A DNA stretch of 64,000 bases from Candidatus Binatia bacterium (lineage in GTDB: Bacteria > Desulfobacterota > Binatia > Bin18): contig CAXXHG010000043.1 in the NCBI GenBank assembly GCA_963666315.2, positions 288,001 through 352,000 on the forward strand, in the 5' to 3' direction. Numbering within the stretch: the first letter of the stretch is position 1; each line of letters begins with the position of its first letter. The position numbers and the translations under genes were made by a program. A model generated the notes under the pieces. The model saw only the letters and a program-made list of their open reading frames with translations, was not told the origin of the DNA and searched no databases. Shown piece by piece: positions 1 through 64,000 of the stretch.

Positions 1-758
1 ATCCACGCCAACCAAGACGCTATTTTAATGAAACAAAAATTGCCGAGCTGGCTGAATCCATACGGAATCAAGGTATATTACAGCCGCTTTTGGTTAGAAA
101 GGTGATTAAAGGTTACGAACTAATTCTCGGTGAGCGCCGTTTTCGCGCTGCTCACCGTGCTGGACTTGAGCGTGTTCCCGTCATCGTAAAAGAAGTCAGC
201 GACGCGGAAAGCCTGGAAATGGCCCTGGTTGAGAACATACAGCGAGAAGAACTTACCCCCATAGAAGAGGCCCTTGCCTATCGTCAGCTGATGCAGGAGT
301 TTAATCTTACCCAAGCGCAGGTTGCCCAACGCGTTGGTAAAAGCCGCCCTGTAGTCACCAACCTTCTGCGTGTCTTAAATCTGCCGGATGAAATAAAAGA
401 TGAGGTTGATAAGGGAACCATATCTGTCGGCCACGCTCGAGCGCTGCTCGCCCTCAATTTAACTGAACAGCAGTTGGAAATGGCTCGTCATGTAATGAAA
501 CATGGTCTTTCAGTACGCGAAACCGAAACCCTCGTTGCTCAATCGAACGTTCAAGAAATACCCACACAGTCGTCTTCACCGCAAAGACAGACGATATCGA
601 CAAAAGCTGATATCTACCTCACTGCAGTACAGGAAGATCTCATTCAAGCCCTTGGGACAAAAGTAAAAATTCTTCCTCGTCAAAATGGGGGAAGAGTCGA
701 AATTGAATATTGCTCTAATGAAGAACTAGAGGGGCTTGTACAGCGTCTAAAAGGATGA
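1..758 (+). CDS. parB: ParB/Spo0J chromosome partitioning protein (5'-partial)
   Basis: Frame open from the window edge: PRQPRRYFNE...LAESIRNQGILQPLLVR, GERRFRAA box, LVENIQREEL, HTH TQAQVAQRVGKSRP. Confidence 0.96.
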   Translation, partial: PRQPRRYFNETKIAELAESIRNQGILQPLLVRKVIKGYELILGERRFRAAHRAGLERVPVIVKEVSDAESLEMALVENIQREELTPIEEALAYRQLMQEFNLTQAQVAQRVGKSRPVVTNLLRVLNLPDEIKDEVDKGTISVGHARALLALNLTEQQLEMARHVMKHGLSVRETETLVAQSNVQEIPTQSSSPQRQTISTKADIYLTAVQEDLIQALGTKVKILPRQNGGRVEIEYCSNEELEGLVQRLKG

Positions 759-878
759 AATTAAAAAGGCCGCATAATAATAGCGCCAGAAATAATTACG
801 GCCATTCCTTATTATAGTTTCTAGCCCTTTGTCTTCTACACTTCGTATTAATTCGTATTAAGAGGAGACCATTCTTCG

Positions 879-1319
879 GTGCTTTCTTTCCCTCCAGACT
901 GGACTTTTATCGCCCAAATTGTTCTTTTTCTTACCGTTTGGACCTGTTTACGCCGCCTTTTGTTTGAACCTAACCTCGCTGTGCTCAAGACACGTAAACA
1001 GCGCACGGAAGGGGCCATGCAAGAGTCGGCGCAGGTCAAAGCTGAAGTCGAGCAGATGAATGAACAGTACAGGGCACGCCTGGCCACAACACGGACTGAA
1101 GCGCGACAAAAGGTCGACACCATTTACAAGGATGCCGGGCTCCAAGCCCGCTCAGTTGTAGAGGCCGCGCGCAAAGAAGCAGGCAAGTCAGTCGTCAGTA
1201 TTCGGCAAACGCTCTCTCAAGATGTTGAAAACACCCGTCTAAGCCTCGAAGCGCAGCTGCCTCAATTCGCTCGTGAAATAAGTGAGAAACTACTGGAGAG
1301 ACCCCTCACCCAGTCATGA
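879..1319 (+). CDS. atpF: ATP synthase F0 subunit b'
   Basis: N-terminal TM helix then coiled coil; first of two b-type genes before atpH; AGGAG RBS upstream. Confidence 0.88.
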   Translation: MLSFPPDWTFIAQIVLFLTVWTCLRRLLFEPNLAVLKTRKQRTEGAMQESAQVKAEVEQMNEQYRARLATTRTEARQKVDTIYKDAGLQARSVVEAARKEAGKSVVSIRQTLSQDVENTRLSLEAQLPQFAREISEKLLERPLTQS

Positions 1320-1921
1320 TACAGTCTAAACAGCCCATAATTATTTTCGGCCTCCACATCTCTCTCCTGTGCGCCTTGCCCTCACTGGGCTGGTCTGCCG
1401 AGGACACACATGCTGAGCACGCGGGTAGCTCCCAATTGCTCACACTGCTCTTCTTTACTATTAATTTTCTCATTTTCGTCTTTGTCCTACGCAAATTCGC
1501 ATTTGGCATTATCAAACAAAAGCTCAAGGAACGTCATGCCTCAGTCGTGCAAGCCCTGGATGAAGCCAAGCGAGCCAAAGAAGAAGCCGAACAGCTCCGC
1601 CAAGAATACGAGCAGAAGATAGCCAATCTGGCGGCCGAGGAGGAGCAGTTCCGTACGCAAGCTATTGAGGCTGCAGAACGCGAGCGTACGCGTATCATGG
1701 AAGAAGCCCGACAGATGGCTGAACGAGCGACAGCCGAGGTCCAACTCATCGCTCAACGCGAAATCGAAGCGGCACGCCAGTTGCTGCGCAAAGAGGTCGC
1801 ACGACAAGCGGTGCAGATCGCGACTGCGCTTATTCAACAAAACGTCACATCGAGTGATAATAACCGTTTGTGTCAAAATCTGGTTCGTGAGGTCGGCAAT
1901 GCCGGGAACGCAGGCAGCTAG
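1316..1921 (+). CDS. atpF: ATP synthase F0 subunit b with signal-like N-terminal extension
   Basis: INFLIFVFVL TM helix followed by charged coiled coil; operon position. Confidence 0.9.
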   Translation: MIQSKQPIIIFGLHISLLCALPSLGWSAEDTHAEHAGSSQLLTLLFFTINFLIFVFVLRKFAFGIIKQKLKERHASVVQALDEAKRAKEEAEQLRQEYEQKIANLAAEEEQFRTQAIEAAERERTRIMEEARQMAERATAEVQLIAQREIEAARQLLRKEVARQAVQIATALIQQNVTSSDNNRLCQNLVREVGNAGNAGS

Positions 1922-2441
1922 GCGCTACGCCAAAGCACTCCTCAGTCTTGCTCAAGAACAAGGCGAGGGAGAAAAAATCGGGTCGCAACTCACCCAAGTA
2001 GCGCAGCTATTCACCGATCCGGAATTAGCAAAAATACTCACCCTACCGGCCCTCCCGCTGAGGGCCCGTCAGAGTATTGTGCAGCAGGTGATCTCTCAGG
2101 CCTCATTACATGACACCTTCGTAAAGTTCTTGCGTGTCCTGGCCGACAATAACCGCTTACGCGACTTAGTCGATATAGACCGGGCTTACCAACGCCTTCT
2201 TGATAAAGTCCTCGGTCGCATTCAAGCCCAGATCCGCTCTGCAGCTGCCCTTTCAGAAGAGGAAGCGCAAATTATTACCGCTGCGTTTAGCCGCCTCACC
2301 AAGAAAACGGTGGAAGCGTCTTTTGCCGTTGATACGGAACTCTTAGGCGGAATCATCGTTGAGGTTGAAGGCCGGGTATACGACGCGAGTCTCAAGACAC
2401 AGCTTGCACGGCTTGAGAGTCAACTTGCGCAACAGCTGTAG
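1899..2441 (+). CDS. atpH: ATP synthase F1 subunit delta
   Basis: ARRYAKAL and LLGGIIVEVEGRVYDASL motifs; start moved from 1665 to ATG 1899. Confidence 0.95.
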   Translation: MPGTQAARRYAKALLSLAQEQGEGEKIGSQLTQVAQLFTDPELAKILTLPALPLRARQSIVQQVISQASLHDTFVKFLRVLADNNRLRDLVDIDRAYQRLLDKVLGRIQAQIRSAAALSEEEAQIITAAFSRLTKKTVEASFAVDTELLGGIIVEVEGRVYDASLKTQLARLESQLAQQL

Positions 2442-2496
2442 AGAGAGCTGAAAGATCATTAAGAAATAGTACACAACGTATTAACGAGAGGGACGA

Positions 2497-4005
2497 ATGG
2501 AACTACGTGCCGCTGAGATCAGCGAAATCATCAAGCAACAAATTCAAGGCTACGACCAGCAGGTCGAACAGCGGGAGACCGGTACCGTACTCTCAGCCGG
2601 AGATGGAATCGCTCGCATCCATGGACTAGATCGGGTCGCATCCGGAGAACTGCTGCAGTTCCCCGGCGACCTGTACGGCTTGGCGCTCAACCTCGAAGAA
2701 GACAACGTTGGTGCCGCCATCTTCGGTGAGGTGCAGTCTATTAAAGAGGGCGACGAGGTTCGACGCACCGGCCGTATTGCCGAGGTCCCCGTTGGCGATG
2801 CCATGCTCGGTCGAGTCGTGAACGCTCTCGGCCAGCCGCTGGACGGGAAAGGCCCGATTGAAACAACCGAAATGCGCCGGATTGAGGTCAAAGCTCCGGG
2901 CATCGTCCTACGCCAGCCTGTCACAGAGCCCTTACAAACGGGAATCAAAGCCATTGATTCCATGATCCCCATCGGTCGCGGTCAGCGCGAACTCATCATC
3001 GGTGACCGACAAACCGGCAAGACGGCTATTATCGTTGATACCATTATCAACCAAAAAGGTGGCGATGTATCCTGTATTTATGTCGCCATTGGTCAAAAGC
3101 AATCCACAGTAGCCCAACTGGTTGAGCGGCTGACCCGCGCCGGTGCGATGGACTATACCACGATCGTTATGGCCGCAGCCTCCGATGCGGCACCGCTTCA
3201 GTTTATTGCTCCGTACACCGGTTGCGCCATAGGAGAATATTTCCGTGATAACGGTCGGCATGCGTTACTCGCCTATGATGATTTGTCCAAGCACGCCGTG
3301 GCCTATCGACAGCTCTCGCTACTGTTACGCCGCCCACCGGGCCGCGAGGCGTTTCCGGGTGACGTATTCTATCTGCACTCAAGACTATTAGAGCGTGCGG
3401 CAAAAATGAGCGATGCCGAAGGGGGTGGATCCTTGACAGCCTTACCGGTGATTGAGACCCAGGCTGGCGACGTATCCGCCTACATCCCGACCAATGTGAT
3501 TTCTATTACCGACGGCCAAATCTTTCTTGAGTCTGACCTCTTCTTCTCTGGTGTCCGGCCTGCGGTGAACGTGGGTATCTCGGTCTCTCGGGTCGGTGGC
3601 AACGCCCAGATTAAAGCCATGAAACAAGTCGCCGGCTCACTCAGACTGGACTTGGCACAGTACCGTGAGATGGCCGCCTTCGCGCAGTTCGGATCTGATC
3701 TGGATGTCACTACTCAGCGCATGCTCTCGCGAGGAGCGCGCCTCGTCGAAATTCTCAAGCAAGGCCAGTACGAGCCGATGCCGGTCGAACGACAGGTTGT
3801 GATCATTTACGCCGGAACAAACGGCCTCCTGGACGCCTTCCCTGAATCTGCACTAGTCACATATGAAGCGGAACTCGCCCGTTTCATCGAAAATACTCGC
3901 CCGGATATCTATTCTGACATCCTCGCAAAAGGTGAGCTTGACGACGATCTCAGAGGGCAGATCGACACTGCGCTGAAAGCATTCAACGAGAGCTTTTCGG
4001 CGTAA
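2497..4005 (+). CDS. atpA: ATP synthase F1 subunit alpha
   Basis: [30 protein letters not shown]. Confidence 0.99.
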
Positions 4006-4013
4006 CTGACACT

Positions 4014-6364
<2,351 letters not shown>

Positions 6365-6435
6365 CAAAAAGGACAAAAAGGAAACCCCCGGCTCGGAAAC
6401 TTCGCCGTCAAGAGAAAGAGCATCCAAAGAGAATT

Positions 6436-6843
6436 ATGGCTGATACCCTGCGTCTGCGTTTAGTGACCCCAGAGCGTTTCATCCTCGATGAGGAGGTTGA
6501 TGAAGTGACCGCTCCGGGTACAGTTGGTGAGTTTGGTGTGCTGCCTAACCACACGACCTTTTTGTCCTCGCTCCAGCCTGGGCGACTGTCCTATAAGCAG
6601 GGCGGACAAAACCAATCATTGGCAGTGAGTGACGGATTCGCTGAAGTGGTAGAAAATCTCATGACCGTGTTGTGTACCGACGCCGCCTACGCAAATGAAA
6701 TCGATGCCGAGCAGTCACAAGAGGCGGTCAGAGAAGCCGAAAAGGCGCTCAGCGCCCTCTCCCCAAACGACGCTGGTTTTGACGACGCCCAAAACGCCCT
6801 CCGCCTGGCCGAAGTCCGCTTAGAAGTTGCGTCCGACAACTGA
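6436..6843 (+). CDS. atpC: ATP synthase F1 subunit epsilon
   Basis: LVTPER, GEFGVLPNHT. Confidence 0.97.
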   Translation: MADTLRLRLVTPERFILDEEVDEVTAPGTVGEFGVLPNHTTFLSSLQPGRLSYKQGGQNQSLAVSDGFAEVVENLMTVLCTDAAYANEIDAEQSQEAVREAEKALSALSPNDAGFDDAQNALRLAEVRLEVASDN

Positions 6844-7079
6844 CCCTGTTGTGCTGGCACGCGTGTCCTGAACAGGATAAAAGCCCGTAACTTATCGGTC
6901 TATTCTAGTGCTGCCGTATCACCGTCTGAGTAAAATCCTCACGCTCGGCAATGCTGGCTTGCCTATCCGGCTTAAACAGCGGACCCCGATCTCTTATCAA
7001 GCAGAGCTGTCAAAGGCATTGTGACGGGTCACATGGTAACATCGGTCATATAAACGTATGGCTAGGAAACAAGACCAGA

Positions 7080-7394
7080 ATGCGACCGCTTATCCATATT
7101 GCTCTCCATTTCATTGTCCCGGCTCTTGTGGCAGGGAAGTTCTATTGGGGTCACTCGAAGTGGGCTTTCCTCGTGATGGTCGGAACGATGCTGGTTGATA
7201 TCGACCATCTTCTGGCCGACCCAGTGTTCGACCCCAACCGCTGTGGCATAGGCTTTCATCCCTTGCATTCATATCCTGCGATAGTGGTCTATCTGGTGCT
7301 GCTGGCTATCCCCAAAGTACGACTTGTCGCCCTCGGGCTTGCTATTCATATAGCACTAGACAGTGTTGACTGTGTCTGGATGAAGCTCGAATAG
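7080..7394 (+). CDS. DUF6122-like small membrane protein
   Basis: HIALHFIVP, TMLVDIDHLLADPVFDPNRCGIGFHPLH; start placed at ATG 7080. Confidence 0.75.
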   Translation: MRPLIHIALHFIVPALVAGKFYWGHSKWAFLVMVGTMLVDIDHLLADPVFDPNRCGIGFHPLHSYPAIVVYLVLLAIPKVRLVALGLAIHIALDSVDCVWMKLE

Positions 7395-7543
7395 AATGTC
7401 AAGCATGCACAGGGCACGGCATCGCCCTTGCGCTTGGCGCGTTTCTCATTTATGCCGCCAGATGAGTTTGATGGTCTGGTACGTTGCCGGACTCGCACTA
7501 TCTGACACAACGCTACAATCTCGACCGAAATCTGAAAGACAGG

Positions 7544-8332
7544 ATGCAAAAAATTATTGAGATAAAAAATGCCACGGTCTTTCGTGGCCAAACGCGTGTG
7601 TTTGACAACCTCTCGCTCGAGCTCATCCAAGGTCGCAACACGGCTATTCTTGGTCCAAATGGCGCAGGGAAATCGACCTTGCTCAAGCTACTCTCACGCG
7701 AGCTATACGCTGTCCAACGTGCTGACAGTTACGTACGTGTATACGGCAAGGAACGTTGGGACGTGTGGGAGCTGCGTGCCCACTTTGGTCTGGTATCGCA
7801 TGATTTACAGCAACAATACGTTGGAAACGCACGAGGCTTTAATATTATTTTGTCAGGATATTATTCGAGCATAGATACGGCCTGGCACCACACCTTCAGC
7901 CACACAGATAAAGCCCGTGCGCAGCAAATCCTACAAACCTTGGGGATTCACCATCTTCAAGACAAGATTTTTTCTACTATGTCGACCGGCGAGCAGCGCC
8001 GCTTTCTGCTGGGTCGGGCACTCATCAACGATCCCGATACGCTCATCCTGGATGAGCCGACCAGTGGGCTCGACCTGAAAGCCTGTTTTCAATATTTGGA
8101 GATCATCCGTCGATTAATGCAAGAAGGAAAGACCGTTGCTCTGGTTACGCATCATATTCATGAAATTCCTCCCGGGATTTCACGCGTCATACTGCTCAAA
8201 GAAGGCCGGGTTATCGCAGATGGTGAGAAACAAGACATTCTTACCAGTGCGAATCTGAGTATGCTGTTCGATACCACTGTCGAATTGGTCCAGACCAACG
8301 GATACTATCAAGCTATGCCTGGTACTGCCTAA
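7544..8332 (+). CDS. ABC transporter ATP-binding protein (ModF/YlmA-like, stand-alone)
   Basis: GPNGAGKST, MSTGEQRR, LILDEPTSGLD. Confidence 0.92.
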   Translation: MQKIIEIKNATVFRGQTRVFDNLSLELIQGRNTAILGPNGAGKSTLLKLLSRELYAVQRADSYVRVYGKERWDVWELRAHFGLVSHDLQQQYVGNARGFNIILSGYYSSIDTAWHHTFSHTDKARAQQILQTLGIHHLQDKIFSTMSTGEQRRFLLGRALINDPDTLILDEPTSGLDLKACFQYLEIIRRLMQEGKTVALVTHHIHEIPPGISRVILLKEGRVIADGEKQDILTSANLSMLFDTTVELVQTNGYYQAMPGTA

Positions 8333-9384
8333 GATAGCGAGCTGTCTACAGCTATGCTTGTAGACAGCCGTGCTGCTGATTTCAGGCGATAGACGCGTGC
8401 CGCGGTATCATGGAAGAGGGCAAGCCGTTCAGTGGGCGAGAAATCGTCAGTAATGCGTTTGAACGAGTTCCATAGCACCGTATAGGAACACGACGCCTTA
8501 TCAACCGGGAAATTACTCTCAAACATACAGCGCTCAACTCCGAATTGCTCAATGCATAAAAGATAATAGGGTGCAGTTGCTTCAGCGATTTCTGCAGATG
8601 TCGGTGGTTCGTCCCTTTTGTGCCAACCAAAGCCACACATCGGCATGGTGACCCCACCAAGTTTGATCACAACATTCTGACACGCGGCAAGATCGACGAT
8701 TCCACGCCTCCACTCGGTGAAAACCTCGTCTTGCTTGCCTGCGTACGGACCTATCCCCAGCAGTCCACCAACATGATCAAGGATAATTGGCGCATCGGGG
8801 AAGGCCTGAGCGAGATCTACCAAGTCGGCAAGCTGGGTGTGGTAGAGCCAGGCATCAAAGCTGAGGCCCAGTTTATAGAGACAGGCAAAGCCCTGCCTAA
8901 ATGTCGCATCCAATAAGAGGCCTTCGGTAGGATTCGTGTGAGCGTTGCGGATCTTGTCACTCACATGCCAGCTTGAGGCATGCCGAATCCCGCGAAAGCG
9001 ACTCTGGCTGGCGGCAATATGCGCCTCAAGTACGGGTTCGACAGCAGAACCAAGTGCAAGGTCGGCCAAGCTCACAATTCCTGCCGCAACCGCAGTCGGT
9101 CCGTAGTGTCCACTCGCACTCTGGGCTGCGATTCCTTGTACAAACTCCGTCTCCCCAACGGGCTTCATCTCTTCGGGACCGTCTTTGCGGTACATCGAAG
9201 CACATTCGACAAAGACCGTTTGAGCGATCCGGTGGCCACCGCCTAGATCCTTGACTAGCTCATCCAGGAGATAACGATCCCGTGGAGTATCCCACAAATG
9301 GTGGTGCGGATCACAAATAGGAAGCTCGGGAGCAAGGGCTTCCTCCATGATCAACCTAAGCCGAGCCTCACGATCCACTGCCAT
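8329..9384 (-). CDS. Amidohydrolase family protein (amidohydro_2)
   Basis: DPHHHLW, RFRGIRH, MFESNFPVD. Confidence 0.92.
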   Translation of the reverse strand: MAVDREARLRLIMEEALAPELPICDPHHHLWDTPRDRYLLDELVKDLGGGHRIAQTVFVECASMYRKDGPEEMKPVGETEFVQGIAAQSASGHYGPTAVAAGIVSLADLALGSAVEPVLEAHIAASQSRFRGIRHASSWHVSDKIRNAHTNPTEGLLLDATFRQGFACLYKLGLSFDAWLYHTQLADLVDLAQAFPDAPIILDHVGGLLGIGPYAGKQDEVFTEWRRGIVDLAACQNVVIKLGGVTMPMCGFGWHKRDEPPTSAEIAEATAPYYLLCIEQFGVERCMFESNFPVDKASCSYTVLWNSFKRITDDFSPTERLALFHDTAARVYRLKSAARLSTSIAVDSSLS

Positions 9385-9626
9385 ATCCTTCCTCCTTTAT
9401 TCTGATAGCACGCTTCTATTCTGAAAGCAGACTTCTTGGTCATATACCGAGGCGCTCGGCCAGGCGCAATATCCTGCTCATGTTCTGGGCAGAACGACTC
9501 AAATCAATATGCTCTGCCACGCTCAGCCCAGGCGAATATTCCTGTTTTTTTTTAAATTTTATCGCGCGAAGCCCGATCATTTCTACACGGACCCCGTCCG
9601 AGCGGACCCGTCCGAGAGGAGTACGT

Positions 9627-10601
9627 ATGTCTTGGGTTGATATAACAGTGATTGTTGTCCCGCTTGTCCTTGCAGGGACTGTGGCCCTCCTACTCATCCG
9701 AACTATGGTGCGATCTCGACAACAATCAAAGCCTAAGGCGTCGTCCCAAGTCTCCCGGCCTAAGCGCTCAACGGCAGATCAGTCCCCGCCTGTCCGGCGT
9801 GATCCTCCATCCATGCACTCGTTTACGCCAGAGGTAAAGGCGAGTCAGACAACGGACGAAGACTCGGTATTCGGGCAAGCAGGACGAGACAGGATGTCGT
9901 CCCCACCGTCAAGCGCAGCACCTTCTTCAGACGCGATATCGTCCCCAGCGCCAAGCCCGCCACCTTCTTCAGTAGAGACATTCTGGTCGGATTTTAAGGG
10001 GGAGCGCAGCGCAAAGTTCATTAGTTTTATCAATTTTAAAGGCGGCGTAGGAAAGAGTACATGCGCCGCCGAACTTTCGGCTGCGCTTGCCAGTCAGCAT
10101 GGGAAACGTGTTCTTCTTATTGATCTCGATCCACAGACTAACGCGACATTCTATTTTATGGATTACAGTCAGTGGGAGCATTGGCAACAAACCGCTGGTT
10201 CACTCAGAACCCTCTTTGACGCGTTTCTGGCGGGTAATGGTGAACAGTTTGATATTTCCCGTGTTATTAAGCGCGATCTCATGAGCATTGACGGCGAATC
10301 AATTGTCCCCAATCTTCATCTGCTGCCATCCCATCTAGCTCTCGTCCTCATTGATATTCAGCTCGCAGCAAAGGCCGAAATCTTACACCTAGCCCAAGAA
10401 TTCTTGGCTCGCTTTGAGCAACCTGACATGCAGCAGGAGGCAGCGGCCGACGCTGCTTCTGTCCCTGCCCCTATCAAGCTATATACACCCGCCATGACTC
10501 AAGACGAGATGTCGCCTATCCAGGGTGGGCACTCTGATGCGGAGACATCCGCATCAGAGACAACAGCGGAGACCATCACTCTTGCGGCGAAATCTTCTTA
10601 A
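9627..10601 (+). CDS. Membrane-anchored ParA/Soj-like ATPase with apparent internal deletion (possible pseudogene)
   Basis: N-terminal TM helix, Pro/Ser linker, NFKGGVGKST, LLIDLDPQTNAT; no D-C/T-P-P Walker B region; GAGGAG RBS before ATG 9627. Confidence 0.8.
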   Translation: MSWVDITVIVVPLVLAGTVALLLIRTMVRSRQQSKPKASSQVSRPKRSTADQSPPVRRDPPSMHSFTPEVKASQTTDEDSVFGQAGRDRMSSPPSSAAPSSDAISSPAPSPPPSSVETFWSDFKGERSAKFISFINFKGGVGKSTCAAELSAALASQHGKRVLLIDLDPQTNATFYFMDYSQWEHWQQTAGSLRTLFDAFLAGNGEQFDISRVIKRDLMSIDGESIVPNLHLLPSHLALVLIDIQLAAKAEILHLAQEFLARFEQPDMQQEAAADAASVPAPIKLYTPAMTQDEMSPIQGGHSDAETSASETTAETITLAAKSS

Positions 10602-10615
10602 GACCCGCCTCTCCA

Positions 10616-11899
10616 TCAAAGCTGGGGAGGCGCGTTTTCGTCTTCCGTGATCCACTTACGTACCCACGGCAATAGGGCGAAAGCGGGCCAAGCGAGGAAG
10701 AACGTTACCGTAAAATACATCGCATATCCCACACTTTGGGTGAGCCAACCTGAGAGCGCGCCGGATAGGGAACGGCCGAGACCGAAAAGTGCGCTGAGTA
10801 GCGCATACTGCGTTGCGGCTTGACGTTTCTCACATACGCTCATCAAAAACGCTAGGAACGGGGCAGTGCCCAATCCGCCGCAGAATGACTCCACACAGGA
10901 AGCAGCGTACATGAGCAGTTCAGAGCGGGGCAGGGCGGCGGTGGCAGCATAGAATAAATTAGACCCTGCTTGTGCAATGCCTAAAACCCACAAAGCACGG
11001 AATAATCCCCACTGCTTTGTGAGGCGACCGCCTAACAGGGCACCAAGAATAGTACTCACCACCCCCACTGTGCCTGGAATCGCGCCAATCTGAATTGGAG
11101 TAAATCCTCGATCCACCCAAAACGGTCTGACCATTGGGCCAAGCGCCATATCCCCGAGTTTGAAAAGCAAGACAAAGAGAAGAACCTGGACAACGCCCGG
11201 ACGCTGCCAAAAATTTTGAAGCGGGTCGAGAAAACCATTCTTAAAAGCTGTAGGCCAAGACTGAGAAGATTGCAGACCCTTTGGATCCTTTTGATCTTGG
11301 GACAGACTCGCCACAAGAGGCATCTGACTAGAAATACAAGCCAGCACGGCCAGAAGAACGGCTGCGGTAAGAAAAGCAGCTTGCCATCCAATCAGACCAG
11401 CGGCTCCAACAAAGACGCCTCCGGCAGCAATCAGTGCGACACGGTAGGTGCTGACCCGCACCCCATTGGCAGGACCCATTTCGGTTTGGTCCAACAGCTC
11501 AATAGTGTACGCGTCAATGGCAATATCCTGAGTCGCAGACAGCACGGCAAGAACGATAAGTCCTAGCCACAACACGCTCCCCAAGCTGTTACTAGCGGCT
11601 GGATCAAAAAAAAAGAGCAGACACAGATCAATGGCCAAAAGCCCCTGGCAGGCAACGATCCAGCTGCGCCGCGAACCCCAGACATCAACTATCGGCGCCC
11701 ACAGAAACTTGAGCGTCCACGGCAGTCCGACCAGGCTCAGCAGTCCAATCTCTGTCAGACCGACCCCGTGCATGCGGAAGTAGACGGGAAACGCATCAAA
11801 GAGGAGGCCGAACGGCAAACCCTCCGCAAAATAGAGCAGGGCTACCCAGGTCAGTTTCGTTCGAGTTGAGAGTGGTTGTGTCACTGAGGGAATGGCCAA
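10616..11899 (-). CDS. ampG: AmpG-family MFS permease
   Basis: LYFAEGLP, LPWTLKFLWAPIVD, SATQDIAIDAY, ATQYALLSAL. Confidence 0.85.
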   Translation of the reverse strand: MAIPSVTQPLSTRTKLTWVALLYFAEGLPFGLLFDAFPVYFRMHGVGLTEIGLLSLVGLPWTLKFLWAPIVDVWGSRRSWIVACQGLLAIDLCLLFFFDPAASNSLGSVLWLGLIVLAVLSATQDIAIDAYTIELLDQTEMGPANGVRVSTYRVALIAAGGVFVGAAGLIGWQAAFLTAAVLLAVLACISSQMPLVASLSQDQKDPKGLQSSQSWPTAFKNGFLDPLQNFWQRPGVVQVLLFVLLFKLGDMALGPMVRPFWVDRGFTPIQIGAIPGTVGVVSTILGALLGGRLTKQWGLFRALWVLGIAQAGSNLFYAATAALPRSELLMYAASCVESFCGGLGTAPFLAFLMSVCEKRQAATQYALLSALFGLGRSLSGALSGWLTQSVGYAMYFTVTFFLAWPAFALLPWVRKWITEDENAPPQL

Positions 11900-11934
11900 G
11901 AGAACGGAGCCAACATAGCGAACATCGCTTGAGA

Positions 11935-12594
11935 CTATCGACTCCGCTTCACATCGATTTTCTCGCAGTAGCGCTCAATCGGGCATAGGCTACACTTGGG
12001 TGAAGTCGGATGGCACAGGGTCTGACCAAAGGCAACTAGGAGGTCATTATAGCCGATCCAGAAACGTTTAGGCAAAATCGCACGCAGTGCCATTTCGGTC
12101 CCTTCTGGATTTTTGGTTTCGACATAGCCCCAGCGGTTTGAAATGCGATGCACATGCGTGTCGACACAGATTCCCGGCTTTTGAAATCCCAAGGTCACGA
12201 CCAGGTTCGCAGTTTTTCGTCCTACCCCTTTGAAGACGAGCAGCTCGTCGATTTCATCCGGCACTTGGCTCCCATATTTGTCGATCAGGATCTGTGAGAT
12301 ATCGAGCACGGTCCGTGCTTTTGTTTTGTAGAACCCAACCGGATAGATGGCCTGCTTCACTTGGGCTGGCGTGAGGGTGACCATTTGCTCTGGTGTATCT
12401 GCCAGAGCAAACAACCGCCGCGCGGCAGGGCCGGTTGTTTCGTCCTTGGTGCGCAGGCTGAGCAGACACGCGATCAGGACTTGGTAGGGGTCACGTGACA
12501 AGCCGGCCATTTCTGTCACAACAGGCGCGTCCCATCCCGTAGACCCTGTGCGCAGTGTTTGAATGACCCGAGAAATCGTGCGATTAGTAACCAC
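11935..12594 (-). CDS. nth: Endonuclease III (HhH-GPD)
   Basis: GVGRKTANLV, VDTHVHRISNR, C-terminal CxxxxxxCxxCxxxxxC Fe-S motif; GTG start at 12594 assumed. Confidence 0.93.
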   Translation of the reverse strand: MVTNRTISRVIQTLRTGSTGWDAPVVTEMAGLSRDPYQVLIACLLSLRTKDETTGPAARRLFALADTPEQMVTLTPAQVKQAIYPVGFYKTKARTVLDISQILIDKYGSQVPDEIDELLVFKGVGRKTANLVVTLGFQKPGICVDTHVHRISNRWGYVETKNPEGTEMALRAILPKRFWIGYNDLLVAFGQTLCHPTSPKCSLCPIERYCEKIDVKRSR

Positions 12595-12598
12595 CTCG

Positions 12599-13278
12599 TT
12601 ATCCCCCCTCTCCCCTCCCTTGTATGGTGACAATGCTGACCGGCAGTGGCAGATTATCTTCCCGTTCGTTTATTTCTTCGCGCGTCCATCGCATTCCGGC
12701 CTGATCGAGCCAGTCATAAAACTCTTCGGTATTCGTGCGTTTCGCGTCGGCAATAATCACGTGTCCATCAGGATGGAGATGAGTAGCAAGAAAGTTCACC
12801 AGAGCTGGAAACGTCGGTCGATCATACAGAATTCCTGCTTGAATGAGCGAGAAACGCATATCGAGCATGTCCCGCGTAAAGTCGAGCGGCTTGCCTCGCA
12901 CCGAGAGCAGGCGTTGAGTTGCGCGTTGACAAGCGCAAAAGACACGGCTGCGGGCTCCTTATCCACAAACGTTACCCGTCCACCTTTCAATGCTGCCATT
13001 ATCCCGGTCAGTCCCAGTCCACAGCCCAAATCCAGAACAGCCAGGTCTCGACAGTCGACCTGCGCGTCAATATAGCGTGCAAGCGTGAGTGCACCCGTCC
13101 ATAGATGTGCCCAATACGGCGGCTCCTCAGTGTCGTCTCGGAGTAAGGCGGCACGGTCGACGAAACGTTCAAAGTCTTTGACACGGAACAGGCTGAGATT
13201 ATGGGAACCCACTGTGACAGGGCGGGGTTCCGCATCATACGGCAAGACGCCTGGCAAGACGTTTGGTAAAACGCTCAC
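12599..13278 (-). pseudogene. Class I SAM-dependent methyltransferase (METTL21-like), frameshifted near 12892
   Basis: PYWAHLW and LDLGCGLG in ORF 12796-13278; continuation PLDF...ILYD in ORF 12599-12901; one missing base joins them. Confidence 0.8.
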
Positions 13279-14456
13279 TCAAAAGCACTCAGACCGGTGA
13301 TATATCGACCCAGCGTGAGCCGATGGATATCCTCAGTCCCTTCGTATGTGTTGACCGTCTCAAGATTGAGCATATGCCGAATGATAGGATACTCATCCGT
13401 AATGCCGTTGGCACCAAGGATATCTCGGGCCAATCGTGTGGTGTGCAGTGCGGTTGAAACATTATTCATTTTGGCCATGCTGACATGATCCGGACGCATC
13501 TTACCCGCGTCTTTGAGCCTGCCAAGACGATAGGCTAAAAGCTGCGCCTTAGTGATTTCGGTCAGCATAGTAACCAGTTTAGCCTGGACAAGTTGATAGC
13601 CGCCAATAGGACGCGAAAACATGACTCGATTTTTGGCATAATCCACAGCGCACTCATAACAGGCTATGGCAGCACCGGTCGCGCCCCAGGAAATGCCGTA
13701 GCGTGCTTGGTTGAGACACATAAGCGGAGATTTGAGACCGCCGGATTTCGGCAGGAGATTATCCTCCGGAATCCAGCAATCTTCGAATATCAGCTCAGAT
13801 GTCACAGACGCCCGAAAACTGAATTTGCCCTCAATATTCAGTCGCGAGAATCCTTCCCGCTCTTTTTCTACTAAGAATCCACGGATGACGTCTTTGCCGT
13901 CTTCTTCGATCTTGGCCCAGACCACGGCAATGTCAGAGATTGAACCATTCGTGATCCAGCGTTTCGTGCCGTTCAGGATGTAGCCACCGTTCTCTTTTCG
14001 GGCACGAGTAATCATTCCAGACGGGTTAGAGCCGTAGTCCGGCTCGGTCAAGCCGAAACAACCAGTCGCCTCAGCCGTGGCCAGACGCGGCAGCCAGAAC
14101 TTCTTTTGCTGCTCGGAACCAAAAGTAAAGATGGGATACATAACCAGCGACGACTGTACGCTGGCGAAGGAACGCAGCCCGCTGTCCCCACGCTCGAGCT
14201 CCTGACTCACCAGGCCATAGGCGACACTGTTCATACCAGCGCCGCCATATTCTGTCGGCAGGGTCATGCCCAAGAAGCCCAGCTCACCAAGACGTGGGAC
14301 GAGTTCCATAGGAAAAGAGCCTTCGCGGAAGCACTGCTGAATGCGTGGGAGGAATTCCTCGTCGACAAAACGACGCGCCACATCGCGCACCATACGCTCC
14401 TCTTCGCTCAGCAGTTCTTCAATTTGGTAGAAATCGGTGTCAATGAGATCGGCCAT
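13275..14456 (-). CDS. gcdH: Acyl-CoA dehydrogenase, glutaryl-CoA dehydrogenase-like
   Basis: ELERGDSGLRS, FGLTEPDYGSNP, NLETVNTYEGTEDIH. Confidence 0.85.
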   Translation of the reverse strand: MADLIDTDFYQIEELLSEEERMVRDVARRFVDEEFLPRIQQCFREGSFPMELVPRLGELGFLGMTLPTEYGGAGMNSVAYGLVSQELERGDSGLRSFASVQSSLVMYPIFTFGSEQQKKFWLPRLATAEATGCFGLTEPDYGSNPSGMITRARKENGGYILNGTKRWITNGSISDIAVVWAKIEEDGKDVIRGFLVEKEREGFSRLNIEGKFSFRASVTSELIFEDCWIPEDNLLPKSGGLKSPLMCLNQARYGISWGATGAAIACYECAVDYAKNRVMFSRPIGGYQLVQAKLVTMLTEITKAQLLAYRLGRLKDAGKMRPDHVSMAKMNNVSTALHTTRLARDILGANGITDEYPIIRHMLNLETVNTYEGTEDIHRLTLGRYITGLSAFE

Positions 14457-14509
14457 GTAAGCCTCCCTTCACCTGTATTCTGGTCTTATCCTAACGAGGC
14501 GACGCTGGT

Positions 14510-16360
14510 TCAGCTACCCAGGGATTCAAGATCCCTGCCCTCAGTCGGGCTTCTCACTCCCGGTCTTTTTCTCGATGAAATTGGACGAACTGAAGGTCCG
14601 CGAGGCCGTCCTTCCCCACGCGGATCAGAGACACCGGTTATAAGGCCGGAACTTAGATCTACATGAATTGCCTGTATATTCCCAAAGCGGGAGCGTTTAT
14701 CAGGACCCCACTCAACGATTTTGACCGTATGTCCCATTGTCCGTAGCTCTGCTGCAAGCCCGCTGCGGCCACTATCCGTTTTCACCTCTAGGCTGAGCCT
14801 ATCGGGATACCACTGATGATGAATACGTGGTGCAAACATAGCCTCAGGTAAGGACATTTTGTACGCAAGGACATTCAGCATGACTTGCATAACAGAGCTG
14901 ATAATCCGTGATCCCCCTGGCCCGCCAATAACCAGCTCAACTTTCCCATCGCGCGTAACAATAGTTGGGCTCATGCTGCTCAGCGGCGTTTTCTGCGGCG
15001 CAACGGCATTCGCATCGGTATTACCAAGCAGGCCGAAGGCGTTCGGTTGACCGGGCTGGGCGATGAAATCGTCCATCTCGTCGTTGAGCATAATGCCCGT
15101 GCCAGGCACCAGCACCCCGCTCCCGAAATACAGATTCACAGTCTGGGTTGTCGCCACCGCGTTGCCCGCTTTATCAAGCACAGACAGGTGGGTGGTGCTT
15201 GTGGACTCAATCATTCCTACTGAGGTTTTCGGAATACCCTGACTTGGCGTGGCTTTGGAGATATCAATCTTCGCCCGCTGGTCTGTTGCATATGCCTGTG
15301 AGATCAGCCGATCAATGGGAACGGAAACAAAATCGGTATCGCCCAGGTAGCGGGCTCTGTCACGAAAGGCCAAGCGCAGGGTCTCGGTCAATACATGCGT
15401 CGCCCTAGGAGTCTGGAAGCCAAGCTTTTGCAACGGAAAGCCTGAGAGGACGTTAAACATCTGGACAATCAGCACGCCTCCAGAACTTGGCGGCGGCATA
15501 GAATCAATACGCGCGCCCTGAAAGGTTCCGGTAATCGGAGTGCGCTCAAGCACGCGATAGAGGTCTAAGTCTTGCTGGGTGAGTAGTCCACCACGTGTCT
15601 GCATCTCTTTGATAATGGCCTGTGCGACCCAGCCTGTGTAAAAGGCGTCTTTTCCCTTTTTGGCGATGGCGCGGAGCGTTTTAGCCAAATCTTTCTGGAT
15701 AAAGAGCTCACCTTGCTTGAGCGGATGATCGTTTCGAAAATATATCGCTCGGCTTGCAGCGGATTCTCCAAGCGTTTCCGCTCGGTAGCCTATTGCCCGA
15801 GCCAGATGCGGATAAATGGGAAATCCCTCTTCTGCCAGGCGGATTGCCGGTTGCATGACCTCTTCAAGCGACACGCTTCCGTAGCGTTTCTGCACGGCAA
15901 CTAATCCTGCAACTAAACCAGGCACAGCAACAGCTAGGGGTCCCGTGCGGCTCAGGGAAGGAACAGCCTTGCCATCGCGCACAAACATGTCACGTCTTGC
16001 TTTGAGAGGCGCGCGTTCACGAAAATCGATTGCGCGTGTTTTTTTATCTTTGGCGAGATACAGAAGAAGAAAACCACCGCCCCCAATCCCTGTCGATTGC
16101 GGCCGGATCACACTGATTGCAAACGATGCAGCAACAGCCGCATCAACAGCGTTTCCTCCGCGGCGGAGCATTTCGGCTCCGGCTTCGCTCGCTTGCTCGT
16201 TGGCTGCGGCGACCATACCGTGATGAGATGTTTCTGCAAAGGGAACGTGGTCCGCGAGTCTGAAAGTCTCGTCAGCATGGGCGCTCCCGGGTGCAGGAAC
16301 AAACGAGACCAGGAAGAAAAAAACGATAGATACCCTTTGGAAATTTTGCAGCCACGGCAT
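14510..16360 (-). CDS. ggt: Gamma-glutamyltransferase (exported)
   Basis: Signal peptide, GGNAVDAAVA, STTHLSV nucleophile, PLSSMSP, GGSRI. Confidence 0.96.
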   Translation of the reverse strand: MPWLQNFQRVSIVFFFLVSFVPAPGSAHADETFRLADHVPFAETSHHGMVAAANEQASEAGAEMLRRGGNAVDAAVAASFAISVIRPQSTGIGGGGFLLLYLAKDKKTRAIDFRERAPLKARRDMFVRDGKAVPSLSRTGPLAVAVPGLVAGLVAVQKRYGSVSLEEVMQPAIRLAEEGFPIYPHLARAIGYRAETLGESAASRAIYFRNDHPLKQGELFIQKDLAKTLRAIAKKGKDAFYTGWVAQAIIKEMQTRGGLLTQQDLDLYRVLERTPITGTFQGARIDSMPPPSSGGVLIVQMFNVLSGFPLQKLGFQTPRATHVLTETLRLAFRDRARYLGDTDFVSVPIDRLISQAYATDQRAKIDISKATPSQGIPKTSVGMIESTSTTHLSVLDKAGNAVATTQTVNLYFGSGVLVPGTGIMLNDEMDDFIAQPGQPNAFGLLGNTDANAVAPQKTPLSSMSPTIVTRDGKVELVIGGPGGSRIISSVMQVMLNVLAYKMSLPEAMFAPRIHHQWYPDRLSLEVKTDSGRSGLAAELRTMGHTVKIVEWGPDKRSRFGNIQAIHVDLSSGLITGVSDPRGEGRPRGPSVRPISSRKRPGVRSPTEGRDLESLGS

Positions 16361-16443
16361 GGTATTTTCCTCATTCAGACGTCATTCAGACGTTATCCAG
16401 ACGTCGTCGAGTATATGCGAGCGCGACAGGGACAACAATAAGA

Positions 16444-16472
16444 TTGACTTCAAAAACCCAGATTGGTAGGCT
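16444..16472 (+). promoter_or_regulatory. Putative sigma70 promoter of ssb
   Basis: TTGACT-N17-TAGGCT with an extended -10 TG, 22 nt before the ATG. Confidence 0.55.
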
Positions 16473-16494
16473 ACCTGCCAGGGAGGATTCTGCC

Positions 16495-16935
16495 ATGGCT
16501 TCGGTGAATAAAGCGATCATTGTCGGAAATCTCGGGAAGGACCCTGAAGTTCGTTTCACCCAGAGTGGACGGGCAATGGCGCGGTTCTCTGTGGCAACGA
16601 CAGAGTCCTGGATGGATAAAGAAAATGGGCGGCAGGAACGCACCGAGTGGCACAACGTGGTTGTGTGGGGCAAGCAGGCAGAATCGTGCGGTCAGTATCT
16701 CGCCAAGGGGCGACAGGTCTATATTGAGGGTTCCATCCGCAACCGCAGCTACGACGATAAAGAAGGCAACAAGCGCTATATTTCAGAAATTGTCGCCCAG
16801 CGCGTCCAATTCCTCGGCGGTAGCGGTGGTGGCGGAGCGCGTTCAGGTACGCCGTCTGATGAAGAATCAGGTGGCGGCGGGTTTGATGATTTCGGGGCAG
16901 GTGCTATCCCGCCCGATGATGACGTGCCGTTCTAG
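16495..16935 (+). CDS. ssb: Single-stranded DNA-binding protein
   Basis: VNKAIIVGNLGKDPE, TEWHNVV, acidic tail DDDVPF. Confidence 0.98.
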   Translation: MASVNKAIIVGNLGKDPEVRFTQSGRAMARFSVATTESWMDKENGRQERTEWHNVVVWGKQAESCGQYLAKGRQVYIEGSIRNRSYDDKEGNKRYISEIVAQRVQFLGGSGGGGARSGTPSDEESGGGGFDDFGAGAIPPDDDVPF

Positions 16936-17793
16936 TCAGTGCTCATTATTCTCGGCAGTTGCAACCTCGGCAGAGCCGGGTTTTATCACTGCCCGGCGGT
17001 CAGGATTCACGATCTCATACACATACCTCCCATCTCCTTCACCGGGCCACAGCACAGTCGTAATAGTCTGACCAGGAAAAACTGGCCGTGCAAATTGAGC
17101 GGTGAGCCGTTTGAGCCGGCGGGGATCGCCTTCACACACACTGTCGATAATCACTTTTGAGGCACAGGCCATGGTGCACAGGCCGTGGACGACGATGCCA
17201 GGCAGACCTGCCATCTTGGCTACGTTTTCATCCACATGGATCGGGTTTCGGTCTCCTGACGCTTCGGCGTAGCGGAATGTCTGGTCAGGATCAATTCGTT
17301 GGGAAACCCGAAGCAGCGGCTCCTCTTTTGGAGTCTCATGCGTTGAGGCTACGCTACGTTGGCGTCGTCCCTGGCCGCGAATGAAGGCAGTAAAAGTGAG
17401 CTGCTGAACGGCTTCCTTATGTTGGTTGTGACTGTGAATCTCAAGAGTCATCGATTCCCCACCACGTTGATCCTCAATTGCTCCAACTACTGCAGTGCTG
17501 GTAATCGTATCCCCGGGAACAATAGGACGGAAAAAGCGCATATCTTGCCGACTATGTAATAAGCGCAGTACATCAACGTTCAGCTCGCTGTCCGTCACCA
17601 CCATCATGATGGAAAGCCAGCCGGCAACAACGCCAAACATGGGCGGGGCGATCATGTCTTCGGATGTATCCATACCAAAGAACCAGGCGTTGTCTTCGTT
17701 ATACGCCCGCGCATATGCTGCTGTCGCTTCTGCTGTTACGTCATGATCCTGAGAGGCGTATTCTTTTCCAATCAAGTTTCGGTTGAGCCCCAT
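16936..17793 (-). CDS. Double hot-dog MaoC-family (R)-hydratase/dehydratase
   Basis: YAEASGDRNPIH...GIVVHGLCT; N-terminal LLHSRQ hot-dog half. Confidence 0.9.
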   Translation of the reverse strand: MGLNRNLIGKEYASQDHDVTAEATAAYARAYNEDNAWFFGMDTSEDMIAPPMFGVVAGWLSIMMVVTDSELNVDVLRLLHSRQDMRFFRPIVPGDTITSTAVVGAIEDQRGGESMTLEIHSHNQHKEAVQQLTFTAFIRGQGRRQRSVASTHETPKEEPLLRVSQRIDPDQTFRYAEASGDRNPIHVDENVAKMAGLPGIVVHGLCTMACASKVIIDSVCEGDPRRLKRLTAQFARPVFPGQTITTVLWPGEGDGRYVYEIVNPDRRAVIKPGSAEVATAENNEH

Positions 17794-17811
17794 AGTTTCT
17801 ATTGTTTCTTT

Positions 17812-18503
17812 CTATTTCCAGTATGCATCATCGACGAAACTCACGTAGCGCCCTTTGCCTATGATGGGGTGGTCGAGAATGTGAACTCCCAGCATCTCGC
17901 CTACGTCTCTCAGGGCTGCGTGATCTGGAGGTCTTCCTGGCTCGGCATAGGATCGCCACTGGGATGATTATGGATCAGGATAGCGGCGGCGGCTAACTCA
18001 CGAATGATGGGCTGAAATACCTCACGCGGATGTACGAGCGAAGATGTGAGAGACCCTTCAGATACACGCACGTCTTTAAGCTTTCTGTTCTTGGCATCAA
18101 GGAGAAGCACATGAAACTCCTCTTTCTTGAGACTGCCGAGTTGCTCACGATAGTGATTAAAAACATCGGCCCTTGAGCGGAAGGACTCCCCACGTCGTAT
18201 TTCTTCTTGGGAAAAGCGCTTGGCAATTTCCAGAGCCGCTTGTATCTGTGTCGCCTTAGCCGGACCAATGCCCTTCACTTCACACAGTTCGGTGATGCTC
18301 GCTTCTTCAAGTTCTCGAAACGAATCTCCGAAACGCGTGACGAGAGTCCGTCCGTCGTCGAGGGCACTTTGGCCTGAGCTTGCGTCCCTGGTTCTAAGCA
18401 GAATGGCTAACAATTCCGCATTGGAGAGCGTTGCAGGACCATGTTCTATAAGCTTCTCACGAGGTCGGTCAGACTCCGGCCAGGTTGGAATAGGCTGGCG
18501 CAT
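17812..18503 (-). pseudogene. radC: RadC/JAB-domain protein, frameshifted near 17913
   Basis: RPREKL, VHPREVF, HNHPSGD; the missing tail LRDVGEMLGVHILDHPIIGKGRYVSF continues in another frame to TAG at 17812. Confidence 0.88.
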
Positions 18504-18901
18504 TACTGTATGGTCACCATCACGCGGCGATCGCGTGGACCATCGAGCTCAACCAGCATGATCGCTTGCCAGGTGCCCAGCGCAAGCCGTCCTCGTTGGA
18601 TAGGAATAGTCTCACTAGGGCCAAGAATTGATGCTTTAAGATGGGCTGCTCCATTATGGTCCACCTTGTCATGCCGCCATACCCCTTCCGGGATCAGCTT
18701 GTTCAGTACGTCTAGGAGATCTTCGCATATGTGTGGATCGTCATTCTCGTTGACAATAATGGCAGCAGTTGCATGTGGGACATAAACGCAACACAAGCCT
18801 TGGTCGATATTGGCTTCTCTCACCGCATCAGCTACCTGAGAGGAGAGATCTATGACCTCGTATTTTGTCTGGGTGCGTACCTTCAGCTCCATCTCGCTCA
18901 C
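18503..18901 (-). CDS. yjbQ: YjbQ family (UPF0047) protein
   Basis: PHATAAIIVNE, AHLKASILG, LGTWQAIMLVELDGPR. Confidence 0.92.
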   Translation of the reverse strand: MSEMELKVRTQTKYEVIDLSSQVADAVREANIDQGLCCVYVPHATAAIIVNENDDPHICEDLLDVLNKLIPEGVWRHDKVDHNGAAHLKASILGPSETIPIQRGRLALGTWQAIMLVELDGPRDRRVMVTIQ

Positions 18902-18911
18902 TCTTTACTCC

Positions 18912-19937
18912 CTATTGTCCATTGCCTAGTGAGAGAAAGTGTGAGGATTTCGTGATATCAATCGGAACTCCAGTCTTTTCTCTTACTGCCCTGGCAAGAC
19001 GATTCTGATCAACAAACTTCGTCCAGCCTCCCGTTTTGAGAACCTTGCGCGCCTCTTCCAGGTAATCCGGGACCAATTGATAAATGTCTTTGTGGACCTC
19101 TGCATAGACTCGATTATGACGGACTCCGATTTTTATGGGCTGATACACAACCTCTCCGGTGACTCCGATGCGGACGATGTCAAAGAATTGCTCAATGTCT
19201 TCGGGGTAGAGACGGATACAGCCGTGCGTAACAAGTCTGCCAACCGCCCACGGCGTGTTTGTATCATGGATGGAATACGATCCCTTGGTCTTGGTCGAAC
19301 TCAGTTCGATACGATATTTTCCAAGTGGGTTGTCTGGAGAACCTCCTGGGATACGATCCTCCGACCAGCCGTTTTCTGCAATACGTTCCTTTTTTATGGA
19401 TTCAGGGATCACCCAGACCGGGTTCCGCGTCTTCCCTCTTACCCGAAAGTGAGTTTGTGGCGTGGGCCACTCTTCTCGTCCGAGTCCAACAGGAAGAGTA
19501 ATGACAGTGCGTTCCCTGTTTTTCTTCTTGTGCGGAGGAAAATAATAGAGCCGCATTTCGGGGATATTCACGATCACCCCTTCGTGGCGGCTGTTCGGTA
19601 CGATCCAGGAGGTTGGCATCGATATCAACGCTCCCACTTTTGGGAGCCACGGACTCATATTGGGGTATGCTTCAGTCAGTTCGTTATATCCAAGATCATA
19701 ATAACGGGCGACATCTAGAAGAGTATCTTTTTTCTGTATTATATACGAATGGGGTGATCCGACAAGGGTCTGGGCTGTCATGTCGCCTGAACGTAAAGCG
19801 GGGACAAATGAACGCGTCACAATTCGTTTTTGGAAAAACTCCTTTTCGTTCCACGCCAGCCCTGCCGTAGAGCGGAAAAGACAGGAAAATGCAATAAACA
19901 AAGCTATTCCGATTGCTCGTGCGCCCCGGCTCTTCAT
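18912..19937 (-). CDS. L,D-transpeptidase (ErfK/YcfS family) with LysM-like domain
   Basis: Signal peptide, IVNIPEMRLYYF, NPLG, IHDTN...THGCIRL. Confidence 0.93.
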   Translation of the reverse strand: MKSRGARAIGIALFIAFSCLFRSTAGLAWNEKEFFQKRIVTRSFVPALRSGDMTAQTLVGSPHSYIIQKKDTLLDVARYYDLGYNELTEAYPNMSPWLPKVGALISMPTSWIVPNSRHEGVIVNIPEMRLYYFPPHKKKNRERTVITLPVGLGREEWPTPQTHFRVRGKTRNPVWVIPESIKKERIAENGWSEDRIPGGSPDNPLGKYRIELSSTKTKGSYSIHDTNTPWAVGRLVTHGCIRLYPEDIEQFFDIVRIGVTGEVVYQPIKIGVRHNRVYAEVHKDIYQLVPDYLEEARKVLKTGGWTKFVDQNRLARAVREKTGVPIDITKSSHFLSLGNGQ

Positions 19938-20096
19938 CCTCACTCCTCCCCTATCTCTCAATAATCTACATAGTACAGGGAAAATTCAAGGCGTGACGGG
20001 GAGAAAACCACGGAAGAGGCCTTCACCGCTGTTGATCGGTCGTACGGAGTGACGTCGTGAAAAGTCGAGAAAGAAAAGGATAAAGACGGGGAGGTA

Positions 20097-20444
20097 TTAT
20101 TCCTCCACTCTTGTTGTCTTTCTTTTCGCAGTTGAACGCTTTTGCGGCTTTTCCCTCTCAGCAAGCAATCGGTCGAGCTTCATACTCACGTTGACAATAT
20201 TGCCTTGTACTTCTTCAACCTTTGCCAGTAAATGTTCGTAATAAGTCTTAGAAGGAATATTCAGAAGCGCAAGCAAAGCCTCCATATTCTGGTCGACTTT
20301 TTCCTTCGTTTCCGTAGCGTTCTGTAACGTTTTCTCTACGACTTCGCACACAGGAGATTGCGAAAAGAGGTCTTTTACAAGCTTTGTAAAGTTCTCTCTG
20401 TTTGCCTCGTAGAGTTTCTCGAAAACGGTTTTTTCTTTGTCCAT
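20097..20444 (-). CDS. Hypothetical coiled-coil protein, phasin/PhaE-C-like
   Basis: Helical; LALLNIPSK motif, then coiled coil and basic tail. Confidence 0.55.
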   Translation of the reverse strand: MDKEKTVFEKLYEANRENFTKLVKDLFSQSPVCEVVEKTLQNATETKEKVDQNMEALLALLNIPSKTYYEHLLAKVEEVQGNIVNVSMKLDRLLAEREKPQKRSTAKRKTTRVEE

Positions 20445-20510
20445 AACGTGGGAAGGTTTTCTGCCAAAGAAAATCAGGTATAACAACCTCGTTGATAGTA
20501 AGGAGAATAT

Positions 20511-20774
20511 GTGGATTTCGAAGTTTTTCTTGGGTATTTCAGCGGCTTGCGCTTCCTCGACGAGACGATCACGTTTTCTACCCTTATTGGGACGGCACTA
20601 TTCATTCACTTGCTTGACGGAATTATCTGCGGTCTCATCGCTAGGAAGGGCGGGCGCTCTCTGTATATTTGGATCATTGTCGGCACTCTCTTTGGAATGT
20701 GGGCACTGACGATCCTGATCCTCCTTATGGCGCAAGGAAAGGACCGGGGACGGGGCCTATCCCCGTCCCCATAA
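20511..20774 (+). CDS. Small membrane protein
   Basis: AAGGAG RBS, two hydrophobic helices flanking IARKGGRS. Confidence 0.65.
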   Translation: MDFEVFLGYFSGLRFLDETITFSTLIGTALFIHLLDGIICGLIARKGGRSLYIWIIVGTLFGMWALTILILLMAQGKDRGRGLSPSP

Positions 20775-20777
20775 TAT

Positions 20778-21248
20778 TTATCCGCACTTCTGTAGACAAT
20801 CTCGTATGGGATCGAGTTCAGGCAGCTTGCTGGCATCTTCTGTGGTCCAGGCATACTGCACCGTTCCACTCTTGTCCACAACGAAGGCCGAACGCTTCGA
20901 TACGCCTTTGAAGCCAAGAAGATCCTCGTACAAAGAATCGTAAGCCTGAGAGACTTCTTTATTAAAGTCGCTTAAGAGCGGGAAATCATATCCCTCTTTT
21001 TCTGCCCAGGCATCAAGGGCGAATGGACTATCCACACTGATGGCAACAACTTGGGTGTCTTCGTTCTGCAACGTATTTATATTGTCTCGTACCGAGCACA
21101 ATTCTTTCGTTCAACCACCTGTGAAGGCCAGCGGTACGAAGAGGAGGACCGTATTCTTTTTCCCCTTCGCTTCGCTAAGTGAAAAATCTTTCATTTTATT
21201 TGTCTTGAGTGAAAAATCTGGGGCTGCTTGTCCGACCTGAATACTCAT
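20778..21248 (-). CDS. Peroxiredoxin (AhpE/BCP-like) with selenocysteine at codon 46
   Basis: [14 protein letters not shown]...[17 protein letters not shown]...ISVDSPF...LLSDF...RSAFVVD; in-frame TGA at 21113-21111 sits at the peroxidatic Cys position. Confidence 0.9.
21081..21102 (-). promoter_or_regulatory. Bacterial SECIS-like hairpin
   Basis: ATTGT-G-CTCG-GTA-CGAG-ACAAT stem-loop; G-initial apical loop 18 nt after the UGA. Confidence 0.75.
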
Positions 21249-23761
21249 TGCTGTCGCTCCTCCGTTGAGTGTGAATTGAGAGTTCCTTCTTCGTTTCCTT
21301 CTCTACTTGCTTCGCTGTCCTCTTTTACTTCATCTTCTTCTACAAGCGCAAGACTGGACACGCGTTCCTGCGCGCCGATATTAAAAAGCTTAACCCCCTG
21401 GGTATTTCTCCCAATAATTCGCAGCTCAGCGATCCTGAGTCGGATAATCTTACCGCCGTCTGTGATGAGCATTAGATGATCGTTCTCTGTCACTTGCCTA
21501 ACGCCGCAGACTTCTCCAGTTTTCTCAGTCGTACGCATGGTACGGGCTCCCTTTCCCCCGCGTGACTGAACACGATAGGCGTCTATGCTACTGCGCTTGC
21601 CGTATCCTTGAGACGAAACGGTGAGTAGCGTAGCCTCTTGATAGAGTATCTCAAGGGACACCACCTCATCTTTCTCTTCGAGCGTAATGCCTCGGACACC
21701 GAACGTCCCACGGCCAGTTGCTCTTACTTCTTTTTCTGCAAATCGAATCGCTTTTCCTTTTTTTGTCGAAAGCAATATCTCTTGTTTGCCATCAGTCAGC
21801 TGAGCTCTAATCACCTCGTCATCTGCTCCGAGGGAGAGAGCAATGATTCCGCCACGGCGTGGATTTGCATACGCCATGAGTTCAGTTTTCTTGACGTGCC
21901 CTTTGCGGGTCGCAAAGACGATGAAGCGGTCGTCTTGAAACTCTCGTATAGGAAGAAAGGATGAAATTTTCTCACCTTCTTGAAGCTGCAGAAGATTGAC
22001 GATCGCTTTTCCTTTTGCCGTACGACTCCCATGCGGAATTTCATAGACTTTGACCCAATGTACTTTTCCAATTGAGGAGAAAAATAATAGGAAGGCGTGC
22101 GTGGAGGAAATAAACATGTGTTCAACAAAGTCTTCCCCCCGCGTTGTTGCTCCGACAACGCCTTTCCCCCCACGACGCTGTGAGCGATATTCAGTGACTG
22201 GATTTCTTTTGATATACCCGGCGTGCGATATCGTCACGACCACGTCTTCTTCAGCAATGAGATCTTCATCGGAAAGATCCGCACTATCAGGCAGTATTAC
22301 GGTCCGTCGTTCGTCAGAGAATCGTGAACGCAGGTCGGCGAGCTCTTCTTTGATAACCGCGTCGATCTTTTCCGCGCTGGCCAGAGTACGTTGTAAAGCG
22401 GCCATCAGACTCACCGTTTCGTTGTGCTCTGACAGAATCTTCTCTTGTTCAAGCTGGGTGAGACGTTGCAGACGCATATCGAGAATGGCCTGAGATTGCG
22501 TTTCACTCAAAGAAAATTGATCCATGAGGGTTTGACGCACGCTGGCCGGATTCTGTCCTTGACGGATGACCTGAAGCACAGGGTCAAGGTTATCAAGGGC
22601 AATTTTGAGCCCTTCAAGAAGGTGAAGACGCTCCCCCGCTTTCTTCAGGTCGAACGCAGTCCGACGTCGGACGACCTCACGGCGGTGTTCAAGAAAGTGC
22701 ATCAGGGTATCTTTGAGGGTAAGGAGACGTGGGCGACCATCGACAATGGCGAGAAGAATAACCCCAAAGGAATCCTGAAGCGGTGTCATTTTATAGAGCT
22801 GGTTGAGTATCACCTCCGGAACAACGTCTCGCTTGAGCTCGATAACAATGCGCATCCCATCTCTGTCAGACTCGTCACGCAGGTCAGAGATTCCCGTGAT
22901 GCGCTTCTCGTTGACGAGATCCGCGATACGCTCAATCAAACGAGCTTTATTGACTTGAAAAGGAATCTCATGAGCAATAATGCGACTTCTGCTTGTCTTC
23001 TCGTTCTCCTCAATGGACATTCGGGCCCGCATCCGGATAATGCCTCGTCCCGTTTCATAGGCAGCACGAATCCCAGCTTTTCCATGAATAAAGGCCCCGG
23101 TTGGAAAGTCCGGGCCTGGGATATACTGCATCAAATCGCGGTTTTCGAGAGTCTGATTCTCAAGAAGGGCAAGAAGGGCATCGGTGACTTCGCCAAGATT
23201 ATGCGGAGGAATGTTTGTTGACATTCCCACCGCGATCCCCGAAGAACCATTGACAAGCAGATTTGGAAGTTTACTCGGGAAAACAGCAGGCTCATGACTC
23301 GTATCGTCATAGGTAGGAATGAAATTTACCGTTCCTCTATCGATATCCGCCAGTACTTCCCCAGAGATGCGGGTCATCCGAACCTCGGTATACCGCATCG
23401 CAGCAGGAGAATCGCCATCAACCGAACCAAAGTTTCCCTGTCCGTCGATGAGAGGGTAGCGAAGCGAAAAGTCCTGTGCCATGCGGACAAGGGTGTCGTA
23501 TACGGCCGAATCTCCATGCGGGTGGTATTTTCCAATTACGTCACCGACGACGCGCGCAGACTTTTTATACGAACGGTTCCATTCATTCCCAAGGTCGTGC
23601 ATGGCATACAGGACGCGCCGGTGAACTGGCTTCAGTCCATCACGGACATCGGGCAGCGCTCGACCAATGATCACACTCATGGCGTAATCCATATAGGACT
23701 GCCGCATCTCTTGTTCAATATTGACAGAGGGAAGGGGCTGGGAATCCGAATGGTCTTCCAT
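21245..23761 (-). CDS. gyrA: DNA gyrase subunit A
   Basis: [17 protein letters not shown], GyrA-box QRRGGKG. Confidence 0.99.
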
Positions 23762-23840
23762 ACAGAGAAGATTCCTTTTTGATTGCTAGTGTTGGGCGTG
23801 GAGGTCTAGAACAAAACAGCACGAACGGCCTATTGTGAGA

Positions 23841-26288
<2,448 letters not shown>

Positions 26289-26360
26289 TTAAAGAGTAGC
26301 ATTTTCTCTGTCTTACGTAAACCGGAGGGGATATCATATATTCAGTAAAACACGTTTTTA

Positions 26361-27515
26361 CTAATTAATTTTCATGGGCATAATGATATAAGAAAATTGG
26401 TCGTTTTCTTTGGTCTGGAGCAGTCCTGGACTCATCTCATCTTTAAGGGAAAGTATGACCGTTTCTCCCTCAGTCATGACATGTAACGCCTCTATAATAT
26501 ATCTCCCATTGAACCCGATAGATAACCCGTCTCCATCGTATGAAGTAGGAATCTCCTCTGTTCCCTCCCCCAAGTCAGGAGTATTGACCGAAATATCTAC
26601 CTTGCCTTTCTCAAATTGTAATTTTACGCCGCGGGATCTTTCTGTAGTCAATATGAGAATGCGGCGAAGAGCACTGAGAAAGTCGTCACGTGAAAATTCG
26701 ATGCGGTGCTTATGCTCTTTTGGGACAATCTGCTGGTAATCGGGAAAGTCTCCTTCTATCAGACGCATAGAGAGTTCAGTTGTATTTTTCCTCAGGTTTA
26801 CGACTGACTCATTGATAGATATTTCTATTGTTTCCTCGCTCCGCTCAAGGAGTTTCCGTGTTTCAACCAAACCTTTTTTAGGAAGAATGACACTCGGCCA
26901 ATCGGGTAGAGAAGGAAGATCAACCTCCTTTTCTATAAGAGAGAGGCGGTGGCCGTCGCTGGCAACCATACGAATCTTTCCCTCTTTATGTGTTTCTAGA
27001 TGCACGCCGTTCAGGTTGAGACGGGTCTCATCTGGCGAGGTCGCAAAGAGAGTCTTCTCAATCATGTCCCGCAGCATTGGTCCGGGGAGGGAGATAAATT
27101 GATCAGCCAAGGCAGCGTTTTCTTCTTTGTGTTCCTTTCGTCCGGTTATAGTAGGAAACTCTTTTGGATCCAGGCTTGCGATTCGGAAGCGAGATTTTCC
27201 ACTATTGATCTCTATCCATCCGTTTCCGCTCGAACGTAAAAGGACCTGGCCTGACGGCAGTTCACGAATAATCTCATAGAGTTTTCTTGCATCTGCTGTA
27301 ATTGCTCCAGTAGTTTTCACCTTAGCCTTACACTGCTGACGAATCCCAATTTCAAGGTCGGTTGCTCCAAGGGAAATGATTCCCTTTTCCCCTTCCTGTG
27401 GGTCCGCTTCGATGAGAACGTGAGAAAGCATAGGAAGAGATGAACGTTTTTCAACCACACCTTGGACGAGGTATAAACACTGAAGGAGGTCTTCCTGATT
27501 GACGCTGAATTCCAT
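26361..27515 (-). CDS. dnaN: DNA polymerase III beta clamp
   Basis: ATDLEIGI, SDGHRL, RLIEGDFPDY, IIMPM. Confidence 0.98.
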   Translation of the reverse strand: MEFSVNQEDLLQCLYLVQGVVEKRSSLPMLSHVLIEADPQEGEKGIISLGATDLEIGIRQQCKAKVKTTGAITADARKLYEIIRELPSGQVLLRSSGNGWIEINSGKSRFRIASLDPKEFPTITGRKEHKEENAALADQFISLPGPMLRDMIEKTLFATSPDETRLNLNGVHLETHKEGKIRMVASDGHRLSLIEKEVDLPSLPDWPSVILPKKGLVETRKLLERSEETIEISINESVVNLRKNTTELSMRLIEGDFPDYQQIVPKEHKHRIEFSRDDFLSALRRILILTTERSRGVKLQFEKGKVDISVNTPDLGEGTEEIPTSYDGDGLSIGFNGRYIIEALHVMTEGETVILSLKDEMSPGLLQTKENDQFSYIIMPMKIN

Positions 27516-27549
27516 ATTCCTCCCTTCTTCACTTTCTTATGAGCTGAAT

Positions 27550-27835
27550 TTTTTACTTCTCGCTCTCTTATTATTTTTATGATTACTATTATTTCTTATA
27601 CTTCTATTATTCTTATTATTCATTAATATATAAAAGTAGTTAATAGTAGTAGGGCCTGTGGATATGTGAATAAGTGGGTTAAGTATTTGATTTATAAAGA
27701 CAAGTTATCCACAGGGGCTGTGGATAACTTGTCTTAGTCTCCTTTAACTGAAACAGGTTATCCATAGGTTATCCATAGGTTATCCATAGGTTATCCACAG
27801 GTTATCCACAGGTTATCCACAGGTTATCCACAGGG
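27550..27835. other. Replication origin oriC (dnaA-dnaN intergenic)
   Basis: AT-rich tract ~27565-27640; TAA-TAG-TAG-TAG trios 27641-27652; GGCC; boxes TGTGGATAT 27657, TGTGAATAA 27665, TTATCCACA 27705, TGTGGATAA 27719; seven tandem boxes 27758-27832. Confidence 0.93.
27755..27835 (+). repeat. Tandem 11-bp repeat (AGGTTATCCAY) x7, each unit carrying a DnaA box
   Basis: TTATCCATA at 27758, 27769, 27780; TTATCCACA at 27791, 27802, 27813, 27824; GG spacers. Confidence 0.98.
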
Positions 27836-27843
27836 AGAACGGC

Positions 27844-28496
27844 CTAGTGGGCAATCATGATTTCAATCCGGGTGAGGATATCGCGCAGCTCCCCGTCCTG
27901 TTTGAGCCGGGTCTCTATCGTATGACACGCATACAGCACCGTGGTGTGATCCGTCGACTCCGAGGAGAGATACACCACGCTGCCGCCGCCCTTTTTGACC
28001 AGCGTCTCGTGGCCAATGGCATTAATCAGATGCGTCTTCCGTAACCCCACCCCACCGTAAATGAACAGCGGATTGTAGTTCTTGCGGGGGTGTTTGCTCA
28101 CCGCCCGGGCGCCGTATGCGCAAATTGATTGCTGCCGCCCACCACAAACGAGGCAAACGTGTAGTGCGCCACCAGCCCGTTCTTCTGGGCCGCGGCTTTG
28201 TCTTCGGCCTGGGCCGCCTGCTGTTGCTCTTCGGCTGGAAACAGTTCGCCTTGGAGCTTTTCTCGCACATGGAGTACGAGGTGCGTCGGCTGCCCCCGCA
28301 CCGCGGCAAACGCCTCCTCTATGGGACCCACGAGATGGCTCAGCAGCCAATCGCGAAAGAGCGCACTGGGCACCTCCAGATGAAAGGTGTCCGCATCGAC
28401 GGACAGCGGCCGCAGTGGCTTCAGCCACGTCTCCGTCGACGTCTTGCCCACGCGCTCCTCCACCAGCCCCAACACCTGCTCCCACACCCGTTGCAT
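27844..28496 (-). pseudogene. dnaA: Chromosomal replication initiator DnaA, frameshifted and internally deleted
   Basis: Domain I ([17 protein letters not shown]), [15 protein letters not shown], frameshift ~28111, [25 protein letters not shown] fused directly to DHTTVLYA; 653 nt in total. Confidence 0.93.
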
Positions 28497-28522
28497 ACCG
28501 GCCCCTCCCGCCCCGGCGTCTC

Positions 28523-28602
28523 AGTTATCCACACTTGTGGATAACTCTCCAACTCCTTCTCTCCCCTATGAAAATCCCCTGCCCCCTCCGGAGTTGTCCA
28601 CA
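28523..28602. promoter_or_regulatory. DnaA boxes upstream of dnaA (autoregulatory, or second half of a bipartite origin)
   Basis: Inverted pair TTATCCACA (28525) and TGTGGATAA (28536); TTGTCCACA at 28594. Confidence 0.85.
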
Positions 28603-29118
28603 CATACCTCTCTCCGTACCTGTCTCTCTGCCCCAGGGGTACCCCGGTGTACCGACCACGAGATCGGGGGCAAGAGAAGCAGACCCATTGCTACTCAAAA
28701 ACTTGGTCTCTGATTTCGTCAGCCCTGACGGGCTAACGGTCTTGTGTCTTGAATGCGTCTTAAACGCTTTGGACACACAATGCAAGAAAAAATGCCCAAG
28801 CCGGGCGAAGTATGGTATTTTACTCACCAATCTCGCTCGTCTAACCCCGAGTGATACCCGCCGGTTGCCCCGCCGTGGCCGCCCCGGCCCTTAGCCTCTC
28901 GTTTTTCCAGGCCTTTCTTCTGCCCGCCGCGGGATAAAAACCCTCGTACGTCTCACTTTTAGTCCTATACTTGGCAGATTCACTATATCATCCTGGATAA
29001 GTGCCCCAATTCTCAGCGGGAGCGCCTCTTTTTGTAAGACCTGGTTTTTCCCCTTGACTCTCCTCTGGGCGGATGGTAGCAGAGGAAAATCTCAAAATTT
29101 GGGTAGTGGGTAGGATGG

Positions 29119-30402
29119 ATGTCTATATCGCAAAAGCTTTTCAAAGAAGCACAAAAATATATTCCCGGTGGAGTAAATAGTCCCGTCCGTGCATGGCGTG
29201 CCGTTGGTGGCGATCCGCTTTTTATCCAAAGAGGGAAAGGCTGCCGCATTACTGACGCGGATGGGCGGGAATATATTGACTACGTTGGATCGTGGGGGCC
29301 CTTGATCGCGGGGCACGCGCATCCACAGGTGGTCGGTGCACTTGAGCGTGTGGTGAAGCAAGGAACAAGTTTCGGTGCACCAACCGTAAAAGAAATTGAG
29401 CTGGCAAAAATACTCATTCAGACAATTCCCTCCCTTGAGAAAGTCCGCCTGACATCTTCCGGCACTGAGGCGACTATGACCGCACTGCGTCTTGCACGCG
29501 GCTATACCGGACGCGCAAAGATTATCAAGTTTTCCGGCGGTTATCACGGCCACAACGATGCGCTGCTGGTGAGAGCCGGTTCAGGAGCGCTCACGTTTAG
29601 CACCCCGGATAGCGAGGGCGTCCCTGAGGCGTTTTCCAGCCAAACATTAGTAGCGGAATACAACGACCTGGCGAGTGTGACAGCCTATCTTGAGGCCGAT
29701 CCCGGAGGGGTGGCCGCTGTTATTGTTGAGCCTGTTCCTGGCAATATGGGGCTTATTTTGCCAGAGCAAGGATTCCTCGAAGGATTGCGTAGGCTCACGC
29801 AAGAGTATGGAGTAGTCCTCATCTTTGATGAAGTGATGACGGGCTGCCGTTTGGCCCGTGGTGGGGTGCAGGAGATCTACAACATAGACCCGGACGTAAC
29901 GTGCTTAGGAAAGGTGATCGGCGGCGGTCTTCCTCTCGCTGCTGTTGGGGGCAAAGCGGCTATAATGGATGTGCTTGCCCCTTCGGGGGCTGTCTACCAA
30001 GCGGGCACGCTGTCAGGAAATCCATTGGCTGTGACTGCAGGTATTGAAACGCTCAAGCTCGTGCAGGGTCCTGGAGCCTATGAGCGCCTGAATGCACTTG
30101 GGGATATGCTTGCCGAAGGATTAAGAAAGGCTATTCGAGAGACTGAGACGAAGGCGTGCGTAAACCAAATGGGATCCATGTTCACCATTTTTTTTGGGGT
30201 GGAGCACGTCCGTGATTATGAGACGGCGACCCAGAGTGACACAGAGATGTTTGCTCGGTATTTTCACGGAATGATAGCACACGGCATCTATCTTCCCCCG
30301 TCTCAATTCGAAGCCGCGTTTCTCTCCGTAGCCCATGGCGAAGCTGAAATCCAAGAGACGATCCAAGCGGCCGGTACCGTCCTCAAGAGTCTGCGCGCAT
30401 GA
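29119..30402 (+). CDS. hemL: Glutamate-1-semialdehyde 2,1-aminomutase
   Basis: PGGVNSPVRA, SGTEATM, FDEVMTG, GKVIGGGLP, QAGTLSGNP. Confidence 0.98.
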   Translation: MSISQKLFKEAQKYIPGGVNSPVRAWRAVGGDPLFIQRGKGCRITDADGREYIDYVGSWGPLIAGHAHPQVVGALERVVKQGTSFGAPTVKEIELAKILIQTIPSLEKVRLTSSGTEATMTALRLARGYTGRAKIIKFSGGYHGHNDALLVRAGSGALTFSTPDSEGVPEAFSSQTLVAEYNDLASVTAYLEADPGGVAAVIVEPVPGNMGLILPEQGFLEGLRRLTQEYGVVLIFDEVMTGCRLARGGVQEIYNIDPDVTCLGKVIGGGLPLAAVGGKAAIMDVLAPSGAVYQAGTLSGNPLAVTAGIETLKLVQGPGAYERLNALGDMLAEGLRKAIRETETKACVNQMGSMFTIFFGVEHVRDYETATQSDTEMFARYFHGMIAHGIYLPPSQFEAAFLSVAHGEAEIQETIQAAGTVLKSLRA

Positions 30403-30408
30403 GATAAC

Positions 30409-30642
30409 ATGTCAAAGGAAAACCCCCTTACCACCTATGGCCGATACGGTGCGCTAGGGTTTGAGTTTGCCGGAGCGATAGTGGCCGGGCTCCTGATAGG
30501 GAACTATGCTGACACCAGGTTTGGGACCGCGCCGCTCCTGATGGTCCTTGGCGTCGTCGTTGGTATGGCTGGCGCAATATACCGACTGATAATTGTGCTC
30601 CAGCGGCTATCTGCTCGTGAAAAAGACAATCGAGAAGATTGA
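30409..30642 (+). CDS. atpZ: AtpZ/AtpI family protein
   Basis: Two TM helices with G...D.RFGT.P pattern, upstream of atpB. Confidence 0.85.
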   Translation: MSKENPLTTYGRYGALGFEFAGAIVAGLLIGNYADTRFGTAPLLMVLGVVVGMAGAIYRLIIVLQRLSAREKDNRED

Positions 30643-31009
30643 AAGACTCAATCTCGTGCTGATTGGGGCCGGAGCGTTTGTTGGGGGGGTGACAGGACTC
30701 CTCCACGTCCCCAGCTTTCTACTTGGTGGAGGGGTCATGCACGTTAATTTCTGGCTGCTCAAAAAAATTGTTCGCTCTGTTTTCTCTCAATCCCAGGTTC
30801 GGCCGGGTACAAAAATGCGGGCCGCTTTGTGGTTTTCCGCCAAGGGTCTGTTTTTTATTCTTCTTCTGAGCGCTGTATTTTTTCGCTATCCGATTCAGGC
30901 CAAGAGCTTTGCAGCTGGGGTCCCTTTACTGCTTATCGCGTGCGTGATAATCACCCTGTTCGAGTCAAAGAGCGAGGAGGAATCCCCTCCTTCAGCAGGA
31001 GCTGAGTGA
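30617..31009 (+). CDS. atpI: ATP synthase subunit I-like membrane protein
   Basis: Four hydrophobic segments, GG...NF.LL; lies between atpZ and atpB. Confidence 0.78.
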   Translation: MKKTIEKIERLNLVLIGAGAFVGGVTGLLHVPSFLLGGGVMHVNFWLLKKIVRSVFSQSQVRPGTKMRAALWFSAKGLFFILLLSAVFFRYPIQAKSFAAGVPLLLIACVIITLFESKSEEESPPSAGAE

Positions 31010-31067
31010 GTCCTTGTTCAGCGTCCTCTCATCAAGAAAGAGCGAGTGAGAGAACTAGATCGATAAT

Positions 31068-31769
31068 ATGGAACACCATCCCTTTACCTGGGTCTCTGTT
31101 ATTCCTGGGCTCAATCTCCTCCCAGGCCACATCGCAACCTCTCTTCTTGTTTGCGCAGCTCTTATCATCTTTGCCTATCTGGCGAACCGCCAACTCGCGA
31201 ATGCTGAAGACTTAGCTGTTCCTGACGACTCCCTTACGCTCCGGAACTTCGCAGAGCTTCTGGTTCAAGGTGTATCTGATATGGCTGAGGGAGTGCTGGG
31301 CGATCAGGCGCATAAGTATATTCATCTCTATGGCAGCTTCTTTCTTTTTATTCTGGCCGCAAACCTCTCTGGACTTTTACCTGGATTTTCCCCTCCAACG
31401 AGCAATTTCAATGTGACCCTCGCTTTAGGCGTCCTCTCCTTCTTTGCCTACAACTTTTATGCTTTTCAGGAACAGGGTCTTGCCTATTTGAAGCACTTTG
31501 TTGGACCGATTTGGTGGCTGGGTATCCTGATGATCCCGCTGGAACTCATAGACAATTTCGTCCGCCCTTTCTCTCTTTCCCTGCGACTCTTTGGGAATAT
31601 GACAGGCGACCATGTTGTCTTAGAGATCTTTACGGATCTGACGAAAATTGGTATTCCGGTCGTTTTTTACGCGCTTGGGGCGTTTGTTTCTTTAATACAA
31701 GCTTTTGTTTTTACCCTGCTCAGTATGGTGTACGTCTCTCTGGCGATCCCGCATAATGGTCACCACTAA
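31068..31769 (+). CDS. atpB: ATP synthase F0 subunit a
   Basis: RPFSLSLRLFGNM, IQAFVFTLLS. Confidence 0.98.
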   Translation: MEHHPFTWVSVIPGLNLLPGHIATSLLVCAALIIFAYLANRQLANAEDLAVPDDSLTLRNFAELLVQGVSDMAEGVLGDQAHKYIHLYGSFFLFILAANLSGLLPGFSPPTSNFNVTLALGVLSFFAYNFYAFQEQGLAYLKHFVGPIWWLGILMIPLELIDNFVRPFSLSLRLFGNMTGDHVVLEIFTDLTKIGIPVVFYALGAFVSLIQAFVFTLLSMVYVSLAIPHNGHH

Positions 31770-31898
31770 GACGCTGACAAGATGCAGACAAGATAAACAG
31801 TGCGATAAAACCCGTTGTCCTGGTGCGAAAGAGGTACGGTGTGGCGAGGAGGACAAGAGGAGGCAGACCTCAGACTTCGCCGTTAGGACACGAAAGGA

Positions 31899-32225
31899 AT
31901 GGTAGGTATGAAGAAAGTATGTGTAACCGGAGTGCTGGCAGTGTTTATGCTGCTGCTGACCACTGGTGCAGCTCTCGCAGCTGACGGAGGTGGCGATTCA
32001 TCACGGGGTATGATTGCCCTTGCTGCTGGTCTTTGTATTGGTATTGCGGCAGTTGGTGCGGGATTGGGCCAGGGGCGTGCGGTGGCCGCCGCCATGGAAT
32101 CCATTGGTCGCAATCCAAACTCGGCTGACCGGATCCAGACCCCGATGATCATCGGTATCGCCTTTATTGAGGCGCTGGCCATTTATGCTTTAGTTATTGC
32201 CTTTACGCTATCTGGAAGCGTATAA
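31899..32225 (+). CDS. atpE: ATP synthase F0 subunit c with N-terminal signal-like extension
   Basis: GAGLGQG, RNP loop, FIEALAIY. Confidence 0.97.
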   Translation: MVGMKKVCVTGVLAVFMLLLTTGAALAADGGGDSSRGMIALAAGLCIGIAAVGAGLGQGRAVAAAMESIGRNPNSADRIQTPMIIGIAFIEALAIYALVIAFTLSGSV

Positions 32226-32250
32226 TTCCCTAACCGATAGGAGAGACGAG

Positions 32251-32277
32251 GGGCGCAGCATGCTGCGCCCTTTTTTT
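32251..32277 (+). terminator. Rho-independent terminator after atpE
   Basis: GGGCGCAGCA/TGCTGCGCCC hairpin followed by T7. Confidence 0.88.
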
Positions 32278-33676
32278 ACAATAAATGCTGCCCCAGCCGA
32301 ATGACCGAAAAGACAGCAAAGACAATATAGAAGCAGCTAATCGCAACTAACAGGGCCGTTTTTGCCGGACCTGGCCGCAATGCTGGAGGAAGCAGTTTCC
32401 GATTGATTACGAGTATCAGTGGTGTGTAGATTGCCATCGCAATCCCGCCAAAGAAGGCTGATCCCATCAGAAAGAGAAGGGGCGGAAGGCTTTCATACAG
32501 ATAGGTCAAGAAAGTCCCAACTACAATCCAGCCGACCGCGATCACGCCATACCACCAGCTCAATGGCTTCTTCTGGGCCCAGGCGTAGTTGGTATGCAAA
32601 ATATCCGCACCCGAACGGGCTACTCCATCGATCAAGGTGAGTTGGGTGCTGAACAAACACCCAATACCAACCAGCAGGAAGAGAATTTTTCCGAGCACGC
32701 CTCCCAGACTGCCTAGAATCTCTGCCTCTTCCCACACCAGCATCTCCTGGCTAGGCACAATGCCTTGCGGGTGCAGAACCGCCAGTGCGCCAAAGATAAA
32801 CAACACAATGGTGAAGGTATTCAGCAACCAGAAAAACAAAATTTGGTCTACATACAAATGTCTAAACCATTCGCGCCAGCGGACCAGGTTGGGCTCGGTT
32901 GTGTCAATCTGGAATGCCTGCTCTGACACCACTTCCTCTTTGTCGCGGAGCGGGTTCACGACCTTGGGCATAAGCGCGCCCATCCCCCAGCCCTTGTCGC
33001 GGATATAGAATGAGAAAAAGAGGTTGGCGGTGCCGCCAGCACCGGCAAAGACGATAGAGGAGAACAGAATATAGGTCGGCATATCGGGATGCTTAAACGG
33101 GAAGTTCAGCATCCCGCGCCCCAGCTCCGCCCAGGTTTCCCTATTTCCAACAACAAACGCAACCAGCACGAGGCCTACTGTGACCAAGACAACGAGGACT
33201 TCTGTCGTTTTCTCAACGGAGGCATATATGCGTTTTGGTCCGAACAGTACAAAGGCAACCCCAAGAAACGTAATAGCCGTCCATATCCACGGATCACCCC
33301 AACCGTTTGGCCCGACTAATAAGGCTTTGAGTGCCCCGCCGCAGGCACGCGCCCAGCCGGGCAGAATCCAGCCCACTATATTGAGAACAATGAAGATCCA
33401 AGCAAAGTGACGTGAGACTCTGCTAAAGCCGGCGTAAATACTCTCACCTGTAGCGAGGGTATAACGCCCAATCTCGCAGTTGATCCAAAATTGCAGAAAG
33501 ATCCCCAACAGGGCGGCCCAGGTCATGCCGGCCCCGAATTGAGCGGTATTCCGAGGCCAGACGATCAGCTCGCCCGCACCAATAGACAGTCCTACGAGAA
33601 CTGCCCCAGGCCCAGCAAGTTTCCAAAATCCTCTCGCTTTTGGTGGCAGGTCTGCGGTTTGAAAGGCTAGTGGCAT
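32276..33676 (-). CDS. Nramp-like (YcsG-type) membrane transporter
   Basis: GPGAVLVGLSIGAGE, EIGRYTLATGES, many TM helices. Confidence 0.82.
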   Translation of the reverse strand: MPLAFQTADLPPKARGFWKLAGPGAVLVGLSIGAGELIVWPRNTAQFGAGMTWAALLGIFLQFWINCEIGRYTLATGESIYAGFSRVSRHFAWIFIVLNIVGWILPGWARACGGALKALLVGPNGWGDPWIWTAITFLGVAFVLFGPKRIYASVEKTTEVLVVLVTVGLVLVAFVVGNRETWAELGRGMLNFPFKHPDMPTYILFSSIVFAGAGGTANLFFSFYIRDKGWGMGALMPKVVNPLRDKEEVVSEQAFQIDTTEPNLVRWREWFRHLYVDQILFFWLLNTFTIVLFIFGALAVLHPQGIVPSQEMLVWEEAEILGSLGGVLGKILFLLVGIGCLFSTQLTLIDGVARSGADILHTNYAWAQKKPLSWWYGVIAVGWIVVGTFLTYLYESLPPLLFLMGSAFFGGIAMAIYTPLILVINRKLLPPALRPGPAKTALLVAISCFYIVFAVFSVIRLGQHLL

Positions 33677-33795
33677 ATGAGGCGGGCTACTGTCTTAAGT
33701 CCGGTACTGTCCAGCCGGAGCCAACATCACAAACTTGACGGTGAGAGGGCTAGAGTGCGGGGAGTCGAAAAGAAAGGCGTCCCTTACAGGATGCA

Positions 33796-34875
33796 TTAGA
33801 CATACCCCTGCTGGTGTAGATATTCTGCCGTAAGCACCGCGCCCTTGGCTGCCCCCATCTTTGTATTGTGACTCACCAGGACGTATTTGACCGCATTGTC
33901 GAGCGTGTGGTCTGGACGCAGACGACCGACTGACGTGGCCATGCCGTCTTCCGCATCACGGTCAAGACGAGGCTGGGGGCGAAATGGGTCATCGTGTACG
34001 ATGATCATGTGCTGCGGAGAAGACGGGAGCTCCAGCTGGATAAACTCTTTGCCAAATCCGATCATGGCTGCTCGTACGTCATCGACAGAGCAGGGTTGCT
34101 GCATAGAAGCCAGCATCGCTTCGGTATGACCTTCAAGAACAGGCACCCGGGTACACGTCGCGCTGACGAGAAAGTCTGCCGGTGTAATAGCCCCGCTGTC
34201 GAACGTCCCCAAAATCTTGTGATTTTCCTTTTCGACTTTTTCTTCTTCACCGGGAATAAACGGAATGACGTTGTCTATGGTGTCCATCCCCATAACACCA
34301 GGTGAACGACCCGCGCCAGACAGACCTTGCATAGATGTCATAATGACTTTCTGAAGACCAAATTGGTCAAATAATGGTTTCAGCGTAATTGCCAGTCCAA
34401 TGGTGGTACAGTTAGGCTGAGTGACAATATAACCTCGCCAGCCGCGCTTTTTCTTTTGGGTATCAATCAACTGAATGTGGTCGAGATTAACGCCTGGAAT
34501 CAGTAGCGGAACATCTGCCTCATAACGAAAGGCTGAGGCCGTGCTGACCACTGGTGTTGTCTTAGCGTACAGCGGCTCAAGGTCTCGGGCTGGCCCCGAT
34601 TCAACGGCCGTGAAGACAAGGTCTATCCCGTCAAGGTTGAGCGACGAGGCTTCATGCACAGGCAGCATCAATGTTCGTGGAGGTGGTTCTTCCTGACACC
34701 ACCAGCGTCGTTCTCCTGTTTTTGGGTCACGAATGGCTTCTGCATAGCTTTTGCCTGCCGAGCGTTCTGAGGCAGCGAGCAGGACAACTTCAAACCAGGG
34801 ATGGTTTTGAAGAGCAACCAGGAATTGCTGGCCGGCAATCCCGGTTGCCCCAACAATGGCAACACGCTTTTCCAT
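33796..34875 (-). CDS. asd: Aspartate-semialdehyde dehydrogenase (archaeal/eukaryote-like type)
   Basis: GATGIAGQ, PNCTT, QGLSGAG, RVPVLEGH, RPQPRLDR, HNTKMGAA. Confidence 0.95.
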   Translation of the reverse strand: MEKRVAIVGATGIAGQQFLVALQNHPWFEVVLLAASERSAGKSYAEAIRDPKTGERRWWCQEEPPPRTLMLPVHEASSLNLDGIDLVFTAVESGPARDLEPLYAKTTPVVSTASAFRYEADVPLLIPGVNLDHIQLIDTQKKKRGWRGYIVTQPNCTTIGLAITLKPLFDQFGLQKVIMTSMQGLSGAGRSPGVMGMDTIDNVIPFIPGEEEKVEKENHKILGTFDSGAITPADFLVSATCTRVPVLEGHTEAMLASMQQPCSVDDVRAAMIGFGKEFIQLELPSSPQHMIIVHDDPFRPQPRLDRDAEDGMATSVGRLRPDHTLDNAVKYVLVSHNTKMGAAKGAVLTAEYLHQQGYV

Positions 34876-34991
34876 AGCAGGTAAATCAACGCGAGGTGGG
34901 TCTACTTGTCAACACCCTACACCGAGCAGTTGACTTCCACAGCACAAGCACGCAGACTTCTAGAACTCCTTTGCGCGCAGGAGCAATACCC

Positions 34992-35075
34992 ACGGCACTT
35001 GAGTATTTTGAAGAATATGGAATCGGCGTGGAGTTTGCGACCAAAGCCCGTACAATTACCGAAGCCGATATCGTC
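34992..35075 (+). pseudogene. 5' remnant of a MaoC-family dehydratase gene
   Basis: AGGAG, then ACG (probable ex-ATG), then ALEYFEEYGIGVEFATKARTITEADIV; truncated just before glcD. Confidence 0.65.
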
Positions 35076-35097
35076 GAGAAAAACAATAGGTATTCCT

Positions 35098-36522
35098 ATG
35101 GATGAAAAAGTTGTGAATCGGCTGTGTGAACTGGTCGGCCCGGATGGGGTGGTGGCCAACAAAAACGCGCTCTCGGTCTATGACTGCGACGGATATACGC
35201 TGGAAAAATCCATCCCTGAGATCGTGGTCCTGCCGCACTCAACCGAAGAAGTTTCAGCGGTTGTTAAATTTCTGAACAAAGAAAAGATCGCCTTTGTTCC
35301 TCGCGGGGCTGGGACGGGACTGAGTGGTGGCTGCCTGCCGGTCGAGGCACCGGTCATGATAGGCACGAGTCGGCTCAATAAGATTGTGCATATCGACGTG
35401 CTGAATCGCTACGTTGTTGCCCAGTCTGGAGTGGTAAACCTGTGGGTGAGTAACGCCGTAAAAGATCAGGGCTTACAGTATGCACCTGACCCGTCTAGCC
35501 AGCAGGCGTGCACCATAGGCGGCAACGTGGCCGAGAACTCTGGTGGTCCACATACGCTCAAATACGGTGTTACGACCAACCATGTGCTAGGCCTGGAAGT
35601 CGTTCTGCCTGATGGAGAAATCGTGACCTTAGGCGGAACTGTGGAAGACGTCCCTGGTTATGACCTGCGCGGCATTACCATTGGTTCAGAAGGTACGTTT
35701 GGCATTGTCACCCAAGCTGCTCTACGACTGACGCGTCAGCCGCAAGCCTACCGGACCTTTCTGGCCGTATTTGAGTCCGTTCACCAGGCAACCCAAACAG
35801 TATCGGGCATTATTTCCTCCGGCATTGTTCCCGCCGCTCTGGAAATGATGGACACGCTTATCATCCAAGCTGTAGAGGAAGCCTTTCATTTCGGCTTTCC
35901 AACCGATGCCGGTGCTGTGCTGATCATCGAAATTGACGGCCTTACCGCCAGCCTTGATCCGCAGACAATCAAGATTCAGGACGTTTGTAAGCAGAATAAC
36001 GCCCGTGAGGTCCGTATCGCCCGCGACGATGCCGAACGTATGGCGTTATGGAAGAGTCGTAAGCGTGCGTTCGGGGCAATCGGGCGTTTATCTCCGAATT
36101 ATTGTACCCAAGATGGTGTTGTCCCCAGAACAAAAATCCCTGAGATTTTGCGGCGTATCATCGCAGTGGCGGACAAGTACCAGCTTCGGATTGCCAATGT
36201 TTTTCACGCCGGAGACGGGAATATTCATCCGATTCTGTTGTATGATGAGCGCGATGCCGACGAAACCCAGCGTGTGGTCAAAGCGGGCCAGGAGATCTTG
36301 GAGGCCTGTATCGATCTGGGTGGAAGTCTGACCGGCGAGCACGGCATCGGCATAGAAAAAATGAACCTGATGCCGCTCATGTTCAGTCCAGAAGATCTTC
36401 TGGTCATGACCCAGCTCCGCTCTGTCTTTAATCCCGATAATCTGTGTAACCCGAACAAGATCATTCCGACACCAGGCGGGTGCATTGATGTCAAAACCCC
36501 TAGACGTCAAGTCCCGCTGTAG
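35098..36522 (+). CDS. glcD: Glycolate oxidase FAD subunit GlcD-like
   Basis: PRGAGTGLSGG, PDPSSQ, FHAGDGNIHP, GEHGIG; start ATG 35098. Confidence 0.92.
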   Translation: MDEKVVNRLCELVGPDGVVANKNALSVYDCDGYTLEKSIPEIVVLPHSTEEVSAVVKFLNKEKIAFVPRGAGTGLSGGCLPVEAPVMIGTSRLNKIVHIDVLNRYVVAQSGVVNLWVSNAVKDQGLQYAPDPSSQQACTIGGNVAENSGGPHTLKYGVTTNHVLGLEVVLPDGEIVTLGGTVEDVPGYDLRGITIGSEGTFGIVTQAALRLTRQPQAYRTFLAVFESVHQATQTVSGIISSGIVPAALEMMDTLIIQAVEEAFHFGFPTDAGAVLIIEIDGLTASLDPQTIKIQDVCKQNNAREVRIARDDAERMALWKSRKRAFGAIGRLSPNYCTQDGVVPRTKIPEILRRIIAVADKYQLRIANVFHAGDGNIHPILLYDERDADETQRVVKAGQEILEACIDLGGSLTGEHGIGIEKMNLMPLMFSPEDLLVMTQLRSVFNPDNLCNPNKIIPTPGGCIDVKTPRRQVPL

Positions 36523-36552
36523 CACGGGATCCTGCCCGAGAAAGCGAGACGC

Positions 36553-37836
36553 ATGAGCGAGGCTGAAGATCGCCAGAAATTTATTATTGATGGGAAAGAA
36601 CCGCAAACGGTTGCCTATCCCACATCCATCGACGAAGTTTCGCAACTTCTCAAAGAGGCGAATGAACAAGGCCGAGCGGTGAGCCCTATTGGGCACGGGA
36701 CGTTTCTGCATATTGGCGGGGTACCGAAACGCTATGATCTGGCGCTTTCCACCAAGGCCCTCAATCATATTGTTGACTACCATCCGATTGACATGACGGT
36801 AAGGGTTGAAGCAGGCATGACCCTGGCTCAGCTCCAAGCGACGCTTGGAGAACATGCTCAGTGGTTACCGCTCGACCCCCCCCTTCCTGAGCGAACGACT
36901 ATCGGCGGGATCATTGCTGCGAATTTGAATGGACCAGCCCGACTCTCCCAAGGGACCGTCCGTGACTTTTTGATTGGTTTGGGAGTCGTTCGGTCGGACG
37001 GGACATTGATCAAAGGTGGCGGCCAGGTGGTCAAAAACGTTGCCGGCTATGATCTGCCCAAGCTGTATTGTGGCTCGTTCGGCACGCTGGGCGTTATTGT
37101 CGAAGCCACTTTTATGGTGCGTCCGCGACCCGAGACGCAAATAACACTGGCATTCACGTTTCCCTCGGCTGAGAAAGCCGGGGAGGCTGCACTCAAGATC
37201 ACAGGCTCAGATTTGCAACCCTTTTTCCTTGAGCTGGCCAATTTCTCTCCTTGGACTCATTCGCCAGATCAGGTAGGCCAAGGGGAGAAAGAGAAGGAAT
37301 ACTGTCTGTTCTTGGGTTTTGCCGGCATCAGAGAAGAGGTGGATGATCAACGCGCACGCATCCGTGACATAATCGGTGAAGGGGAATATCAAGTTGAAGA
37401 GCTGGCGGAAGATACGGCACGGACGCTCTCGCAAACCTTGCGAGATTTTCCTGTATCCGGAAAGGCCGCGTTACGGTGTAAAGTCGGTCTTTTATCAACC
37501 CAGCTGGCAACGTTCTGTGCCGACCTGGATACAGAAGCGCAGCGCCGCCAGATTCCCGGACGTCTCTTAGCCCGGGCGGGCAATGGTGTCCTGTACTGTG
37601 CTTTTGATGCAGAAGCCGTTGCCAACGATCAGCTCTTGGGTCTGGTTGACTGGATACGTGTACATGCAACGCGAAACAATGGATTTGCCGTTGTTGAAGA
37701 GATCGCCTCGGCGCTTAAAGGACGAGCCGATGTGTGGGGTAACGTGGGAAAAGCGTTTCCTCTGATGCGAAAGCTAAAAGAAACCCTTGACCCGAACGGT
37801 ATTTTGAATCCCGGCCGGTTTGTTGGTGGGATATAA
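36553..37836 (+). CDS. glcE: Glycolate oxidase FAD-binding subunit GlcE-like
   Basis: GGQVVKNVAGYDL, DPNGILNPGR. Confidence 0.88.
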   Translation: MSEAEDRQKFIIDGKEPQTVAYPTSIDEVSQLLKEANEQGRAVSPIGHGTFLHIGGVPKRYDLALSTKALNHIVDYHPIDMTVRVEAGMTLAQLQATLGEHAQWLPLDPPLPERTTIGGIIAANLNGPARLSQGTVRDFLIGLGVVRSDGTLIKGGGQVVKNVAGYDLPKLYCGSFGTLGVIVEATFMVRPRPETQITLAFTFPSAEKAGEAALKITGSDLQPFFLELANFSPWTHSPDQVGQGEKEKEYCLFLGFAGIREEVDDQRARIRDIIGEGEYQVEELAEDTARTLSQTLRDFPVSGKAALRCKVGLLSTQLATFCADLDTEAQRRQIPGRLLARAGNGVLYCAFDAEAVANDQLLGLVDWIRVHATRNNGFAVVEEIASALKGRADVWGNVGKAFPLMRKLKETLDPNGILNPGRFVGGI

Positions 37837-39096
37837 ATGGAAAACGTATCTTTTGTTGATCACGAAAAATTCTTTGACTGCGTGCATTGCGGCTTATGCC
37901 TGGCTGCATGTCCGACCTATGTCGAACTAGGCACAGAGATGGACTCGCCCAGGGGGCGTATTGTGATGATGCGTGCGCTCCAGGAGGGACACGCCGAGCT
38001 CAACGAGGAGGTCGTCCATCATCTTGACCTGTGCCTTGGCTGCCTGGCGTGTGAAACAGCCTGCCCGTCCGGGGTGCAGTACGGCAAACTCATCGAGGGT
38101 GCTCGGTCGTTTATCGAGCAGCATTACCATCGGTCGTTGCTCGAGCGGATCAAGCGCTGGACAATGAATAAGGTTTTCCCCAATACGTTGGCCATCCGCC
38201 TCTTCGCCCTGGTCCTGAAGACTGGGGCCGCACTCGGACTTGGCCGTTTTGCTCGGTCAGAAGTGATGCCACCGAAACTGCGCTACTGGTGTAGCCTGCT
38301 GCCGGAGCGCGGAACAGTGTCTTCTGCTTCCCTGCTTGAGCGCTATGCAGCGATTGGTGAGAAACGCTATACCGTCGCCGTCCTCTCTGGCTGTGTGATG
38401 CCGGCTCTATTTGGCGCAACGAATCAGTCCACAGTCAAGGTGCTGCGCCACAACGGCTGCGAAGTCCTTGTCCCCAAGGCTCAATCATGCTGCGGGGCGC
38501 TGCTGCTGCATAATGGCGATAAAGACTCGGCCCTGTCTCTGGCCAAACACAATATTGACGTCTTTAGCAAGCTTGAGTTTGATGCCCTCATCATCAACGC
38601 CGCTGGGTGTGGGGCGATGATGAAAGAGTACGATGACCTGTTCAAACACGATCCTGCCTACCGGGAAAAAGCTGAACGCCTGACGGAAAAAATGAAAGAT
38701 GTGGCCGAGTTTATTGGCAGCCTGCCGCTCAAGACGCCGACGCGTGAGGTGAGAGCGAAGGTCACCTATCATGATGCCTGTCACCTGGCACATGCACAGG
38801 GCGTCCGAGAGCAGCCGCGCGCCTTGCTTCAGCAGATTCCCGGCCTGACACTAACCGAGCTCCCTGAATCGGACTGGTGCTGCGGCAGTGCCGGCACCTA
38901 TAATCTGACCCAACCCGAAATGGCGGCCCAGCTGCTCGAGCGGAAAGTCGGCAATATCCAGACAACCGAGGCCGACGTCGTAGTGACCAGCAATCCGGGC
39001 TGTTTAATGCAGATCCGGGCTGGTCTGCAGCAGCGCGGATTGCCAATAAAAGCCGTGCATGCCATTGATCTGCTGGCTGAGGCCTACGAGGAGTAG
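37837..39096 (+). CDS. glcF: Glycolate oxidase Fe-S subunit GlcF-like
   Basis: Two CxxCxxCxxxCP motifs, CCG domains. Confidence 0.92.
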   Translation: MENVSFVDHEKFFDCVHCGLCLAACPTYVELGTEMDSPRGRIVMMRALQEGHAELNEEVVHHLDLCLGCLACETACPSGVQYGKLIEGARSFIEQHYHRSLLERIKRWTMNKVFPNTLAIRLFALVLKTGAALGLGRFARSEVMPPKLRYWCSLLPERGTVSSASLLERYAAIGEKRYTVAVLSGCVMPALFGATNQSTVKVLRHNGCEVLVPKAQSCCGALLLHNGDKDSALSLAKHNIDVFSKLEFDALIINAAGCGAMMKEYDDLFKHDPAYREKAERLTEKMKDVAEFIGSLPLKTPTREVRAKVTYHDACHLAHAQGVREQPRALLQQIPGLTLTELPESDWCCGSAGTYNLTQPEMAAQLLERKVGNIQTTEADVVVTSNPGCLMQIRAGLQQRGLPIKAVHAIDLLAEAYEE

Positions 39097-39143
39097 CCTA
39101 CCATCAACTGCAGATTCCCGGCGATGCAAATTGGCAAAGCGGG

Positions 39144-40304
39144 TCACTTCACTTTAAGCATTTCCTGTTCGTCAAAGTCGTATAAGCGGAGACAGTTTTT
39201 CCACATGATCTTTTGTTTTGAGTCTAGTCCCACCCCAGGTAGCTCTAGAAACTCTTTGATCCCGTTCGGGAAAGGACCGTCGGCATGCGGATAATCCACA
39301 GACATGACAATATTATCGTCGCCGACCTTATCGACTGTGACAGCTAAGAGCTCTTCGTCGACGTCAGTACCAATAAAGCATTGGCGCTTAAAATATTCGC
39401 TCGGCTTAGCCGAGAGTTTTATTTCCTCGCCGCCACCATACTTCTTCCACTGGTCGTCGAGACGGTCTAACCACCATGGCAGCCAGCCACAATTGCCTTC
39501 CAGAAAACCTACCCGCAGGTCTGGAAAACGCTCAAGCACACCGCCCACAGTCATGGCACCCATCGCCAGCATCAGCTCCATGGGAAAGGCTGAGGAGTGG
39601 TTCAGCGTCCGGAAATTGGGATGGCCGCGATACCGATTCGTGGCGTAATCCTTAGACGCACCACCGCTGGTCCCGTGGAACGCCAGAGGCACGTTCAGCC
39701 GAGCGATCTCCTTCCACAGCACATCGCACTCGCGAGCGTTGAAATAGCGTCCATTGCAGGGCATGGGCAGGAGCACGACGGCAACATGGCCCTTGTCCTC
39801 TACCGCCCGCCGCGCTTCGGCTGCCGCGAGTTCAGGATCGTGCAGTGAAACAATGGCAGACGCTTTGAGACGCTGCGCGTTAGTCTGACAGTAATCGGCC
39901 AGCCAATCATTAAACGCTGCGCAATACGCAGTAGCATACTCCGGCTCTAAGTCATCAATCGAGACGACCATGTGGGCAAAGGTGCGATAGACAATGCCAA
40001 TATCGATGCCTTCGGCATCCATGGCTTCGAGCGTCGAGGCCGGCTCATACTTGCGCTCACGGACCGACTTATACAAATGCTCGGTTGGTGCGTCGAGGTA
40101 TTTCTGAGCCTTCACGACGTCTTCTGACTGGGCCCAGGGTGGAATCATTTGTCCCTGCACATCCCAATGCGGAAAATTGGTCGGGCTCCAACCCAGGTAA
40201 CGCGGCATCTTGTCACGGTATTTTTCGTCTATGTATTTTTCGTAGACCTCACCCGTCTCAATAACGTGGAGGTCGCTGTCCATGACATGAAAGCCTTCTC
40301 GCAT
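39144..40304 (-). CDS. Amidohydrolase family protein (amidohydro_2)
   Basis: DSDLHV, LERFPDLRVGFLE, VDYPHAD. Confidence 0.9.
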   Translation of the reverse strand: MREGFHVMDSDLHVIETGEVYEKYIDEKYRDKMPRYLGWSPTNFPHWDVQGQMIPPWAQSEDVVKAQKYLDAPTEHLYKSVRERKYEPASTLEAMDAEGIDIGIVYRTFAHMVVSIDDLEPEYATAYCAAFNDWLADYCQTNAQRLKASAIVSLHDPELAAAEARRAVEDKGHVAVVLLPMPCNGRYFNARECDVLWKEIARLNVPLAFHGTSGGASKDYATNRYRGHPNFRTLNHSSAFPMELMLAMGAMTVGGVLERFPDLRVGFLEGNCGWLPWWLDRLDDQWKKYGGGEEIKLSAKPSEYFKRQCFIGTDVDEELLAVTVDKVGDDNIVMSVDYPHADGPFPNGIKEFLELPGVGLDSKQKIMWKNCLRLYDFDEQEMLKVK

Positions 40305-40467
40305 ATTTTTCTGTCCTCTCTGGGGCACAGTGATAATGTCTGACTAACATATCGGTTGTGCCGTTTGGCTCAAGAGGGCCGTCTACCCCCGATGAGCACC
40401 GAGGAGAATGGTCTTTGACGCCGGAATCCGGCACGATTTGGACCTGGAAAAAAGAAAAGAAAGGACA

Positions 40468-40512
40468 TGCCCCCGGCGCGATTCGAACGCACGACCCCCG
40501 GATTAGGAATCC
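40468..40512 (-). pseudogene. 3' half of tRNA-Arg(CCT), att-like duplication
   Basis: GGA-TTCCTAA-TCC anticodon arm, GTTCGAAT T-loop, CGGGGGCA acceptor 3' strand; no D-arm or 5' strand. Confidence 0.85.
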
Positions 40513-40661
40513 ATCCGTCCAAGTTTTGCGCCTATTCTGTGCCCTATTTTATAGGTAGTTAGAGACTAGTGCCGCATTCCTGTCCAGTCACTTGGGTCCA
40601 TTGCTAAGAAACTCCAGGGGCGGTCTCAGAAGGTGGGGCGCGGTCAGATTCTGCTCAAGGC

Positions 40662-40844
40662 AAGGTTGACTGGGCGGTGGAGATGGCGGAACTGCTGCGG
40701 ACACGTTACGCGGACGCGACCAGAGTCCTCTTAGTTTGCAACAACCTGAACACGCACCCGATGGGCACGTTTTACGAAGCGTTTCCCGCCGAGCAAGCCC
40801 GGGAGCTTGTGCGGCGGGTGGAGTTTCGGTACACCCCCAAGTAG
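40662..40844 (+). mobile_element. IS630-family transposase fragment
   Basis: KVDWAVEMAELL...VCNNLNTH...FYEAFPAEQARELVRRVEFRYTPK*. Confidence 0.85.
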
Positions 40845-40877
40845 GGCTGTTTAGACAATTTAAAGAACGATATGAAC

Positions 40878-40943
40878 GGGTGTTGGGGAGTGGGTATTAC
40901 GGGTTAGTGAAATCCAACCCCCAGCCCCTAAATCCTAATCCCT
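40878..40943. repeat. Degenerate G-rich/C-rich short-period inverted repeat (hairpin-like)
   Basis: GGGTGTTGGGGAGTGGGTATTACGGGTTAG ... CCAACCCCCAGCCCCTAAATCCTAATCCC. Confidence 0.45.
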
Positions 40944-40945
40944 TT

Positions 40946-42397
40946 TTATTGTCCCTCTTTGATTCCCGCCAACTCACGAGCGTATGCCGCCGCGGCAGCA
41001 AAATCATATTCGCGGTAGGTCTGAATCTTTTCCGCTTCGAGCGACCCCTCGGCATGGACGGCTAAGACTTCTTGATAGCCGCCATAATCAGATGCGGTCA
41101 GATCAGAAATCAGATTCATCATCCGCAACCGGTGCTCGGTTGAGGTGCCCTTTTTTCCACCGAGATATTTCTGGACATACGGGCCGGTCGCTTCACTGCG
41201 CCAATCCTCGACACTCGGACCAGTGACGAGTAGCCCTCCGCTGACATCCTGTACCATCTGTACGGCCTGGTGATAGTTGGCCGCAAACTGGTATTTGGCC
41301 ACATTGGTCATCAGCGTGTTCGGCATCGCGATGCCCGGCGGCACAACTGAGTGCTGGTGGGCTGCTGCCAGAATCAACCCTTGGACGGTAGCGTGGTAGC
41401 TGGCCAATTTAGTCAGCTTCTCGCGAATATGACCGGCTTTCTCGATGCCGTTGTACTCGGCAATTGCCTGGGATGCGCCAGCCAGAAGTTCCAGCAAAGG
41501 CAGTTTATAAGAGACGGCAGTAAAGCGGTGAAATTTCACGAAGGTCAGGGCCATCAAACCCGCGGCTGCCACCTCGCCGGCCAAGAAAACGCGCTCCCAG
41601 GGGACAAACACATCGTCGAAGACCGTCAGCGTCTCCATCATTTTGTGCTTGGCGCTAATCGGATACTCGAAGGCATCTCTCTCGAAGCCACCATAGGAGC
41701 TGGCTAGGAGCTTCAGCCCTTTTGTGGCAGCAGGCACGGCAAATGCCACTGCGTAGTCTTCATCACCTTCGCGCATAGCGCGGGTAGGCAGGACAATGAT
41801 TTCGTCCGTATTCGTGGACACTGAGGTATGGATCTTCGCTCCGCGGACGACGATACCGTCGTCACGCCGGTCCACAATCCGTAAATAATAATCTGGATGT
41901 TCCTGCCCCTGGGGGCCCAGGCTACGGTCGCCTTTTACGTCGCTCTGTGCCACGGCAACGGCGTAATCGTTGTCGCGACACAGTTCATAATACTTTTGTA
42001 CCCGTTCACGATATTGTCCCGCGCCGTGTTTGGCCATCTCTTCGGCGACAATATGGAGAGCGAAGAGTGCGTCCGTACCGATTTCTTTGATCAGAATCAC
42101 CAAGGTCGCGCCCTCGCGGGTGCCGGCCGCAATCAAGCGACTGCGTTGGAGAAGATCTTCGGTATTGCGCGGGATATGGTAAAAGCGCGAATATACTACG
42201 CCGGTCTCGGGATCCGTGACAACGGCGAGATCACGATAGCGTGGGTCTTCGGCCATCTGATAGTCGATGCAGGCGTGTTCAACCGCCTTCCTAATCACAG
42301 GATGGGTGGTAACATCGTCGACCTTCTCGCCCCGATAATAGACCTCCCGGCCGTCTCGCAGACTCTCTTTATATTGCTCCGGTGTGCGCAAACCCAT
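40946..42397 (-). CDS. 4-hydroxyphenylacetate 3-hydroxylase family protein
   Basis: YKESLRDGREVYYRGE, SDVKGDRS, IVVRGAK, VFDDVFVPWERVF. Confidence 0.9.
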   Translation of the reverse strand: MGLRTPEQYKESLRDGREVYYRGEKVDDVTTHPVIRKAVEHACIDYQMAEDPRYRDLAVVTDPETGVVYSRFYHIPRNTEDLLQRSRLIAAGTREGATLVILIKEIGTDALFALHIVAEEMAKHGAGQYRERVQKYYELCRDNDYAVAVAQSDVKGDRSLGPQGQEHPDYYLRIVDRRDDGIVVRGAKIHTSVSTNTDEIIVLPTRAMREGDEDYAVAFAVPAATKGLKLLASSYGGFERDAFEYPISAKHKMMETLTVFDDVFVPWERVFLAGEVAAAGLMALTFVKFHRFTAVSYKLPLLELLAGASQAIAEYNGIEKAGHIREKLTKLASYHATVQGLILAAAHQHSVVPPGIAMPNTLMTNVAKYQFAANYHQAVQMVQDVSGGLLVTGPSVEDWRSEATGPYVQKYLGGKKGTSTEHRLRMMNLISDLTASDYGGYQEVLAVHAEGSLEAEKIQTYREYDFAAAAAYARELAGIKEGQ

Positions 42398-42631
42398 GCT
42401 ATACTCCTCGTCTGGAAAAGTGCAGTGAGTATAACCGTGACCCGGCTTATTTGTCCATCTCCCCCTACAGCCCGCGCTAAGATAAGGAGACAGCGGTGCT
42501 CAGCAAGCGATGTTGAGAAAAAGCTGTGGAAAATGGCGAGGATTGCCGCTACCAAGCATGCCTCACAGAGGAAGACCTTCATGCGAGACATACAAGACAG
42601 ACAAGATATAGATGGGTCGTGTATTCCGAAA

Positions 42632-42856
42632 CTACTCAGCGGTGGGAAAACCCAAAAGAGTTGACCAGGTTCGTTCAGGAAAGCTGTCTAGCGAATGGGA
42701 CACGGAGATCTTTGCTCCGGCAAAATTCCCCCGGAGCCGGACTTTGCCGCTGTTTATCAATGCGGTCACTGCGGTAGCCACCTCCTGATCGTCGTCAGTG
42801 ACCCGATTAACCCCTTGCAGTAAATCAATCAATGTACATTCAATCTGCTTTTGCAT
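42632..42856 (-). CDS. Small hypothetical protein (74 aa)
   Basis: GGGGAGG RBS; DDQEVATAVTALINSGKVRLRGNFAGAKI; sigma54-like promoter upstream. Confidence 0.7.
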   Translation of the reverse strand: MQKQIECTLIDLLQGVNRVTDDDQEVATAVTALINSGKVRLRGNFAGAKISVSHSLDSFPERTWSTLLGFPTAE

Positions 42857-42890
42857 TGTTTCCTCCCCCTTTGTTCGTAGAGGAAAGTTA

Positions 42891-42906
42891 AGCAAATTTC
42901 AAGCCA
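42891..42906 (-). promoter_or_regulatory. Putative sigma54 (-24/-12) promoter
   Basis: TGGCTTGAAATTTGCT has GG-N10-GC spacing. Confidence 0.6.
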
Positions 42907-43036
42907 AAATAAACATAGCCAATGACATACACAATATATTCTCCAATGTTTCAATATTGCACATGAATTTATTCTGTCAGCTGTCCTCCACACAAAAGGT
43001 ACGGCAAAATATTGCCACCTCTCTGTGCTCTTTTTG

Positions 43037-43546
43037 TCACTTCTCGCGCACAGTTTGCAGAGATAGAGACTGCAGGGTGAGCCGGAGCAGTGTTGTTGGA
43101 GCCTTTGGTACAGAGGAGGATTCCGAACTCGTCACTGTTCCCAATTCCTCCAGCTTGTCACGCAGCTCGGTCAATTTTGCAGAGGGGACAGAGAGAACGA
43201 TCAGGTCTTTTTCATCTTTCACCAATACCGCTGCCTCAAACTGCTGGATAACGGCCCGCACCTCGGCATGCATTTCTGCCGGGCCTTGCTGATCTTTTTG
43301 ATCTTGCTGATCTTGGCTCGAGAACTCCCAGGAAAGGGTAATGATAATACTACCACTCCCCTCAGGAAAAGCGGAAGCGCCGTCTTGAGACCAGCCTGGC
43401 AGTGCTGAACTGAACGTCAGCACCAATAGAGTCAGGCCCAAAACAAGACAGACAAGACGGGATTGATATTTCCTTTGCATTTGTTTTTCCATACCTGCGT
43501 CCCCCATTCTCATTGTGCCGTCTTCTCTAGCCCGAGAAAAGACCAT
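43037..43546 (-). CDS. Hypothetical exported protein (start uncertain)
   Basis: Signal-peptide-like segment, then small alpha/beta domain (VPSAKLTELRDKLEELG). Confidence 0.6.
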   Translation of the reverse strand: MVFSRAREDGTMRMGDAGMEKQMQRKYQSRLVCLVLGLTLLVLTFSSALPGWSQDGASAFPEGSGSIIITLSWEFSSQDQQDQKDQQGPAEMHAEVRAVIQQFEAAVLVKDEKDLIVLSVPSAKLTELRDKLEELGTVTSSESSSVPKAPTTLLRLTLQSLSLQTVREK

Positions 43547-43642
43547 CTTTTGGTCAGCGCTACTCCTCGTGTCTCATTTGCGTTGCAATCAAACACAGCG
43601 TACTGTCTGCGGCATACTCACACGTAGCCAGCCCACTCTTAT

Positions 43643-44143
43643 ATGGCAAGACGTCAACCCAAGAACGTCAAGGGACGTACGCAACAAGACAAAAGAATCG
43701 GGGCAACACTCCTTCGTATTCTGGGCGGACTATCGACCGAGGAACTCAGTGACCCCGACAAGACAGCCCGCTCGATAGACCGAACCGTTCGTATTATTGC
43801 GGCCTATACTGTCGTGGCCGCATTCGCGATTTTCTTTTTATCGATTCCCAGTTTTATTCGACCGGACGGCAGTCTACACGTAGAAAATTTTGCAGCATTT
43901 TTCCGGATTGGAAATCAGTTCGCTGATTGCCTGGCGCTCCTCTCGCTGAGCCTTTTTCTTGCACGCTCAAAAAACCTGCCCATTGCAGTTATCCTCGCAG
44001 GCCTCGCCGGCTTTGAATCGTATGTCTACGCGCAACACTTCGTAATGCACGATTTTGTCATGCTGCTGATGAGTCTCATGGTCCTGGTGCACGCCCTCCA
44101 GATTCTGGGACTCCTGATCTTCGGACACAAAAACGCCGCGTAA
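43643..44143 (+). CDS. Hypothetical membrane protein (about 4 TM)
   Basis: Basic N-terminus, hydrophobic helices; ends 16 nt before the symporter start. Confidence 0.7.
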   Translation: MARRQPKNVKGRTQQDKRIGATLLRILGGLSTEELSDPDKTARSIDRTVRIIAAYTVVAAFAIFFLSIPSFIRPDGSLHVENFAAFFRIGNQFADCLALLSLSLFLARSKNLPIAVILAGLAGFESYVYAQHFVMHDFVMLLMSLMVLVHALQILGLLIFGHKNAA

Positions 44144-44159
44144 ACAATAGAGACGATGT

Positions 44160-46075
44160 ATGACCATCTTTATTGCCTCCATTCTCTCCTTGATGGCTAT
44201 GCTGTGGGCCTTGGGCTGGTATGCCAAGCGCTGGGTCCATACCGACAGTGACTATCTCCTGGCCGGGAGACAGGTCAGTCTGATTCCCGGTATCGCCAGC
44301 ATCTGCGGGATCGCTTTTGCGGGCAGCATGACGAGCATCATCCCTGGCTTAACCGTCCAGTACGGCTTTCTCGGCTGGATCTTAGGCGGCAGTCTGCCCT
44401 TGGTGATTGGCTATATTTTGTATGGCGTCTTCGCCTGTCCCTATATCCGACGCTGTGGGGCGTACACGATTCCTGAGTGGCTGGAAATGCGATTTGATAC
44501 CCGCACTCGTGTGGTGGTGAGCATTGCCACGCTGCTCGGTGTCACCGGTATTGTGGCCATGAACGTTGTCGCCATGGCGTTCATTATGCAGGGCTTTCTT
44601 GACGCTCCGCTGTGGCTCATGATTACTATTGTCCTGGCTGGGCATCTGGCATTTATTTTCATGGGTGGTCTGTGGGCGCTCACCCTGACCGATGTCGTTC
44701 AGGTCCTGCTGGGGTTTCTCTTCCTGCCAGCGCTGGCGGTGTACTGTCTCGTCACTTTTGGCGGCTGGGAGCTGATTAAGACGCAGTTTGTCAGCCCGAC
44801 TCCCCTGTCAGCCGGCCTGCTGGGACCTTTTCCTTGGTTCCAGTTGAGCTATCCGAGCGTACTCACCGCCACGCTGTTGCTGTGCATCTTCATCCAATGG
44901 GCGGGAACTATTACTGGCTGCGCGCCGCTGCTGCACGCACAGAACCGGTCGCGCAGTGGCAATTTATTATCGGCGGACTGCTCGTGCTCATCATCCATGG
45001 TTCTATGGGCGTGCTTGGCCTATACGCGGGCAGTGTGTACCGCGAGGCATTTCTCGATAGTGCGAACCCGGCCAACCCAATGAGCGCGTATGGTCTCCTG
45101 ATGCGGGATTTTCCTGCAGGCATCGCATTATTAGGTTTGGTTGCCGCACTTGCCGCGACGATCTCAACCACGAGCAATGCGCATATGGGCATCACGTCAA
45201 CGCTGGCGCGTGATATCTATCAGCGCTTTATCCGCCCCAACGCCACGCCAGAAGCGGTGCTGCAAACGAGCCGCATTCTCACCCTGCTCAGCGGCATTGT
45301 CATATGGCTGCTGTGTTTCTACCCAGGCGGGCCGTATTTTCTCCTGGGCGTGAGTTGCGCCATGCTCGGTCCGACGGCTTTTGTTTTTCTGCTCGGGCAT
45401 CGTTGGACGTATATCACCTCTGCTGGAGCGTTTTGGAGTACGCTGGTCGGGGCAGTGGCGATGCTTGTATACGAAATCCTCAAACTGACCGGGGTACCCG
45501 TTGGATCGGTGCATACCGTTATTATCGGTACCGTCATCACGCTGCCGACCGTACTCGGCGTGTCTTTCTTCACCCAACAAAAGCCGGACGGCACTCTTGC
45601 CGGAGACCAGTCACATACCGTCGCCCTCAGTCCCGATCAGCAGCGCCTGCTGAGGCTCATTCGCACCGGCTATACAACTATGGTCGAACTGAGCGACTTC
45701 ATGGCGCTGCATGCAGTCGGGTGTCATCGTCTCATCACAGAACTCGAACGCATAGGCCTGATCCAGCGCTGGGGATCACGTGGACTTGATTTTTTCACCT
45801 TTGCCTTAACGGCAAAAGGAGACGCCCACCTCTCCCAGTTCCCCAATTCGCCGGCCGGTTTTGTGACGCAAGACGCGGATAGCCGTACCGTTCTGGAGCA
45901 GCTCAAACACGAAGCCAAAAATCTCCAGACGCTGAGTACGACCACGGGAATGGCCCCGTCGATGCTCAGCGTGGTCGTCAATCGGCTCGACCAGCTCGGC
46001 TATGTGAGCGGGTCTGGCATATGGCAACGGACCATCACCCTGTCAGAAAAAGGGCGCGTGCTGGTGTCCCCCTAA
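44160..46075 (+). CDS. Sodium:solute symporter (SSS/SLC5) fused to two C-terminal winged-helix domains; one frameshift at ~44900
   Basis: DYLLAGR, TIPEWLEMRFD, GGLWALTLTDVVQ, LAATIST, RDIYQRFIRP; one extra G in TGGGCGGG gives IQWGGNYY and joins the two ORFs. Confidence 0.85.
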
Positions 46076-46156
46076 TGCGCACCGATCGTACCCCACAAGC
46101 ACGAAAAAACGGCTAAAAAAACCTGTATCGAACAAATTGAAAAAGAGGGAACGCCG

Positions 46157-47269
46157 ATGTCTCACACTATTGTCGATACCATACTGCCAACAACCATGGT
46201 GGGCTCTTATCCCCGACCGCACTGGTTTACCTATCAGCTCCACGGGCGAGATATTTGGGATGCATTCAAGGACGTCAACCACGCCGAAGCCTTTGAAGAT
46301 GCCGTGCGGACCGTGCTGCGAGACCAAGAGCAGGCCGGTCTCGACATTCTCACCGACGGCCAGATGTGGTTCGACGACTACGGCGGCTGCATTGGGTCCT
46401 TTGTGTGGTATTGGTACGAACGCATTCACGGCTTTGTCCCGGTCAAACATAGCCATCCGCTTGTCGAAGGCGGGAATGTGTCACAAAACGATGCCGCCTG
46501 GTTAACCGACTGGGGCGCAACATCGGTAACAGACACAGTCAGACGCGGACCGCTGCGGTTGGCCGACCTATACCATATCGCCCAACGTAATACGCATAAG
46601 CCGGTGCGGTGTAGCGTGGGAGCCGGACCGATTAACCTCACCTATCATGTCCATCTCGAACACTACAAAACCCAGAAAGATCTCGCCTACGCTTTGGTGC
46701 CTATCTTTAATGCTGAGATGAAAGAAATGGTGGCCGGCGGGGCGACCTTCTTACAATTAGAAGACCTTGGAGTGTGGCTGCCCGTGTTGAGCGGGAATAC
46801 CGATGACTTTGACTGGGTAGTGGACGTCATCAATAAAACCGTTGACGGCGTTGAAGCGAAGCTCTCGTTGCATTTCTGCTTTGGCGCCGCATGGGGCAAT
46901 ACCTCACGAGGCTTATTCCCGTCAGACGCAGGCTATGGTTCTCTCTTACCGCATCTGCATGACATACAGATTGAACAGTATGTGCTCGACTTTGCCGTCC
47001 GAGAAATGGAAGATGCGCATATTCTGAAAGACCTTCCCCAGGACAAAGAAGTCGCCGTGGGTGTCATTGATGTGCGCAACCTTCAGATTGAAACACCCGA
47101 ACAAGTCGCACAACGCATCCGTAAGGTGCTCAAGTTCATCCAGCCGGAACGCCTCACCCTCACCACCGACTGCGGTCTGCGTGCTCTGCCCCGCTTCTGT
47201 GCCTATAATAAACTGCGCGCCATGGTTGAAGGCGCACGGATAGTTCGAGCTGAGATTGCAGGCGGCTAA
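46157..47269 (+). CDS. Cobalamin-independent methionine synthase catalytic-domain family Zn enzyme (resembles epoxyalkane:CoM transferase)
   Basis: LPTTMVGSYPRP, DQEQAGLDILTDG, HFC, GVIDV, TTDCGL. Confidence 0.88.
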   Translation: MSHTIVDTILPTTMVGSYPRPHWFTYQLHGRDIWDAFKDVNHAEAFEDAVRTVLRDQEQAGLDILTDGQMWFDDYGGCIGSFVWYWYERIHGFVPVKHSHPLVEGGNVSQNDAAWLTDWGATSVTDTVRRGPLRLADLYHIAQRNTHKPVRCSVGAGPINLTYHVHLEHYKTQKDLAYALVPIFNAEMKEMVAGGATFLQLEDLGVWLPVLSGNTDDFDWVVDVINKTVDGVEAKLSLHFCFGAAWGNTSRGLFPSDAGYGSLLPHLHDIQIEQYVLDFAVREMEDAHILKDLPQDKEVAVGVIDVRNLQIETPEQVAQRIRKVLKFIQPERLTLTTDCGLRALPRFCAYNKLRAMVEGARIVRAEIAGG

Positions 47270-47328
47270 GAAGAGACCGCCGGTGTGAAAAAGCCACCGG
47301 CAATCACTAAGAGCTGCGCCTTGAGTGG

Positions 47329-48186
47329 CTAACAGAACGATAGGCTGGCTGGTGTTGTGTTTCCATTGTGCGACACGCGGGTTGGTGCAACGTTTTTTGA
47401 CGCAATCTTAATATGCCAGGGTTCAAAGCGTACGCCGAACAGATTGTTTTTCGGATATCGAATTTCAATATACCCAAAGGCCGCCAATTGTTTGAACACC
47501 TCCGTCTTGGCAAACTCGGAGGTAAAATTTCGCCCACCGAGGCCCTGCTCGCCTACATCAAAATCGCCGATGGCATGATACGAATAGCCCGGTGGGGCAA
47601 GCGAACGGAAGGCCATAGACAGATTCCCCCGTGTCTGGGCTACCTTGGCGAGAAACAGATGGGTCTGTTTAATAATCCCGCGGACGCCGGACGTGAGCAG
47701 CAGCTGGTCGCCGATGACGTACTGAATTTCTCGATACTCGCTAGTCGCCTCCTCATAAAAGATACGTTCCAAAAAATCGATCTCACGGCGCGGAAAGCGC
47801 CCCACTCGGGAATAGCGACGGGCCACGCGGAGGGCATGATCAAAACCGAGGATTTGAAAATTCCCGTGTCCGACTATGACTTGTAACCGGCCTAAACGCC
47901 CCACAACACTATGCAGGAGTGTACGCTCGCTCAGACTCAGGTGTATGTCGGACGGGTGGGGCCGGTTAAAGCGGGTAAGCTTTTGGAAATACTCTTGGCC
48001 GTATTGTTGTTTTGCCGCAAGCTGGCGTCCGGAGGATAGGTGTCCGGAGGACAGATTCAGAGAAGGACCGAGCGGTCCTTCTCTGAGGCCGCCATCCACA
48101 GCGTTGAGGGACACGTGGACAAACCAGGCTTCCCCTATGGCCACCACCCCGCCTACCACCGCCTTCAAAAAACCACGTCTTTCCAT
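47329..48186 (-). CDS. M15-family D-Ala-D-Ala carboxypeptidase with Tat signal, probably internally deleted
   Basis: RRGFLK, LTSGVRG, APPGYSYHAIGDFD, FEPWHI. Confidence 0.82.
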   Translation of the reverse strand: MERRGFLKAVVGGVVAIGEAWFVHVSLNAVDGGLREGPLGPSLNLSSGHLSSGRQLAAKQQYGQEYFQKLTRFNRPHPSDIHLSLSERTLLHSVVGRLGRLQVIVGHGNFQILGFDHALRVARRYSRVGRFPRREIDFLERIFYEEATSEYREIQYVIGDQLLLTSGVRGIIKQTHLFLAKVAQTRGNLSMAFRSLAPPGYSYHAIGDFDVGEQGLGGRNFTSEFAKTEVFKQLAAFGYIEIRYPKNNLFGVRFEPWHIKIASKNVAPTRVSHNGNTTPASLSFC

Positions 48187-48505
48187 ACAGGTAACGGCCG
48201 CAGCACGTCAGAATATTCTGGAGCAGCCCACTATGCAGGGGAGTTCTGCAGTCCGGAAATTCTACGTTTCCCTCTTTCTGTCCCAGTAATTTGCTATCGT
48301 AATAGCACAGTGTCCAGTCTCCCAGGTCCTTTTCCTGACAGGCTCTCTGCTTTTGTTCAAAATTGGCGACTCATTTGGCGACCACTCAAGAGCCGCATCA
48401 ACTCCCTCGGGCAAAGACAGAACAGATATCGTCCTGTACTCTTATTCAGTGTGACATGATGAGGATCACTTCAAAACAGTCATGCTGGTGAAGGAGAAAT
48501 AACTT

Positions 48506-49441
48506 ATGGCAACAAGTACTATTCCGTGCGGTATTTCTGTTCCTCAAGTCTTTCCCGACACACCGCTTGACACTCCGCTTGATATGGCCTTCATCCGGAA
48601 TTTCGTCCAACGGGCCGAAGCCCTAGAGTATGAAAGTCTGTGGGTGCAAGAGACGATTGTCAGCGACTACCCCATTCTCGAACCAGTCAGTCTGCTCAAC
48701 TATATTGCCGCCCTCACCTCAAAAGCGCGGCTGGGCACGTCCGTCCTATTGACGGTCCTGCGGAATCCAGTCCAGCTGGCCAAAAGCCTCTCGAGTTTAG
48801 ATCACATGAGCGCCGGCCGGCTCACGGTCGGTGTCGGCATAGGTGGCCACGTCCCGGAATCCATCTTTGGTTATACGAGCGAACTCCGCGCGCGACGGTT
48901 TGTTGAGGGCATCAAGGCCATGAAAGCCCTCTGGACGGAACCCAAAGCCACAGTCAGCGGGACGTTCTGGAATTTTGCAAATATCGCTATGGAACCCAAG
49001 CCGATCCAGAAACCCCATCCTCCGATCTGGTTTGGCGCGCGCCAGGAAAAGCCGCTCAAACGGGCAGTCCGGCATGGCGATGGCTGGATGGGTGCCGGTT
49101 CATCCTCAACCCAAGATTTTGTCAAGCAAATACACATGCTGCGCCAATTCCTGGACGAAGCCGGCCGTGACCCGGCAACGTTTACGATCTCGAAACGGGT
49201 CTATGTCGCCATTGATAATGACCGCGATCGGGCTGAACGGCGCCTGCGGGCATGGTTTGGCGTGCGGTATAAAAATGCAGACATGGCCTCGCAAGTGTCT
49301 GTCTGGGGCAGCCTGGATGAGTGTCGTAACAAGCTCGGCGAGGTCGTCCAGGCCGGGGCGCAGCACCTCTTACTCAATCCGGCTTTTGACGACATGGAAC
49401 ACCTGGAGCTTCTGGCGAAAGAGGTTATTCCGCATCTCTAA
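48506..49441 (+). CDS. LLM-class flavin-dependent oxidoreductase
   Basis: AEALEYESLWVQE, RLGTSVL, PKPIQKPHPPIWFG, RHGDGWM. Confidence 0.93.
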   Translation: MATSTIPCGISVPQVFPDTPLDTPLDMAFIRNFVQRAEALEYESLWVQETIVSDYPILEPVSLLNYIAALTSKARLGTSVLLTVLRNPVQLAKSLSSLDHMSAGRLTVGVGIGGHVPESIFGYTSELRARRFVEGIKAMKALWTEPKATVSGTFWNFANIAMEPKPIQKPHPPIWFGARQEKPLKRAVRHGDGWMGAGSSSTQDFVKQIHMLRQFLDEAGRDPATFTISKRVYVAIDNDRDRAERRLRAWFGVRYKNADMASQVSVWGSLDECRNKLGEVVQAGAQHLLLNPAFDDMEHLELLAKEVIPHL

Positions 49442-49600
49442 AGTCCCAGGGAAACGCGGGCAGAGCATCTCCTTCTCAAGCCTCGTCCTCCGAAGCAATA
49501 GTTTGCTCCGAGTTCAGGTTTCCGTGTAGCAAGGGGAAGAATCCCCTTTTCTTTGTCCACATTTTCTGTCACAGGGTATGTCGCGAGGAGGACATCCAGC

Positions 49601-50830
49601 ATGATCACGATGAATGAACACTACCTCAAGCTTCAGGCATCTTATCTGTTTTCCGATATTGCCAAGCGCGTCAACGACTACCAAGCCAACAATCCAGACC
49701 AAACCATCATTCGGTTAGGGATCGGGGATGTGACCCGTGCCCTGCCGGACGCCTGTATCACCGCCTTTCACAAAGCCGTTGATGAAATGGCCGACGATGC
49801 CACTTTTCGTGGGTATGGACCCGAGCTGGGTTATGACTTTTTGCAAGAAGCCATTGTTGCTGGAGATTTCCAGCCACGCGGCGTCGACCTGACCCCGGAT
49901 GAAATCTTTGTGAGCGACGGTGCGAAGTGTGATTCCGGGAATTTCCAAGAACTTTTTTCTGCGGATATTCGCATTGCCGTTCCGGACCCGGTCTACCCGA
50001 CCTATGTCGATACCAATGTCATGGCAGGGCGAACGGCAGCCTGGAAAGACGGCCGATATGAGGGACTCGTCTACCTTGAGTCCACACAGGCCAACAATTA
50101 TGTCCCGGACTTACCCCAGGAAAAAGTAGACCTGATCTATCTGTGTTTTCCTAATAATCCAACCGGCAGCATGGTGACCAAAGACCAGCTATGTCCTTGG
50201 GTAGAGTACGCGCGCGCAAACAAAGCCCTCATTCTGTACGATGCCGCCTATGTGGAATTTATCCGTGACGACAGTTTGCCGCACAGCATTTATGAAATCG
50301 ACGGAGCCAAAGACGTGGCCGTAGAATTCCGGAGCTTGTCAAAAACTGCCGGCTTTACGGGTACGCGGTGTGCCTACACAATCGTACCAAAAGCGTGTCG
50401 GGTATATGATACGCGAGGCAATACCCATGCGCTTCATGCACTCTGGGATCGGCGTCAATCAACGAAGTTCAATAGTGTCTCTTACCCCGTCCAGCGCGCG
50501 GCTGAGGCAGCGTTCTCGCCCGAAGGAAAAGCCCAGGTCCGTGAACTGAGTGACTATTATCTCGGTAACGCCGCCTTGATTCGGGAGACTGTCAACAGGC
50601 TGGGCTACCAATCTGTCGGCGGCCAACACTCGCCCTACGTATGGATCAAAACCGATACGGACTCGTGGCAGTTCTTCGATCTGTTGATGCAGAAAGCCGG
50701 CGTGGTGTGCACGCCGGGATCCGGGTTCGGCAAGTGCGGTGAAGGCTATGTGCGACTCAGTTCTTTTAATAGTCGAGAAAACGTTGAGACTGCGCTGCAG
50801 CGAATCTCAGCCGCGCTTGGTAAAGCATAG
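49601..50830 (+). CDS. dapL: LL-diaminopimelate aminotransferase
   Basis: SYLFSDI, LGIGDVT, SDGAKCD, PNNPTG, SLSKTAGFTGTRC. Confidence 0.97.
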   Translation: MITMNEHYLKLQASYLFSDIAKRVNDYQANNPDQTIIRLGIGDVTRALPDACITAFHKAVDEMADDATFRGYGPELGYDFLQEAIVAGDFQPRGVDLTPDEIFVSDGAKCDSGNFQELFSADIRIAVPDPVYPTYVDTNVMAGRTAAWKDGRYEGLVYLESTQANNYVPDLPQEKVDLIYLCFPNNPTGSMVTKDQLCPWVEYARANKALILYDAAYVEFIRDDSLPHSIYEIDGAKDVAVEFRSLSKTAGFTGTRCAYTIVPKACRVYDTRGNTHALHALWDRRQSTKFNSVSYPVQRAAEAAFSPEGKAQVRELSDYYLGNAALIRETVNRLGYQSVGGQHSPYVWIKTDTDSWQFFDLLMQKAGVVCTPGSGFGKCGEGYVRLSSFNSRENVETALQRISAALGKA

Positions 50831-50840
50831 ACGCAGGGAG

Positions 50841-50864
50841 AGGGCAGCCGAGACGCCCTTTTTT
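50841..50864 (+). terminator. Putative terminator after dapL
   Basis: AGGGC...GCCCT hairpin followed by a T run. Confidence 0.5.
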
Positions 50865-50881
50865 CTGTGTAGGCAAGAGGT

Positions 50882-51412
50882 ATGCATTATCTCTTTACCT
50901 GGGAAACAGGCCATCCGACGCTGGACGTCCGGCTCCGGCAGGCCAGGCAACACTGGGAAGAATTGACGCTCGGCACTAACCCCGCAGCCAAGCGCGAACT
51001 CTCCCAGCTTTCCCACTCTGCCCAACCTGCTCTACCCATTCCGCCGAGCTGGATGGCAACATTCTACCTCTTGCCGTATCCAGAGCAGATTCTCCTGGCC
51101 TTTGTCTGGCTGCACTGGTGGCAGCAGTCAGCAGAAGAGGAAGCAGGCTTTGGGGGCTGGTTGATTCAGGGACCAGGACTCGTGTTGAACCACGTTTCTC
51201 TCCTCAAGGTACTGACGGAACAACAGCCCGGCATTCTCGGCAGCCTGCACGGATTCCTCGAAAAAATCGTCGAGCAGGCTGGGGACTGGAATGGCGACCG
51301 AGAAAGTTACCCGCATATTGTCCAGCTCCTAGAAGAGCTCAACACCGAGTACCGCTCTCATATTCATGCCCGCGAATTATGGCCCGCCATCCTGCAGCTC
51401 ATACAAGACTAA
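50882..51412 (+). CDS. Hypothetical protein (176 aa)
   Basis: GAGG RBS, open 176-codon frame, no recognised motif. Confidence 0.6.
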   Translation: MHYLFTWETGHPTLDVRLRQARQHWEELTLGTNPAAKRELSQLSHSAQPALPIPPSWMATFYLLPYPEQILLAFVWLHWWQQSAEEEAGFGGWLIQGPGLVLNHVSLLKVLTEQQPGILGSLHGFLEKIVEQAGDWNGDRESYPHIVQLLEELNTEYRSHIHARELWPAILQLIQD

Positions 51413-51638
51413 TCATTATTACACTGTTGATAGGCGCCCCTCGTAGCAGCCCGTTCGCATGGACAGAGAGGAGCTGCAAGAGAGCATTGACCGCCTTGCT
51501 CGACATGCGGTATTTCTAGCAACCGCATTTCTTTTCCCGACCTACCAGAGGAAGGCTGTCTGAGAATGCCTGATGCGGCGGGGTATCCACCTATCCACCT
51601 GGGGTGGTGAGGCTGGTGAGGAATACAGAGGGGACCAG

Positions 51639-53291
51639 GTGAAACTTCGGACGCATCAGGAAGCCTTGCGCTCGTTGGTGATGGACCACATCGCCCACAA
51701 CACTATCCAAGGCCAACAGATTTGGGCTGAGGTCGAGCCGGGAGGAGGAAAAAGCTTGCTTCCCGTCTTAGCCTATGTCCCACTTCGCACTGCCGGTATC
51801 GTGGATAAAGTGCTGTGGGTCGTCCCACGCCGTCCGCTTGCCAGACAGGCAGTTGAATCCTTCCTCGAATCACAACACGCGCTCAAGCACGACTATGCGA
51901 TTCGGCAAGGAGGGAACCGCGCCAACCCAACCCGCGGTCTGGACGGCACAGTGGTGACCTATGATCTGCTGCGGCATGACGACAAAGGAATTTACCCCAA
52001 AGAGCTCCGCAAACACCGCTATCTTGTCTGCCTGGACGAGAGTCACCACTGCGCTGAGGGCGAAGTCTTGGCCCAGGCCGTTGACCCCCTCGTCCAGGCA
52101 GCCGTGGTCACGATTCAGATGAGCGGGACCTTCCAGCGCCATGACCGCAAGCCCTTGGCATGGGTTCCGTATACACGCGATGATCAAGGTGATTTGCATA
52201 CGGCATTCTCGGAGGCCACGCACATTCTGTACACCTTTGAGGACGCGCTCCAAGACCACGCGGTCGTCCATCCCTACTTCATTTTTTGCGATCGCGCGGC
52301 CCGTTGGCGCGATCTGAATACGGGTACCGATTTGTCCTTTGACAGCTTACACCAAGGCGGGCGAAGAGGTCTGAATATCGCCCTGCATAGTGGGTATGCC
52401 CGGCAGCTTCTGCTGACGGCGGTTGCCGGCTGGCAAGAATGGCAACAACGAGAACCCAACGCCCAGCTCCTGGTTGTGTGTGCCACCATCGGCCAAGCTA
52501 AGCGGGCGCTGGGGTGGCTGCAAACGGCCGACATCATGTCGAGTCAAATTGCCACGACGGACGAAACGAAAATGGCCCTGGCCACGATCCAAGAGTACCG
52601 TACAGGCAATCTGTGCGCTCTGGTGACTGTCGGCATGGCGTATGAGGGCCTTGATGTTCCAGGCATCACCCACTTAGCCTGTCTGACGCATATTCGTTCC
52701 ATTCCGTGGCTCAAACAAATGTTCGCACGCGCCGGCGGTTTAATCCCCGTTCCGCCTTGCCCTATGAGCACCAGGAATGGTCCTATTACGTACCTGAAGA
52801 CCTCCAGATGGGCCACGTGGTCTCCGGGCTGAAAGAGCAAATCAACGACATTCGGCCGCGATCTTACTCAAGCGGGCAATTCCAGAATCAACTGGTCCAA
52901 GCCGACCTTTTTGGACCGACGGCGGAACCGAAGCCGCCCGACTTTATCCCCCTCGACGGTCGTGTGACCGGAAGAAGGATAACCACCCTGCCAGAGGTTG
53001 AGGGTATCCTCGGCAACGGCACGTCGGCTAGGCAAAGTGAGCATATTGAGCCGCTCATAGCGCCGGACGATCAAGAGGTCCAATTACGTGAAGACATCGT
53101 CAGTTTGGTCAAGCAACAGGCGCATTATAATAGGGCGTTACACTGCAGCGCGCGGGAGCTCGCGAGAGGCGGCGCTCGAAATGAAACGGATTAACCCTAT
53201 GCTGCGCCAGCAATTCGGCAAGGCTCGTGCGCATATGACCCTTTCCGAGCTGCAGCAGCTCAAACGGCATCTCAGGCGGCTGGTCAAATAA
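51639..53291 (+). pseudogene. SF2 DEAD/DEAH (ResIII-like) helicase with two frameshifts (~52733, ~53145)
   Basis: EPGGGKS, DESHH, SGT, EGLDVP, QMFARA; C-terminus continues through ORFs 52706-53194 and 53088-53291. Confidence 0.82.
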
Positions 53292-53324
53292 GACACACTG
53301 TACACTCCGTCTTGTCCCATATGC

Positions 53325-53384
53325 CTGGATGCCTGCTTGCGCAGGTATGACACAAGAAAGACTGTCATGCCCGTGGAAACGGGA
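53325..53384. repeat. Pair of REP-like palindromic elements, the second interrupted by IS30
   Basis: CTGGATGCCTGCTTGCGCAGGTATGACA and TGTCATGCCCGTGGAAACGGGA; the ATCCAG completing the second lies at 54405. Confidence 0.7.
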
Positions 53385-53387
53385 CCG

Positions 53388-54400
53388 TGGATTCACATTT
53401 GAAGTGCAACAGTTGCTGTAAAAGAACCTCTGCAGGAGTGTGGCAGGCAAGACATTTTCGGGGTGTGTTGTTGTAGGCACGGATGAGGGCATTAAAGCGG
53501 TTTGTGCGCAGGCTGGCGAGGGCGGTGTTGCGCGGGATGGTTCGCCGCATGCGACCAAGGGCATTTTCAATGCCGCCCTTCTGCCACGGCTTATGGGGGT
53601 CGCAAAAGAAGGTCTGAATGGCCAGGGGATGCAATTGGTAGTGCTGGACGAACTCGGTGCCATTATCGAAGGTCAGGGTTTGGCGCAAGCTTGGGGCAAG
53701 GGTTTGAGGAGCTGGACCATCAGCCGGGCCATGGGCTGAGCCGCCTTGCTGGGCGGTCGGGCCGCGAGGAGGACCGGGGAGTGGCGTTCATGCATGGTCA
53801 GGATGGCCGGTCCGTAGTGGGCGAATACCATCAGAGCGGCTTCCCAGTGGCCGGGGACCTGGCGGTCGGTGGCGCAGGGCGGGCGGTCCGAGAGGGGCCG
53901 GCGGGCTTTCGAAGAAGCGGACCGGAGAGCCGCGCTTCTTGCCGCGCCCGCCGCGTTTGGATTTGGCGCGGGGCAGATAGAGCCGCCAGCGGTCATCCTT
54001 GGTGCGCGCCAGTTGTGCATAGAGAAACCGGTAGATGCTCTCGTGGCTGATCACCTGGCTGCCGGGCTCAACCGCCAGCCGGCCGGCCACCTGCTCCGGC
54101 GCCCAGGGCCTTGACGCGCAGCTCCTTCTTGCGTTCCAGCTTCGAGCCGTTCCACCTCCGGGCGCAAGCCTGCTGATCGGCATAGGCCGGGGTGTAGGCC
54201 CCCTGGGTGCCCTGGTTCCGCTTTATCTCGCGAGCAATGGTCGATGGCGCGCGATCCACAACTGCTGCAACTTGCCGGAGCGAGCTCCCCGCGCCTTGAA
54301 GACCGGCAATCTTCCACCGCTCCTCAACTGAAAGTTGTCTGTATCTCTTGTCCATGACAACACCTTATCCAGCTCGTGTTGCACTTGGTTTGTGAATCTA
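53388..54400 (-). mobile_element. IS30-family element with degraded transposase
   Basis: IRs TGGATTCACATTTGAAGTGCAACA and TAGATTCACAAACCAAGTGCAACA; RAPSTIAREIKRN, WAPEQVAG, GHWEA, TFDNGTEF, PWQKGGIEN, NNTPRKCL split over several frames. Confidence 0.93.
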
Positions 54401-54478
54401 GAGAATCCAGGGGAGAGGGGGCTCGTCCCGCATGAGTGGTGTCCTGGACTTCGCTTCGCTACCTCCAGGCTACACGAC

Positions 54479-55321
54479 TTATTTTTTGGCTCCAGCACCT
54501 GCCGGCAACAGTGCCTCGGCCTTGGCTTTGACCTCTTTTGCCAGGTCTCGCCGACCGGTGAGAAGGTAGCGCCGAATCGCCTGGTCAAAGGACTGCTGGG
54601 CTTCCTGTTGCTGTCCTTGGTGAAAATACGCTTCTCCCAGCCCGGCATATGCCTCAGCCTTATCAGGATTGCCGGCCAGGACGGCAGTAAACGCAGTCAC
54701 CGCCTGGATGTACTGCTGCGTCGCGACATAGCCCTGTCCCAACTCGAGTTGCGTTTCAATACTGTGTGGGTCGGCTTGTGCCGAAGCCTCATAAGCCTGT
54801 ATGGCATCGTCTACGCGGCCGTCGGCTTCGTATGCCCGTCCGAGTTCAAGCTGGGCAACGCTCGATCCTGGATCAACGCGTACCGCCGCTTCTAACTCCT
54901 GGCGTGCGGCGCTCGGACGGTTCTGCTGCCTGGCGATCGTACCGCGATTGACGTGATAGGTGCTGAGCGCACGCTTTGCGCCGGGATGATTCGCATCGAT
55001 ATTGAGTGCATCCCGAAACTTTTGAGCGGCAAAATCATTATTCCCCAATTCATTGGCTAAAGCACCGATACGATAGTGCGCCTCCGCATTATTGGGGTCT
55101 TCCTTTATCGCTTTTTCATACTCACCCATAGCCGGGCCAAACAGTGTCCGTCCTTCATATTTATGGGCCGTAGCCATGAAGTCCGGGTTTTTTTCCGCAG
55201 CGCAGGCCGAGAAAAGGACACCGAAAGCGAGAGCCAGGACAAGAACAAGGAACAGCAAGGGAATGTCTTGAAAGCGTGGTCTCATAGCGTCTATTAGGCG
55301 GTGTCGAGACCTTGGTGTCAA
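54479..55321 (-). CDS. TPR-repeat lipoprotein (start uncertain)
   Basis: Lipobox-like FSAC; repeated DP...AH/AY..LG TPR motifs. Confidence 0.85.
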   Translation of the reverse strand: MTPRSRHRLIDAMRPRFQDIPLLFLVLVLALAFGVLFSACAAEKNPDFMATAHKYEGRTLFGPAMGEYEKAIKEDPNNAEAHYRIGALANELGNNDFAAQKFRDALNIDANHPGAKRALSTYHVNRGTIARQQNRPSAARQELEAAVRVDPGSSVAQLELGRAYEADGRVDDAIQAYEASAQADPHSIETQLELGQGYVATQQYIQAVTAFTAVLAGNPDKAEAYAGLGEAYFHQGQQQEAQQSFDQAIRRYLLTGRRDLAKEVKAKAEALLPAGAGAKK

Positions 55322-55462
55322 GGAAGGATGGTGACTCGAATATCGTCCGGTCGTGTCTCAGTAGGATTGTTTCGTATGGTTTTTCAACGCGGTCGCTCAA
55401 CGGGAAAGAGGGGCACCTACTTGCTTCCTCCTGGGCCGATATAGTATCGGTTCTCTTCTATT

Positions 55463-56695
55463 ATGACAGTCACGGCCGCGCTGATTTCGACCGCGCTTCC
55501 TGAAGCGCTTTCTCCACTCACACAATTTGGTGGATTATCCCTCCTCAAGCGCGCGCTCCTCACTGCGCAGCGCTGTGGGGCAAAAACTTGTTATGTCTTG
55601 ATAGACAAAAATGCTCAAAAAGAGCTGCAGCGTGCGCTCTTTAATGACAAGCAAGACAAGCGGCTGACTGCCCAGGTTGTCTGGGTTCCGCACACAACCT
55701 CGCTCGCGGAAACGTGCGTAGAACGGCTGCCTTCCGGCGAGGGGCACTGTTTGGTGTTTTCGTGTGATACGCTTTTCCAGCCGACTTTGGCTCAGATGCT
55801 CGAGCAGCATGTGGGCCAACAAGAAAAGGAAGAAAGCTGGCAGGTGCACGGTGGCACGAACAACGCCGCCCTCTCCCTCGTGCCGCTTGCACGGCTCCAA
55901 AAAGAAAAAGAAGAAAAGACTGACGGACTCAACCCCCTCTCACCTGGTGAGCACTTTTTCTATCGTTTGACTGCACAGAGCTCTTTGGCCAAGGTCGAGA
56001 AAACCTTGCTCTTCGCCCTTGAAAATCCGCACGACGGCCTGGTTGACGCCTATCTCAATCGAAAGTTTTCGCGTCTTCTGACACGCTTCTTCCTGCGTAC
56101 TCCGCTCACCCCAAATCAAATCACTGTGCTCTCGTTTTTGACTGGCCTCATTGGGGCAAGCTGCTTTCTGTTGGGGAGTTATGCTTGGGCCGTGGCGGGT
56201 GCCCTCCTCCTCCAGTTTTCAACCGTTATGGACTGCGTGGACGGTGAGGTCGCGCGGGTCAAAATGCTTGAATCGCCGTTTGGCGAGTGGCTGGACATCA
56301 GCCTAGACACGGTTGTCCATATTGCAATCTTTCTGGGCGTCGGCGTGGCTGTCTGGGAACAAGATGGACTTGCCGCAGCACCACTTCTGGGTGGGATGCT
56401 GGCCGCTGCTGCGTGTATCTCGTTTCCGCTCATTACCATTGCTGAGAAGACCGAAGAACAGGGACGGCAACGTGCCGGCTGGGCAGATGTGTGGCTTGAC
56501 AATATGGTCGCTGGGCTGACCAGTCGCGATTACTCCTTGCTGGTCCTGCTGTGTGCTATTGCGGGCAAGCTGGCGTGGTTCCTTTGGGCTGCGGCCATAG
56601 GTGCCCAAGTGTTCTGGCTGACCCTGGCCCTGCTGCTGTGTAAGGCAGGTCGCTTGCGCACGTCTGTCCTGTTTGCCTCTTCTCCTGAGGGGTAA
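55463..56695 (+). CDS. CDP-alcohol phosphatidyltransferase with degenerate N-terminal NTP-transferase-like domain
   Basis: TPNQIT, DCVDGEVAR...SPFGEWLD; N-terminal GGLSLLKRALL. Confidence 0.88.
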   Translation: MTVTAALISTALPEALSPLTQFGGLSLLKRALLTAQRCGAKTCYVLIDKNAQKELQRALFNDKQDKRLTAQVVWVPHTTSLAETCVERLPSGEGHCLVFSCDTLFQPTLAQMLEQHVGQQEKEESWQVHGGTNNAALSLVPLARLQKEKEEKTDGLNPLSPGEHFFYRLTAQSSLAKVEKTLLFALENPHDGLVDAYLNRKFSRLLTRFFLRTPLTPNQITVLSFLTGLIGASCFLLGSYAWAVAGALLLQFSTVMDCVDGEVARVKMLESPFGEWLDISLDTVVHIAIFLGVGVAVWEQDGLAAAPLLGGMLAAAACISFPLITIAEKTEEQGRQRAGWADVWLDNMVAGLTSRDYSLLVLLCAIAGKLAWFLWAAAIGAQVFWLTLALLLCKAGRLRTSVLFASSPEG

Positions 56696-57883
56696 TTAGG
56701 CTATCGTTCCAGCTGCGTGCAGTTCAGCCAACTTTTGTGCAGAAACGCCGAGCTCTGCAAGAATCGCATCCGTCTGCTCGCCGAGAAGGGGAGCCGGCTG
56801 ACGGAGAAGTTCGGACGGTGTTCCGTCAAATCGAGCTGCCGGACGCGCTTGGCGCATCTTGCCCGCATGCGGGTGCTCGGATTCAACAATTAAGTTGTTG
56901 GCCAGGACTTGGGGATCGGTCAGCACGTCTGCCTTACGGTTGACCGGAGCACATGGCACTTGCTCAGCGTCAAGTCGTTCCAACCATTCAGTCGAGCTTC
57001 TGTCTTTCAAGACCTCGGCGGTCATCTCCAACCGAACGTCCGCATATTTGACTCGACCTGCGGGGGTGCTGAATCGCTTGTCTTCTAACCATTCCGGTCG
57101 GTCCAAGGCGCGAACCAAACCCTGCCATTCCTTGTCGGAGACCGCGGCTGCAGTGATATAGCCATCCGTGGTTTCGAAAATAAGGTCACGGGTATCCGGC
57201 GGTCGAGCCACTCCAATATCCGGACCCATAAACGTGTATTGGGCCATGCCCTCATGCCACAGAAAGGACACCACGGCATCCAGCATGGCTAGCCGGACAT
57301 GTTGTCCCTTCCCCGTCCGTTCCCGTGCGAGGAGCGCCGCAGTCATGGCTTGGGCGGCCGTGAGCGCGGTTACCTTGTCCGGAATGATGAGGCGCATCAT
57401 ACGCGGCCGACGCGTTTCCGGGTCGGCCTGAATATCCGTCAAGCCGGACAGCGCCTGAATGACCGGGTCGTAGACGCGTTTGTGAACATACGGCCCTTTT
57501 TCGCCAAAGCCGCTAATCGACACATAGATGAGATCCGGTTTCACCCTTCGCAGGACCTGCTCGCCTATGCCCATGCGCTCAGCCGCACCAGGTCGGAAAT
57601 TCTGTACAAATACATCTGCGCCGGCGACGAGCTGTTTGAGCAACTCGACCCCTTTTTCATCTTTCAGATTCAATACAACCGAGCGCTTATTGCGATTTAA
57701 AGTGGAAAAGAAGGGTGACACACCACGTGACTTTCCACCTAATGCACGGGTCAGGTCGCCCGTGCCTGGGGGTTCGACCTTGATGACATCAGCACCCTGG
57801 TCTCCCAGCATCATGGTGGCCATAGGACCTGATAACATCTGGGTCACATCGATGATTCGATAACCAGCCAACGGTCCAGGCAT
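56696..57883 (-). CDS. CoA transferase family III (CaiB/BaiF)
   Basis: GADVIKVEPPGTGD, NRNKRS, QNFRPG, APLLGEQT. Confidence 0.95.
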   Translation of the reverse strand: MPGPLAGYRIIDVTQMLSGPMATMMLGDQGADVIKVEPPGTGDLTRALGGKSRGVSPFFSTLNRNKRSVVLNLKDEKGVELLKQLVAGADVFVQNFRPGAAERMGIGEQVLRRVKPDLIYVSISGFGEKGPYVHKRVYDPVIQALSGLTDIQADPETRRPRMMRLIIPDKVTALTAAQAMTAALLARERTGKGQHVRLAMLDAVVSFLWHEGMAQYTFMGPDIGVARPPDTRDLIFETTDGYITAAAVSDKEWQGLVRALDRPEWLEDKRFSTPAGRVKYADVRLEMTAEVLKDRSSTEWLERLDAEQVPCAPVNRKADVLTDPQVLANNLIVESEHPHAGKMRQARPAARFDGTPSELLRQPAPLLGEQTDAILAELGVSAQKLAELHAAGTIA

Positions 57884-58002
57884 GGGCGTTCTCCTGTGCA
57901 CTGTCCGGCAGTAAGACTTGCTCTGGTTTTGCCCCAATCAGTCCTGACCTGTCAAGCGCTAGGGAGGGACGAAAGAAAAGGAGAGAAAATGCTACAGCGT
58001 GT

Positions 58003-59158
58003 TTAGGCAGCCGTACGCACCGAGTGTTGGTTTGGAAAAACTCTTTTGAGCTGGTCGGCAAGAATGTCTGCTGTAAAGGGTTTGAGTAAATAGCCGCTTA
58101 CCCCCGCCAGAGCGGCTTCCAGGACTTCATCCCGGGTGGCTGTACCGGTCACCAGAAGGAAAGGAATAGCCTTGAGTTTCTCATTCGCACGAATGGTGCG
58201 CAGGAGCTCAATGACCGTCATGCCCTCGAGACTCCAATCCGCGATGACGAGATCCGTTCGGGCACCCTTCAGTGCTTCAAGAGTGCCGGCTCCGTCCTCG
58301 ACTTGTCGGATGTGTGTGATCCCCTGCTGCCGTAAGAGCCCGCACAAGGTCTCGCGCGTCGAGCGCAGCTTGTCCACCACAACGACGTGAGGGGAAAAGG
58401 TGGAACGGGTGGACACTGAAGGTTGTGTTGTTTGCTGGGCTGACGATTTTTCCTTTTGCTGCCGGAAGCCGAAGAGGACTTCCTCGAGAACTTTGAGCTC
58501 ACGCTCTCATTCTGTCAGCGCGTCCGGGGCTTTTCCCCCAATTCTCTGCTCGTCCAATCTGTTCAAGCCGGAAGGCCACCTCATATCTCGCTGTTGCATC
58601 GAGATTCGCTGCCGCTCCTTTGATGGAGTGTGCTTCACGCTCCAGGGTCTGGGCATCCTGGTCTGTGAGTGCGGCGTAGAGTCGAGCCAGAATTTTGGGA
58701 TGCTCCTCGAGAAACAGTTCGACCGTCGCTCTGAGTAATGGTCCGTCCCCATCCATATGAGATAGGGCTTGCTCGACATCGAAGAACTGGACCACTTCCT
58801 CAGATCGGACGGAGTCAGCGTCCCAGTGCCAATCGATGTATTCTGGCGCTGAAGGCTTTTCCCGGTCTGGCGTTTCCGGCTGCGGTTGCTCTGCCGGTGG
58901 AGACTCGGCGACGTGGCTTCCCGTCCCCCGCGTGTTCTCAGCGTCGTCCGGTTTGTTTTGCTCTGGGTCGACGTCCTCACCCATCTCAGTATCAATATAG
59001 ATTTCACCCGCCCCACAATCTTTTACGGCTTGGACTTCATCCTCCTCCTTGATGAGATGCTGATTACGGAAAAAAGGATGTTTTATCCACGAAATATTCT
59101 TGATTTCCGCGATACACATGCCCGGTTTGAGTTGGTCGATAGAGATCTGCCTTTTCAT
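58003..59158 (-). pseudogene. DUF3391-Hpt-receiver (CheY-like) fusion with a frameshift (~58533) and a nonsense codon (58509-58507)
   Basis: IDQLKPGM...WIKHPF...IYIDT (DUF3391); AHSIKGAAANL (Hpt); after the shift APDALTE*ERELK runs in frame into LVIADW...KPF (REC). Confidence 0.78.
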
Positions 59159-59196
59159 ATCGTTGCTCAAGAAATAGTTACTATTGGCTATCCTAT

Positions 59197-59977
59197 ACCT
59201 AATGTGCAACTCGTAAGGTCATGATCCATTGGGCACTTTCTTCGTAGAATAGTGGCTACCACACTCGCTATTCGCAGAAGGAGTCCTCCAATGGATCGAG
59301 ATGAGTTTATCATTCTTGTGGCAGATCAAAGCAGCTATCCAGCAGCGCTTGACCCGTGTGAGCGGGCAAGCTGCCGACCCCGTCCAGAGCATTGATATTC
59401 TACCCCTGCCGGTCTGCGGCTACACCCGCAGCCGCCGCGACCGCTGTTTCAAAGCGGTCACCGACTACGGGCATTGTGCCGCTAAGCAACTGGATTACTA
59501 CGGGTTTAAGCTGGGCCTGCGCATCGCCCGGTGCGGGATGATTACCGATTTCCCCTTGTTGCCCGCCCGGCCCCATGACATCCGAGTGTTGGATGAGCTG
59601 CTTGAGGGCTTTGCCGGCCTCGTGCGTGCGGATAAAGGCTTTATCGACGCCTTCCGCCACGCCCTGCTGGCCGACCGGGATGGCGTCGTGGTGGTGACCC
59701 CGCCTTGCAAAGGGATGACGACCCCCCACAGGCCCCCGCTGTTCAAGGTCTGTGCGCGGCTGCGTAAGGTAATCGAAACGGTCGGCTCGCACCTGACCGA
59801 ACGGTTTGCTGTGACCCGCATTCGCGTTCATGGTCTCTGGCACTTTCAACATCGGCTCATCCGTAAAGTGCTGGCCCACACCGTCGGGGTGTTTCTCAAT
59901 CTGCACCTGGGGCGACCGCCCCTTGACCTCGATGGCCTCGTGGGAGGATAACTTCGAAAAGAGTCGCACATATAGGT
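59197..59977 (+). mobile_element. IS982-family element, internally deleted
   Basis: IR-like ends ACCTAATGTGCAACTC and ACCTATATGTGCGACTC; IDILPLPVC, YYGFKL, ADKGF, RKVIETV; MDRDEFII start fused out of frame to the mid-gene. Confidence 0.88.
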
Positions 59978-60103
59978 GTCCTAGATATAAATTAGCTAAC
60001 GGCGGGCAGTCGGAAAGATTAAAGATGGCCCGCCAGTGAGCCGTAACGTGAAGAGCCGAGAGGAATGGCGGAAGGGGAGAACTAAAGAGGACGTGATGCT
60101 TCC

Positions 60104-60607
60104 TTATTCCGGTACTTCGGGCGAATGAGCAAAATCGTCCGAGGTAAAGGCCTGGAAGGCGAAGATCCATATCGAAGCAAGACCCCAGATCAGGCCGACA
60201 ACAACCCCAGCGTCAACAATTCCTCGCCAAGGCTGGGCCAAGTATGGCAAAAAAATGACAAACAGGACTATCATTGTTGTGAGGGCGAAAATGAACATTT
60301 GGCGACGTCTCTGAACATGAAAATAGCCCATGCAAAATATAGGGGCCAAAAGAGTATGCAACAGATTTGGGTGCTCGAACAGATATTTTGCGCGTGCTAC
60401 TACCCGAGGCGAAAAGCCGCGTTGAAAGCCGGAGTAGCCCTCGGAGTAAGCCATATAGATCACATTCAGTACCAGAGCCAGCCAATGGTACCAGCTGAGC
60501 TCGTAACGCAATGCGTCAAGCGCAATAGAAGACAGTCGAACTGTTGAATAGCTCAGTAAGAGGCTCACGCCGGCAACACCCCACACCGCTCCAAGACGTC
60601 CTAACAT
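60104..60607 (-). CDS. Hypothetical membrane protein
   Basis: MAYSEGYSGFQRGFSPRVVAR, QPWRGIVDAGVVVGL; several TM helices. Confidence 0.78.
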   Translation of the reverse strand: MLGRLGAVWGVAGVSLLLSYSTVRLSSIALDALRYELSWYHWLALVLNVIYMAYSEGYSGFQRGFSPRVVARAKYLFEHPNLLHTLLAPIFCMGYFHVQRRRQMFIFALTTMIVLFVIFLPYLAQPWRGIVDAGVVVGLIWGLASIWIFAFQAFTSDDFAHSPEVPE

Positions 60608-60787
60608 GAATCTGTGTGTGCCTCCGAATGTGTTGTGAGAGCTATTCCCAAGAATATTCCCAGCGCTACTCTATAGCCGGGTTTTCAGCAAAGGCTTGTC
60701 CATCTCTTCTTGTTGGTTCCGGCTCCAGGCCGGAGCATAATGTCCTGCCGTTTGGGAGAGGTCAAGAGGTGGCCCACTCTCTCTTAC

Positions 60788-61606
60788 TTAGCTCGCAGCG
60801 GGCTTCCGGGCGCGGACAAAGGCGCTTCCGAACTTGCCGTCTATCTGTGCAGCCGCTGTCTCAATATCGATGCCTCTGTCGAACAAATACTCACGCGCAT
60901 CTTCCATCCTGTAGATGCGCGTGGATTCAATATCGATGGAGGTAAAGCCAGCGCAAGTAAGCTTGGTGCGATACTCCTGTTCTGCCAAGACTCCGGCGAT
61001 ACAGCCGATCCACAATTCGATGTTGCGGCGAATTTTGTCTGGGACCTCGCCTCGTACGACAATGTCAGAAACCGCAAAGCGTCCGCCGGGTCGAAGCACG
61101 CGAAAGGCTTCAGCAAGGACGCGATCTTTAACTGACGATAGGTTGATGACACAGTTTGAGATAATGACATCGACCGAGTTGTTAGGAAGCGGAATCTGCT
61201 CAATCTCGCCCTTGAGAAACTCGACATTCTCGGTTCCAGCCTTGCGCTGGTTTTTGCGTGCTAAGTCCAGCATTTCGTCCGTTATATCCAGGCCATAGGC
61301 TTTTCCTGTGGGGCCGACTCGTCGGGCAGACAGCAGTACGTCTATGCCACCGCCCGAGCCGAGGTCAAGCACGATCCCACCTGGATGGAGCTGAGCGAGC
61401 GCTGTTGGATTGCCACACCCGAGCGAGGCCGCAATGGCCTCTATGGGGAGTCCGGCAACCTGGTCATCTGAGTACAGGTTTGAGGTAATGGGATCGTTGC
61501 TGACTGCGGTCGCTTCACCACAGCTGGCCCGATTGCCCTGAGCCGCCTGCAAGGCCGCCTTGGCGTACACTACCTGAATTTGCTGTTTAATATCTTGGCT
61601 GTGCAT
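60788..61606 (-). CDS. arsM: Arsenite S-adenosylmethionine methyltransferase
   Basis: SLGCGNP, LDLGSGGGID, SNCVINL, WIGCIAG. Confidence 0.92.
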   Translation of the reverse strand: MHSQDIKQQIQVVYAKAALQAAQGNRASCGEATAVSNDPITSNLYSDDQVAGLPIEAIAASLGCGNPTALAQLHPGGIVLDLGSGGGIDVLLSARRVGPTGKAYGLDITDEMLDLARKNQRKAGTENVEFLKGEIEQIPLPNNSVDVIISNCVINLSSVKDRVLAEAFRVLRPGGRFAVSDIVVRGEVPDKIRRNIELWIGCIAGVLAEQEYRTKLTCAGFTSIDIESTRIYRMEDAREYLFDRGIDIETAAAQIDGKFGSAFVRARKPAAS

Positions 61607-61687
61607 GGCGTTCTCCCTCTAAAGTACAGTGCTGGCTGTGCTGTTTTCAGGGGGCGAAACAGCCGGCGTCCCCGCGACCGAGGGGGC

Positions 61688-62332
61688 TTACGTGGGTGGA
61701 GTGCCGGTTGCTTCGAGCGGTGCGTTCCGCTGCCGCTCGCCTCGCAGCCATGACCGCAGGGCTTGAAAGCCGCGCTTGGCAAGGCGGAACAATTTGGGAA
61801 TAAACCAGACGGCAAACAGGAGGAAGAGGATAAGAAAAGTTACCATAGTCCACGGATGCTGGAAGCTCAACCACAGGCCGGCGATAACTGCCAGGTCTTC
61901 CCCAATACTCACAATCCAATTACTGAACGGTTCGGGGCTGGTATTCACGGCAAGACGGGCCGTTGCCTTCGTCCCGTGTGAAACCAGGGCGACGGTACCG
62001 CCGCCCAGCATGGCTGCCAGCTCCAATGCCGGAGCGGTATCCCCGACCGCGCCTGCTGCGAGTAACGCGCCTGCCGGTATGCGAATAAAGGTATGGATGC
62101 TGTCCCAGGCATTATCGACATACGGAATTTTGTCAGCAAAAAACTCTACCAGATACATGAGGCTGGCAACGCCGATAACGAACGGGTTGGCGACCGTCTC
62201 CTGGAGTTCCGGCGGAAGATCGATCATCCCGGCGTGATGTGCCAGCCCAAGGACGGCAACGGTCGCGTACAGGTTGATGCCGGAAGTCCAAGCCGTTCCC
62301 ATGGCAAGGGCCAAGGTCTCGACAGTACCCAT
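61688..62332 (-). CDS. DUF4126 membrane protein
   Basis: SGINLYA, EFFADKIPYVDNAWD, SPEPFSN...ED. Confidence 0.9.
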   Translation of the reverse strand: MGTVETLALAMGTAWTSGINLYATVAVLGLAHHAGMIDLPPELQETVANPFVIGVASLMYLVEFFADKIPYVDNAWDSIHTFIRIPAGALLAAGAVGDTAPALELAAMLGGGTVALVSHGTKATARLAVNTSPEPFSNWIVSIGEDLAVIAGLWLSFQHPWTMVTFLILFLLFAVWFIPKLFRLAKRGFQALRSWLRGERQRNAPLEATGTPPT

Positions 62333-62519
62333 GAAATACTCGTCCTTTCTGTCAGACCTAGTCTCTCAGACCTGGTGGAATGAGCCCACATGCCGTTGGG
62401 TGCAGTAGGACAAGGTATACCACCCTCAAGATGAAAAGAGCAATGCTGAATGGCTGAACGAGAAAAGTCGCCTGCCTGCCAGGCCAAGTCAGACTCGGAC
62501 GAGAGAGGCGGAATGCTGG

Positions 62520-63254
62520 CTAGGTTTTGTGTACTGCCGGGGATGTTGCTGATGCTGCTGCGGCAAATTGTTGCAGATGGCATTCGGAGGGATATGTTGC
62601 TTGGTCGGGAAAGACCGCAAGCTCCTCTGCGGAAAGAGGATAGCGGAGAACCGGACGGGAGCGAAAAGTGGCGGAGCGGATCTGTTCCTGTCTCATCAGA
62701 ATTTGGCTGACATAAAGTTGGGTCACTACATAGGGGTGATACTCGCGCTGTATCAGGCGAACCGGACCCATATTATAGGCCGCCAATGCGGTAGGCAGAT
62801 CAGAAAAGCGGGTCAGCATAGTCTTCAGATACAGGATGCCGCCGTACACGAGAAAAGGAAGCTGTTGAGCATCCCGCGACAACCCCACTTCTTCCAGTGC
62901 AATAGGTTTAATCTGAAAGGGTCCACGACTATCCCCTTTGCCAATCCGAAAAGGATCTGTGGGGTGACTCTCTTGTACCAGAACAGCGAGTGCTAAAGCC
63001 TCATCGACCTCAAGCTGTTTGGCGAGACAGCGTGTGTAGCCCTCCAAAGTCAGAGGGGACTGAACCGAGGCAGGGAGCTTCGGTGTGGGCATTCCCTCTA
63101 TTTCTTTCCGTTCCTCTTGGAGCATGCCTAGACTGGCAGGGTGCAACGGGGCCGTATCCTGTTGCACTGCCAGAGAAAAGAGTCCTTGTAGTGCCAGCCC
63201 TAGAACAAGGCAGCGAGAGAGAAGTGGACCGGTGGAAGAGCTGGAAGCAGCCAT
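62520..63254 (-). CDS. Lytic transglycosylase (SLT domain)
   Basis: VLVQES, GPFQI, ALAAYNMG, TQLYV. Confidence 0.82.
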   Translation of the reverse strand: MAASSSSTGPLLSRCLVLGLALQGLFSLAVQQDTAPLHPASLGMLQEERKEIEGMPTPKLPASVQSPLTLEGYTRCLAKQLEVDEALALAVLVQESHPTDPFRIGKGDSRGPFQIKPIALEEVGLSRDAQQLPFLVYGGILYLKTMLTRFSDLPTALAAYNMGPVRLIQREYHPYVVTQLYVSQILMRQEQIRSATFRSRPVLRYPLSAEELAVFPDQATYPSECHLQQFAAAASATSPAVHKT

Positions 63255-63533
63255 AATACTACGCCCCTTTAGAATAAATATACCCTTTCTCAGGCGGAGA
63301 ATGAAAGTCTTGACCTCTTACAAAGCATCGGGGAGAACCGTGGTTAGTAAGCCGAGCGGTTGTACGTAATCCCGCAGGCCGAGCGATTATCGCCGAAGCC
63401 GTGCTGCCTGATCCGTCTGCGATAACCTTTGCCACGCGTTCACGACGCGATGATCAGCCGTCTGGTTTTCTCACTAAAAGATCTACTGATCCCGTGGCTC
63501 GCAACTGAGTGGTTTGGCTGTCTGGCGGTTAGA

Positions 63534-64000
63534 CTATAACGAAAACCACATTGTCTCGGGAAGAAAACGGTCGGCAATGTTGAGGTAGGTCTGCTTATTC
63601 ATAATCCAGGCGGTAAAAGGTTGGGCGCGCGGTGTCATGAAAAAAGCAAGCAAGGTTGCTGCGGTCATCATCAGCGAGGTGCGTGCATTATTGAAATCTG
63701 CGATTTTGAATGCCGTACCAAATGAGCTTTTGAGCCGCGTATTGAGAAAATCCACGCTAAACAGTTCGTCGAGCAGCAGATGCAGGATATAGCCAAAAAG
63801 GATGAAGAAGCCGATCGACCAGGCGAATAAGGCGTTGAGCTCAAACACAAAGTGGCTGAGACTCGTGGCCAGGAAGCAGAAAAAGAGGGCGGCGACAAGT
63901 GAATGAAAGATACCGCGGTGGATGGTGAGTTGGGCAAACAGGCGACAGGCCAGATAGCGTATCGCCCCATACGACACAGCCCAGACCAGCCAGAGTTCGA
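63534..64000 (-). CDS. Metal-dependent membrane hydrolase (YdjM-like), 5'-partial
   Basis: HRGIFHSL, GYILHLLLDE; frame runs off the window edge. Confidence 0.8.
   Translation of the reverse strand, partial: ELWLVWAVSYGAIRYLACRLFAQLTIHRGIFHSLVAALFFCFLATSLSHFVFELNALFAWSIGFFILFGYILHLLLDELFSVDFLNTRLKSSFGTAFKIADFNNARTSLMMTAATLLAFFMTPRAQPFTAWIMNKQTYLNIADRFLPETMWFSL

Follow-up and report, generated by a model that had tools for sequence, protein, structure and literature searches.

A dnaA remnant beside the predicted oriC and an intact dnaA away from the origin in a Candidatus Binatia bacterium genome

The dnaA gene that adjoins the predicted replication origin of this Candidatus Binatia bacterium is a remnant, and a complete dnaA lies away from the origin, on another contig of the assembly. 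Most likely, initiation still depends on DnaA and the essential gene has been relocated away from the origin. To the explanation that we favour, we assign a probability of roughly 0.78: a dnaA cassette is present at two loci, its origin-side copy was recently inactivated, and the copy on contig C15 would serve oriC in trans. Coordinates are those of the window, i.e. the whole 64,000-nt stretch of contig C43 that was analysed, unless another contig is named; the features of the region are collected in Table 1.

Table 1. Features of the dnaA-oriC region, in window coordinates
Feature	Position	Strand	Description and basis
dnaN	26361-27515	-	ORF; 79-82% identity with the dnaA-downstream gene of 10 relatives
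oriC (dnaA-dnaN intergenic region)	27516-27843	-	box array, box pair, box/GGCCC/TAC-TAT module, AT-rich stretch
AT-rich stretch of oriC	27541-27640		GC 0.20
DnaA box, then GGCCC cluster and TAC/TAT trinucleotide repeats	27639-27673
Inverted DnaA-box pair in oriC	27703-27729
Tandem DnaA-box array, 11-nt units	27753-27834		4 perfect and 3 variant boxes
Tract common to window and C15	27843-28971	-	promoter, leader and dnaA ORF; stops 1 nt past the stop codon; blastn
dnaA remnant (pseudogene)	27844-28496	-	653 nt; ancestral hemL-dnaA-oriC-dnaN position; Pfam DnaA_N and partial Bac_DnaA
Deletion junction	27953-27954	-	680 nt replaced by 2 nt; net -678 nt = 226 codons, in frame
Walker A codon	28039-28041	-	GGG>CGG, GLGKT>GLRKT; alignment with C15 copy and relatives
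132-aa ORF from frameshift	28098-28496	-	ORF list; DnaA_N on residues 3-64
Frameshift	28110-28111	-	1-nt deletion, G missing from GCGGCGGCCC; pairwise alignment with C15 copy
dnaA promoter/leader, in both copies	28497-28971	-	~475 nt; alignment with 11 relatives
hemL, divergent upstream neighbour of dnaA in the genus	29119-30402	+	ORF; 87-91% identical, 11/11 relatives' loci

Results

The origin-side dnaA is decaying

Among the same-genus loci, hemL lies upstream of dnaA in 11/11 and dnaN downstream in 10/11 (the eleventh ends at a contig end), and the hemL-dnaA spacer of the window aligns with those of the relatives over its full length, across the duplication boundary. For the dnaA at this ancestral place, the initial annotation had described three lesions, namely a frameshift, a mutated Walker A and a large deletion, all of which proved real and correctly placed upon alignment to the intact paralogue on C15. 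The frameshift site is traversed without a gap by contigs of two public runs (X1 and X2). Through a codon change at 28041, the Walker A motif reads GGVGLRKT in place of GGVGLGKT, whose mutated glycine is kept in 11/11 relatives and in the C15 copy. The deletion joins VVYLSSES to (T)DHTTVLYA, and lost with it are the sensors, Walker B, the lid and the greater part of domain IV. Contigs of 82 nt (run X2) and 3,606 nt (run X1) read through its junction, and the 680 nt are still present in the sister species (G036).

With the frameshift, the GLRKT Walker A and the remainder deleted, the window copy has no intact AAA+ module: of the 162 positions of the Pfam profile Bac_DnaA, 23-81 are matched on 27844-28116 and no more than 13-81 in the copy as a whole, and of domain IV the remnant retains only the last ~35 residues. 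Domain I is present, as DnaA_N (PF11638) matches the 132-aa ORF with an E-value of 3e-13; this ORF extends from domain I through the linker into the first ~20 residues of domain III, with four out-of-frame residues added. The remnant carries more derived changes, i.e. HPGK>HPRK (a second Gly>Arg, 28086), A>T (28115), H>Y (27933) and E>G (27893). Of the seven polarisable amino-acid differences, six arose on the window copy, where they alter residues that 11 relatives keep unchanged, and a single, conservative one (E22D) arose on the C15 copy, which argues that it is the window copy that decays. The initial annotation had regarded the rest of the gene as unmutated. This holds for the start codon with its RBS and for the upstream DnaA-box pair, which are identical to those of the C15 copy, but not for domain I, where we observed three nonsynonymous differences and one synonymous difference from the intact copy.

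The neighbouring origin region has the features of a dnaA-dnaN-type oriC, with six perfect and three variant DnaA boxes adjoining an AT-rich element, and this architecture is common to 10/10 relatives. Window positions 27705-27824 hold the sole cluster of at least three perfect DnaA boxes in the assembly. The claim that all oriC elements are unmutated went too far, as three of the seven array units read TATGGATAA in place of TGTGGATAA and one further box reads TTATTCACA, where 10/10 relatives have TTATCCACA. Array copies, which number 2 to 14 across the genus, are all perfect in 9/10 relatives, and the tenth has one variant end unit. Replication presumably starts at this predicted oriC: the locus, at 315.8 kb of C43, falls inside the minimum of the cumulative GC skew, which is broad (220-400 kb) and hence does not pinpoint the origin position. 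Rfam models at gathering thresholds had no match in the whole window.

A complete dnaA resides on contig C15

A search of the whole assembly for Bac_DnaA and Bac_DnaA_C, a check that the initial annotation had proposed for finding a second copy, returned a complete 443-aa dnaA at G000:C15:279961-281292, with its own promoter and uninterrupted by stop codons. All four domains lie in one frame, Bac_DnaA scoring 227 bits (profile positions 3-161 of 162), Bac_DnaA_C 101.7 bits (1-69 of 69), DnaA_N 45 bits and Hda_lid 36 bits. The Bac_DnaA_C profile (PF08299) matches nothing but the C15 copy in the whole assembly. From its sequence, this copy is presumably expressed and functional.

The two loci share 1,128 nt at ~99% identity, composed of window positions 27955-28971 (99.0% over 1,018 nt) and 27843-27952 (98.2%; both blastn), and not a single difference separates them over the 501 nt from 28432 to 28932. 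The promoter/leader carries an inverted DnaA-box pair (28524-28545) and a genus-conserved TTGCAT-17 nt-TAAGAC block (28757-28785). The block represents a putative promoter, yet a consensus promoter scan did not list it.

The initial annotation had weighed a switch to DnaA-independent initiation against a relocated second dnaA serving this origin. The former, in which functional DnaA would have been lost as in some insect endosymbionts, has on its side the dead origin-side gene and the dnaA pseudogenes or losses documented for Blochmannia obliquus and similar obligate insect endosymbionts (PMC4389277). However, it is refuted by the all-domain intact dnaA on C15, and the ~5 Mb genome and the six perfect DnaA boxes at the origin speak against it as well, so that we discount it practically entirely. 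The latter option is borne out by the same complete dnaA, which lies away from the origin.

The duplication appears older than the split from the sister species

The C15 cassette sits between a gene for an F420-type luciferase-like oxidoreductase and a CoA-transferase gene. In two relatives (G004 and G008), the flanking genes are 58-154 nt apart with no dnaA between them, and the second locus is therefore derived. Two ORFs separate the C15 cassette from the CoA-transferase gene, and neither had a Pfam or NCBIfam match. A GTATA(G/A)G string is found at both borders of the C15 cassette and may be due to chance.

Comparison of the locus in sister species, likewise suggested at the outset, revealed that G036, too, has cassette ends at this second locus. 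There, the last 75 nt of contig C47, which adjoin the oxidoreductase flank, belong to the dnaA 3' end, and contig C79 starts with ~55 nt of the upstream end of the cassette followed by the other flank. At diagnostic sites, these ends match the canonical G036 copy and not the window's genome (7/8 at the 3' end, all at the upstream end), and three differences from that canonical copy argue for a separate copy. The second G036 copy is thus known from ~75 and ~55 nt at contig ends, which may be overlap k-mers of a graph assembler. Judging from these ends, the duplication is old and predates the split of the two species. Besides, dnaA is 99% identical between the paralogues of the window's genome and 85% identical between the two species. 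As the second-locus ends of G036 group with that species' own copy, the data point to copies that evolve in concert, the probable mechanism being gene conversion: the duplication would be older than the speciation and the paralogues closer than the orthologues, with the G036 second copy represented by its ~75 and ~55 nt.

A duplication older than the species split, with copies held in concert, lay beyond what the initial annotation could see. A recent duplication, which we had first deduced from the 99% identity, was dropped given the cassette ends at the second locus of G036. We also rejected the idea that C15 belongs to another organism in the bin, as 47/47 contigs have a GC content of 0.54-0.57 and G036 has the same second locus.

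Might the remnant have been retained as a 132-aa domain-I modulator, e.g. one that binds DnaA domain I or the helicase and damps firing? Domain I mediates DnaA-DnaA and DnaA-helicase contacts (PMC5448010), and the ORF contains a complete DnaA_N domain and shares its promoter, autoregulatory boxes, RBS and start codon letter for letter with the functional copy. Moreover, the identical 132-aa protein forms a cluster of three member sequences on two contigs. Yet the perfect conservation of the 5' part would be accounted for by conversion, the same part being 75% identical between the window's genome and G036; the three nonsynonymous differences and one synonymous difference in domain I give no sign of constraint; and the changes past the frameshift (Walker A, deletion, H>Y, E>G) fit the neutral decay of a dead gene. 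We regard such a modulator as very improbable.

Assembly layout and the assignment of the two copies

Misassembly, the remaining option of the initial annotation, found no support, as contigs of independent public runs contain the deletion junction and exact repeats of 1-2 kb are resolved in the assembly. Such repeats reach up to 2,110 nt inside contigs of 207-759 kb that contain no N, and the assembly was hence built from long reads. It is the assembly that links the remnant to oriC, and it is the one source of this linkage. The comparison data consisted of four public runs from three studies, available as k=31-type contigs over window positions 26800-29600, which cannot cross the DnaA-box array. 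No piece among those listed from these runs bridges 27843 into the array, and runs X1 and X2 have zero depth at 26800-27739; both observations are neutral for the layout. One X1 contig has the order C15 flank, remnant, hemL flank, which is found in neither contig of the window's genome; we take it for a graph chimera at 2.7-3.6x depth, but it could also reflect a rearranged strain or swapped copies.

If the copies had been swapped in the assembly, the intact dnaA would truly lie at hemL-oriC-dnaN and the broken one would be an extra at the C15 locus. A redundant new copy is a priori the one to decay, this being the usual fate of a duplicate, and phasing across the 501 nt without a difference requires long reads. 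Furthermore, contigs of runs X1 and X2 lead from the deletion junction and the window-type 3' piece of the cassette straight into the C15-type downstream flank, and none of the contigs listed holds a remnant-to-oriC bridge. However, the joins are explicable because the 50 identical nt from the junction to the first distinguishing site exceed the k-mer length, and the oriC-side branch enters a tandem array whose k-mers reach 500-1,000x from other organisms. The reads behind the assembly must also have been longer than the 1.1-1.8 kb repeat, since exact repeats of 2,110 nt were resolved, and a swap would take two switch errors, the second within 110 nt bearing two distinguishing sites. On balance, we consider a swap decidedly unlikely. 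Exact-pattern scans of the metagenome collection found neither the deletion junction and the oriC-side junction nor the promoter box pair, and a related-locus search of genome contigs, with records near the window's genome excluded, returned only distant DnaA loci of at most 50% identity, which were set aside.

The duplicated tract is GC-rich up to its borders

Third-position GC content (GC3) of dnaA is 0.76-0.80 in the duplicated tract, compared with 0.42-0.51 for single-copy dnaA in low-GC relatives. The values for dnaA and dnaN are 0.795 and 0.444 in the window's genome, 0.761 and 0.436 in G036, and 0.585 and 0.427 in G019, a separate two-copy genome whose dnaA copies are 96.5% identical and whose dnaA GC3 exceeds that of dnaN by 0.16; in nine single-copy genomes, the same difference ranges from -0.07 to +0.02. 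The upstream part of the duplicated tract likewise has a GC content of 0.56 against 0.40-0.43 in 10 relatives, and the adjoining non-duplicated spacer is unchanged. On the stem leading to the window's genome and G036, third-position changes in dnaA comprise 29 W>S (AT>GC) versus 1 S>W (GC>AT), compared with 4 W>S versus 7 S>W in dnaN. The GC rise and the W>S excess are thus limited to the duplicated tract, as GC-biased conversion would predict. This suggests GC-biased gene conversion behind the GC3 rise, with the bias inferred rather than measured and the link between duplication and high GC3 drawn from two independent duplication events.

Alternatively, the GC-rich cassette may be foreign: the common ancestor of the two species would have received dnaA and its promoter from a GC-richer relative, the cassette would have inserted at the second locus and then replaced the native gene by conversion, and the GC content would be that of the donor. 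The borders of the GC-rich tract coincide with those of the duplicated tract, GC-rich members of the genus do exist (dnaA GC3 of 0.76-0.78 in G013 and G016), and DnaA of the two species lies ~5 points farther from every outgroup than DnaA of the main clade does, the figure for DnaN being ~3 points. Nevertheless, DnaA and DnaN show the same order of relatedness, with the main clade nearest (77-79% versus 77-81%) and GC-rich G013 and G016 far off (62-64%). Among 5.8 billion proteins, eight clusters at 92-94%, all of the 443-aa type, ranked ahead of the main clade (75-78%); as only same-type clusters are closer than the main clade, no candidate donor lineage was seen. Since the independent two-copy genome G019 shows an elevated dnaA GC3 as well, we deem a foreign cassette unlikely.

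Discussion

The favoured reading builds on what was directly observed (the three lesions and the intact copy, the ancestral synteny and the second locus shared with G036, the paralogue grouping by genome and the tract-limited GC shift) and would run as follows. A cassette of ~475 nt of promoter/leader plus the dnaA ORF came to occupy two loci, the hemL/oriC-dnaN site and the C15 site, the second copy being present already in the common ancestor of the window's species and G036. Gene conversion would have kept both copies alike since then, until the origin-side copy was recently inactivated by the frameshift, two Gly>Arg changes (one in Walker A) and the 678-nt in-frame deletion, after which it would decay neutrally. 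The C15 copy would provide DnaA in trans to an origin that retains its box array, unwinding module and AT-rich element. The net result would be an initiator gene shifted from its origin by duplication and subsequent loss of the original. A fuller version, to which we give slightly less than even odds, holds that the cassette has had two loci since before the species split, that GC-biased conversion raised its GC3 from ~0.5 to ~0.8 within the duplicated tract alone, and that the dead origin-side copy marks the handover and, as its promoter would still be autoregulated, may titrate DnaA and give rise to a domain-I fragment.

More than one dnaA-family gene per chromosome is also known from Chlamydiae, which have two dnaA genes, dnaA1 and dnaA2. 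Those are old, diverged paralogues, whereas the copies described here are 99% identical (96.5% in G019), promoter included. In the vast majority of genomes dnaA is single-copy (PMC3080875). Endosymbionts such as Blochmannia obliquus resemble the window locus in having a recognisable dnaA pseudogene in the ancestral place, but have tiny genomes, no other dnaA and few or no DnaA boxes (PMC4389277). Our case differs in its 5 Mb genome, its paralogue and its box-rich origin.

As to concerted evolution, tufA and tufB are duplicated genes that evolve in concert by gene conversion. A survey of concerted evolution of duplicated prokaryotic genes by gene conversion covered 26 genes (PMC6053082), and its main text contains no occurrence of dnaA. 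As in such cases, paralogues within a genome are closer here than orthologues between species, and the duplication is common to two species; the present pair differs in that one partner is inactivated and the converted tract underwent a large rise in GC3. GC-biased gene conversion in bacteria was reportedly deduced by Lassalle et al. 2015 from genome-wide correlations with recombination between cells. A W>S bias and a raised GC3 limited to recombining DNA are shared with the present locus, which is, however, a single intragenomic duplicate pair with sharp borders, its bias inferred and not measured. The canonical dnaA-dnaN oriC is said by Richardson et al. 2016 to combine a DnaA box, a GC cluster, DnaA-trios and an AT-rich element. 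In the window, too, a box precedes GGCCC and TAC/TAT repeats, with a stretch of 20% GC immediately before dnaN, but the region departs from the canonical form in an unusual head-to-tail array of 11-nt DnaA-box units, 2 to 14 copies strong in the genus, and in the dead dnaA next door.

The GC3 step at the borders of the duplicated tract is sharp in two related species and weaker in an independent two-copy third genome, and the locus could serve as a compact natural test case for bacterial GC-biased gene conversion, the evidence for which has so far been mostly genome-wide correlation. dnaA commonly serves as a marker gene that is taken to be single-copy and origin-linked; in this genome, origin predictors and annotation pipelines anchored on it would give conflicting answers, with dnaA and oriC-dnaN on separate contigs. 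The case of this locus also means that only after a search of the whole genome can a dead dnaA beside oriC count as evidence of DnaA-independent replication. In terms of biology, it indicates that dnaA and its promoter can be duplicated, that the two sites can outlast a speciation, and that the origin-side gene can be lost without loss of DnaA.

Results

Profile searches of the whole assembly (4.99 Mb, 47 contigs) recovered Bac_DnaA in two places, the window remnant and a complete gene carried by contig C15, and Bac_DnaA_C on C15 only. The product of the C15 gene, 443 aa long, has DnaA_N, Bac_DnaA (227 bits), lid and Bac_DnaA_C domains. This complete gene refutes the DnaA-independent initiation considered in the initial annotation and supports its alternative of a second dnaA at another locus. 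Both copies share a tract that begins ∼475 nt before the start codon and ends one base beyond the stop codon, with 99.0% identity over 1,018 nt (window 27955-28971, C15:280750-281767) and 98.2% between window 27843-27952 and C15:279960-280069; beyond this cassette, the two loci are unrelated in sequence. On C15, the cassette is flanked by a gene for an F420-type luciferase-like oxidoreductase and, on the other side, by two ORFs followed by a CoA-transferase gene, with no dnaN beside dnaA. GC skew is negative throughout C15, where dnaA and replication run in the same direction. Nothing suggests that C15 stems from a second organism, since all contigs have a GC content of 0.54-0.57. Near the second locus (L003, on C15), there are also genes for an ankyrin-repeat protein and a Uma2-family endonuclease (L003 7264-7875 and 14830-15480).

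Coordinates of the dnaA loci, their neighbours and the elements of the origin region
Feature	Position	Strand	Remarks
dnaA remnant	27844-28496	-	alignment to intact paralogue, Pfam
hemL, neighbour of the remnant	29119-30402	+	
dnaN	26361-27515	-	beyond DnaA-box-rich intergenic region
gyrB	23841-26228	-	after dnaN
Head-to-tail array of 11-nt DnaA boxes	27753-27834		directly after dnaA stop codon
Inverted DnaA-box pair	27703-27729		
DnaA box, then GGCCC and TAC/TAT repeats	27639-27673		
Low-GC stretch	27541-27640		GC 0.20
Two ORFs (96 and 320 aa) between cassette and CoA-transferase gene	L003 11769-13300 (C15)		no Pfam/NCBIfam match
dnaA copies of G019	L028 4719-6461, L029 4357-6135		

All lesions listed for the window gene in the initial annotation were seen on alignment with the intact paralogue: one G is missing at 28110/28111, Walker A reads GLRKT, and at the deletion junction (27953-27954) 2 nt stand in place of 680 nt, an in-frame net loss of 226 codons. 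Further changes are Gly>Arg (28086), A>T (28115), H>Y (27933) and E>G (27893). According to Pfam, Bac_DnaA in 27844-28116 covers only profile positions 23-81 of 162, and a 132-aa ORF (28098-28496) holds a complete DnaA_N domain. Eight of the nine coding substitutions between the copies change an amino acid; with 11 relatives as reference, six of seven polarisable amino-acid changes arose on the window copy and hit residues invariant in all 11, the conservative E22D being the one derived on C15 and one further site uninformative. Along with the frameshift and the deletion, this asymmetry matches the picture of a dead gene beside a constrained one. In domain I, three nonsynonymous differences and one synonymous difference separate the copies. 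That the 132-aa ORF might be a selected domain-I modulator is a speculative idea, and gene conversion accounts for the faultless 5' region of the remnant. Besides, an identical 132-aa cluster in a large protein collection (three member sequences, two contigs) hints that the truncated ORF is also called in another assembly.

In the 11 other species of the genus whose dnaA loci were compared, hemL is always upstream of dnaA, and dnaN is downstream in ten, a contig end interrupting the 11th. Each of 25 matching same-genus genomes (11 of them single-contig) gave one match. From end to end, across the duplication border (28971), the window's hemL-dnaA spacer aligns with its counterparts in relatives, and in the relatives G004 and G008 the genes flanking the C15 cassette are 58-154 nt apart with nothing in between. 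Synteny, spacer alignment and cassette-free flanks together identify the window locus as the original and the C15 locus as an insertion of ∼3.5 kb, which comprises the cassette plus the two family-less ORFs and is missing from G004 and G008.

The closest species, G036 (DnaA 91%, DnaN 88% and HemL 95% identical to those of G000, the window's genome), has an intact dnaA between hemL and dnaN, including the 680 nt deleted in the window. Its contig C47 terminates with the oxidoreductase flank and then 75 nt of the dnaA 3' end, and C79 starts with ∼55 nt of the upstream cassette end, joined to the other flank exactly where the upstream junction lies in G000. The 75 nt show the G036 state at seven of eight sites separating the two species, while the C79 piece is identical to the canonical G036 copy, both G000 copies differing from it at >12 sites. 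These junctions with G036-type sequence indicate that the second locus is older than the species split; the second G036 copy is assembled at its ends only, and ends of graph-assembled contigs may be overlap k-mers, yet three differences from the canonical copy argue for its being separate. Nonetheless, the two G000 copies are 99% identical vs 85% between G000 and G036, the signature of concerted evolution. They show no difference in 28432-28932 (501 nt) and 12 substitutions in the other 627 nt, for which a recent conversion tract would be the simplest reading; constraint is ruled out as the cause, as identity between G000 and G036 drops to 75% in the same upstream region.

The cassette is GC-rich relative to its surroundings. 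GC3 amounts to 0.795 in dnaA, 0.444 in dnaN and 0.53 in hemL of G000 (0.761, 0.436 and 0.52 in G036); dnaA GC3 is 0.42-0.51 in seven low-GC single-copy genomes, and the dnaA-dnaN gap is -0.07 to +0.02 in nine of nine single-copy genomes, the GC-rich G013 and G016 included. Only 1.0% of 1.3-kb genome windows reach a GC of 0.615. In the part of the hemL-dnaA spacer that is not duplicated (147 nt), GC is 0.49 (G000) and 0.48 (G036) vs 0.45-0.53 in ten relatives; in the duplicated 475 nt, it is 0.56 in both vs 0.40-0.43. Third-position changes on the G000+G036 stem, polarised by parsimony with G003 as outgroup, number 29 AT>GC vs 1 GC>AT in dnaA, and 4 vs 7 in dnaN. G019, from another family of the order, has two intact dnaA copies (96.5% identical over 1,789 nt of promoter and ORF), one at hemL-dnaA-dnaN and one among luciferase-like oxidoreductase genes, with a GC3 of 0.585 in dnaA vs 0.427 in dnaN (0.16 higher); G000 and G036 not being independent, these are two duplication events rather than three. 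We read the GC step as GC-biased gene conversion, which would act only where pairing between the copies is possible. The chief alternative, acquisition of a GC-rich cassette from elsewhere and later overwriting of the native gene by it, is weakened by congruent DnaA and DnaN relationships, by the lack of a donor-like lineage among 8,000 scored homologues and by the same pattern in G019. Separately, dnaN and gyrB (window 23841-27515) have a GC of 0.45-0.47 (genome 0.55), and only 0.3% of 1.3-kb windows lie at 0.46 or below; dnaN GC is also low in G036 and the seven low-GC relatives examined.

The layout of the 328-nt dnaA-dnaN spacer is common to ten of ten relatives (4-14 array copies) and G036 (two), array copy number thus ranging from 2 to 14 across the genus. 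Richardson et al. reportedly described, in 2016, the arrangement of box, GC cluster and trinucleotides as the DnaA-trio unwinding module. The initial annotation had considered oriC unmutated, which does not quite hold: three of seven array units read TATGGATAA, whereas nine of ten relatives have perfect units alone (the tenth, one variant end unit), one DnaA box reads TTATTCACA, and there is one forward box fewer than in relatives. The G>A variant unit was amplified in turn and is now present in three copies. The assembly's only cluster of at least three perfect DnaA boxes is in the origin region; overall, 43 perfect boxes are present vs ∼38 expected from assembly size. On C43, the window's contig, cumulative GC skew goes down to ∼220 kb, is flat to ∼400 kb and then goes up; the locus, at 315.8 kb, lies within this broad minimum without being pinpointed by it. 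Array k-mers (window 27788-27833) reach ∼200-1,400x in public sequencing runs X1, X2 and X4, where the G000 organism itself is at ∼3-5x, and a 389-nt contig (65x) runs from the array into unrelated sequence, showing that other, far more abundant organisms in these samples carry the same array.

As to misassembly, 32 repeat pairs with a length of ≥500 nt and an identity of ≥95% are present in the assembly; exact repeats of 2,110, 1,459 and 1,036 nt sit within contigs 104-759 kb in size, and the assembly is free of N, which implies that the reads exceeded the dnaA repeat in length. A 3,606-nt contig in X1 and an 82-nt contig in X2 bridge the deletion junction, the frameshift site is spanned in both runs without a gap, full-length-type junctions are loose ends in X2 and X3, and both forms of the upstream border (28971) are present in X3 and X4. 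On the other hand, in X1 and X2 the cassette 3' end is connected to the C15-type flank, one X1 contig runs from C15 flank through remnant to hemL flank, and the remnant-to-oriC-side join is in none of the contigs listed for the public runs. This would fit two copies swapped between loci in the assembly, which we consider improbable, or a rearranged strain. We think that these joins are graph artefacts, given that the X1 and X2 contigs are k-mer-graph contigs of 2.7-3.6x depth, that 50 identical bases separate the cassette border from the first distinguishing site and that the oriC-side branch at once enters the array, whose k-mers (500-1,000x) belong to other organisms in the sample. Of separate note, a ∼1.1-kb repeat (window 53304-54420, C43:341304-342420) lacks both a convincing ORF and an Rfam match; it recurs at 98-99.9% identity on C32 (twice), C46 and C43:712 kb, and as a 0.57-kb piece on C21.

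Discussion

What had looked like DnaA loss is instead a case of a gene that was duplicated, evolved in concert with its copy and was then lost from the original locus. The great majority of genomes are described as having a single dnaA (PMC3080875), and Blochmannia obliquus likewise has a dnaA pseudogene at the ancestral site, yet with no other dnaA left (PMC4389277), whereas G000 keeps an intact gene. In a survey of prokaryotic genes under long-lasting concerted evolution, 26 genes are listed and the main text makes no mention of dnaA (PMC6053082); our full-text literature search found no description of a conversion-homogenised dnaA pair. The class-level relatives G020, G022, G023, G024, G027, G028 and G030 possess, besides their main dnaA, a second and strongly diverged member of the DnaA family, with 35-47% identity to the query.

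The taxon is uncultured, its nearest named homologues being ∼69-71% identical and labelled 'Candidatus Binatia bacterium' or 'Deltaproteobacteria bacterium', and the public runs containing the sequence include marine metagenomes. In summary, this dnaA case is unusual yet mechanistically ordinary, and the clean compositional footprint of the gene pair may interest students of biased gene conversion.

Follow-up and report, generated by a model that had tools for sequence, protein, structure and literature searches.

A predicted SSS/SLC5 transporter with a tandem winged-helix module that recurs as a fused tail and as a separate operon-encoded protein

To our knowledge, there are few secondary transporters for which it is understood how they inform the cell, namely the CbrA/CrbS kinases, LysP-CadC and AmtB-GlnK. 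CbrA and CrbS, from Pseudomonas and Vibrio, are SLC5-STAC kinases, in which a 13-helix SLC5 domain is followed by a short linker after TM13, a small cytoplasmic domain at the inner face (the four-helix STAC bundle) and PAS, HisKA and HATPase domains. Regulators of the ToxR/CadC type combine an N-terminal OmpR-type winged helix-turn-helix (wHTH) with one membrane helix and a sensor domain in the periplasm, and CadC signalling depends on LysP, a LeuT-fold transporter. In AmtB-GlnK, a small soluble partner encoded in the operon binds the cytoplasmic face of the transporter and controls it. Sequestration of regulators by transporters occurs elsewhere as well, Mlc being held by PtsG and CadC being paired with LysP.

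The gene described here lies on the plus strand at 44160-46075 of the window, by which we mean the whole stretch of 64,000 nucleotides that was analysed (Candidatus Binatia bacterium, contig CAXXHG010000043.1). Its product is predicted to be a 13-helix secondary transporter of the SSS/SLC5 family carrying a rigid, cytoplasmic C-terminal module of two MarR-derived winged helices. Like CbrA and CrbS, it has 13 helices in its SLC5 domain, a short linker after TM13 and a small cytoplasmic domain at the inner face. Unlike in those kinases, the place of the four-helix STAC bundle is taken by two winged helices, the module is also found as a separate gene, and no PAS, HisKA or HATPase domain comes after it, the chain ending 157 residues past the membrane domain; therefore, there is no kinase output. 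An earlier note on this DNA had set the protein apart from the STAC/kinase fusions and knew of no characterised direct SLC5-wHTH fusion. Both points are supported: Pfam detected neither HisKA nor HATPase nor any further signalling family at E ≤ 1, and full-text searches of the literature, together with a term search of a 2021 SSS review, returned no description of an SSS transporter with a tandem wHTH. With the ToxR/CadC-type regulators the protein shares a winged helix of DNA-binding type at the membrane and, as far as CadC is concerned, the involvement of a LeuT-fold transporter; in contrast to them, its wHTHs are MarR-like and C-terminal, following the 13 membrane helices of a transporter to which they are joined in one chain, and DNA binding has been shown for the ToxR/CadC type alone. 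AmtB-GlnK is similar in having a small operon-encoded partner at the cytoplasmic face, with control shown for GlnK and presumed here, but a PII trimer and a tandem wHTH are unrelated folds and the transporter families are different.

Two open reading frames (ORFs) in different frames span the gene, 44160-45083 (307 aa) and 44834-46075 (413 aa). Both match the Pfam family SSF (PF00474) above the 22.8 bits set as its curated cut-off: the N-terminal ORF reaches 57.8 bits over profile positions 1-231 of 406 and the C-terminal one 46.4 bits over positions 243-406, so that jointly they extend over profile positions 1-406. The AF2 model of P0001, an intact homologue with 90% identity, has 13 membrane helices, the last of which ends at residue 475. 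At full length this model reaches a pLDDT of 90.5 and a pTM of 0.91, with pLDDT 92-95 for the tail blocks and about 56 at residues 480-490, within the linker between TM13 and the first winged helix (45575-45625). The best Foldseek matches of the transporter model are SGLT2, SiaT, CHT1, NIS and SMCT1, with TM-scores by target of 0.66-0.78. Against CHT1 the score is 0.74-0.77 for outward-facing structures and 0.69 for inward-open ones; SGLT2 gives no such difference. On the profile threshold and the modelled 13-helix LeuT-type fold, the protein is a member of the SSS/SLC5 family (PF00474).

The transporter is read in the frame of 44160 from TM1 to the first half of TM7 (44160-44900) and in the frame of 44834 from the second half of TM7 to TM13 (44900-45574). 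At the junction one G is missing from a G-run (44899-44901, GGG here and GGGG in relatives), which shifts the reading by -1 and splits the gene; the window reads IQWAG/TIT at the break, as against IQWGGNYYWLR in homologues. One extra G behind 44898 is present in a 98-99% identical strain (a contig of run X8, from another sample) and in all homologues of ≤90% identity. The earlier note had put the frameshift at about 44900, where the homologue alignment and the X8 contig also put it, and had assigned the tail to the same frame as the transporter's C-terminal half. The latter is correct, and the fusion is not an artefact of the frameshift. The peptide strings quoted in the note are found in the 413-aa ORF. 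Probably, a one-base deletion broke the gene and the copy in the window is a recent pseudogene, to judge from these alignments. Because the gene is broken, its local importance in the window is small. An intact paralogue with 56% identity, whose ORF runs to 663 aa, is found on another contig of the genome.

That the missing G reflects faulty sequencing or assembly, and that the gene is intact in this organism, seems to us unlikely. Such an error would account for a change of a single base in a short G-run, on contigs of low depth (2 to 7.2), and would suit the fact that six of the eight base differences to the intact near-identical strain lie on third codon positions of the restored frame, because of which the sequence still looks constrained. 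However, the contigs of runs X1, X4 and X5, which belong to three studies, match the window exactly over 44899-44901, where one of them may be the source of the window and X1 and X5, both showing the break, may not be independent of each other. Moreover, a run of three Gs is not a typical error site, and the gene call for this genome is a C-terminal fragment of 331 aa (P0002). A programmed frameshift at 44899 was also considered and rejected: the sequence contains no slippery heptamer, and the near-identical strain and all homologues are in frame.

The fusion of transporter and wHTH module, as first proposed from this one sequence, is real and conserved across three phyla, the fused form being present in Binatia, Bacillota and Spirochaetota, and the architecture search found the tail kept in homologues. 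Among 87 protein matches, 82 are 631-670 aa long, and 57 carry a precomputed wHTH Pfam family. In species genomes, 93 of 110 candidate stretches encode relatives; 80 of these were kept, and in 76 of the 80 loci complete ORFs could be aligned through the end of the tail, the other four being cut by contig ends. Cultured carriers include Virgibacillus litoralis, Brevibacillus panacihumi, Sporosarcina luteola, Bhargavaea species, Mesobacillus maritimus and Spirochaeta africana, and they make the SSS-wHTH system testable.

In the tail (45602-46072), all wHTH matches in Pfam stay below threshold: MarR_2 scores 23.7 bits (cut-off 27), MarR 20.4 (24.6), HTH_24 19.4 (21.9), DprA_WH 21.3 (22.9) and HTH_IclR 17.2 (22). 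A profile search of the PDB with the tail, however, finds a MarR regulator at E 1e-6, and the winged-helix fold that the earlier note had suspected is confirmed by a confident AF2 model of the tail alone, which consists of two winged helices (pLDDT 87.9, pTM 0.80). The first (wHTH1, 45626-45832) is acidic and has the order H-H-H-strand-strand; the second (wHTH2, 45863-46072), likewise recognised from secondary structure, is mildly basic. Each unit superposes on MarR-family wHTHs with Z 12-13 and an rmsd of 0.9-2.5 Å over 64-74 residues. Model residues 7-82 (wHTH1) match 5f6f (MepR) with Z 12.0 over 74 residues, and residues 85-157 (wHTH2) match 6pco (BpsR) with Z 13.0 and an rmsd of 1.8 Å over 72 residues, followed by 7el2 (Z 12.7) and the MarR-DNA entry 5h3r (Z 12.2). 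In 52 sequences, D32, L48, R56 and G61 of wHTH1 and G139 and R143 of wHTH2 are invariant (tail numbering), and W141 is found in 44 of the 52.

Although each domain of the tail has the MarR-type wHTH fold, the tail differs from the MarR family in several respects. Its MarR and MarR_2 scores are below the Pfam cut-offs, it has two wHTHs in one chain, the first of which is acidic and has no basic wing hairpin, it is tethered to a 13-helix membrane protein, and the N- and C-terminal dimerisation helices that flank the wHTH of MarR are missing. The idea that the tandem mimics a MarR dimer had to be abandoned, because the secondary structure of the tail model contains no MarR dimerisation helices, MarR structures align to a single wHTH each, and matches to the whole tail are weak and go to tandem winged-helix proteins. 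These best whole-tail Foldseek matches are YcaQ/AlkX, ScpB and SelB (WH2-4), whose tandem winged helices serve the binding of protein, RNA and DNA (TM 0.32-0.37, E 2e-4 to 1.5e-3, rmsd 8.5-15 Å). None of them is associated with a transporter, and given the low TM-scores and large rmsd, the relative arrangement of the two domains differs from that in ScpB, SelB and YcaQ.

Co-folding sets the tail on the cytoplasmic face of the transporter with an ipSAE of 0.74-0.75 in three runs, the best of three controls reaching 0.01. The runs agree in ≥98% of contacts, and the partner pLDDT is ≥79. The ipSAE mark is reached by 116 of 157 solved complexes and by 2 of 215 mismatched pairs, counts which hold only roughly here because the alignment supplied was the study's own. 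Two prediction methods, related to each other, underlie this docking; the co-fold passes its controls, and fold, conservation and the relation of fused and split forms were all computed. Predicted contacts involve residues 26-28, 31-32, 35, 37-39, 42, 59-62 and 65-66 of wHTH1 and residues 108-109, 119-120, 123, 127 and 139-143 of wHTH2 (tail numbering), that is, the N-termini of helices 2 and 3 together with the wing tips of both wHTHs, the surfaces with which such domains usually read DNA.

From this pose and by analogy with the STAC domain of CbrA, the tail may be a regulatory cap that docks on the transporter, a reading to which we give an even chance. The module would sit under the membrane, where both wHTHs would face the inner gate with helix 2, the first residues of helix 3 and their wing tips. 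Its docking site would comprise the beginning of TM2, the loop that follows TM3 and, at their cytoplasmic ends, TM6, TM7/8, TM9 and TM11. Acidic wHTH1 would lie opposite conserved arginines of the inner-gate region. Rather than a free DNA-binding head, the module would be a cap or a coupling element by which opening of the inner gate is sensed or held back; that it affects transport is presumed in this scheme, and so is whatever signal might lift the cap. If correct, this would be a new case in which domains made for binding DNA have been turned to the regulation of a transporter and, next to STAC, a second way in which the inner gate of an SLC5 protein can be read.

It is also conceivable, though less probable, that the protein is a one-component transceptor, as the earlier note had proposed. 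The tandem wHTH would then be a DNA-binding head that the transporter holds in one transport state and releases in another, to bind an operator close to its own operon. The module would be held on the inner gate by its own DNA-reading faces and set free when substrate flux opens the gate, so that flux would be read directly as transcription. The MarR-like fold and sequence signal agree with a transceptor, the roughly 20-residue linker might allow the tail to pivot outwards, and the sequestration of Mlc by PtsG and of CadC with LysP provides precedents. A docked resting state would itself be compatible with release and DNA binding. On the other hand, in both domains the residues that are conserved and the elements that canonically read DNA fall within the predicted interface with the transporter. 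A transceptor would need neither kinase nor second messenger; it would be the first one-component transceptor of the SLC5 family, the fused or split counterpart of regulator sequestration by transporters, and the simplest known link from transport to transcription.

Charge and residues at the surface bear on both readings. The mean net charge in 52 fused sequences is -3.2 for wHTH1 and +2.2 for wHTH2, and in 26 free-standing sequences -2.6 and +3.3, respectively, compared with +2 to +6 for six neighbouring TrmB-type wHTHs; the net acidic wHTH1 in fused and free forms alike speaks against a transceptor. In wHTH1 the wing reads G-x-(G/D)-F-(Y/F)-T-F in place of a basic hairpin. Helix 3 of wHTH2 starts with mostly hydrophobic or small residues, e.g. 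SxLSVVV and SLKASAIL, which does not favour a DNA-reading head either. In favour of a transceptor, wHTH2 keeps conserved basic residues, with K/R at tail position 128 in 94% and at 131 in 77% of sequences and R143 in 100%. At position 43 in helix 3 of wHTH1, which aligns to the usual DNA-contacting arginine, K/R is found in 46%, about half of the sequences; this and the basic residues kept in wHTH2 are at odds with a cap, as is the observation that the best matches of both domains are bona fide DNA-binding wHTHs, DNA-bound MarR entries included.

The tandem-wHTH module also occurs on its own, as a protein of about 160 aa; this occurrence is new, and the pairing with an SSS transporter recurs as one gene or as two neighbouring ones. 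The tail profile matches 183 representatives at E ≤ 1e-3, and among the 150 of these listed, at least 28 are fused full-length proteins and at least 39 are clean free-standing ones (149-183 aa). For all five free-standing genes examined, a tail-less SSF gene is present in the operon, in four different arrangements: SSF then wHTH with an overlap of 8 nt (L086), wHTH then SSF with an overlap of 4 nt (L103), wHTH, hydrolase and SSF in that order (L104), and wHTH then SSF (L123 and L124). The SSF proteins of the split loci have 28-31% identity to the fused family and score 100-176 bits, as compared with 68 bits for an unrelated SSF. When the Atlas model of one free-standing protein is superposed on tails from two clusters of fused SSF proteins, the TM-score is 0.80-0.81, and split genes are also found in an archaeon labelled Bathyarchaeota. 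Judging from gene organisation, the module belongs to the transporter as its partner: in other organisms it is made as a protein of its own, about 160 aa long, and here, as in about 80 relatives, it is fused. That soluble free-standing homologues exist would suit a transceptor, whose free protein might, in the split systems, shuttle between transporter and DNA. Pointing the other way, the wHTH and SSF genes overlap or lie only a short distance apart, as would be expected of subunits that are translated together.

The genes around the pair are of varied kinds. In Binatia they are HpaB, Meth_synt_2, a luciferase-like oxygenase and an aminotransferase; in Bacillota a PF04199 cyclase, BKACE, an FAA hydrolase or a metallo-beta-lactamase; and in the split operons AFOR or a PEP-hydrolase-like protein plus UPF0261. 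Because the neighbours differ by clade, the substrate cannot be named from them; the transporters form a distinct SSS subfamily with a constant two-winged-helix partner, whatever catabolic genes surround it. When up to three neighbour genes were scanned on each side, a separate regulator gene was found at 11 of 17 fused loci examined (six TrmB-type, two sigma-54 activators, two MalT/LuxR and one histidine kinase) and at three of five split loci (TrmB in L103, GntR in L123 and L124). Dedicated regulators at so many loci tell against a transceptor. Near the Binatia loci, the window included, no other regulator gene was seen among the neighbours scanned, which is in favour of a transceptor and, taken with the conserved non-coding block upstream, sits uneasily with a cap.

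A further possibility, and in our opinion a quite remote one, is that the tail acts neither on the gate nor on DNA by itself and is an adaptor recruiting a cytoplasmic protein, such as a TrmB, GntR or sigma-54-type neighbour or a pathway enzyme. Protein-binding tandem winged helices, e.g. ScpB, are among the whole-tail fold matches and regulator genes are frequent neighbours, both of which would fit an adaptor. But the neighbouring regulators and enzymes vary by clade while the SSF-wHTH pair is constant, and the Binatia loci have no regulator nearby.

Upstream of the gene, in the divergent intergenic region, 23 aligned orthologous sequences show near-invariant columns clustering at positions 115-148 of the segment 43463-43662. 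The resulting conserved block (43577-43610), in front of the gene for a small membrane protein, is likely a promoter or operator, and as a candidate operator it would speak for a transceptor. Against this, the two intergenic regions 43540-43650 and 46070-46160 contain no repeat or palindrome, and the genome shows no enrichment of the block's 11-mer core (nine matches as against 11 for the reversed control), hence there is no sign of a regulon. Neither a consensus sigma-70 site nor a repeat was found in the block; between 43300 and 46400 only two consensus sigma-70 promoters were matched, both inside the transporter gene and on the minus strand, with 1.9 expected by shuffling. No RNA element was detected in 42300-47400 at E ≤ 1.

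Several neighbours of the transporter gene are kept together with it. The divergent upstream gene (40946-42397, minus strand) encodes an HpaB-family flavin-dependent oxygenase (HpaB_N 296 bits, HpaB 191 bits) that is kept in 20 related loci with 89-99% identity, and the downstream gene (46157-47269, plus strand) a cobalamin-independent methionine-synthase-like protein (Meth_synt_2, PF01717, 84.1 bits) that follows the orthologue in 17 related loci with 83-98% identity. Between the conserved block and the transporter lies, on the plus strand (43643-44143), the gene of a hydrophobic protein of 166 aa with no Pfam family, which ends 16 nt upstream of the transporter gene; tblastn places it immediately before the transporter orthologue in 22 related Binatia loci. 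It is possibly an accessory subunit. The arrangement recalls that of CbrA, whose SLC5 domain is bound by a small membrane protein, CbrX, encoded just upstream (PMC13022988).

The transporter gene at 44160-46075 (+) is read as two overlapping ORFs in different frames, an N-terminal one of 307 aa (44160-45083, +; 57.8 bits over 1-231 of the 406 SSF profile positions) and a C-terminal one of 413 aa that includes the tail (44834-46075, +; 46.4 bits over 243-406). Both exceed the Pfam sodium:solute symporter cut-off of 22.8 bits. The NCBIfam matches (TIGR00813; PutP, PanF and VC_2705 weak) are at superfamily level only, all far under their cut-offs.

The last 157 residues (45602-46072) match several winged-helix (wHTH) families in Pfam, all sub-threshold. 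A profile of 52 tails searched against the PDB found a MarR regulator at an E-value of 1e-6, the wHTH region of which was matched by both halves of the tail, and MntR at about 2e-3. The AlphaFold2 model built from the 52-tail alignment (pLDDT 87.9, pTM 0.80) consists of two units, residues 11-69 and 92-147, each made of three helices and a β hairpin, and each unit superposes on MarR-family wHTHs with Z-scores of 12-13 (6pco 13.0, 7el2 12.7, the MarR-DNA entry 5h3r 12.2 and, for the first unit, 5f6f 12.0). The tandem winged helices that the earlier note had placed behind the transporter are thus borne out. Its further proposal that the tandem mimics a MarR dimer finds no support: the model has no MarR dimerisation helices, MarR entries in Foldseek cover one unit at a time, and the whole tail aligns, weakly (TM 0.32-0.37), with other tandem winged-helix proteins, namely YcaQ/AlkX, ScpB and SelB. 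D32, L48, R56, G61, G139 and R143 are invariant in the 52 aligned tails.

The fusion is kept in homologues. A protein search gave 87 matches, 82 of them 631-670 aa long and 57 with a precomputed wHTH Pfam family. With one genome per species, relatives are encoded in 93 of 110 candidate stretches; among the best 80 retained, 76 loci are complete ORFs aligned through the end of the tail, and the remaining 4 are truncated by contig ends. The carriers are Candidatus Binatia MAGs, Spirochaetota and Bacillota, the last including cultured Virgibacillus, Brevibacillus, Bhargavaea, Sporosarcina and Mesobacillus. Binatia genomes generally hold two paralogues each, which share about 76% and 62% identity with P0001, the intact 641-aa fused homologue that is 90% identical to the window's protein. 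The family is rare and patchy, its tail profile matching 10 of 401 sampled Bacillota-phylum genomes and 2 of 301 from the window's own phylum, both in the window's genus. Full-text literature searches found no account of an SSS-winged-helix protein, and a term search in a 2021 review on the SSS proteins of prokaryotes (PMC7918813) gave no occurrence of 'winged', 'MarR' or 'DNA-binding', in line with the earlier note, to which no characterised direct SLC5-wHTH fusion was known.

A new finding is that the tandem-wHTH module also occurs unfused, as a gene of its own. The tail profile matched 183 of 1.84 billion representatives at E<=1e-3. Re-scoring of the 150 listed matches gave 28 full-length fused proteins, 32 C-terminal fragments, 40 others and 50 proteins of 140-200 aa, 39 of which are clean free-standing proteins (149-183 aa) with a Met start a few residues ahead of helix 1. 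All five free-standing genes that could be placed on DNA share their strand with an accompanying SSF gene that lacks the tail. In L086, a metagenome contig with a cluster member labelled Bathyarchaeota, the order is cyclase, metallo-β-lactamase, SSF (558 aa) and wHTH (171 aa), the last two overlapping by 8 nt; in L103 (genome G213) it is TrmB, permease, AFOR, ferredoxin, wHTH and SSF (480 aa), with a 4-nt wHTH/SSF overlap; and in L104 (genome G389) it is wHTH, hydrolase and SSF (519 aa). L123 and L124 (genomes G732 and G710) share the order wHTH, SSF (551 and 557 aa), PEP-hydrolase-like, UPF0261 and GntR, so that the five split loci represent four independent arrangements. The split-locus SSFs share 28-31% identity with the fused family and score 100-176 bits against it, where an unrelated SSF scores 68 bits. 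Identity between the L086 free protein and the window's tail is 28% (E 2e-17), and an Atlas model of a free-standing protein superposes at TM 0.80-0.81 on the tails in two clusters of fused SSFs. Transporter and tandem wHTH thus stay together, in one protein or in two, and it is the enzymes around them that vary.

Modelled in full length from an alignment of 59 sequences, P0001 (pLDDT 90.5, pTM 0.91) shows 13 membrane helices, then a linker of low confidence at about 480-490 and a tail with pLDDT 92-95. The K/R residues of the transporter lie in short loops after TM1, TM7 and TM9, and a CbrA cryo-EM preprint (PMC13022988) describes 13 helices with the following domain in the cytoplasm; from this the tail is taken to be cytoplasmic. 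When the membrane domain (P0001 residues 1-478) and the tail (490-641) were co-folded as separate chains, three runs gave an ipSAE of 0.74-0.75 and shared at least 98% of contacts, with partner pLDDT of at least 79, whereas none of three controls exceeded 0.01. Of 157 solved complexes 116 attain that mark, as do 2 of 215 mismatched pairs; these counts apply only approximately here because our own alignment was used. The prediction supports, but does not show, binding of the tail to the transporter. The contacted transporter residues (25-43, 94-110, 175-176, 260-261, 351-356, 364 and 414-417) correspond in the model to the cytoplasmic start of TM2, the post-TM3 loop and the inner ends of TM6, TM7/8, TM9 and TM11. 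Many of them fall in motifs general to the SSS family, among them R-x-T-x-P-E-W-L-x-x-R-F and R-D-I-Y-Q-R, so their conservation alone is no argument for the interface. On the tail (tail numbering), residues 26-28, 31-32, 35, 37-39, 42, 59-62, 65-66, 108-109, 119-120, 123, 127 and 139-143 are touched. In both units these lie at the starts of helices 2 and 3 and at the wing tips, and the invariant D32, G61, G139 and R143 are among them.

In the best-supported reading, which we hold at even odds, the transporter brings along a docking partner of its own: the tandem wHTH module, derived from DNA-binding winged helices, would sit on the inner gate as a cap or coupling element. We infer that such a cap would affect transport and that some signal would move it. 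In principle it would resemble the STAC domain, which in CbrA lies beneath the SLC5 domain (PMC13022988).

The transceptor proposed by the earlier note, in which the tail is the DNA-binding head of the transporter, is the less likely reading. The starts of helices 2 and 3 and the wing tips are the DNA-contacting elements of MarR-type complexes, and DNA binding would be excluded in the predicted docked state. The first unit is net acidic whether fused or free (averaging −3.2 over 52 fused tails, with values from −9 to +1, and −2.6 over 26 free proteins), whereas the second is mildly basic (+2.2 and +3.3, respectively) and keeps conserved K/R at tail positions 128, 131 and 143, which favours DNA binding; the wHTHs of six neighbouring TrmB-type regulators carry +2 to +6. 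Separate regulator genes, which argue against such a role, occur among the neighbours scanned, at most three per side, in 11 of the 17 fused loci examined (6 TrmB-type, 2 sigma-54 activators, 2 MalT/LuxR and 1 histidine kinase) and at 3 of 5 split loci, but none was found among the neighbours scanned at Binatia loci. A conserved block of about 34 bp (43577-43610; alignment of 23 sequences) upstream in Binatia loci also speaks for DNA binding; against it, the intergenic regions of the locus yielded no repeat, palindrome or consensus promoter, and the core of the block is not enriched in the genome. That the tail is instead an adaptor for other proteins seems improbable.

The frameshift near 44900 reported by the earlier note was confirmed. 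The frame is lost at 44899-44901 after ..IQWAG, where P0001 and all other homologues read IQWGGNYYWLR, and therefore one G is missing from a GGGG run. Contigs from three public runs of three studies (X1, X4 and X5) equal the window over 44500-45300, break included, at low depth (2 to 7.2); one is possibly the window's own source, and X1 resembles X5. The strain in a fourth run, X8 from marine sediment, differs at 7 of 563 bases and has an extra G behind 44898 that restores the frame. By our reading of contig against window sequence, 6 of the 8 base differences listed for X8 are at the third position of a codon in the restored frame, so the break is young. A sequencing error has a slim chance of being the cause; we read the window copy as a probable recent pseudogene. 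The genome, 4.99 Mb in 47 contigs and 92% complete, carries an intact paralogue, 56% identical, with a 663-aa open frame (L002; contig 27, 2417-3574, −). Four fused homologues from the Bacillota phylum have one internal stop each, L093 (G162) TGA, L099 (G247) TAA, L118 (G721) TAG and L119 (G740) TAG, which with the window's frameshift makes five broken fused copies, through what may be decay, recoding or sequencing errors; genome G247 has two fused copies 3.7 kb apart.

In the window the transporter is preceded by genes for an HpaB-family oxygenase (40946-42397, −), a 169-aa protein (43037-43546, −) and a 166-aa membrane protein (43643-44143, +), and followed by a Meth_synt_2 protein (46157-47269, +) and, at a greater distance, by a luciferase-like oxygenase and an aminotransferase, an order kept in about 17-22 Binatia loci. 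The 169-aa protein, divergent from the transporter operon, has a hydrophobic N-terminal segment, no Pfam family and 19 related loci (30-85% identity). The hydrophobic 166-aa protein likewise matches no Pfam family. Its gene ends 16 nt ahead of the transporter and, by tblastn, stands directly upstream of the transporter orthologue in 22 Binatia loci; it was not found beside the second Binatia paralogue or in the other carrier phyla. Its position recalls, by analogy, that of CbrX, the small membrane partner of CbrA. Among Binatia loci the transporter-wHTH gene (about 65-93% identity) diverges more than the flanking HpaB (89-99%) and Meth_synt_2 (83-98%) genes. Three adjacent genes at 34906-39096 (+), two FAD_binding_4/FAD-oxidase_C and one CCG/4Fe-4S protein, look like a glycolate-oxidase-type (GlcDEF-like) cluster. 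Elsewhere a 'putative cyclase' (PF04199) accompanies the transporter-wHTH pair at 11 of 17 examined fused loci (L054, L057, L059-L061, L063, L073, L077, L079, L081 and L083) and at the archaeal-type split locus L086, often together with BKACE, FAA hydrolase or metallo-β-lactamase, and these genes may belong to a shared catabolic pathway.
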